Shown here piece after piece: positions 1 to 20,000 of a stretch of DNA of 20,000 nt. Positions within the stretch are counted from its first letter, which is position 1, and the number at the start of each line of letters is the position of its first letter. This stretch comes from an uncultured virus (IMG/VR IMGVR_UViG_3300025000_000080) (taxonomy: Duplodnaviria > Heunggongvirae > Uroviricota > Caudoviricetes): the IMG/VR virus record IMGVR_UViG_3300025000_000080, positions 53,188 through 73,187 of that record; one strand, written 5' to 3'. The translations under genes were made by a program, and so were the position numbers. Under the pieces are notes generated by a model. It was given only the letters and a program-made list of their open reading frames with translations. It did no database searches and was not told where the DNA came from.

Positions 1-187
1 TGCGCTGGCACCATTCCTTCAGCGGAATCCAGTCGTCAAGGCCATTCTCCGTCTGAATGATAGGAGGCTGACGAGCGCCCTGCGAGCGCTGTACCTGCTC
101 CAACTGCGCCTGAAGTTGAGGCGCCATCACCGCTAATTGCCCCAGTAGATCTATCAATTCGCCTATCGTCAGGTCACGCACGTTCAT
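1..187 (-). CDS. Partial small protein (runs off the left edge), possible HTH/excisionase-like regulator
   Basis: Own translation: ATG at 187 after GGAGTG; MNVRDLTIGELIDLLGQLAVMAPQLQAQLEQVQRSQGARQPPIIQTENGLDDWIPLKEWCQR..., open to the edge. Has its own promoter and lies divergent from the att/integrase. The function is a guess. Confidence 0.55.
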   Translation of the reverse strand, partial: MNVRDLTIGELIDLLGQLAVMAPQLQAQLEQVQRSQGARQPPIIQTENGLDDWIPLKEWCQR

Positions 188-213
188 ATTCACTCCAGCA
201 AGGCACTGCTAGG

Positions 214-242
214 AGTATGGACGAGGCGCAACCGGTCGTCAA
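214..242 (-). promoter_or_regulatory. sigma70-type promoter for the leftward gene
   Basis: Minus strand TTGACG-17 nt-CATACT, with an AT-rich tract (about 247-270) upstream. Confidence 0.6.
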
Positions 243-550
243 GGACTTTTAAAATACTCTTTTACTTTTAAGCAGAGAATTATCTACCAACTGGGTGGAG
301 ATATTCGAGATAGCGAAATCTAATGGACAGCCAGATACCACTATGGCATGATCAAACGCAGTAGCCATTTCCTGCAGACGCTGCCGCTCATGCCGCTCTA
401 GCACCAACAATACTCGCCCGCACCCGTAGCATTTCCCGTAGCAGTGACACCTGATTCGGGACAGTAATCAGTAGCAATACGCTAACGCGACTCACTTGTA
501 AGCCTGCGAAAGATCGAAACAAGTGCTGTAATAGTCCAGTGTGCTTTCCC

Positions 551-594
551 GATTCGTAATCAGCAGGTCGCCGGTTCGAATCCGGCCTTCGGCT
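551..594 (+). mobile_element. att core (attP-like): 3' half of tRNA-Thr(CGT)
   Basis: GATTCGTAATCAGCAGGTC-GCCGG-TTCGAAT-CCGGC-CTTCGGC-T gives an anticodon loop (CGT), T-arm and 3' acceptor strand. No D-arm or 5' acceptor strand upstream. Lies 90 nt before the integrase. Confidence 0.85.
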
Positions 595-606
595 TTCAAC
601 GAAATC

Positions 607-641
607 AAGGGGTTGTGCCTGACTGGTGCAGCCCCTTTTTT
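607..641 (+). terminator. Intrinsic terminator after the tRNA fragment
   Basis: AAGGGGTTGTGCC-TGACT-GGTGCAGCCCC-TTTTTT, a stem with G.U pairs plus U tract. Confidence 0.75.
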
Positions 642-684
642 CGTTCCGGTCGCGAATCCGTAGCAGTCGCATCGGGAGGTATCC

Positions 685-1785
685 ATGGGCACTACCAAGC
701 AGGGTAAGCGACTCCCACCGGGGATAATCGAGCGAGTCTACCCTACCGGACGGAAGGTCTACCGGGTCGAAGTCCGGATCAAGGGGTATGCACCCCAGGT
801 GAAAACCTTCGACCGCCTCCAGGACGCTAAATACTGGCAGGACACGACCAAGGCGGTCATTAGAGAAGAGAGGCTCAGACCCGATGTTGTGGCCCAGAGT
901 CGCACCGTGGCAGACCTGATCGACCGGTATATAGACGAGGTGCTTCCCAATAGGCCGAAGAGCGCCCGGGACACTGAGCGAGAGCTCTTCTGGTGGAAGG
1001 CGCAACTGGGAGATGTAGCGTTGCCAGATGTCGCTGCCACCATGCTTACCCAGGCTCGAGACGATCTTGCACGAGGACTGACTCCCCGCGGTCAGGTCCG
1101 GACACCTGCCACGGTCAACCGGTACCTGGCTGCACTCAGTACCGCGTTCACCGCTGCAGTCAAGGACTGGGGATGGATGGATGCCAACCCGATGGTCAAG
1201 GTCCGAAAGCAGCGTGAACCTCGAGGCCGAACCCGGTTTTTGACCGACTCCGAGCGGGCACAGTTACTCGAGGCGGCGAAGCGTCAGAACCCGGCTATGT
1301 ACCCGGTAGCAGTCCTGCTCATCTACACCGGTTGCCGGCTGTCCGAGATCATGGGCCTGCGCTGGGAACAGGTGGATATCGAGCACCGTCACCTGGTACT
1401 GCGCGAGGGGACGACTAAGAACAGCGAACCTCGCTACGTCCCCCTAGCTGCACCTGCGCTGGGCGCAATCCGAGACTGGACGAACCATCACCGGCTACTC
1501 GGTGTGGATCTGCTCTTCCCTAGTACGATCGACACCTGTAAACCCCTGGACCTAAAGCGAGCTTGGGACGCATGCATCCGCGAGACTGGGTTACAGGGCG
1601 TCACCCGGCACACGCTCAGACACACAGCCGCCAGCTACCTGATCATGTCCGGCGCCAGCCTCGCCGACGTGGCTGCTATTCTGGGTCACAAGTCCCTCCA
1701 GATGACCATGCGCTACTCCCATCTGTTAAACGCGCACAAGCAGGAGATCGTGGACCGCATGGCTGAGAAGTTCCCCTCCAAGTAA
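685..1785 (+). CDS. int: Tyrosine recombinase / phage integrase
   Basis: RBS GGGAGGT. Catalytic motifs TGCRLSEI (R), TTKN (K), HTLRH (HxxR), LGH and RYSH (Y). Core-binding segment TPATVNRYLAALS. Confidence 0.96.
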   Translation: MGTTKQGKRLPPGIIERVYPTGRKVYRVEVRIKGYAPQVKTFDRLQDAKYWQDTTKAVIREERLRPDVVAQSRTVADLIDRYIDEVLPNRPKSARDTERELFWWKAQLGDVALPDVAATMLTQARDDLARGLTPRGQVRTPATVNRYLAALSTAFTAAVKDWGWMDANPMVKVRKQREPRGRTRFLTDSERAQLLEAAKRQNPAMYPVAVLLIYTGCRLSEIMGLRWEQVDIEHRHLVLREGTTKNSEPRYVPLAAPALGAIRDWTNHHRLLGVDLLFPSTIDTCKPLDLKRAWDACIRETGLQGVTRHTLRHTAASYLIMSGASLADVAAILGHKSLQMTMRYSHLLNAHKQEIVDRMAEKFPSK

Positions 1786-1792
1786 TCTCCTC

Positions 1793-1821
1793 TTGCATTA
1801 CGTCCCGGCTGGTCGTATAAT
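1793..1821 (+). promoter_or_regulatory. sigma70-type promoter with operator A in the spacer
   Basis: TTGCAT-17 nt-TATAAT. Confidence 0.75.
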
Positions 1822-1848
1822 ACAGCGTACCCTTTTGCCGAGGACAAC

Positions 1849-2097
1849 ATGAACTATCTTACTCAAGACGAGATTGCTGAGCGATATGGCCGTAGTACAC
1901 GGGCGGTGCGTCGATGGCTCAGTGACGGGTTGCTCGCCGGTGATGCACTTACCGATGAGCAGGGGTGGGTACCCGCTGACCAGGCTAAAGATCTAACCGT
2001 CCGCCGTTACCGTATTCCCCACGATGCGGTAGACGGGTTCATCTTGCCGAAAAAGCGGAATCCGAACCCGATTCCGCCGTCTCGAAAAAAATCGTGA
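1849..2097 (+). CDS. Excisionase-like (HTH_17/MerR-type) DNA-binding protein
   Basis: YLTQDEIAERYGRSTRAVRRWLSDGLL...RYRIP pattern; RBS GAGGA. Confidence 0.8.
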   Translation: MNYLTQDEIAERYGRSTRAVRRWLSDGLLAGDALTDEQGWVPADQAKDLTVRRYRIPHDAVDGFILPKKRNPNPIPPSRKKS

Positions 2098-2124
2098 TTT
2101 TTTTACGAAAGTGAATTTTACCTG

Positions 2125-2153
2125 TTGACATATGTCCAGCCGGGACATATAAT
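2125..2153 (+). promoter_or_regulatory. Perfect-consensus sigma70 promoter overlapping palindromic operator A
   Basis: TTGACA-17 nt-TATAAT, containing the inverted repeat ATATGTCC...GGACATAT. Confidence 0.88.
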
Positions 2154-2187
2154 CCTAATCAGATAATCGAGGTTGGGAGGACAACTA

Positions 2188-2436
2188 ATGACAGCAGCCC
2201 AGATCAGGACAAGGCGAAATTCAGAGAAGGCCGAGCAGATCGAGCGGCAGACTCAGCGGAACACCGCCAGCAGTCGCAAGATGATGGAGGCGCTTCAAGC
2301 GTTGGATATGGAGTCGAAGTCTGATGAGTGGATGCTGGCATTCGAGCAGTACGACATCCGGGAGTTGGCCCGGGGTACTGACGCAGTGGGGCAGCCAATA
2401 AAGCCGCCCTACAAGTATCGAAATGTGAAGTTGTAG
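2188..2436 (+). CDS. Hypothetical protein (82 aa)
   Basis: GGAGG RBS then ATG 2188 (MTAAQIRTRR...); first gene after the consensus promoter. Confidence 0.7.
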   Translation: MTAAQIRTRRNSEKAEQIERQTQRNTASSRKMMEALQALDMESKSDEWMLAFEQYDIRELARGTDAVGQPIKPPYKYRNVKL

Positions 2437-2548
2437 TTTTCAGCGGGCGCCCTCAGCCCGACCCCGGCATTGTGCCGGAGTCCAACCCTGGCCCCGATAC
2501 CGAGACGGTGGGGCCGAGAGCGGCGGGAAGCCGCAAGGGAGATGGGAG

Positions 2549-2764
2549 ATGGACGAGACACGGATCGAGTGGGCGGCGGTGGTGGACGCGAGTGGGGGTG
2601 TCGGTCGGTCCCTGCCCGTCCCGGTTGGCGGAACCGCAGGGGACGAACGCGATTCCGAACTCGGCAGGTACGCCACCGAGGCCGAGGCGGATGCTGCGCT
2701 CGAGGCTGCGTATCCTGGTTGGGAGTGGCGCCGAGGGCACGTGTACGCTCACCCCGACTACTGA
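2549..2764 (+). CDS. Hypothetical protein (71 aa)
   Basis: AAGGGAG RBS; fits between intergenic hairpins. Confidence 0.65.
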   Translation: MDETRIEWAAVVDASGGVGRSLPVPVGGTAGDERDSELGRYATEAEADAALEAAYPGWEWRRGHVYAHPDY

Positions 2765-2839
2765 CCCCGAGCCCGCCGGGAGCCTATCCCGGCTCGCTCC
2801 TCCGTGTCCCCGATGACCGGGGGCAGAGAGGAACGACCC

Positions 2840-2868
2840 TTGACTTCCCTCTCCCCGCCGGGTATATC
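2840..2868 (+). promoter_or_regulatory. Probable promoter overlapping operator B
   Basis: TTGACT-17 nt-TATATC (imperfect -10), overlapping TCCCC-GCC-GGGTAT. Confidence 0.55.
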
Positions 2869-2897
2869 TCCAGAGGGGGATAACCGGAGGATACACG

Positions 2898-3098
2898 ATG
2901 AAATGGTACTCAGTTCGTGCGGCGGCCCGAGAACTCGGGTTCGCCGACAAAAACTCAATCCGCCAATTGGCGGACCGGAAACGGGCGCCGCTGCAACTGG
3001 ACTATGCCCGGGACCCAGAGGGCCAGCCCCTGGAGCCCAGGCAGCCCCTGGTTTCGGAGGCGGAGATTGCCCGGATTCGGGCGGAGCGGGCGAAGTAA
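2898..3098 (+). CDS. Small HTH DNA-binding protein (excisionase/MerR-like)
   Basis: WYSVRAAARELGFADKNSIRQL...LVSEAEIARI; GGAGG RBS. Confidence 0.7.
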   Translation: MKWYSVRAAARELGFADKNSIRQLADRKRAPLQLDYARDPEGQPLEPRQPLVSEAEIARIRAERAK

Positions 3099-3102
3099 AA
3101 TA

Positions 3103-3155
3103 ATCCCCAATGGGTATCTTTTTCTGTTGACACGCATACCCGCTGGGGATATACT
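3103..3155 (+). promoter_or_regulatory. sigma70 promoter with two copies of operator B
   Basis: TTGACA(3127)-17 nt-TATACT(3150). ATCCCCAATGGGTAT at 3103-3117 and an inverted copy ATACCCGCTGGGGAT at 3136-3150. Confidence 0.85.
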
Positions 3156-3213
3156 TATATCATCAACGGTCGCAATGAGGCGGCCGGAGATTAAGACGAG
3201 AAGGAGAATAGAA

Positions 3214-3408
3214 ATGAAATCGTACCAACTCATCCAGAACACCGGCGTATACACCCCTGGCGTCCACGCCTTCGAGCCCGACGAGGAGATCCCCGCCGGC
3301 AACTGGTCGGGTGTGGTTGAGACCATCGACCAGCAGGAGGGCGAGTCCAATACCGACTTCGAGGCACGGGTGACCGCCCGCTGCCGGAAATTGGACGCTT
3401 CGCTATAG
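3214..3408 (+). CDS. Hypothetical acidic protein (64 aa)
   Basis: AAGGAG RBS, ATG 3214 (MKSYQLIQNTG...). Confidence 0.7.
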   Translation: MKSYQLIQNTGVYTPGVHAFEPDEEIPAGNWSGVVETIDQQEGESNTDFEARVTARCRKLDASL

Positions 3409-3502
3409 CCTCCGCCCCTTGATCGATCGCCCGACTGCCAGACGGACGATCGGATGAACGGACGACAACAGCCCGGGAGACCGGGCACAGCAAGGAGATG
3501 AA

Positions 3503-3835
3503 GTGAGTTACTTTTTCGATAGCCATGGGCAGTTATGGCAGGCTCTGTGGGGCCGGCATAAATATCAGGACCGTAACGGGCAGGAAGTTGAGCCGTTCGG
3601 TCCGACCGGGGCGGCCGTCCCGGTCCGTAGATTGTCGGCGGCGGGTATCGCTCCCCGTCCAGGTCAGACGGCCCACGCGGCGGCACACGGCCGCGTAACG
3701 GTATCGGAGGATGGGTGGTCCCTGCTGGATGCGGAGCGGGACTGGCCGCCCACCGACGAGGCGTGGGATACGCGCCACCGGCTGCACTCCAGGTGGGACG
3801 AGGCGGCTATCGTGCTACCGCCTCAGACCACCTGA
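3503..3835 (+). CDS. Hypothetical protein (110 aa)
   Basis: AAGGAG RBS, GTG start. Confidence 0.6.
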   Translation: MSYFFDSHGQLWQALWGRHKYQDRNGQEVEPFGPTGAAVPVRRLSAAGIAPRPGQTAHAAAHGRVTVSEDGWSLLDAERDWPPTDEAWDTRHRLHSRWDEAAIVLPPQTT

Positions 3836-3882
3836 TTTGCCCGTCCTCCCCGTCGTCTGGGGGGGGACGACGAATAGCACCG

Positions 3883-3905
3883 GGCCCGCTTCGGCGGGCC
3901 GTTTT
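3883..3905 (+). terminator. Putative (leaky) intrinsic terminator
   Basis: GGCCCGC-TTCG-GCGGGCC-GTTTT: cUUCGg tetraloop and a short U tract. Confidence 0.55.
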
Positions 3906-3972
3906 CTCCTGCCCCCGACGATCGGAGGCAGAGGAAAACGGACGAAACAGCCCGAGAGGGCAGGAGGACGAG

Positions 3973-4236
3973 ATGAAGCACCGATACACTCTCCACGCCA
4001 CTGACTACCAACTCAAGCCCAAGGTAGTCATAGCAAGCCCCTGCGGCTGGCATGTCCGGCCGGTCACGCCCGGCGAACGTGTATTCTCCCGGCAGGGCAC
4101 AGCGTCCGCCGTCGTGCCGGACGGCATCGACGGTGCCGTACTCGCCGAGCACATCCTGTGGCTCAAGGATGGCGAGGTCGTTTCCGGGGCGATATTGTGG
4201 AGGGCGGGCGGTGCATCCGCCGCTCGCGTGGAATAA
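3973..4236 (+). CDS. Hypothetical protein (87 aa)
   Basis: AGGAGG RBS, ATG 3973 (MKHRYTLH...). Confidence 0.7.
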   Translation: MKHRYTLHATDYQLKPKVVIASPCGWHVRPVTPGERVFSRQGTASAVVPDGIDGAVLAEHILWLKDGEVVSGAILWRAGGASAARVE

Positions 4237-4244
4237 ACGCGCAG

Positions 4245-4280
4245 TTCAGACAGTTGGTCGCGGCTAGCTGGCCGCTGTAA
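4245..4280 (+). pseudogene. 3' remnant of a paralogue of the 5842-6642 gene
   Basis: Reads FRQLVAASWPL* versus FRQLVAAIWPL* at the end of 5842-6642. TGGCCGCTGTAATCG is shared across the stop codon. Confidence 0.65.
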
Positions 4281-4388
4281 TCGATTTGGACGCCCACCGT
4301 CCCTTGATCGATCGCCCGACTGCCAGACGGACGATCGGATGAAGTGGCGAAACAACAGCCCGGCAAGACCGGGCAGAAGGAGAACGAG

Positions 4389-4586
4389 ATGGATCTGAAA
4401 AACGTAGTGGTTCCACCTGGATACGCCGTCCGCCCGGACGGTTGTATCTACCCGCGAAGCAGTGTAACGGACATGGCAGCCGCACTGGAGTTGCGGAGGA
4501 GGCGGGAGGCAGCGAGAGAATACTCCCGTGTTCACCCCGAAGAGGTGTGCGACGTAACCGCCTGGAAAGAGACTGATGAGGGTTGA
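4389..4586 (+). CDS. Hypothetical protein (65 aa)
   Basis: AAGGAG RBS, ATG 4389 (MDLKNVVVPPG...). Confidence 0.65.
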   Translation: MDLKNVVVPPGYAVRPDGCIYPRSSVTDMAAALELRRRREAAREYSRVHPEEVCDVTAWKETDEG

Positions 4587-4650
4587 CCCCGTCCTTTCGG
4601 AGACGTGAGACGCCCGGAATACCGGGCAAAGGAGACGAAGGAGAACGATC

Positions 4651-5397
4651 ATGCTGAATCTGTGTCATTTCGCCGTCGCCGTCGCGGGTGTCACGTACCC
4701 CGCGGCGGTCCCTGCTCCGCTCGTTTTCACTCCGGTCACCGCGCCGGGCAGTCATCCGGCGTTCCCGGTGCTGTTGGGGTTTAACGGCCCCGATGTGCGC
4801 TTATGGAGGTCGACGGACGGCTCTTCCGTCGGACTCGACGGCGGTGTTGAGAGTCACGATGGCGTAGTCATCGTGCCCCGATTTGCCCCTGCGGTCCGGT
4901 GGGTTCGCGCTGCCGGGCTCATCCCGTTCTGCGTCCCGCTTTCCGGCCAGCGGCAGCAGAACGGGTCGTTTGTCTGCGACGTCCTTGAGCCTGCTCCGGA
5001 GGGGCTCGAGGTGGAATTCCTCGACCCGGGCGAGTGGCCCGAGGACTCGGAAGACGAGTGTATGGACGACACTCCGACGTGGCAGGCGGCGGGGTTTATC
5101 AAGTGTCCCACCCTCCCGCTCATGGCCTACCACCTTCACCGGGCGATCCCCGGGTCGTTCGCGGTGGAGGTCGCCGACGGTCCGGATCTGGCGCAGGTCC
5201 CCGTCGAGTTACAGACACTCCGGTTGCCGGGCGGGACGGTGCAGGTGCCCCCCGGGTGCGAGGGGTACGACGCGATCCTGGTGCCGCAGGACGGGCGGAT
5301 CATCGATGCCGTCCATGTCACATATCCCGGGGTCGCGATTCTTGTCACCGACGTCACGAGGTCGGGACAGCGGACCGGGCTGTTTCAGGTCCGGTGA
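4651..5397 (+). CDS. Hypothetical protein (248 aa)
   Basis: AAGGAG RBS; long ORF bounded by hairpin repeats. Confidence 0.75.
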   Translation: MLNLCHFAVAVAGVTYPAAVPAPLVFTPVTAPGSHPAFPVLLGFNGPDVRLWRSTDGSSVGLDGGVESHDGVVIVPRFAPAVRWVRAAGLIPFCVPLSGQRQQNGSFVCDVLEPAPEGLEVEFLDPGEWPEDSEDECMDDTPTWQAAGFIKCPTLPLMAYHLHRAIPGSFAVEVADGPDLAQVPVELQTLRLPGGTVQVPPGCEGYDAILVPQDGRIIDAVHVTYPGVAILVTDVTRSGQRTGLFQVR

Positions 5398-5461
5398 TGC
5401 CGTTTTCTCCTGCCCCCGATGTCCGGAGGCAGAGGAGAACGAAGTTGCAAAGGAGTATGAG

Positions 5462-5761
5462 ATGCAGGTTCAGTGGAAAGCCGGGTGTGGTTATGGCCGC
5501 AATCCGATCCAGGGGCGGCGGATAGTCGTATCGTGGGACCCCTCCACCGAAAAGGTGGGGGAACTGGTGAAGGTGGTAAGCCCGGGACACGGATACATCC
5601 CTTTGGAGTATCGGCACGTAGATGTGACCGTTGAGCAGGCGGAGCACCTCGCCCGGTTCGGCACCCACGCCGACCGGATCGCGATGGAAAACCAGGAGGC
5701 GGAAGGGCGCCGCCGCTACCGTGAGGAATGGGCGCAGATTCTCGGTGTCACTGCGCTCTGA
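5462..5761 (+). CDS. Hypothetical protein (99 aa)
   Basis: AAGGAG RBS then ATG 5462 (MQVQWKAGCGYG...); 3' part of track ORF 4883..5761. Confidence 0.7.
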   Translation: MQVQWKAGCGYGRNPIQGRRIVVSWDPSTEKVGELVKVVSPGHGYIPLEYRHVDVTVEQAEHLARFGTHADRIAMENQEAEGRRRYREEWAQILGVTAL

Positions 5762-5841
5762 CTACGCCTGACACCGATGCCCGATGTGAGGCGGGCATCG
5801 TGGACAACAACGAAAACGAAAACGAAGAAGGGGAGAGTGGA

Positions 5842-6642
5842 ATGGAAGCAATCCTGAAGCAGCTCGGTATCGCCCTGACCACAACGGAAATCTGGCGTAA
5901 GTGGACGCGGCAGATTTCATTTTACGACAATAGCCACTGCCCCAACGGCAGACTGAATCAGACAATCCAGACTGATGGGCGCATTGCCTACAGCGCCCGG
6001 GAATACACTCACCAGCCGAATGACCACTTTACCGGCGGCGGGCACAAGACCGTCACCGTGACATCGTGGACGTGGCTTCTCGTCCTCGCGGACGGGAAGC
6101 ACCTGAACGGCTCGCAGTGGCGGCACATCTCAGAGGTGATTGTGACCGCCGAAGCGGACCCTGAAAAGGTTCTGACCGTCGTCGCCCTCGAGTTGTACGG
6201 CGGCCCTGCCGACGCCGGTTATCTCCATATCCAGACCGCCCAGCAGGCGCGGACGTGGATCGAGACACACTACCTTATCGGGACCCGGGCATCGGACGGT
6301 GCCATACTCTTCCGTCGCCGCACCGAGTGGGCGGAGTGGAAGACCCGCCCGCCCGTCGTTGCCCGGCTCGTCGAGCAGTTCGGATCGAGCGTTGTCGTCG
6401 CGCCGCCGCCGGTACCGATGGAGCATACCGATGAGACTCGGGCGATGTTTCCCGGGAGTCGCCAGACCGTACCCGAGGACCTGCTTGACGCGGGACCTAC
6501 GGTGATGACCCGGCCCAATGTCCGGGCGTATCTACGGAGCGTGCGACCTGATGCGGTGGCGGCATATGACGCGCATGACGGCGTGTCCCACTACGGGCAC
6601 GGGCCGTTCCGGCAACTGGTGGCGGCCATCTGGCCGCTGTAA
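5842..6642 (+). CDS. Hypothetical protein (266 aa)
   Basis: A-rich leader, GGGGAG RBS, ATG 5842 (MEAILKQLG...). Confidence 0.75.
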   Translation: MEAILKQLGIALTTTEIWRKWTRQISFYDNSHCPNGRLNQTIQTDGRIAYSAREYTHQPNDHFTGGGHKTVTVTSWTWLLVLADGKHLNGSQWRHISEVIVTAEADPEKVLTVVALELYGGPADAGYLHIQTAQQARTWIETHYLIGTRASDGAILFRRRTEWAEWKTRPPVVARLVEQFGSSVVVAPPPVPMEHTDETRAMFPGSRQTVPEDLLDAGPTVMTRPNVRAYLRSVRPDAVAAYDAHDGVSHYGHGPFRQLVAAIWPL

Positions 6643-6780
6643 TCGGTTGGGGGCCGCCTCTTGATCCCCCGGCAAAACTGGGCATGGGGATGCACCAATT
6701 TCCGGTAACCGCCCTTCGAATCGCCGCCCGGCACTGTCGGACGGCGGGACGAATGACGGAGAGTAACAACAGGAGGTTTT

Positions 6781-6993
6781 ATGGACGACGTGAAACATTT
6801 TCTCAGCGACTACGCACGCCATATCAGAGAGGCACAGCGAAACCTCCCTGAAACACTGTACAAGCAGCACCCTCTTTCCAACGACTGGTGCGACGACACC
6901 GGCAATGTGGTCTATCGGGGACCGACGCCGGACGGATACCGGCGAGTGAGCGACATCCCACTGAAATGGGAGATGGAGGATGCCAATGATTAA
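6781..6993 (+). CDS. Hypothetical protein (70 aa)
   Basis: AGGAGGT RBS. Confidence 0.7.
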   Translation: MDDVKHFLSDYARHIREAQRNLPETLYKQHPLSNDWCDDTGNVVYRGPTPDGYRRVSDIPLKWEMEDAND

Positions 6994-7213
6994 GAACGTG
7001 GCTGACTTGAGATCCCATGTGGACGCAGCAATCGCCACAGGCGACAAGCGTCACCTGGAAGCGCTGGTTTACCAATCCCGGACGATGGCGTGGTCACCCC
7101 ATGCAAAGTATGCGGTTCGGGAGATCCGGGAACGCGCCGAATCCGCTCTGGGATATCGCGTCCATGACGAGACGATGGCGACGGATGGACGGCGCATGAT
7201 TGCACGCTGGTAA
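6980..7213 (+). CDS. Hypothetical protein (about 77 aa)
   Basis: GGAGG RBS inside the previous gene; start at 6980 or 6986. Confidence 0.6.
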   Translation: MPMIKNVADLRSHVDAAIATGDKRHLEALVYQSRTMAWSPHAKYAVREIRERAESALGYRVHDETMATDGRRMIARW

Positions 7214-7254
7214 CACACTAGACACCCACCTGACGGTGGGTAAACGGAGGTATC

Positions 7255-7737
7255 ATGTTCAAGCCAGGTTCGCTCGAGGTCCCTTCCCCTACTGCCACCA
7301 GCCACACCTTCGAATGTGGTCATCATGTCGAGTTCACCAGCAATAGCGCCCGTCGTTCGTTCGAGGACTCGCCCAGATGTCCCCGGTGCTGGTCGTCACG
7401 TCCGACCGTACACCTGAAACTGACGACGACTCACCGGCATTACTCGTTTGAGCATCGCTGGTGGACCACTGTCGAGGCGGACGTGTTGCACACCTGTAAG
7501 CAGGGCTTCGCGACCGAGGATGCTACGGTAGAAGCCGTTAACGACTCCGTGCAGGCCATCCTGACCGATCTTCACCTTTTGGTCCCTGAGCCTGGTATAC
7601 GTGACTTCCTAGCCGATCCCACGCTACTACAGCGCTTCCAGGCCGCAATCGACCGCATCTTTTCGCTGGACGTCCATCTATGGGTGGGCGGAAAGTGGCT
7701 GGAGCGGGTAGGTATGCAAGCGGGGTGGCGGTCGTAG
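7255..7737 (+). CDS. Hypothetical protein with possible N-terminal Zn ribbon
   Basis: GGAGGT RBS; ECGH...CPRC. Confidence 0.65.
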   Translation: MFKPGSLEVPSPTATSHTFECGHHVEFTSNSARRSFEDSPRCPRCWSSRPTVHLKLTTTHRHYSFEHRWWTTVEADVLHTCKQGFATEDATVEAVNDSVQAILTDLHLLVPEPGIRDFLADPTLLQRFQAAIDRIFSLDVHLWVGGKWLERVGMQAGWRS

Positions 7738-7739
7738 GT

Positions 7740-8810
7740 CTACCAGCGGGCCAAGATCTCGTTGTCCGGGTGCCATCGCTTCAAAATGGCAATGGTTTCC
7801 GGCATGTGATTCTTGAGCAGCCACAGCGCCGGGTCCGGCTCGACGGGCACGTTCATTTCCAGACACCAGCCCAGCCGCCCGAGTTGAACACCCGCCGTCA
7901 GGATATGAACCTCGTGCAGCAGTTCGGCACGATGGAGTGCTCGAGTGACGAACTGCTCCGTCAGAACGGATAATTCTCTCAGAACGGGTACATTCAGATC
8001 ATGCACGTTGACCGGCTTATTGGGGACGGCGACCACCGGGGAGTCTTGGACCGGCGTCAACTCCACATACTCTGGTTCGGACTGAATTATCGACATGTCG
8101 GGCTCGAGTTCAGCCACAGCGTTGATTACGCCGGTCGACGTCGGCAGATCTTGACCATCGGGCGTGTACATGTGGGGCCAGAGGTACTGGGGCTGCTCAC
8201 CGAGGAATTCGGCCACCTTCCGACGTGCGGTACGAAGGCTCCGGCTTGTGTTCATCCCGGACAGTGTTTTGATCGGGATATCGAGACACTCCGAGAGTCC
8301 TCGCCATGTCGCGATACCGTGTTCCTTCATCGCCTGTGTCACTTTGGGATTTCCTGCCATCACTACTCTCCTTTTCTGCTTCTGCTCATCACGTTCACGC
8401 TTGAATGCCAGCCGCGTGGGTTCACACTCGGCTTTGCACTCCTCCACATCAAGAATCTTCACCTTCTTGTCGAGCTCGGCGCGCTTTTTTGCTACACCAG
8501 CCCGAAGTTTTTCGGCTACAGTTGTATCAGGCTGCTCTCGTTCTTCCTGGGGAATTTTGTCCAGAGGATCGGGCTCAGCGAACACCGGGTTTCTGACCGC
8601 CCTGGCGTCCTCATGAGACTGCACTTCTTCAACCCATTCGCGGACGATAGAGAGGGCAGCAGCAGGCGAGTCAACCGAAGTGCTGACAGGAGAGCCATCT
8701 ATCCGACAGACCCGCATATCACCCCGTCTGCGCTCGATAAAAGCCACCTTCCGCGATCCGTAGTAGTAGACTCCGTCTGACTCCACAATAAGCCTTGCCA
8801 CATCTCCCAT
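7740..8810 (-). CDS. Multidomain protein with central Ner/XRE-like HTH
   Basis: VTQAMKEHGIATWRGLSECLDIPIKTLS...RKVAEFLGEQPQYLWPHMY resembles Ner/Nlp-type HTH; start overlaps the dpdA stop. Confidence 0.6.
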   Translation of the reverse strand: MGDVARLIVESDGVYYYGSRKVAFIERRRGDMRVCRIDGSPVSTSVDSPAAALSIVREWVEEVQSHEDARAVRNPVFAEPDPLDKIPQEEREQPDTTVAEKLRAGVAKKRAELDKKVKILDVEECKAECEPTRLAFKRERDEQKQKRRVVMAGNPKVTQAMKEHGIATWRGLSECLDIPIKTLSGMNTSRSLRTARRKVAEFLGEQPQYLWPHMYTPDGQDLPTSTGVINAVAELEPDMSIIQSEPEYVELTPVQDSPVVAVPNKPVNVHDLNVPVLRELSVLTEQFVTRALHRAELLHEVHILTAGVQLGRLGWCLEMNVPVEPDPALWLLKNHMPETIAILKRWHPDNEILARW

Positions 8811-9757
8811 TAGAACAGCCCCATCTGAACCTGGCTCTCACCATGCTCAATTGAATCCAGCACATACCGCCGCCACATCAGCGCCCACTCAAGACAATTC
8901 GCGCAGTTCTGATGAGTGGCTATTGGGTCATGGCACAGCCGATGAGTAAACGCCTGTCCGTTGGCGATAGCTGCCCGTCGAGCTTCGAACGACCACGCCA
9001 GACTGTCGGCACTAGTCATAGAAGCCGCTGCCATCTTCAAGCCCAGTTGCTTGAAGCCGAAGCCGTGAAGACGTATGCCTTCTCGAGCAAGGGACTCCAT
9101 AATCCCGGCTGCTTCATACGTTCCCTGGCGCCGGCAAACACTTCCCACACCCACCACTTTGAACTTCCTCAGATCGATTCCAGCCTTGTCGTACATCTCA
9201 AGATGTCGGAAATACGACCAGAGGGACCACCCTTGGATGACCGGTGCCCACGGCAGATCTGGTGCCATGGAGGAAAGTTCAAGGTACGATGCAATCGTCC
9301 GCTTCTGGTGTTCTTCCGTGGACAGACCTGTCTTCTCTCTGATTCGAGGCTCACACATCCAGTCCTGAATAGCAGCCCAGTCAAGACCGCCAATCTCCTC
9401 TGCACAGATCCGGACTTCTTCCACGTACTGTCGAGCGGGTACCGTCCATTTACCGTGCAGATCAAGTTCCTGAAATCCACCAGAGTCCAGCGCCCAGCGA
9501 GTGACAGCACGCCGCCACGGCTTGCGACTTTTGACCGGCAAGACGCACCCGTCCCCATCTACTGCAACGGGAACCCATCGCCCCGATGCGTCGAGGCGCA
9601 TATCAATACGGATGACTCGGGAGTCAGGTGCTTGTGGGCCTTTTAATTTAGAAAGTCGCAACGGATTCAGTGTTCTCCGGCTGACGAACAAGGGAACACC
9701 AATCAGTCGTTGGTCGAACAGCCATCCCGTCTGATGAGTCCCCAGGTAAAACCTCAT
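8810..9757 (-). CDS. dpdA: DpdA-like 7-deazaguanine DNA transglycosylase (TGT fold)
   Basis: TGT-family motifs LDSGGF, QDWMCE, PVIQGW, GVGSVCRR, LHGFG and SADS, plus a C-terminal C..H..CxxC metal site. Confidence 0.8.
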   Translation of the reverse strand: MRFYLGTHQTGWLFDQRLIGVPLFVSRRTLNPLRLSKLKGPQAPDSRVIRIDMRLDASGRWVPVAVDGDGCVLPVKSRKPWRRAVTRWALDSGGFQELDLHGKWTVPARQYVEEVRICAEEIGGLDWAAIQDWMCEPRIREKTGLSTEEHQKRTIASYLELSSMAPDLPWAPVIQGWSLWSYFRHLEMYDKAGIDLRKFKVVGVGSVCRRQGTYEAAGIMESLAREGIRLHGFGFKQLGLKMAAASMTSADSLAWSFEARRAAIANGQAFTHRLCHDPIATHQNCANCLEWALMWRRYVLDSIEHGESQVQMGLF

Positions 9758-9902
9758 CCCTCACCACCTTCCGCGCCAAGTCCGCTATCCTGATCAGCCG
9801 CCAGTCGGGTGACATCCTGCCGTCACCTGCGATCATCTCTATCGACACAAGTAGCGCCAGCACCCGCTGCAACTCGTCCACAATCGCTTGCATATCCATC
9901 AA
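9648..9902 (-). CDS. Hypothetical protein (84 aa)
   Basis: Fills the gap in the operon but overlaps dpdA by 110 nt. Confidence 0.4.
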   Translation of the reverse strand: MMDMQAIVDELQRVLALLVSIEMIAGDGRMSPDWRLIRIADLARKVVRDEVLPGDSSDGMAVRPTTDWCSLVRQPENTESVATF

Positions 9903-10339
9903 TAGTCAGCCTTGTAGATGAACCCGGTGGGAAGCAGTTCAGCCCACACACGAGCCTCGGCGCGGGCCAGAAACACTGGAGGTTCCAATCCTTCAGTAAC
10001 GGTGCCCGACACGCGCACATGCGACGACGGAAGTTCATATTCCACCAGTTCCACATACTCGCACGGATCGACGGCAGCCAGATACTCTCGAGCGTTGACA
10101 CTCTGATACAATGGCCAGAGATCCTGACGATCAGTGTAGTAGTGTTCAGCGACTTCCTCCATCGAATGGAACCCGCCTTTCACATCAGGTTCATCGACGA
10201 ATTGTTCCTGAAGGCCCTGCCACGCCGCGTCAATCGACGGCGCAACGATGTAGTTACCGAACCATTTGAACAGCCTGTCACCCTTCAATTGTTGCCTCCC
10301 TTCATGTGGCGTGCATAGACCTATTGATGATGACCACAC
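9899..10339 (-). CDS. Hypothetical acidic protein
   Basis: ORF tiling the operon; start uncertain. Confidence 0.6.
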   Translation of the reverse strand: MWSSSIGLCTPHEGRQQLKGDRLFKWFGNYIVAPSIDAAWQGLQEQFVDEPDVKGGFHSMEEVAEHYYTDRQDLWPLYQSVNAREYLAAVDPCEYVELVEYELPSSHVRVSGTVTEGLEPPVFLARAEARVWAELLPTGFIYKADY

Positions 10340-10950
10340 CTCTTGATACGGTTGTGAAGGCGTGTGGAGATCGGATAGCGCCGCTGCCCTTTTAGAAGGC
10401 TTTCCTGGTCCTTACTCTCCTGCAACGCCTTCAGGTATTGTGCAGAAAGATCGTCCCACGCGGCGACGAGCTTGCCCCACACCGGATGATCGGCCAGTCT
10501 GGCAAAAGCGAGTTCCTTTACTTTTGGAATCTGCTCCACCAGTCGATAACATCGCCCGAAGTCGCTGGCATCGTGAGGCCATGGCGCACTCAGGCGAAGT
10601 CTCGCAACCCACGCCGTATCGTCCAGTGCAGTGGCAGCCAGATACTCAGAGGAGATGCCGTGATCACCACTGCGATACCAGGATAAAACCTTTGTGCCCA
10701 ACTCGCTGTTGGGAATGCCGGCCAGCGTGGTTTTCTCATGGTCGATCTGCATATGGGTTGTCCAAAGCACTCGCCCATTGAGTTGGATTCTGATCCATCC
10801 GCATCGCCGTAAAAGTGTCATCTCTTCTGGCGTCAAGTCAGGGTCACACTCCACTCCATCCGGACCATATCCGGGGTCTGAAATGCCTGCACGCTCACAC
10901 GCCTTTGCCAGCACATCAATACCGTCAGTGAAATCATCGAGATACATCAT
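10321..10950 (-). CDS. Hypothetical phage-type protein
   Basis: 209 aa, GGGAG RBS. The W..SGDHGISS...PHDASDFGRC segment looks like a recurring phage motif (from recall, unverified). Confidence 0.7.
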   Translation of the reverse strand: MMYLDDFTDGIDVLAKACERAGISDPGYGPDGVECDPDLTPEEMTLLRRCGWIRIQLNGRVLWTTHMQIDHEKTTLAGIPNSELGTKVLSWYRSGDHGISSEYLAATALDDTAWVARLRLSAPWPHDASDFGRCYRLVEQIPKVKELAFARLADHPVWGKLVAAWDDLSAQYLKALQESKDQESLLKGQRRYPISTRLHNRIKRCGHHQ

Positions 10951-10952
10951 TT

Positions 10953-11534
10953 CTATTTACTCCCATCTATAACTCCCCACCCAACATCCATCGCAGGCGG
11001 ATCGGGCGGACGACGAACAGGGACAACGAGGCACCCGCCCGTCACCAACATCAACTCGACGTAGTATTGCCAGTGCTTCGACCTTTGAATGGGTCGCCAC
11101 TTGCCAGGCTGGCCTAGTCCAAGTATTGTCCACGAATCCCACTGCCCCGGACCCGTACCGAACCACTCCGGTTGTGGCGGTCGAGGCGTACAGGCGTCGT
11201 CAAGGTCATCAATACACCGCAGGATCTGTCCCTGCTCTTCTGCCGAGATGAACGGTTCTGCATTGCGCTTCACACGCTCGAGCCACTGGTCAAGAACGGT
11301 CTTCACTGCATGCCTCATGATCCTGGGGTCTTCGATTACAGCCGCGTCCAACTGAGATGAATCGGGAGGCACGGAACCAAACAGGCCCAGACTTGAAGAT
11401 GCCCTGGCTGACGTCGCCAGGATGCACCGACCCAAAAGTCCTCCAACTTCCACTCCATCGACAGGCGGACCACTCGTAGATGAGAAGCCCACTCCTTCTT
11501 GGCTAACACCTTCATGCCAATACTCCTCACTCAA
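10953..11534 (-). CDS. Hypothetical protein (193 aa)
   Basis: Start overlaps the upstream stop (GTGA). Confidence 0.6.
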   Translation of the reverse strand: MSEEYWHEGVSQEGVGFSSTSGPPVDGVEVGGLLGRCILATSARASSSLGLFGSVPPDSSQLDAAVIEDPRIMRHAVKTVLDQWLERVKRNAEPFISAEEQGQILRCIDDLDDACTPRPPQPEWFGTGPGQWDSWTILGLGQPGKWRPIQRSKHWQYYVELMLVTGGCLVVPVRRPPDPPAMDVGWGVIDGSK

Positions 11535-11764
11535 AGACTCGCCACACGGCGACGAAGACGAGACAAGACATCCTTACGACGGTGACCGCTCACATGAATT
11601 TCTTGCCCACAGACTGTGACGACCGCTTGATATCCCTGCTGGCGATGACGTTCACGCCTGACCGTGCCAATGAGGTTGCTGCCGTCCATCACGGGCCAAC
11701 TTGCACCACGCTGACGCGGCGAGACACCTGGCTCAATCTCCACATGCTTCGTTCCGAGTCTCAT
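11531..11764 (-). CDS. Hypothetical basic protein (77 aa)
   Basis: GGAGG RBS, ATG 11764 (MRLGTKHVEI...). Confidence 0.6.
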   Translation of the reverse strand: MRLGTKHVEIEPGVSPRQRGASWPVMDGSNLIGTVRRERHRQQGYQAVVTVCGQEIHVSGHRRKDVLSRLRRRVASL

Positions 11765-12011
11765 GATGTCCTCCACTTTGAGTGACGCTCGCAATCGCTT
11801 CACGCTTGCCCCCGAAGTGATCGGGGGCGCACCGCTCGCAGTACCACTCGGCGCAGTAGTAGCACCGATAGATGGATAGAGTAGGAGGGACCCAGCCACA
11901 CCCACACCGGACAGGTTCACCGCGAAAGACAGCCCTGACTTGTCGGGCTACCCGTTCACGCTTCTGAAGTAGCTCAGCCTCAGTCTTTGGGGCATCGTGA
12001 CGGTTCACCAC
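11733..12011 (-). CDS. Small Cys/His-rich (Zn-finger-like) protein
   Basis: CGC...CYYC....CERC...H; GGAG RBS before GTG 12011. Confidence 0.6.
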   Translation of the reverse strand: MVNRHDAPKTEAELLQKRERVARQVRAVFRGEPVRCGCGWVPPTLSIYRCYYCAEWYCERCAPDHFGGKREAIASVTQSGGHHETRNEACGD

Positions 12012-12639
12012 GTTTCCACTCCTGCCACATGTCTTCGACATCGCCCCTGGTCACGATGTCGGCGTAATCGAAATTACACACCAGTGCGCGCTCTTCATCC
12101 CATGAGATTACCCACGGATGTGGAATGACTGGTCCTCCGAACTTGGGCCAGCGCACCCTGCGACCACCACTGGGAAGGCGTGTAGATGGATGGTTCTCCT
12201 TGATGAGCGTCAACAGGTCCTCGAGCGACTGTGCAGCGTTCACGCCTTCCCGTTGATCGAACCAGTCTTTAACGATGGGCGCCATCTCCTGAATCTCATG
12301 GATAGCCTGTTGGATGGTCAAACCTGTGAGCGTCCAGCATGCCTGTGTACGGTCGAAGTCGTCACGCTCGGCATAAATCTCAAAATAGGTAGGGGTCCTC
12401 TCGTTACCCGGCCCTCGAGGCTGTGATAGTCGAGCCGTCCAGCCGTACTCTAATTGAGTGCAGTACTGGGCGCGCGGTCTCCAGTCCTTCATAATGACAA
12501 GGGTGACGGGGTCTTTGATGGAGCAATGTTCGAGGTCAAGGACGGCTATGTCGCCAGGGTTGTCTATCGCGACATAGCCGGGTGGGTAATTGGGGGTAGT
12601 CAGGACATGCATACTCGTCACAGCCTCCACAGTAGCCAT
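11980..12639 (-). CDS. Hypothetical protein (219 aa), probably leaderless
   Basis: ATG 5 nt downstream of a TATACT -10 box. Confidence 0.7.
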   Translation of the reverse strand: MATVEAVTSMHVLTTPNYPPGYVAIDNPGDIAVLDLEHCSIKDPVTLVIMKDWRPRAQYCTQLEYGWTARLSQPRGPGNERTPTYFEIYAERDDFDRTQACWTLTGLTIQQAIHEIQEMAPIVKDWFDQREGVNAAQSLEDLLTLIKENHPSTRLPSGGRRVRWPKFGGPVIPHPWVISWDEERALVCNFDYADIVTRGDVEDMWQEWKRGEPSRCPKD

Positions 12640-12644
12640 GACTC

Positions 12645-12673
12645 AGTATATAGGTGATCGACGTACTAATCAA
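12645..12673 (-). promoter_or_regulatory. sigma70-type promoter
   Basis: cctgTTGATT-17 nt-TATACT. Confidence 0.75.
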
Positions 12674-12697
12674 CAGGTATTTTAATGTATCGCTGGA

Positions 12698-13258
12698 CTA
12701 CTCGGAGTCTTCCCGGTCGTCATCATTGGTGGGCTCGTCCTGGAATAGCGGCGCCCCTTCCGGGCGTGTCCATGATCGGCTGTAACCCTGGCCCTTGAAC
12801 AGGCCCGCCAACCCGGTCATCTGCTTGAGCCGAAGCACCTCCTCTGCCTCCATCCCCAACTGCTTCGCGATGTCGGTGTCGCTCCAGCCGAGTTTGAGAA
12901 GCTTCTCGACAAGGACAGACATCATGTCTACCTTGTGCTTGCCACGAGCTCGATTATGCCGAATGGTGGAGGCCATGCGGTCATTGATGGACTTGTCGAT
13001 CACCACCACCGGGATCTCTGGACACTTGAACCTCTTTGTCAGGATGGTGTACCGGTGGAAGCCATCCACCACCACATACAGATCCAGGACCGGATCATAA
13101 ACAACAACGATGGGCTGAGTAACTCCATCCTCTTCGATGGAGAGGGCAAGCAGGTCCATCTCTGGCGTTGCCACGTTGTTAGGGTTGTAGTCGTTGGATA
13201 CCACCTTAACAGCAGTAACCATCTGCACATGGCAACAAGGGAATGTGATCTGGCTCAT
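12698..13258 (-). CDS. IbrB/YbdM-like ParB/Srx-fold protein (copy 2)
   Basis: NDYNPN, GVTQPIVV, VVDGFHR, STIRHNRARGKH; ATGA overlap with the upstream stop. Confidence 0.88.
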   Translation of the reverse strand: MSQITFPCCHVQMVTAVKVVSNDYNPNNVATPEMDLLALSIEEDGVTQPIVVVYDPVLDLYVVVDGFHRYTILTKRFKCPEIPVVVIDKSINDRMASTIRHNRARGKHKVDMMSVLVEKLLKLGWSDTDIAKQLGMEAEEVLRLKQMTGLAGLFKGQGYSRSWTRPEGAPLFQDEPTNDDDREDSE

Positions 13259-14334
13259 AGGATGTCCATCCACTTCAGTAATGGGTTCGGCCGATCCGGC
13301 TGCTGGACCACCGGGATGTTGTTCTCCCAATCGTTCAGCAGGAGCTGGCGGACCTGCTGCCGGAACACGGATTCGCTCTGGAGTTGATTTCCGAACCGCT
13401 CGAGAAATTGTTGTCGTCTCTCGTTCGGAAGCGTCTCGAGTAAAAAGTCTCGGTACGCTCGCCAGGATGAGAACTGCGCTGGCCGTTTCTTCGTGCTGAA
13501 CACCATCTGCTCTCGACTGTACAGAGCAGCTGTGTGCACACCCTTTAGCCTGCGAATGAGCGCATCGTATGTATCGGGCTCGAACTCCTGAAGGTCAGCC
13601 AGGCTCTTGAACGCACGCTCATGAATGAGGTTGGAGACCCGAAGATCTCCGATGTTTCGCCCCTTGGCCCACATCCAGTCATAGACGCGGTTGTAGACCG
13701 GTCCCTCGTTGCCGATGAACGTCCAGATGTCCTCGAACGTCCAGTCGTAGAGAGGGTAGAACTTAATGCTCTTCCCGCCGCCAGGAGACGACCAGTTGAT
13801 GCCTGGAATGGCAGGATGACGGGTCACAGCGCCAAACCGATTTAGACTCTCTTCGGCCCGAAGACCGACAAGACACGCTGTGTTCTCAGGCCACTGGGCT
13901 TCCCACCAGTCGAAGAACGAGTAGAATCGATCTGGTGCATCCGGGAGTTCATGGATGGAGTCGGGCTCCTTCGGCCTGACCCATTCCTCACCCGGTCCCC
14001 AGGCATACAAGAACTCGTCCTCATAGGATGTGGCGTTCGTCATTCGGATGGGGACCTGTACCCAGTGTGCCTTTACAGCCGGGCGAGTCATGATGTACCG
14101 CATGACTTCAACCGTGGAACGGTACTCAACTTCCTGGTCGAGAAAGAAAACGTGAATCACCCGTCCACGTCTCTCGGCCTCACGCCGTGCCAGTTCGACC
14201 AGCACGGAACTATCCTTTCCTCCCGAGACGGAGACACAGACGTTCTCGTAATGGTCGAATATCCAGGCTATACGCTCAATAGCGGCCTCGAGAACGTTCT
14301 TGGGTAGGTAGAGTTTGCACCCATTCGGGATCAC
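13255..14334 (-). CDS. IbrA/YbdN-like PAPS-reductase-family PP-loop protein (copy 2)
   Basis: SVSGGKDS, FLDQE, GLRAEESLNR, YPLYDW, RVSNLIHE; GGAGGAG RBS and GTGA overlap. Confidence 0.88.
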   Translation of the reverse strand: MIPNGCKLYLPKNVLEAAIERIAWIFDHYENVCVSVSGGKDSSVLVELARREAERRGRVIHVFFLDQEVEYRSTVEVMRYIMTRPAVKAHWVQVPIRMTNATSYEDEFLYAWGPGEEWVRPKEPDSIHELPDAPDRFYSFFDWWEAQWPENTACLVGLRAEESLNRFGAVTRHPAIPGINWSSPGGGKSIKFYPLYDWTFEDIWTFIGNEGPVYNRVYDWMWAKGRNIGDLRVSNLIHERAFKSLADLQEFEPDTYDALIRRLKGVHTAALYSREQMVFSTKKRPAQFSSWRAYRDFLLETLPNERRQQFLERFGNQLQSESVFRQQVRQLLLNDWENNIPVVQQPDRPNPLLKWMDIL

Positions 14335-14837
14335 GTCTCCTCCATGGTCCATGCCGTGGACCATGTGGCATTGGCAAAGAGAGCCGCTATTCCGGTCAGT
14401 GACTTGTAGCGGTGGATGGTTTCCATCTCGATACTGAGATGCAAAGAGATCTCTTCCTCGCTCATGCCCTGTTCGATGAGCGCCCGGATCAGGTCGGCGT
14501 CAAGATCTACCTGGTGGACCCCACGTGCCTTGTTGAATTGGACTGTCGCGGCCATCCGCTGGGCAACAGACACAGCGATGACTACGATCGGAACCTCCGG
14601 CAAGTCTAGCCATTCGGGGCCGGCAATCGTCCAACGGTGGAAGCCATCGACCACACGATAAACGTCTTCGTCCGAATCATGAACCGTCACAATAGGGAAA
14701 CACCAACCATTATCGATGATGGACTGCATGAGTAGCCGCATCTTGTCCGAACTCACGTGGTTGGGATTCCAGTTGTTAGCCACGACGCGGACACGTGGCA
14801 CCATGAAGGTATTGAGACACGGGAAGAGAATCTTCAC
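14331..14837 (-). CDS. IbrB/YbdM-like ParB/Srx-fold protein (copy 1)
   Basis: NNWNPN, GWCFPIVT, VVDGFHR, TVQFNKARGVH. Confidence 0.88.
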   Translation of the reverse strand: MKILFPCLNTFMVPRVRVVANNWNPNHVSSDKMRLLMQSIIDNGWCFPIVTVHDSDEDVYRVVDGFHRWTIAGPEWLDLPEVPIVVIAVSVAQRMAATVQFNKARGVHQVDLDADLIRALIEQGMSEEEISLHLSIEMETIHRYKSLTGIAALFANATWSTAWTMEET

Positions 14838-15961
14838 AGCACCCTCCGATAGTATTCGATCAACTCTTCACGTGGGTCTGGCTTGTTGTCCACATGAAGG
14901 TTGTTTTCGTAGTCGTTGAGTACCAGTTGTCGGCACTGCTGCCTGGCCACGTACTCGTTATCTAGTTGTCGGGCAAAACGCCGCTCGAAGGTCGGCTTGT
15001 GGTCGGCTACCGGGTAGGTTTCAAGCAGGAAGTTCCGGTAAACGCGCCAGGATGTGAAGTTCTTCGGCAACTTCCGACACTTCATCATCTTGGCGTTCTT
15101 GCCGGTCTCCTGAGCGAACTGGATGCCCTTGATGCGTTTGCACAGCCGGTCGTAGGTCTTCGGCTCAAACTCCGGGAGTTCTACAAGACTTTTGAAGGAG
15201 CGCTCGTGAATGAGGCTCGAAACGCGCATCTCTGAAATGCCGAATCCCTTCTTGAACTGCCAGTCATAGACGCGGGAGTAACGCAATCCGTTGATCGCAA
15301 TGTACTTCCACACGTCGCTGAAGTTCCAGTCGTAGATGGGGTAGAAGGCGATATTTCGCCCCTTCTGAGTGCCCCAGTAGACATCCTGACCTGCCACCGT
15401 GACCGGGTTCTTGGTGACGGCGCGCCACCGGTTGGGGGACTCGCCAGCAGCTCGTAGGCCGACCAGAAAAACTGTGTTCTCATAGCAGGCTTCGAAGTTG
15501 TCGATCACGCCGTAGAAATCCAGCCAGGAATAACCTGTTCGGAATTTAGGAGGCCCAGCCCATGGAGGAGCCTTAATATTCCCCTCCCCTTTGGAACGCA
15601 TCCAGATCTTGTGTTTGCCTGGCTCCCATGCCTGTAACTGGCTCTCTGTCAAACTGGTGGCATTGGTCAGGTAGAACGGCACCTGAAGCCATAGGCGATT
15701 ACAGTTCTCCGGGAACAGGCTCATCAGGTATTCGACCTGGTCCACAGAACTCTGGTACATGGCCTCCTCGTCGAGTAGGAACAGGCCCACCTTGCGCCCG
15801 CGTCGATATGCCTCGAGCAGCGCCAGATGAGCAAGCACCGTCGAGTCCTTCCCTCCACTGATAGAAACGTGGATTGTCTCGTAGTGATCGAAGAGAAAGG
15901 CGATGCGCTCCCTGGCAGCTTCCAAAACCGTCTTATCGCTGTATCGCTGAATAGCAGGCAT
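14834..15961 (-). CDS. IbrA/YbdN-like PAPS-reductase-family PP-loop protein (copy 1)
   Basis: SISGGKDS, LLDEE, GLRAAGESPNR, YPIYDW, RVSSLIHE. Confidence 0.88.
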   Translation of the reverse strand: MPAIQRYSDKTVLEAARERIAFLFDHYETIHVSISGGKDSTVLAHLALLEAYRRGRKVGLFLLDEEAMYQSSVDQVEYLMSLFPENCNRLWLQVPFYLTNATSLTESQLQAWEPGKHKIWMRSKGEGNIKAPPWAGPPKFRTGYSWLDFYGVIDNFEACYENTVFLVGLRAAGESPNRWRAVTKNPVTVAGQDVYWGTQKGRNIAFYPIYDWNFSDVWKYIAINGLRYSRVYDWQFKKGFGISEMRVSSLIHERSFKSLVELPEFEPKTYDRLCKRIKGIQFAQETGKNAKMMKCRKLPKNFTSWRVYRNFLLETYPVADHKPTFERRFARQLDNEYVARQQCRQLVLNDYENNLHVDNKPDPREELIEYYRRVL

Positions 15962-16799
15962 CCAACTTATCCCTCCAATCCGTATACCGTTGCAGATACC
16001 ACTGATCTACCGGCAGGTCCGTGCTGAGTACATCAAATCGGTCCTGGCCCGTCGTCCAAAGGAAGTCGGTGAAGTCGATGTATCGATGGCACCACTCGAA
16101 GATGGCGTATTCCCGCCCGGGCTGGGCGTTTTCATAGGTGGTCAGGCTGGGCTCGTTGAAACGCCCGTTACGACAGACGTACTGCCTCGAAGGATCCATA
16201 GCACCCAACTTGGGCCGGCCGGTAAACAGGTGCAGGTTGCGTGGTAGCGTGTGGGGGTCACTGGCACCCAGGTTGGCGAACAGCCGCTCCTTCTCGGCCA
16301 GGTAGCGGGCACGGAACGAGGGCGACACGCGGACGTCGGTGTTGCTGAACTCGAGCCGTCGAGGTGCCACCTCCAGCCGTGCTTCCTCGAGCGGCAGGTC
16401 CGCGAACTTCGACCGCTTCCACCGGCTCTGAGTGTCAAAGTCGAAGAGGATACTGAAGTCCTCTGCGGTGTCGATCAGCGGTAGGTATTGGAACACCAGT
16501 ACATGCCCGGCCTGGTTCAAAAAGTGGCGGATGCAATTATAGGTCAGGTCGTGCCGGTTCTGCGTCCGCAGGCACTCGTTGACTACAACCAGCGTCCGTT
16601 TGTCTATCTCCTGCAGAAGCCTATAGAAGTAAGCGTATTGGATGACTTGTTCATAAGTCACCACTTCGTAGCGACTGTGAGCGCAGGGAAACTCTCTGCC
16701 AATCGTCGAGATGATAACCACGCGGTTGATATCCTCGCGCTGGCAGAGTTCCCCGACCACGCGAGATTTCGAGGCGGTGTCGAGTCCGATGTGGATCAC
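15933..16799 (-). CDS. Hypothetical protein resembling a degenerate SNF2/SF2 N-terminal lobe
   Basis: VVTYE, LVVVNECLRTQN and LVFQYLPLID align by eye to SNF2 motifs Ib, II and III; GTGA overlap start. Confidence 0.55.
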   Translation of the reverse strand: MIHIGLDTASKSRVVGELCQREDINRVVIISTIGREFPCAHSRYEVVTYEQVIQYAYFYRLLQEIDKRTLVVVNECLRTQNRHDLTYNCIRHFLNQAGHVLVFQYLPLIDTAEDFSILFDFDTQSRWKRSKFADLPLEEARLEVAPRRLEFSNTDVRVSPSFRARYLAEKERLFANLGASDPHTLPRNLHLFTGRPKLGAMDPSRQYVCRNGRFNEPSLTTYENAQPGREYAIFEWCHRYIDFTDFLWTTGQDRFDVLSTDLPVDQWYLQRYTDWRDKLDACYSAIQR

Positions 16800-17146
16800 G
16801 GCTTCACCCACCAGGAACTGATTCTATTCCCTCTTCCCTGGAGTATGAATCCGGCGGCAGAGAACGCCCGCTGAGAAGCCTCGTTGGTGTCCTCGATCAG
16901 GGCGCGCGCCTTTTTACCTTTCGTCACTGATGCGACAAAGGCGCTGCAATAGCCCTTGCCGCGATAGTCCGGATGAACCCATATCGGACCGACGCGGAAA
17001 AAGCCAGACTTATCCACATGTGGGCAGTAAACACCTATCGGGCCCCCGTTGAACTCAAAAACTATGTCCACTTGGGCGATCTTGCGGGCGAAGGACCTCA
17101 AAAAATACTCGCGCCTTATCAAGACCATCCAAGCGTCATGGATCAT
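16796..17146 (-). CDS. GNAT-family acetyltransferase
   Basis: IWVHPDYRGKGY (motif A) and NEASQRAFSAAGF (motif B); GAGGAG RBS. Confidence 0.85.
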   Translation of the reverse strand: MIHDAWMVLIRREYFLRSFARKIAQVDIVFEFNGGPIGVYCPHVDKSGFFRVGPIWVHPDYRGKGYCSAFVASVTKGKKARALIEDTNEASQRAFSAAGFILQGRGNRISSWWVKP

Positions 17147-17789
17147 ACCGCTCCTCAACACGATACCCACGCCGCTCGAGCCATTTCAGCGTGATATCGA
17201 GCCTGTGTTGGGCCAACTCGCTGCCAATCAGATTCCACCCGAGAGCGTGAGCGGCCCGGCTTGTCATGCCCTTGCCGACGCATGGTTCGACGACCCACGA
17301 GCCGACAGGTGCCCATACACCTACGCATGCGCGCAGAGTCATCTCATCCTCCGACATCCCGGTCGGGTCGGTATGCAGGTCACGCATACCGAAGTGGAAC
17401 AGGGCATTCGGTCTTCCCGAATAGATGACCTCGTATCTGCGACGAAGAGGCATGAGCACCACATTGCGCTCGAGCGCCCGTAGCAGGTAATCGCTGTGCG
17501 CCTCATTGATCGACTGCTCAATGAGTAGGTCAAAGGCGCCGCGCTCCACCGCGAGCCCGACCACAGAGATGAATGCATCGAGAAACCGGTCGTATGACGG
17601 GCAAGGGGCCATCTGCGCATGCGTGCGCCAGTAGGTGGCATTTCCGGGATTCCACGGCGGGTCCGAGTATACCAGTCGTACCCGAGGCGGCATCAACCTG
17701 CGGTAATCCTCTATCGTCTGCGGGTCCTCCAGATCCCGACACATCAGGATCTGCGTGCAGTCGCGGAACGTGCATCTGTAATACATCAC
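17136..17789 (-). CDS. Small SAM-dependent amino-methyltransferase (beta-class DNA MTase-like)
   Basis: Motif IV VYSDPPW is N-terminal; motif I VVEPCVGKGMT and IGSEL are C-terminal. Confidence 0.75.
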   Translation of the reverse strand: MMYYRCTFRDCTQILMCRDLEDPQTIEDYRRLMPPRVRLVYSDPPWNPGNATYWRTHAQMAPCPSYDRFLDAFISVVGLAVERGAFDLLIEQSINEAHSDYLLRALERNVVLMPLRRRYEVIYSGRPNALFHFGMRDLHTDPTGMSEDEMTLRACVGVWAPVGSWVVEPCVGKGMTSRAAHALGWNLIGSELAQHRLDITLKWLERRGYRVEERYDP

Positions 17790-18079
17790 TCATCCCTCGT
17801 AAATCGCTCAGCCATCTCTCTGGTCTCAAACACGCCGGCATTATGCCCCTGCCGGTACTCTGTGATCGCCTCTTCAGTGTTCTCGGCATCCGCAAACGGA
17901 AAGCCGGGAATCGGAATGACGCACCCATCGCCCAATCCTGGGATGGTCGAGTAATCGAAGTCGACCCCGTCAACCTGCTCGACGATCCCATGGAAACCAA
18001 TCGCTTCGATGGTCTCCTCAATCTCCAACCGAAGATTATCCGGCAGAAGGGCCACTGCGCGTACAACAAGAAAACGCAT
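17786..18079 (-). CDS. Hypothetical acidic protein (97 aa)
   Basis: GAGGT RBS; coupled to its neighbours. Confidence 0.65.
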   Translation of the reverse strand: MRFLVVRAVALLPDNLRLEIEETIEAIGFHGIVEQVDGVDFDYSTIPGLGDGCVIPIPGFPFADAENTEEAITEYRQGHNAGVFETREMAERFTRDE

Positions 18080-18082
18080 ACC

Positions 18083-18247
18083 TCACCTCTGCCAGTCATC
18101 GTACCACCGGACCATCAGGGAGAACTCAGGTAGACCCCTCTCACGCTCGATCTTACGAGCCATCCGTTCGGCCACGTCAAACTTGACGTGGTAGTAATAT
18201 ATGCTCCCCGACGACGTCTCGATGTACCATGCTCCTTTTTCTCTCAT
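18083..18247 (-). CDS. Hypothetical protein (54 aa)
   Basis: TGATG overlap with the HTH gene (MREKGAWYIE...). Confidence 0.55.
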   Translation of the reverse strand: MREKGAWYIETSSGSIYYYHVKFDVAERMARKIERERGLPEFSLMVRWYDDWQR

Positions 18248-18447
18248 CACGTTTCCTTCCTGTGACTGCATACCTGTTTCGGCTGCCGGCGTCCCTTGCC
18301 CCGAGGTCTCAGCACATACTCTTCGAGGCACAAGGGGCACACATCCCAGTCCCGAGGGGGAACGGCACCGAGCACGCCGCGTTTACACATGTCCTGCACG
18401 ACTCGGATCGACGTCCCGAGTCGTGCCGCAACTTCTTGAACCGTCAT
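18247..18447 (-). CDS. Excisionase-like HTH_17 DNA-binding protein
   Basis: MTVQEVAARLGTSIRVVQDMCKRGVLGA...W pattern. Confidence 0.75.
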   Translation of the reverse strand: MTVQEVAARLGTSIRVVQDMCKRGVLGAVPPRDWDVCPLCLEEYVLRPRGKGRRQPKQVCSHRKET

Positions 18448-18450
18448 GGC

Positions 18451-18612
18451 CTAGTCTCTCGTAATCACCAACAAGTGACGAACCGGGATACCCGCGCAAC
18501 TCAACCTGCTGGCATTGAGACAGAATGTCCTCCAGTCGCGGATAGAATTAAGGTGAGGATACTTCGCGACATAGGCGAACCTGGCCGCATGCTGTTCCTG
18601 TGACAACATCAT
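18451..18612 (-). CDS. Hypothetical protein (53 aa, not in the ORF track)
   Basis: Own translation MMLSQEQHAARFAYVAKYPHL...ITRD*; exactly fills the gap after the GNAT stop; GGAGG RBS. Confidence 0.45.
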   Translation of the reverse strand: MMLSQEQHAARFAYVAKYPHLNSIRDWRTFCLNASRLSCAGIPVRHLLVITRD

Positions 18613-19029
18613 TCATTCCTCCAGTTTGAGTTCCATCGGGACCACCGTCCCAAACTTCCCTGTGGCCTTGAACCCCAGCGCCTCGAGCACCGGAACACTC
18701 GAGGCGAACGCCTTGATCCGGATTACCTTGACGCCCTTGGAGCGCATGAAATCGATCCGCTCGCTCACCAGTCGACTATACAGCCCGGCACCGGCATACG
18801 GCTGCATGACGAAGATCCCGTGAAGGTGACCGGTCGTGCCGACTATGTGACAGGCGCCTCCACCGGCCACCTTGTCACCATCCAGACCGAGGAACCAGAT
18901 ATAGCCCTCATCGTCGTGCAGATGGGGGAACTCCTTCCGGTACGCACGACCTGCAAAGACCGGTCCCATCAAGGACCAGAACCGAGGGGACCGACCTTCG
19001 AAGCGCTCAATCTTAATCTGGGTGGCCAT
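18613..19029 (-). CDS. GNAT-family acetyltransferase
   Basis: LHGIFVMQPYAGAGLYSRL (motif A-like) and SVPVLEALGFK (motif B); GGAG RBS. Confidence 0.8.
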   Translation of the reverse strand: MATQIKIERFEGRSPRFWSLMGPVFAGRAYRKEFPHLHDDEGYIWFLGLDGDKVAGGGACHIVGTTGHLHGIFVMQPYAGAGLYSRLVSERIDFMRSKGVKVIRIKAFASSVPVLEALGFKATGKFGTVVPMELKLEE

Positions 19030-19061
19030 GATGTATCTCCGATGTGATGTGGTATGGCTTA

Positions 19062-19090
19062 AATATACGCTTACGTATATTCGGCGTCAA
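19062..19090 (-). promoter_or_regulatory. sigma70 promoter overlapping a palindromic operator
   Basis: cctgTTGACG-17 nt-TATATT; perfect inverted repeat AATATACG-N4-CGTATATT at 19062-19081. Confidence 0.8.
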
Positions 19091-19097
19091 CAGGAAA

Positions 19098-20000
19098 TCA
19101 CACCGAAGCGACCAACTCAGCGAATTTTTTTTCGTCCTTCATCTCGCGAAGTTTCTTGACCTCACGTCGGAATGACTGGACCACACCTTGTTTGGTGGCC
19201 AGTGCATCCATGATTCGGAGATCAATGCCAGCGTTGCAGATGATGTCGATAATCGTGACCGGCATATCCTGCCCGATCCGGTAGTTGCGATCAGCGGCTT
19301 GCTTCCTCTCGCTGTATTTGAACCCGTTGTTGTAGAACACCATGAATCGGGCATCGTTGACTGTAAGACCGCGCCCGCCACTGGACGGGGTAGCAACGAG
19401 GAACCGGGCAGGACCACGGAAGCGCTCGAGTTCTTCATCTCGTGTCGCCGCGTTCTTACCGCAGAACAGAGAGACCTGGCTTGCTCCGTAGTGAGCGTTT
19501 AAGGCGCCCATAATCCCCTGTACGTCGTAGTCGAACTTGGCCCAGATGATCACCTTCTCATCGCCTGGAATCCGCGCCAGCACGTCCTGAAGCACCTCCA
19601 GACGATAGTGTGGCAGATCGATGTGCTCCATTTCGGGACGGTCGCGCCGGTTCTCTCGCGGTGGCCGTCGATTCCAGAAGCCACAGACGATCTGCTGGAG
19701 CGCCGTGAACAGCCGGAAGATGACCCACGAGTTCATCTCGTCCGGGTCCACGTCCATCAGGAGTTCATACTTCGCCTGCTGATACGTCATCTCCTGTTGT
19801 GGTGTCATTCCGAAATATCTCGTCTCGTACAATTTCTTGGGCAAGGTCAGACATTCGTCCTTCGTCACCTGATAGGTGAACGGCGCAATCTTCGCCGCGA
19901 TGTATCCGGTGTTGAGCGACCGAACGATCAAACCCGGGTACTTCTCACTGTACTCAAGATGATTCGCGGCAAAGCTGTAGAATGACCGATACCCGAGGAG
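19098..20000 (-). CDS. SNF2-family helicase/ATPase, C-terminal part (5' end outside the window)
   Basis: CLTLPKK, EKVIIWAKF, FLVATPSSGGRGLT and QAADRNYRIGQ (motifs IV-VI); frame open to position 20000. Confidence 0.9.
   Translation of the reverse strand, partial: LLGYRSFYSFAANHLEYSEKYPGLIVRSLNTGYIAAKIAPFTYQVTKDECLTLPKKLYETRYFGMTPQQEMTYQQAKYELLMDVDPDEMNSWVIFRLFTALQQIVCGFWNRRPPRENRRDRPEMEHIDLPHYRLEVLQDVLARIPGDEKVIIWAKFDYDVQGIMGALNAHYGASQVSLFCGKNAATRDEELERFRGPARFLVATPSSGGRGLTVNDARFMVFYNNGFKYSERKQAADRNYRIGQDMPVTIIDIICNAGIDLRIMDALATKQGVVQSFRREVKKLREMKDEKKFAELVASV

Follow-up and report, generated by a model that had tools for sequence, protein, structure and literature searches.

The window, the 20,000-nucleotide stretch analysed here, belongs to the 137.6-kb genome of an uncultured groundwater phage and raises one question: what is the hairpin that recurs between the genes of its ORFan array, and what does it do? 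The array comprises 13 co-directional plus-strand ORFan genes in 2188..7737 (2188-2436, 2549-2764, 2898-3098, 3214-3408, 3503-3835, 3973-4236, 4389-4586, 4651-5397, 5462-5761, 5842-6642, 6781-6993, 6980-7213 and 7255-7737). All 13 have a positive codon-model score and a Shine-Dalgarno sequence, and none matched Pfam, PHROGs or NCBIfam. No paralogues were seen within the array (BLASTP among 14 array proteins, zero significant pairs). Ten antisense ORFs were scored; a Shine-Dalgarno sequence was found in none of them, and the four long ones across hairpin-bearing gaps have negative codon scores. The array is headed by a tyrosine recombinase and a strong promoter that points outward. The promoter, a consensus sigma-70-type site (TTGACA-17-TATAAT, 2125..2153, plus strand, 12/12 matches), lies directly 3' of the integrase and an excisionase-like gene, and a palindrome overlaps its spacer and -10 element. 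A second strong promoter-like site (TTGACA-17-TATACT, 3127..3155, plus strand, 11/12 matches) is overlapped by an inverted repeat, and the promoter scan found no plus-strand promoter-like site from 3156 to 7944. The phage is temperate and not T4-like; its putative large terminase (586 aa) has no Pfam match, and tblastn against GenBank phages gave no hit at E 1e-10.

An intergenic, same-strand hairpin family of the ORFan array

Eight copies of a class-1 hairpin, with the architecture stem-C-CCG-loop-CGG-A/G-stem, were found between 2460 and 6746, seven by a strict scan requiring an outer stem of at least three Watson-Crick pairs and one, degenerate, by a relaxed scan. The first strict copy (2460..2482, GAC-C-CCG(G)-loop-(C)CGG-A-GTC with C.A; -14.0 kcal/mol, z -4.29) has the stop at 2436 23 nt to its 5' side and the ATG at 2549 66 nt to its 3' side. 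The degenerate copy (2793..2835, core 2804-2826; z -3.77), also recovered by repeat search, belongs to the CTGCC (D1) family with 65% identity to the family reference copy, and its outer stem holds one G.U and one mismatch. D2a (3424..3452, CGATCG-C-CCG-ACTGCCAGA-CGG-A-CGATCG; strict scan and repeat search) sits in an extended imperfect stem at 3415-3462, and its sequence recurs exactly in D2b, with the same CGATCG stem, at 4309..4337. D1a (3898..3942, core 3909-3931, CTGCC-C-CCG-ACGAT-CGG-A-GGCAG; -28.0 kcal/mol, z -5.58) extends to a 19-bp stem with two C.A and one G.U. Its relative D1b (5399..5443, core 5410-5432, CTGCC/GGCAG; -24.3 kcal/mol, z -5.05) has an extended stem that begins 3 nt 3' of the stop at 5397, and the two are 91% identical over 43 nt. 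The strict scan also gave CGATG-C-CCG-ATGTGAGG-CGG-G-CATCG with C-G (5775..5800; z -4.05) and CGCCG-C-CCG-GCACTGT-CGG-A-CGGCG (6722..6746; z -2.54). Only five outer-stem sequence types are independent, because two pairs of copies are near-identical (3424/4309 and 3909/5410).

The preliminary description had listed nine copies, seven with C.A and two with C-G, on five outer stems. All five stems (GAC/GTC, CGATCG/CGATCG, CTGCC/GGCAG, CGATG/CATCG and CGCCG/CGGCG) were located, as were the two C-G copies (5775 and 2804) and the loop range of 5-9 nt, but C.A occurs in six of the eight copies rather than seven. The ninth candidate, at 6663..6690 on the plus strand, reads as a decayed D2 relative that keeps the flanks CTTGATC ... 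GGATG without the CCG/CGG-A core. The adjacent 6599-6651 is homologous to 4237-4289, and this homology reaches into the decayed site.

Outer stems of at least 5 bp were observed in six copies. When positions 2100-7300 were shuffled 1000 times with a first-order Markov model, such copies averaged 0.014 (maximum 1) per shuffle, and 200 shuffles of the entire 137.6-kb genome gave an average of 0.095 per strand. No class-1 copy was found elsewhere in that genome. Among 55 hairpins with this architecture on the array strand, only five combine C.A with CCG/CGG, and these are the intergenic array copies. Rfam gave no match, which fits the earlier suggestion of an undescribed family. All eight copies are intergenic, with none in a CDS, and all share one orientation, on the coding strand. 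They occupy eight of the ten boundaries between 2436 and 6781, in agreement with the claim that nearly every boundary carries one; the exceptions are 3099-3213, which has a promoter, and 4587-4650, which has a class-2 hairpin only. The next start codon follows after 29-75 nt, and the spacing from the preceding stop (12-79 nt) is more scattered.

The class-1 hairpin is followed, in a reusable leader or intercistronic module, by an A/C-rich linker without structure (often with GGACGA and AACA), a second GC hairpin in four gaps, a strong ribosome-binding site and the start codon. These class-2 hairpins, all on the plus strand, are GCCCGG-GAGA-CCGGGC (3471..3486) directly 5' of the Shine-Dalgarno sequence AAGGAGA, GCCC-GAGA-GGGC (3951..3962) before AGGAGG, GCCCGG-CAAGA-CCGGGC (4358..4374) and GCCCGG-AATA-CCGGGC (4612..4627), the latter two also 5' of a Shine-Dalgarno sequence and the last in the gap lacking class 1.

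Outer stems, tip and probable active strand

The tip is constant while the stem varies. Across the five sequence types each outer-stem position takes two to four Watson-Crick pair types, with pairing in 23 of 25 cells. Copies alike in tip and loop sequence differ in outer stem: the loop GCATTGTGC (2460) is carried by a GAC stem and the loop GCACTGT (6722) by a CGCCG stem, and CCCGATGT is common to 5410 (CTGCC stem) and 5775 (CGATG stem). The change from CGATCG to CGATG amounts to one base lost per arm. Together with the 5-9-nt loops, this variety of pairs supports the earlier view of a folded single strand rather than a duplex operator. The accompanying claim of covariation holds in that the stems vary but stay paired; as a statistic it is circular to a degree, since the scan itself asked for paired flanks, and it covers five types in one genome. 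In the CTGCC family, C.A comes from GGAGG paired with a run of five C. The same arrangement occurs in two unrelated phage loci (L012 and L015), where GGAGG is the Shine-Dalgarno sequence of the next gene, and the CTGCC family therefore needs no specific mismatch reader. The fixed tip could derive from one ancestral module by inheritance, not selection.

Plus-strand folds were better than those of shuffled sequence for all hairpins (z -2.45 to -5.58), and the minus strand folds equally well or better (-22.8 compared to -14.0 kcal/mol at 2460, and -22.1 compared to -16.2 at 3415-3462). Activity may reside in the complementary strand, either as antisense RNA or as single-stranded DNA, which would block or terminate transcription from the convergent minus-strand operon or act in replication. 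That operon meets the array at 7737/7740, leaving no space for a terminator. On the complementary strand the mismatch is replaced by a U.G or T.G pair, A/G opposite C becomes U/C opposite G, a variation that appears neutral only there, and the fold is as stable or more so in 6/9 segments (5/7 of those with shuffle controls). In addition, T-rich tracts come after the class-2 hairpins on the minus strand, and two of these hairpins are listed as terminator-like. However, the tracts are simply the complement of A-rich leaders, class-1 hairpins lack a trailing T tract on that strand, and the window has 14 terminator-like sites compared to 13.6 in shuffles, which is no excess. Other wobbles and mismatches, such as T.G in 2804-2826 and in the D2 extension, favour the plus strand. 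We consider a role for the complementary strand very unlikely.

We favour, with a probability of roughly 0.4, an element of the sense RNA in which a single factor would read the conserved tip, and in which the module would also be a recombination joint for gene swapping. The hairpins would be cis-acting elements on the sense transcript of a rightward ORFan operon, transcribed from the consensus promoter just past the integrase and excisionase-like gene. The paired, freely varying outer stem would give stability. The invariant tip (a C facing A, then three C-G/G-C pairs, then a loop opening with A-Y-G or GCA) may be the surface that one trans-acting RNA-binding factor recognises, with all cistrons treated alike. 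This candidate factor, of host or phage origin, may act as a nuclease or as a regulator; domain and profile searches identified no RNA-binding protein or nuclease candidate in the phage. The polycistronic mRNA would probably be segmented or insulated, with defined, protected ends and each ORFan translated independently. We infer RNA as the active form, the factor reading the tip and these consequences. An RNA site bound by a regulator or antiterminator, as proposed in the preliminary description, is possible, though the leads to it are weak.

The same description had suggested RNase III processing of the T7 type, in which the polycistronic RNA would be cut into single-gene units; a protective 3' hairpin would then be left behind. 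The intergenic position in an early-type operon, the conserved internal 1x1 mismatch and the 19-bp imperfect duplex of the CTGCC family are consistent with such cleavage. However, about 19 bp is reached only in that family, the stem is just 9-12 bp in three of the five types, and the mismatch is not mid-helix but close to the loop, 3 bp below it. We judge T7-type processing quite improbable.

Possible read-through, duplicated modules and proposed gene exchange

Within the array a single intrinsic terminator is canonical: GGCCCGC-TTCG-GCGGGCC with GTTTTCTCC after it (3883..3900, plus strand; terminator scan and sequence), whose T tract doubles as the 5' arm of the next hairpin. This strong terminator and the stretch from 3156 to 7944, free of promoter-like sites, would fit reiterated nut-like sites, either class 1 or the GNRA-type class 2, at which a putative antiterminator encoded by 2188-2436 would carry RNA polymerase through the 3883 terminator and along nine promoterless genes. 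The product of 2188-2436, the first gene after the consensus promoter, has 82 aa with 6 Arg within residues 1-31, and, compared locally with lambda N, it matches best over the arginine-rich stretch of N (TRRNSEKAEQ against TRRRERRAEK). The class-2 GAGA loops on GCCC stems may be set beside the boxB of lambda nutL, GCCCTGAAGAAGGGC. The match to N, however, spans 10 residues at a BLASTP E of 0.9 in a single comparison, and the product has no Pfam or PDB sequence matches, even at E 10. A boxA-like sequence is absent, and class-1 loops, in contrast to boxB, are uniform in neither length nor sequence. In the known cases an operon carries one nut site rather than one for each gene, whereas this hairpin is repeated at eight boundaries. 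Nut-like action is, in our estimate, distinctly unlikely.

Module 4297-4383 is 87.8% identical to 3412-3498, and the homology of this D2a/D2b pair ends no more than 5 nt short of the start codon. Overall, module copies beside unrelated genes are 88-91% identical. Behind gene 3973-4236 lies a 53-nt remnant (4237-4289), derived from the 3' end of a gene resembling 5842-6642, which shows that a gene was replaced in the past. A second phage, which co-occurs with this one at about ten times its abundance, has only positions 2837-3188 in common with it, at about 88% identity; the block begins 2 nt past hairpin 2793-2835 and stops 2 nt past hairpin 3167-3186, and its twin protein, 88% identical, is on 18 contigs. 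Because the module has been copied between unrelated genes, the favoured sense-RNA element would double as homologous sequence for ORFan cassette exchange.

These traces would also be accounted for by recombination modules like PeSLs (promoter-early stem-loops) with no specific reader, in which the hairpins would be generic stabilisers or attenuators in duplicated intergenic cassettes, the tip would be shared by descent, and the main role would be that of ORFan shuffling joints. The two module pairs, the remnant and the shared block with both ends just past hairpins agree with this, as does a promoter with an overlapping stem-loop, as in PeSLs, in three other array gaps. However, the promoter, a defining PeSL part, is absent from all hairpin modules. 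The outer stems are fully diverged and the 8-nt tip is not, so descent is insufficient unless the tip is constrained; C.A is kept in 4/5 types although one A-to-G change repairs it. The hairpins of these modules lack a T tract, and terminator or attenuator action is therefore not indicated. We regard this explanation as possible but rather unlikely.

An integron-like array had also been proposed. Each ORFan with its hairpin would then be a mobile cassette, and the folded site would be used by the neighbouring tyrosine recombinase. That recombinase and the strong outward promoter head the array, the short conserved core, covarying stem and fixed unpaired base recall attC logic, and the block shared with the other phage stops 2 nt past hairpins at both ends, but one of these two breakpoint hairpins is outside the class-1 family. 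The integrase scores 61.7 bits against a cutoff of 265 for the integron-integrase model, with the match confined to its last ~65 residues, and is not an integron integrase. AAC...GTT-type boxes are absent from the stem base, conservation lies at the tip whereas attC recombines at the base, and no cassette junctions were seen. Structure-directed recombination of this kind is highly improbable.

Comparison with known systems

The array hairpins fail on the defining features of T7-type RNase III sites, integron attC, lambda nut and plain terminators. The T7 early region has RNase III sites R0.3, R0.5, R1, R1.1 and R1.3, related hairpins with an internal mismatch between successive early polycistronic genes. 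Class-1 hairpins are likewise a related family with an internal mismatch between consecutive operon genes, but most of their stems, at 9-12 bp, are too short and the mismatch adjoins the loop. In integrons, one attC follows each array gene, structure is conserved more than sequence, and there are a fixed unpaired base and R'/R'' boxes. The phage array resembles this in its neighbouring tyrosine recombinase and strong promoter, in structure conserved over sequence and in the fixed unpaired base; in contrast, its integrase is not of the integron type, R'/R'' boxes are absent and the conserved part is the tip. Similar to lambda nut, a small GC hairpin lies in an early-gene leader upstream of a terminator needing read-through, and a small arginine-rich protein, of non-significant similarity, is encoded first in the operon. 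Unlike nut, the hairpin is reiterated at eight boundaries, has no boxA and is not fixed in loop length or sequence.

In Arbiol et al. 2010 (PMC2839356), PeSL cassettes of T4-type phages combine a promoter with an overlapping stem-loop, the promoter being a defining part. PeSLs, also treated in Comeau et al. 2014 (PMC4122927), and the present modules are both short, conserved intergenic stem-loop modules that end at the Shine-Dalgarno sequence and start codon of an ORFan, are concentrated in a plastic region, are repeated beside unrelated genes and are tied to gene replacement. The eight hairpin modules here differ in that they have no promoter, their hairpins are not terminators and the phage is temperate and not T4-like; the 8-nt tip, which has a C.A mismatch, stays fixed as the stems covary.

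A hairpin family at the gene boundaries of the array

Thirteen co-directional small genes (2188-7737, plus strand) form the array, and eight of its gene boundaries carry the class-1 hairpin. We scanned with a strict descriptor, namely an outer stem of at least 3 bp, C, CCG, a loop, CGG, A or G, and the outer stem again. On the plus strand this recovered seven copies: 2460-2482 with outer stem GAC, 3424-3452 and 4309-4337 with CGATCG, 3909-3931 and 5410-5432 with CTGCC, 5775-5800 with CGATG, and 6722-6746 with CGCCG. A repeat finder added a degenerate plus-strand copy of the CTGCC family at 2793-2835 (core 2804-2826), and a site at 6663-6690 has flanks in common with the CGATCG family and has lost the core. 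Opposite the conserved C, six of the eight copies have A and two have a C-G pair. The family proposed in the preliminary description is thus upheld, with eight copies in place of nine; its two C-G pairs stand, and its seven C.A mismatches become six. The copies at 3424 and 4309 are identical and those at 3909 and 5410 are 91% alike over 43 nt, so there are five independent sequence types.

Six copies have an outer stem of at least 5 bp, compared with a mean of 0.014 and a maximum of 1 in 1000 shuffles of the 5.2-kb array. For the whole 137.6 kb of the IMG/VR contig that represents the phage genome (G001), the shuffle mean was 0.095 per strand (200 shuffles). The array strand of the full genome held no further copy with such a stem, and the only extra strict match in the full genome was one with a 3-bp outer stem at 11808. 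Hairpins of the same architecture regardless of sequence numbered 55 on the array strand; the C.A mismatch over CCG/CGG occurs in five of these, which are exactly array copies, all intergenic. The other seven C.A hairpins have other triplets, and all except one lie in coding sequence. A relaxed descriptor gave about a dozen background matches per strand, none convincing. These counts clearly go against the motif being as frequent within coding sequence or shuffled sequence as in the gaps. Both this hairpin and a second GC hairpin (class 2) are confined to the array, and other gaps of the contig carry different features. The first reading had not recognised the motif as a described family, and the Rfam covariance models, searched over the whole window at E up to 1, likewise gave no match. 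The phage-literature titles and abstract openings that we consulted, without the motif letters as a query, described no hairpin with such a tip. The hairpin family is therefore real, local and absent from Rfam.

The copies fell out of register in a MAFFT alignment, and base pairs were tabulated by script instead. Across the five types the Watson-Crick pairs at each outer-stem position are of two to four kinds, and 23 of 25 outer-stem cells are paired, although pairing as such is not independent evidence, paired flanks having been a search criterion. Trained on the three CTGCC copies, a covariance model proved too specific to their sequence and scored the other types at 7.9-12.3 bits, within noise. 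Copies with a shared tip and loop stand on unrelated stems: GCATTGTGC at 2460 has a GAC stem and GCACTGT at 6722 a CGCCG stem, and the loop CCCGATGT is common to 5410 and 5775, on CTGCC and CGATG stems. CGATG/CATCG differs from CGATCG/CGATCG by the loss of one base per arm. Together, the varied pairs, the shared loops on changed stems and the one-base-per-arm difference suggest homology with compensated change.

Fold, strand and leader module

In the CTGCC family the hairpin reaches 43 nt and 19 bp, including a second C.A and a G.U; in the CGATCG family the stem extension is imperfect. Plus-strand folds were more stable than shuffled sequence in all copies (z from -2.45 to -5.58). Because U.G replaces C.A on the complementary strand, the fold there equals or exceeds that of the plus strand in stability: -22.8 vs -14.0 kcal/mol on the plus strand at 2460, and -22.1 vs -16.2 kcal/mol at 3415-3462. 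The A/G variation opposite C is also neutral on the complementary strand only. The opposite signal, favouring the plus strand, comes from other positions, such as a T.G in 2804-2826 and in the CGATCG extension. We know of no process that would expose the minus strand here, and if the co-directional operon is transcribed as a unit its gaps are surely in the sense transcript. Sense RNA is therefore tentatively favoured over the complementary strand as the active form.

Each hairpin lies 12-79 nt from the previous stop codon and 29-75 nt from the next start codon. On its 3' side is an A/C-rich linker, often with GGACGA and AACA. In four gaps a class-2 hairpin lies directly 5' of the Shine-Dalgarno sequence (3471, 3951, 4358 and 4612), in the form GCCCGG-loop-CCGGGC or GCCC-GAGA-GGGC, with loops GAGA, GAGA, CAAGA and AATA. 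The modules at 3412-3498 and 4297-4383 are 87.8% identical up to the ribosome-binding site, and the flanking proteins are unrelated. The 53 nt at 4237-4289, right after the stop codon of gene 3973-4236, are 79% identical to 6599-6651 at the 3' end of gene 5842-6642, and are a remnant of an earlier gene replacement.

In this one genome, the array is punctuated by a small hairpin with a fixed, mismatched tip and a covarying stem, which is neither promoter nor terminator nor any known processing site. The best-supported reading, to which we give a probability of about 40%, is that the hairpin is a sense-RNA leader element whose tip is recognised by a factor, within a module that doubles as a recombination joint. 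The main rival keeps the same module and dispenses with any specific reader of the tip; we regard it as rather unlikely. If one factor does read the tip, this would be compact regulation or processing of a whole accessory-gene set at once, and would also help to locate such arrays in uncultured phages. In phage genomes it is the most variable genes of unknown function that sit in arrays, and to our knowledge the rules of expression and turnover of such arrays are poorly known outside T4 and T7.

Phage genome and relatives

The window is the final 20 kb of a 73,187-bp virus record that maps onto two parts of the 137,577-bp contig at 99.9% identity, so the record is a fragment and the true genome is ~137 kb. 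The contig ends overlap by ~126 bp, from which the genome is probably circular or permuted. The contig encodes structural proteins (portal, capsid protein, T4 gp19-type tail tube protein, baseplate proteins), replication proteins (DnaB, DnaG, beta clamp) and also Mom, DpdA, a CI-like HTH protein and a tyrosine integrase; by this gene content the phage is therefore a large temperate myovirus. A 586-aa ORF adjoining the portal gene was taken as the putative large terminase despite having no Pfam match; tblastn against GenBank phages at E 1e-10 returned no match for it. No close cultured relative of the phage was found, and every sequencing run containing it is a groundwater metagenome of a single study. 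The phage also encodes tRNA-Glu(UUC) and tRNA-Lys(UUU) (at 3748-3820 and 4018-4089 of locus L009).

Within the window, the integrase gene (685-1785) is followed by an excisionase-like HTH gene (1849-2097), a consensus promoter with 12 of 12 matches (2125-2153), the array, and, from 7740, a convergent minus-strand block encoding DpdA, pairs of ParB-like and PAPS-reductase-like proteins, acetyltransferases and a helicase. Between the end of the array and the first gene of this block (7737/7740) there are 2 nt and no terminator, so each transcript must run antisense into the other. None of the 13 array genes had a match in Pfam, PHROGs or NCBIfam, and there are no paralogues among them. All 13 have a positive codon-usage score and a canonical Shine-Dalgarno sequence. 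Ten antisense ORFs were scored: the four long ones spanning hairpin-bearing gaps scored negative, and none of the ten has a Shine-Dalgarno sequence. The G+C content of the array is 62% vs 57.5% for the record.

The consensus promoter carries a palindrome, ATATGTCC-AGCCG-GGACATAT, across its spacer and -10 element, and a second strong promoter (within 3099-3160) has ATCCCCA...TGGGGAT around its -35 element; these palindromes look like operators. Beyond the hairpin array, many intergenic gaps of the contig, for example at window 12613-12697, carry a recurrent promoter-like motif made up of ATTAAAATA and, 3-5 nt further on, TTGAC. This motif probably represents a promoter class of its own in the phage. 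Outside the window, two CRISPR-like arrays lie at L004:12050-13250 on the same contig, directly upstream of a gene for a 561-aa TnpB/Cas12f-like protein. They comprise 5 and 4 copies of two different 36-38-nt repeats with a period of 70-73 nt, and a similar 47-nt leader precedes each array. One of the spacers, 37 nt long, matches window 4537-4573 exactly; this stretch belongs to ORFan gene 4389-4586 of the hairpin array, so the phage carries a guide matching its own gene; the flank 5' of this match is not T-rich.

The array was found in four DNA sequencing runs of the one study and in no RNA run among those listed. Contigs of the four runs contained no variants of the phage and no joints across the array, although contigs cannot show rare forms. 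A second element in the same metagenome, roughly tenfold more abundant, shares only window 2837-3188, at ~88% identity. This block holds gene 2898-3098, for a helix-turn-helix-like protein, with promoter-bearing sequence on both sides; it starts 2 nt after the hairpin 2793-2835 and ends 2 nt after a hairpin outside the class-1 family (3167-3186). A 29-nt stretch common with the abundant element was found only on the phage's own contig in IMG/VR and JGI metagenomes. The protein database placed an 88% twin of the 66-aa gene 2898-3098 product on 18 contigs of up to 60 kb, and a 248-aa ORFan has eight homologues at 41-62% identity on other contigs, which reach 177 kb; relatives therefore exist. 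A blastn search of 2300-7000 and tblastn searches of the 266-aa and 248-aa ORFans returned nothing from GenBank phages. IMG/VR searches with these two ORFans, the integrase and the putative terminase each returned the phage's own 137.6-kb contig, and the sole foreign locus in the four was one integrase locus at 30% identity. Bacterial relatives of the integrase were at 43% and 39% identity (Alphaproteobacteria MAGs), with others at 29-35%, and the hairpin motif was absent from the seven such loci scanned.

In another reading, which we consider improbable, crossover or recognition in a cassette exchange would take place at the hairpins, with co-occurring phages trading single ORFans and their leaders into a promoter-driven array beside the integrase. 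Such exchange would be a phage counterpart of gene-cassette capture with a folded site unrelated to attC, and this site, once in the mRNA, would place every captured gene in a uniform setting for expression. If hairpins do mark exchange points, they would bear on how ORFans move between phages.

Pattern scans of IMG/VR found the CTGCC hairpin at 12 foreign loci and the CGATCG hairpin at two. In eight of the 14 the stem is longer than the pattern (6-14 bp), so most of these matches are real hairpins; for CTGCC, the stem continues 1 to 6 bp past the specified five in seven of 12. Their context is unrelated, and all 14 were rejected as family members. The 3' arm of the CTGCC family reads CGGAGG, and its C.A arises where the A of GGAGG lies opposite five consecutive C; GGAGG is absent from the other four types. 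At two foreign loci (L012 and L015) GGAGG is the Shine-Dalgarno sequence of a gene starting right after the stem, which marks these GGAGG/C-run hairpins as Shine-Dalgarno-sequestering. Such hairpins recur in unrelated phages for a reason unconnected with the array family. Three hairpins within 1.3 kb on another contig (G002) were also rejected; they resemble ordinary gene-end hairpins, one with a T tract. A pattern of class-2 hairpin plus Shine-Dalgarno sequence matched 12 unrelated loci, all without the class-1 motif.

Comparison with known systems

REP/RAYT palindromes are near-identical copies dispersed genome-wide, with a Y1 transposase. The array copies all fall within 4.3 kb of the 137.6 kb and differ in their stems, and Pfam scans of the phage revealed no Y1 transposase family, the sole transposon-related gene being the TnpB-like one. 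The duplex of a T7-type RNase III site spans about two helical turns and has its internal loop in the centre. The preliminary description had raised processing of this kind as one option, and the arrangement of the sites is alike. That option is improbable: at 9-12 bp, the stems of three types out of five are too short, 19 bp being reached by the CTGCC family alone, and the mismatch sits 3 bp from the loop, the wrong position for such a site.

An integron-like cassette array, another option of the preliminary description, is likewise improbable. The attC site has inverse core and core boxes, RYYYAAC ... GTTRRRY, at the hairpin base. None of the eight copies has such a box pair in its flanks (the CTGCC family has GTTTTC ... 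GAAAAC, in the opposite order), and the conserved part of the array hairpin is the tip rather than the stem base. The neighbouring integrase scored 61.7 bits against the integron-integrase model TIGR02249 (cutoff 265) and 40.6 bits against NF011946 (cutoff 435), with the match confined to residues ~290-356; it is generic and not of the integron type.

The array resembles lambda nut in that one terminator would have to be read through before nine promoterless genes, and in the arginine-rich N terminus of the first gene product. This 82-aa protein, from the first gene after the consensus promoter (2188-2436), has six arginines in its first 31 residues. BLASTP against lambda N gave E 0.9, with 5/10 identities on the arginine-rich stretch of N, which is not significant; Pfam and PDB gave no match at E 10, and a protein atlas look-up no usable match. 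The sites themselves differ: nut boxB is a 5-bp stem with a GNRA-like pentaloop of fixed sequence, whereas the class-1 loops are varied and of 5-9 nt, boxA is absent, and the array sites are reiterated.

The PeSLs of T4-type phages are described as conserved composite modules before ORFans that mediate shuffling, defined as a promoter plus a terminator-like stem-loop (PMC2839356; PMC4122927). The eight array modules differ from them in having no sigma-70-like promoter: the promoter scan listed no plus-strand site between 3156 and 7944, and the gaps of the promoters at 2125 and 3127, both overlapped by a stem-loop, have no class-1 hairpin. A third gap, near 2840, has a weaker promoter-like sequence that was seen by eye and not by the scan. 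The array hairpins also differ in not being terminators. An intrinsic terminator, a GC stem with a U tract, was rejected for all eight copies, as none has a T tract on its 3' side, and the only canonical terminator listed in the hairpin gaps is at 3883-3900, its T tract forming the 5' arm of the hairpin at 3898-3942. In both, a stem-loop, a Shine-Dalgarno sequence and a start codon precede ORFans located in a plastic region, ORFan status here being based on Pfam, PHROGs, NCBIfam and tblastn against GenBank phages. The PeSL is the closest known system, in logic, to the array modules.

Follow-up and report, generated by a model that had tools for sequence, protein, structure and literature searches.

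The 20,000-nucleotide stretch of DNA analysed here (the window) comes from the circular genome, ~137 kb long, of a temperate myovirus, and it carries an operon that raises the question of whether its enzymes together modify DNA and which of the neighbouring genes belong with them. The first-pass annotation had described a gap-free run of GNAT, small ORFs with an HTH protein, amino-MTase, GNAT, SNF2-like protein, IbrA, IbrB, IbrA and IbrB, headed by a single promoter and with a SNF2 helicase directly upstream. Each gene was found at its place on the minus strand and in this order (Table 1). Inspection of starts and stops showed that neighbours throughout the run overlap or have spacers of 0-3 nt, with 4-nt overlaps between the ibrA and ibrB genes, and that the sole gaps are 68 nt past the SNF2 stop and 58 nt past IbrB2. 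The single promoter stood only in part: the best consensus site does lie in the 68-nt gap, but promoter-like sites as a set are not above chance (9 found vs 6.4 +/- 2.5 in shuffles), and a promoter at this position is plausible from its sequence. A second such site, in the 58-nt gap, marks the operon end. Chance alone falls far short of explaining the gene order, and the core order came back in every related locus. A search of cultured phages for relatives at the DNA level gave only two short matches, covering 3% and 1% of 6.4 kb.

Table 1 Features of the operon and its surroundings in the window
Feature	Positions	Strand	Evidence and remarks
SNF2 helicase, active-type, C-terminal 300 aa	19098..20000	-	Helicase_C 38.6 bits; phrog_62; 5' end cut by window
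Promoter-like site TTGACG-17-TATATT	19062..19090	-	10/12 consensus; in 68-nt gap SNF2/GNAT1; best in 7500-20000
GNAT1, 138 aa, local accessory	18613..19029	-	Acetyltransf_1 41.7 bits (cut-off 20.7)
53-aa ORF	18451..18612	-	No family
66-aa HTH_17 / excisionase-type DNA-binding protein	18247..18447	-	HTH_17 26.2 bits, E 1e-5; TIGR01764 excise domain E 1e-4
Small ORF, 54-85 aa by start choice	18083..18340	-	ATG at 18247 with Shine-Dalgarno-like GGAAGGA; no family
97-aa ORF	17786..18079	-	No family
Small beta-class amino-methyltransferase, 217 aa, DPPW motif IV then motif I	17136..17789	-	N6_N4_Mtase 19.8 bits
GNAT2, 124 aa	16796..17170	-	Acetyltransf_1 25.8 bits (cut-off 20.7); likely start ATG 17146
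X292, minimal two-lobe Snf2-fold protein, 292 aa	15933..16811	-	Likely start GTG 16799, giving 288 aa
IbrA1, PP-loop (SGGKDS) PAPS-reductase fold + DUF3440, X292-linked subtype	14834..15961	-	PAPS_reduct 39.2 + DUF3440 37.3 bits; phrog_2302 270 bits
IbrB1, ParB/Srx fold, DGFHR motif	14331..14837	-	ParB_N 24.2 bits, just under 26.3 cut-off; phrog_2159 150 bits
IbrA2, second IbrA, other subtype	13255..14364	-	PAPS_reduct 55.7 + DUF3440 49.4 bits; phrog_2302 309.7 bits; likely start GTG 14334
IbrB2, second IbrB	12698..13330	-	ParB_N 26.8 bits; phrog_2159 215 bits; likely start ATG 13258
Second promoter-like site TTGATT-17-TATACT	12645..12673	-	9/12 consensus; in 58-nt gap after IbrB2
dpdA	8810..9757	-	PF23859 231.8 bits; phrog_1279 260.6 bits

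Within the operon, the 292-aa protein, here named X292, had been labelled a degenerate SNF2-like protein, and its structure bears the label out. By sequence it matches nothing in Pfam (including SNF2-rel_dom and Helicase_C), PHROG, NCBIfam or PADLOC. The predicted structure (model pLDDT 87.3) was assigned by Foldseek to INO80/ISWI/Chd1, with E values from 5e-8 (INO80/ISWI) to 1e-5, and compared with CSB (VIA) it gave Z 17.1 and rmsd 4.0 over 284 of 292 residues. The Walker A position reads GLDxxxK, with x variable and often charged, in place of the canonical GxGK[ST], and motif II reads VVNEC (NEC; N for D), aligned to VDES of the true SNF2, so that the canonical DExx is absent. The hhalign alignment of X292 with the operon's SNF2 family is weak (probability 19%, E 0.0012) and was used for the motif II/III register only. 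With no canonical Walker A and with D replaced by N in motif II, X292 may lack motor function. The family (215 representative relatives) has invariant motifs of its own, namely DLTYNC, DPHTxPRN and GRNNRF. The two-lobe Snf2 core is shared with Snf2 remodellers and with the inactive Snf2-type N-terminal domain of DndH, a DNA binder according to PMC10853773; X292 differs in being a separate, IbrA-dedicated protein with both lobes in 288 aa and its own invariant motifs. A tblastn search of 50,697 cultured-phage records found no X292, and cultured isolates of the X292 type are thus not available.

To describe the neighbourhood of X292 we compared 42 foreign X292 loci, taken from viral contigs and from genomes that represent at least six phyla; these are not all independent (L041/L042/L044, L017/L046/L047 and L015/L045, for example, are close kin). 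X292 is followed by IbrA in all 38 foreign loci with room for it, and then by IbrB in all 37 with room. The other genes are accessories of this core: the MTase occurs in 24/42 loci, SNF2 in 21/42, the 396-aa protein u396 in 13/42 and small GNATs in 8/42, and they always abut X292-IbrA-IbrB. The order MTase-GNAT2-X292-IbrA-IbrB is repeated in two loci (L029 and L034). The MTase is absent from 18/42 loci and the GNATs from 34/42; therefore neither is obligatory. The claim of a conserved, co-occurring system consequently holds for the X292-IbrA-IbrB core, with the MTase, SNF2 and small GNATs as recurrent accessories, but not for GNAT1, the HTH protein and the small ORFs, for which the other loci contain no relatives (phmmer gave none for GNAT1 across the 42 X292 loci). 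Thirteen loci carry an alternative upstream gene set, c13-c5-c7, which belongs to no Pfam family.

The SNF2 helicase upstream of the run had also been counted as part of the system, and natural fusions to X292 bear this out. The full protein, present in a sister record, has 478 aa (SNF2-rel_dom 52.4 and Helicase_C 38.2 bits) and is preceded there by u396. The motifs of an active enzyme are invariant in 13 relatives: Walker A GxGK (G31 G33 K34), D127 E128, and R416 R419 G421 Q422 of motif VI. Two proteins join SNF2 to X292 (P0184 and P0206), one joins u396, SNF2 and X292 (P0201), and u396 is fused to SNF2 in two loci (L033 and L040). The u396 protein, a putative zinc-ribbon partner of SNF2, has no Pfam family and falls only in unnamed clusters of a protein atlas.

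A contact between X292 and IbrA is predicted as well. When X292 was modelled with IbrA1+IbrB1, the score was 0.73 and the best of 3 controls gave 0.00; the score mark, attained by 116/157 solved complexes and 2/215 mismatched pairs, is only rough here, with own alignments and three chains. The runs had at least 67% of contacts in common and a partner pLDDT of at least 83, and X292 contacts were reported for IbrA1 only. In the modelled interface residues 364-375 of IbrA1 lie on residues 174-193 and 267-271 of X292, including the invariant P186, P190, L193 and W271. The model thus places the conserved C-terminal tail of IbrA on the most conserved motif of X292, and this predicted tail-DPHTxPRN contact is a concrete and testable one.

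Both IbrA proteins score above the PAPS_reduct and DUF3440 cut-offs. In 26 IbrA sequences the PP-loop residues S33 S35 G36 G37 K38 D39 S40 are invariant, and no cysteine is found among the invariant or nearly invariant columns; in IbrB, D64 G65 H67 R68 are invariant. The nearest folds of IbrA1 are CysH, the FAD synthase PAPS domain and CysD. IbrA1 has 54-70% identity to 24 X292-linked orthologues, and IbrA2 is only 46% identical to IbrA1, as IbrB2 is 44% identical to IbrB1. The second IbrAB pair is, by sequence, a different subtype. A recent duplication as its source was rejected at these identities. Relatives of IbrA2 in other phages are paired with IbrB2-type partners without X292, and IbrA2 matches occur in 223 of the 50,697 cultured-phage records. 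The design from paired components that had been suggested for the locus therefore dissolves into two IbrAB subtypes joined locally and two GNATs unrelated in sequence.

IbrAB pairs are known from the E. coli ECOR-9 IbrAB island, from K-12 as YbdN/YbdM and from Listeria monocytogenes lmo1309-1311 (IbrB, IbrA, SNF2). These share with the present pairs PAPS_reduct plus DUF3440 with a PP-loop, ParB_N with DGxHR, overlapping genes and a phage or prophage setting, and the Listeria trio also has a SNF2-family neighbour. Here, in contrast, two tandem subtypes stand in one unit with a dedicated Walker-A-less Snf2-fold adaptor, an active SNF2 with its 396-aa partner, a DPPW MTase and two GNATs. A literature search of non-subscription journals returned no paper on the chemistry of IbrA, IbrB, YbdN or YbdM.

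A further likeness is that to Dnd/Ssp systems, in which a ParB-fold DGxHR protein is likewise paired with a PAPS-reductase-fold PP-loop ATPase and acts with an ATPase on DNA. According to PMC12839542, DNA phosphorothioation involves ParB-like DndB together with the PP-loop protein DndC, and ParB-like DpdB goes with DpdA. IbrA differs in having no invariant cysteine and in matching the DndC model TIGR03183 far under its cut-off of 290.4 bits (IbrA2 22.1 bits, IbrA1 none listed). The partners DndA, DndD and DndE were not found among the 22 window ORFs by Pfam, NCBIfam and PADLOC, and SspA-C partners are absent as well. Because IbrA has no conserved cysteines, DndC/SspD-like sulfur chemistry is unlikely for it, and sulfur or phosphorothioate chemistry was dropped as a candidate. 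A true DndC (597.5 bits) is encoded elsewhere in the same phage.

Among the accessories, the window MTase stays under the 26.7-bit cut-off of Pfam N6_N4_Mtase, which a relative in another locus (L021) exceeds with 35.3 bits. In 24 relatives D43 P44 P45 are invariant and W46 nearly so, with D168.C170.G172.G174 following later. Profile searches matched DpnA (5e-9), CcrM (1e-8), MboIIA and RsrI, making DNA N6-adenine MTases the nearest relatives, over motif I only. Mom of phage Mu is a GNAT-fold adenine carbamoylmethyl transferase acting on DNA, and in this it is a precedent for a DNA-marking operon with GNATs. GNAT1 and GNAT2 differ from it in that neither matches the Mom family PF25680; a separate Mom-family gene (PF25680, 80.4 bits) lies 27 kb away.

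Taken as a set, SNF2, the adaptor, IbrA, IbrB, the MTase and the GNAT-type enzymes probably act on DNA, with DNA modification as the best-supported but unproven product. We give about even chances to a composite operon, in which a DNA-tracking complex of SNF2, X292, IbrA and IbrB marks DNA and the MTase and GNATs are optional. The core complex would consist of the SNF2 translocase with u396, X292 as an adaptor gripping IbrA by its C-terminal tail, the PP-loop enzyme IbrA itself and the ParB/Srx IbrB. Going beyond the observed composition, strict synteny, fusions, folds and motifs, we infer that SNF2 would carry this complex along DNA, and that IbrA would activate an oxygen on the DNA (of a phosphate or base substituent) by AMP transfer from ATP, much as CysD and FMN adenylyltransferase, the folds closest to it, act on sulfate and phosphate. 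Like other ParB/Srx enzymes, IbrB may bind DNA, nick it or carry out a priming phosphorylation, and the activated DNA group might then be replaced or kept as the mark. The DPPW amino-methyltransferase and the GNATs would be optional tailoring or second-mark enzymes, two IbrAB subtypes in one transcription unit could mean two marks or two specificities, and the purpose might be to shield phage DNA against host nucleases or to control its expression. That all this amounts to a new class, in which SNF2 and X292-IbrA-IbrB, with an AMP-transferring IbrA, install a non-sulfur DNA mark, mini-MTases and GNATs tailor it and two subtypes make two marks, is a tentative proposal that we consider unlikely at present.

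Other readings of the same gene set were weighed. A regulatory role of the module is possible but doubtful: an enzyme with an invariant SGGKDS PP-loop, a DNA-type amino-MTase and GNATs are untypical of regulators, and in other phages the module adjoins terminase and portal genes rather than regulators. E. coli IbrAB reportedly activate prophage eib genes, an activity that fits regulation as well.

We find it rather improbable that the phage uses the module as a defence resembling restriction-modification, directed at competing phages or plasmids, with the MTase or IbrA marking the phage's own DNA and SNF2 with IbrB, as a ParB-fold nuclease, tracking and cutting unmarked DNA. The SNF2 C-terminus does match the PADLOC models ZorD, DpdE, BrxH and DrmD (E 3e-15 to 1e-4), ParB-fold domains figure as nickases and NTPases of conflict systems in PMC5512222, and the phage is temperate, with the module at variable 'moron' places. 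Nevertheless, PADLOC matches in the window stop at generic SNF2, DndC and MTase_II domains with no system model matched, the MTase is missing from those 18 loci, and 185,579 species genomes gave only 12 matches, mostly on short MAG contigs, which points to a viral gene set and not to a cellular defence island.

Even less room is left for nucleotide-level anti-defence or metabolism, in which a small nucleotide would be synthesised or degraded by IbrA and IbrB, with the SNF2 proteins as mere neighbours. Although the nearest folds of IbrA handle small molecules (PAPS, FMN, sulfate) and SerK and SbnI, both of the ParB/Srx group, act as kinases on small molecules, the fusions and strict synteny bind the pair to Snf2-fold DNA proteins, and the docking model would link IbrA to X292; this reading is very unlikely.

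The link to dpdA, raised in the first-pass annotation together with tailoring of an installed preQ1, found no support. The gene is on the same strand, 2.9 kb further downstream, and it co-occurs with the module in 0/42 X292 loci, 0/60 IbrA2-type loci and 0/10 DpdA loci; dpdA is not part of the system. As dpdA never co-occurs with the module, the preQ1-tailoring pathway was dropped. Bacterial Dpd 7-deazaguanine systems do employ a ParB-like DpdB and a SNF2 protein, DpdE, and the idea that an installed amine is tailored is not new; PMC10516641 describes methyl and formyl tailoring of dPreQ1 by DpdM and DpdN, which are of other families (DUF3109 and PurN-like). The phage differs from these systems also in lacking QueC, the only match in the 137,577-bp record (12.7 bits) being the PP-loop of IbrA2. 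That unrelated phage genes stand together here by chance, or that the run belongs to a dpdA-centred 7-deazaguanine pathway, is thus scarcely credible, being already contradicted by the co-occurrence counts, by a core order kept in all loci with room, and by the promoter-like site and seven unrelated ORFs that intervene.

The operon is an unusually elaborate version, in a large temperate phage, of a widespread gene set with unsolved biochemistry. Pairs of IbrA and IbrB rank with the most common phage enzyme pairs that lack an explanation, and the label of sulfur-metabolism genes that they routinely receive is wrong. This locus and its relatives give a parts list of the X292-linked type, in which the fusions place an active SNF2 motor. 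Should a mark on DNA prove to be the product, the operon would represent a new phage DNA-modification chemistry with its own tailoring enzymes; otherwise, the locus would offer a mechanistic handle on the role of IbrAB in prophage gene activation.

The locus is a real, conserved, multi-enzyme phage system. By family searches and ORF inspection, every gene named in the first-pass annotation was found on the minus strand. Neighbouring operon genes share a few bases or lie 0-3 nt apart, with many Shine-Dalgarno-like sequences; the only gaps, 68 nt and 58 nt long, each hold a promoter-like site. The promoter said to head the run is present as the region's best-scoring site, in the 68-nt gap (10 of 12 consensus matches), but promoter-like sites in the region were not above chance in number (9 observed vs 6.4 ± 2.5 in shuffles).

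Features of the window and of related records (G000, the window's own viral record; G001, sister record of the same phage; L numbers, compared loci)
Feature	Record	Position	Strand	Remark
tRNA-Thr (CGT)	window	525-594	+	90 nt upstream of integrase gene
Integrase	window	685-1785
DpdA	window	8810-9757	-
IbrB2	window	12698-13330	-
IbrA2	window	13255-14364	-
IbrB1	window	14331-14837	-
IbrA1	window	14834-15961	-
X292 (292 aa)	window	15933-16811	-	without any family match
GNAT2	window	16796-17170	-
217-aa DPPW methyltransferase	window	17136-17789	-
Two small ORFs	window		-	between HTH_17 protein and methyltransferase
HTH_17 protein	window	18247-18447	-
53-aa ORF	window		-	between GNAT1 and HTH_17 protein
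GNAT1	window	18613-19029	-
SNF2 helicase C-terminus	window	19098-20000	-	cut by window end
Dam-type D12 MTase	G000	43250-44266	-	outside window
TnpB/Cas12f-like IS605 OrfB gene	G001	30404-32101	-	outside window
C5 cytosine MTase	G001	44960-46582	+	outside window
Mom-family protein	G001	63010-63816	-	PF25680, 80.4 bits; outside window
Full DndC	G001	66038-67558 (= L010:9038-10558)	-	TIGR03183 597.5 bits, cut-off 290.4; outside window
DUF4942 + Erm/KsgA-like MTase	G001	79701-81116	+	outside window
Rv2179c-like exonuclease gene	L017, L046, L047	8304-8843, 4257-4796, 2971-3510
IbrB-IbrA in reverse order	L057, Flavobacterium phage FCL-2, NC_027125.1	5340-7009		unnamed 403-aa gene precedes

For X292, 658 near-length relatives were found at E ≤ 0.001 in a 90% clustered collection and, at 50% clustering, 215 representatives (195 at 1e-10), nearly all unnamed and 280-300 aa long. 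An alignment of 26 contains the invariant blocks GLDxxxK, VVNECLRTQNRxDLTYNC, DFDTxSxWKR, DPHTxPRN and GRNNRF. The AlphaFold model (pLDDT 87.3, pTM 0.81) matched the Snf2 ATPases INO80, ISWI and Chd1 in Foldseek (E 5e-8 to 1e-5), and a second structure comparison, independent of Foldseek, returned CSB (Z 17.1, rmsd 4.0, 284 aligned), SWR1 (16.9) and INO80 (16.7). Profile alignment with the operon's true SNF2 family was weak (probability 19%), placing VVNEC opposite Walker B VDES and QYLP opposite motif III TGTP. GLDxxxK takes the place of the Walker A GxGKT, while the invariant GRNNRF is motif VI-like. With a Snf2-type predicted fold and a replaced Walker A, X292 was rightly labelled "degenerate SNF2-like".

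A pattern scan built on the X292 alignment gathered 30 foreign viral loci and, among 185,579 species genomes, 12 more, the latter mostly on short MAG contigs; these 42 loci are not independent, several being close kin. Those from species genomes span Chloroflexota, methanotrophic Gammaproteobacteria, Acidobacteria, Bacteroidota, Desulfobulbales and Myxococcota, with one isolate, Bergeyella porcorum (Bacteroidota). The neighbourhood conservation proposed as a check was found: by phmmer with the window proteins as queries, IbrA directly follows X292 in 38/38 loci having at least 1150 bp of room (4 loci end too early for scoring), and IbrB follows in 37/37 having 1800 bp. Around this core, the small MTase occurs in 24 of the 42 loci by phmmer (27 foreign loci by clustering); its place is upstream in one subfamily, which includes the window's, and after IbrB in the second. 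Active SNF2 lies upstream in 21/42, abutting X292 in eight, and is usually preceded by a relative of u396, the 396-aa protein before SNF2 in the sister record (13/42); an alternative unnamed gene set replaces SNF2 in 13 loci. Small GNATs adjoin the module in 8/42 (six recognised by Pfam, those of L029 and L034 by a phmmer match to GNAT2), and a short PAPS-reductase-only protein is found in 11. Relatives of GNAT1, the HTH protein and the small ORFs were absent from the 42 loci.

Several loci carry further genes. In three related loci, ibrA and ibrB are separated by a gene for an Rv2179c-like 3'-5' exonuclease (176-180 bits). In one phage the gene immediately after the module's MTase encodes an S-adenosylmethionine decarboxylase (L040:11776-12192; AdoMet_dc, 96 bits), an enzyme that might supply an aminopropyl donor. 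Cas6-like and CRISPR_assoc domains were seen in ORFs adjoining the module in three viral loci (L029:4660-6534, L030:6136-7020, L036:13598-14182).

Natural fusions link these components physically. Some of the X292 representatives are much longer: P0184 (752 aa) and P0206 (787 aa) carry SNF2-rel_dom and Helicase_C followed by an X292 domain, and P0201 (1144 aa) joins u396, SNF2 and X292. The N-terminal part of P0184 shares 36% identity with the SNF2 of this phage (E 1e-79), the first 376 residues of P0201 match u396 (E 6e-31), and u396-SNF2 fusions also occur in L033 and L040. These fusions bear out the proposed membership of the upstream SNF2 and argue that the helicase cut by the window end belongs to the system; here, seven ORFs and a promoter-like site separate it from X292. 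In complex prediction, X292 with IbrA1 and IbrB1 scored 0.73 (0.71-0.74 in three runs), against 0.00 in 3/3 controls; the mark for this score is reached by 116/157 solved complexes and 2/215 mismatched pairs, a calibration only rough for our own alignments and three chains. The runs share at least 67% of contacts, with partner pLDDT of at least 83. Confident contacts are predicted between the final helix of IbrA1 (residues 364-375; consensus PDPREELIxYYxEVL) and X292 residues 174-193 and 267-271, segments that hold the invariant DPHTxPRN block and W271. The model supports X292-IbrA1 binding.

The second pair is distinct, IbrA2 being 46% identical to IbrA1 and IbrB2 44% to IbrB1, while X292-linked orthologues from other phyla share 54-70% identity with IbrA1. 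Relatives of IbrA2 in 60 foreign viral loci, many near-identical, have an IbrB2-type partner without X292. Among such loci, L059 and L110 carry u396-SNF2, L067-L071 a weak SNF2-like ORF directly upstream, L062 and L063 a GNAT2-like gene, and L063 and L108 the MTase. Given these partners and shared accessories, the operon joins two IbrAB subtypes, each of which recruits accessories from one common set. GNAT1 and GNAT2 have no sequence relationship to each other. The "paired components" once read as a design are a local accretion. A different doubling, X292-IbrA-IbrB twice in tandem, occurs in L041/L042, where the second X292 is shortened (239-264 aa). IbrA2 is also matched by 223 cultured-phage records; some cultured phages, such as FCL-2, have the order IbrB-IbrA between terminase and portal.

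Across 26 aligned sequences, the IbrA PP-loop SGGKDS is invariant, and none of the invariant or almost invariant positions is a cysteine. The IbrA model (pLDDT 78.5) is nearest in fold to CysH PAPS reductases, the PAPS domain of FAD synthase/FMN adenylyltransferase, and CysD (E 6e-7 to 1e-4); IbrA scored far below the DndC sequence model. In IbrB, which has a ParB/Srx core, DGxHR is invariant and an N-terminal Pro-Cys almost so; among proteins of solved structure, Noc, ParB and the kinase SbnI are closest to it in sequence. IbrA-type folds transfer AMP to an oxyanion, and ParB/Srx folds perform NTP-dependent DNA clamping, nicking or phosphoryl transfer. Because of this known chemistry, IbrA and IbrB may activate oxygen on DNA.

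The window is the final 20 kb of G000 (73,187 bp) and is also present in G001 (137,577 bp). By blastn, G000 spans both ends of G001 (G000 26241-73186 = G001 137577-90632; G000 1-26366 = G001 26402-7). This layout implies an essentially complete phage genome of about 137.4 kb, circular or circularly permuted. The records' classification as linear and 54% and 87% complete is at odds with this overlap. Baseplate J, gp25, tail tube gp19, portal and XkdF protease mark a myovirus-type phage, which also encodes a CI-type repressor and a replication/repair set (DnaB, DnaG, sliding clamp, dUTPase, UDG). The tRNA-Thr is possibly an attP partner or a phage tRNA.

The window's DpdA is genuine by family match; QueC was not found in the phage genome. 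The suggested dpdA link did not survive comparison: the 10 foreign DpdA loci had no module gene at 8 kb or less from DpdA (0/10), and DpdA was absent within 7-8 kb in the X292 loci (0/42) and the IbrA2-type loci (0/60). With zero co-occurrence from either side, dpdA was rejected as part of the system. According to PMC10516641, a phage DpdA can suffice for insertion of host preQ0/preQ1 in E. coli, and the known dPreQ1 tailoring enzymes described there, DpdM (DUF3109) and DpdN (PurN-like), belong to families other than this operon's enzymes. Pfam recognised no DndB, DndD or DndE beside the phage DndC, which is probably a solitary phage-borne phosphorothioation enzyme. Counting DpdA, DndC and the operon, this one genome holds at least seven DNA-modification candidates.

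Literature searches, with most subscription journals outside their coverage, returned no paper on IbrA/IbrB chemistry, only listings. SEED labels the two "coactivators of prophage gene expression", the Listeria trio lmo1309-1311 is listed as IbrB, IbrA and SNF2, and ybdNM is an operon under repression by YbdO. ParB-fold analogies exist in DndB and DpdB (PMC12839542, PMC5512222), and DndH has inactive Snf2 domains as DNA binders (PMC10853773). We consider that the system probably acts on DNA, with about an even chance that it is a covalent modifier. The accessory census, the fusions and the docking model are added by this analysis, and this locus is the most elaborate variant among those compared.
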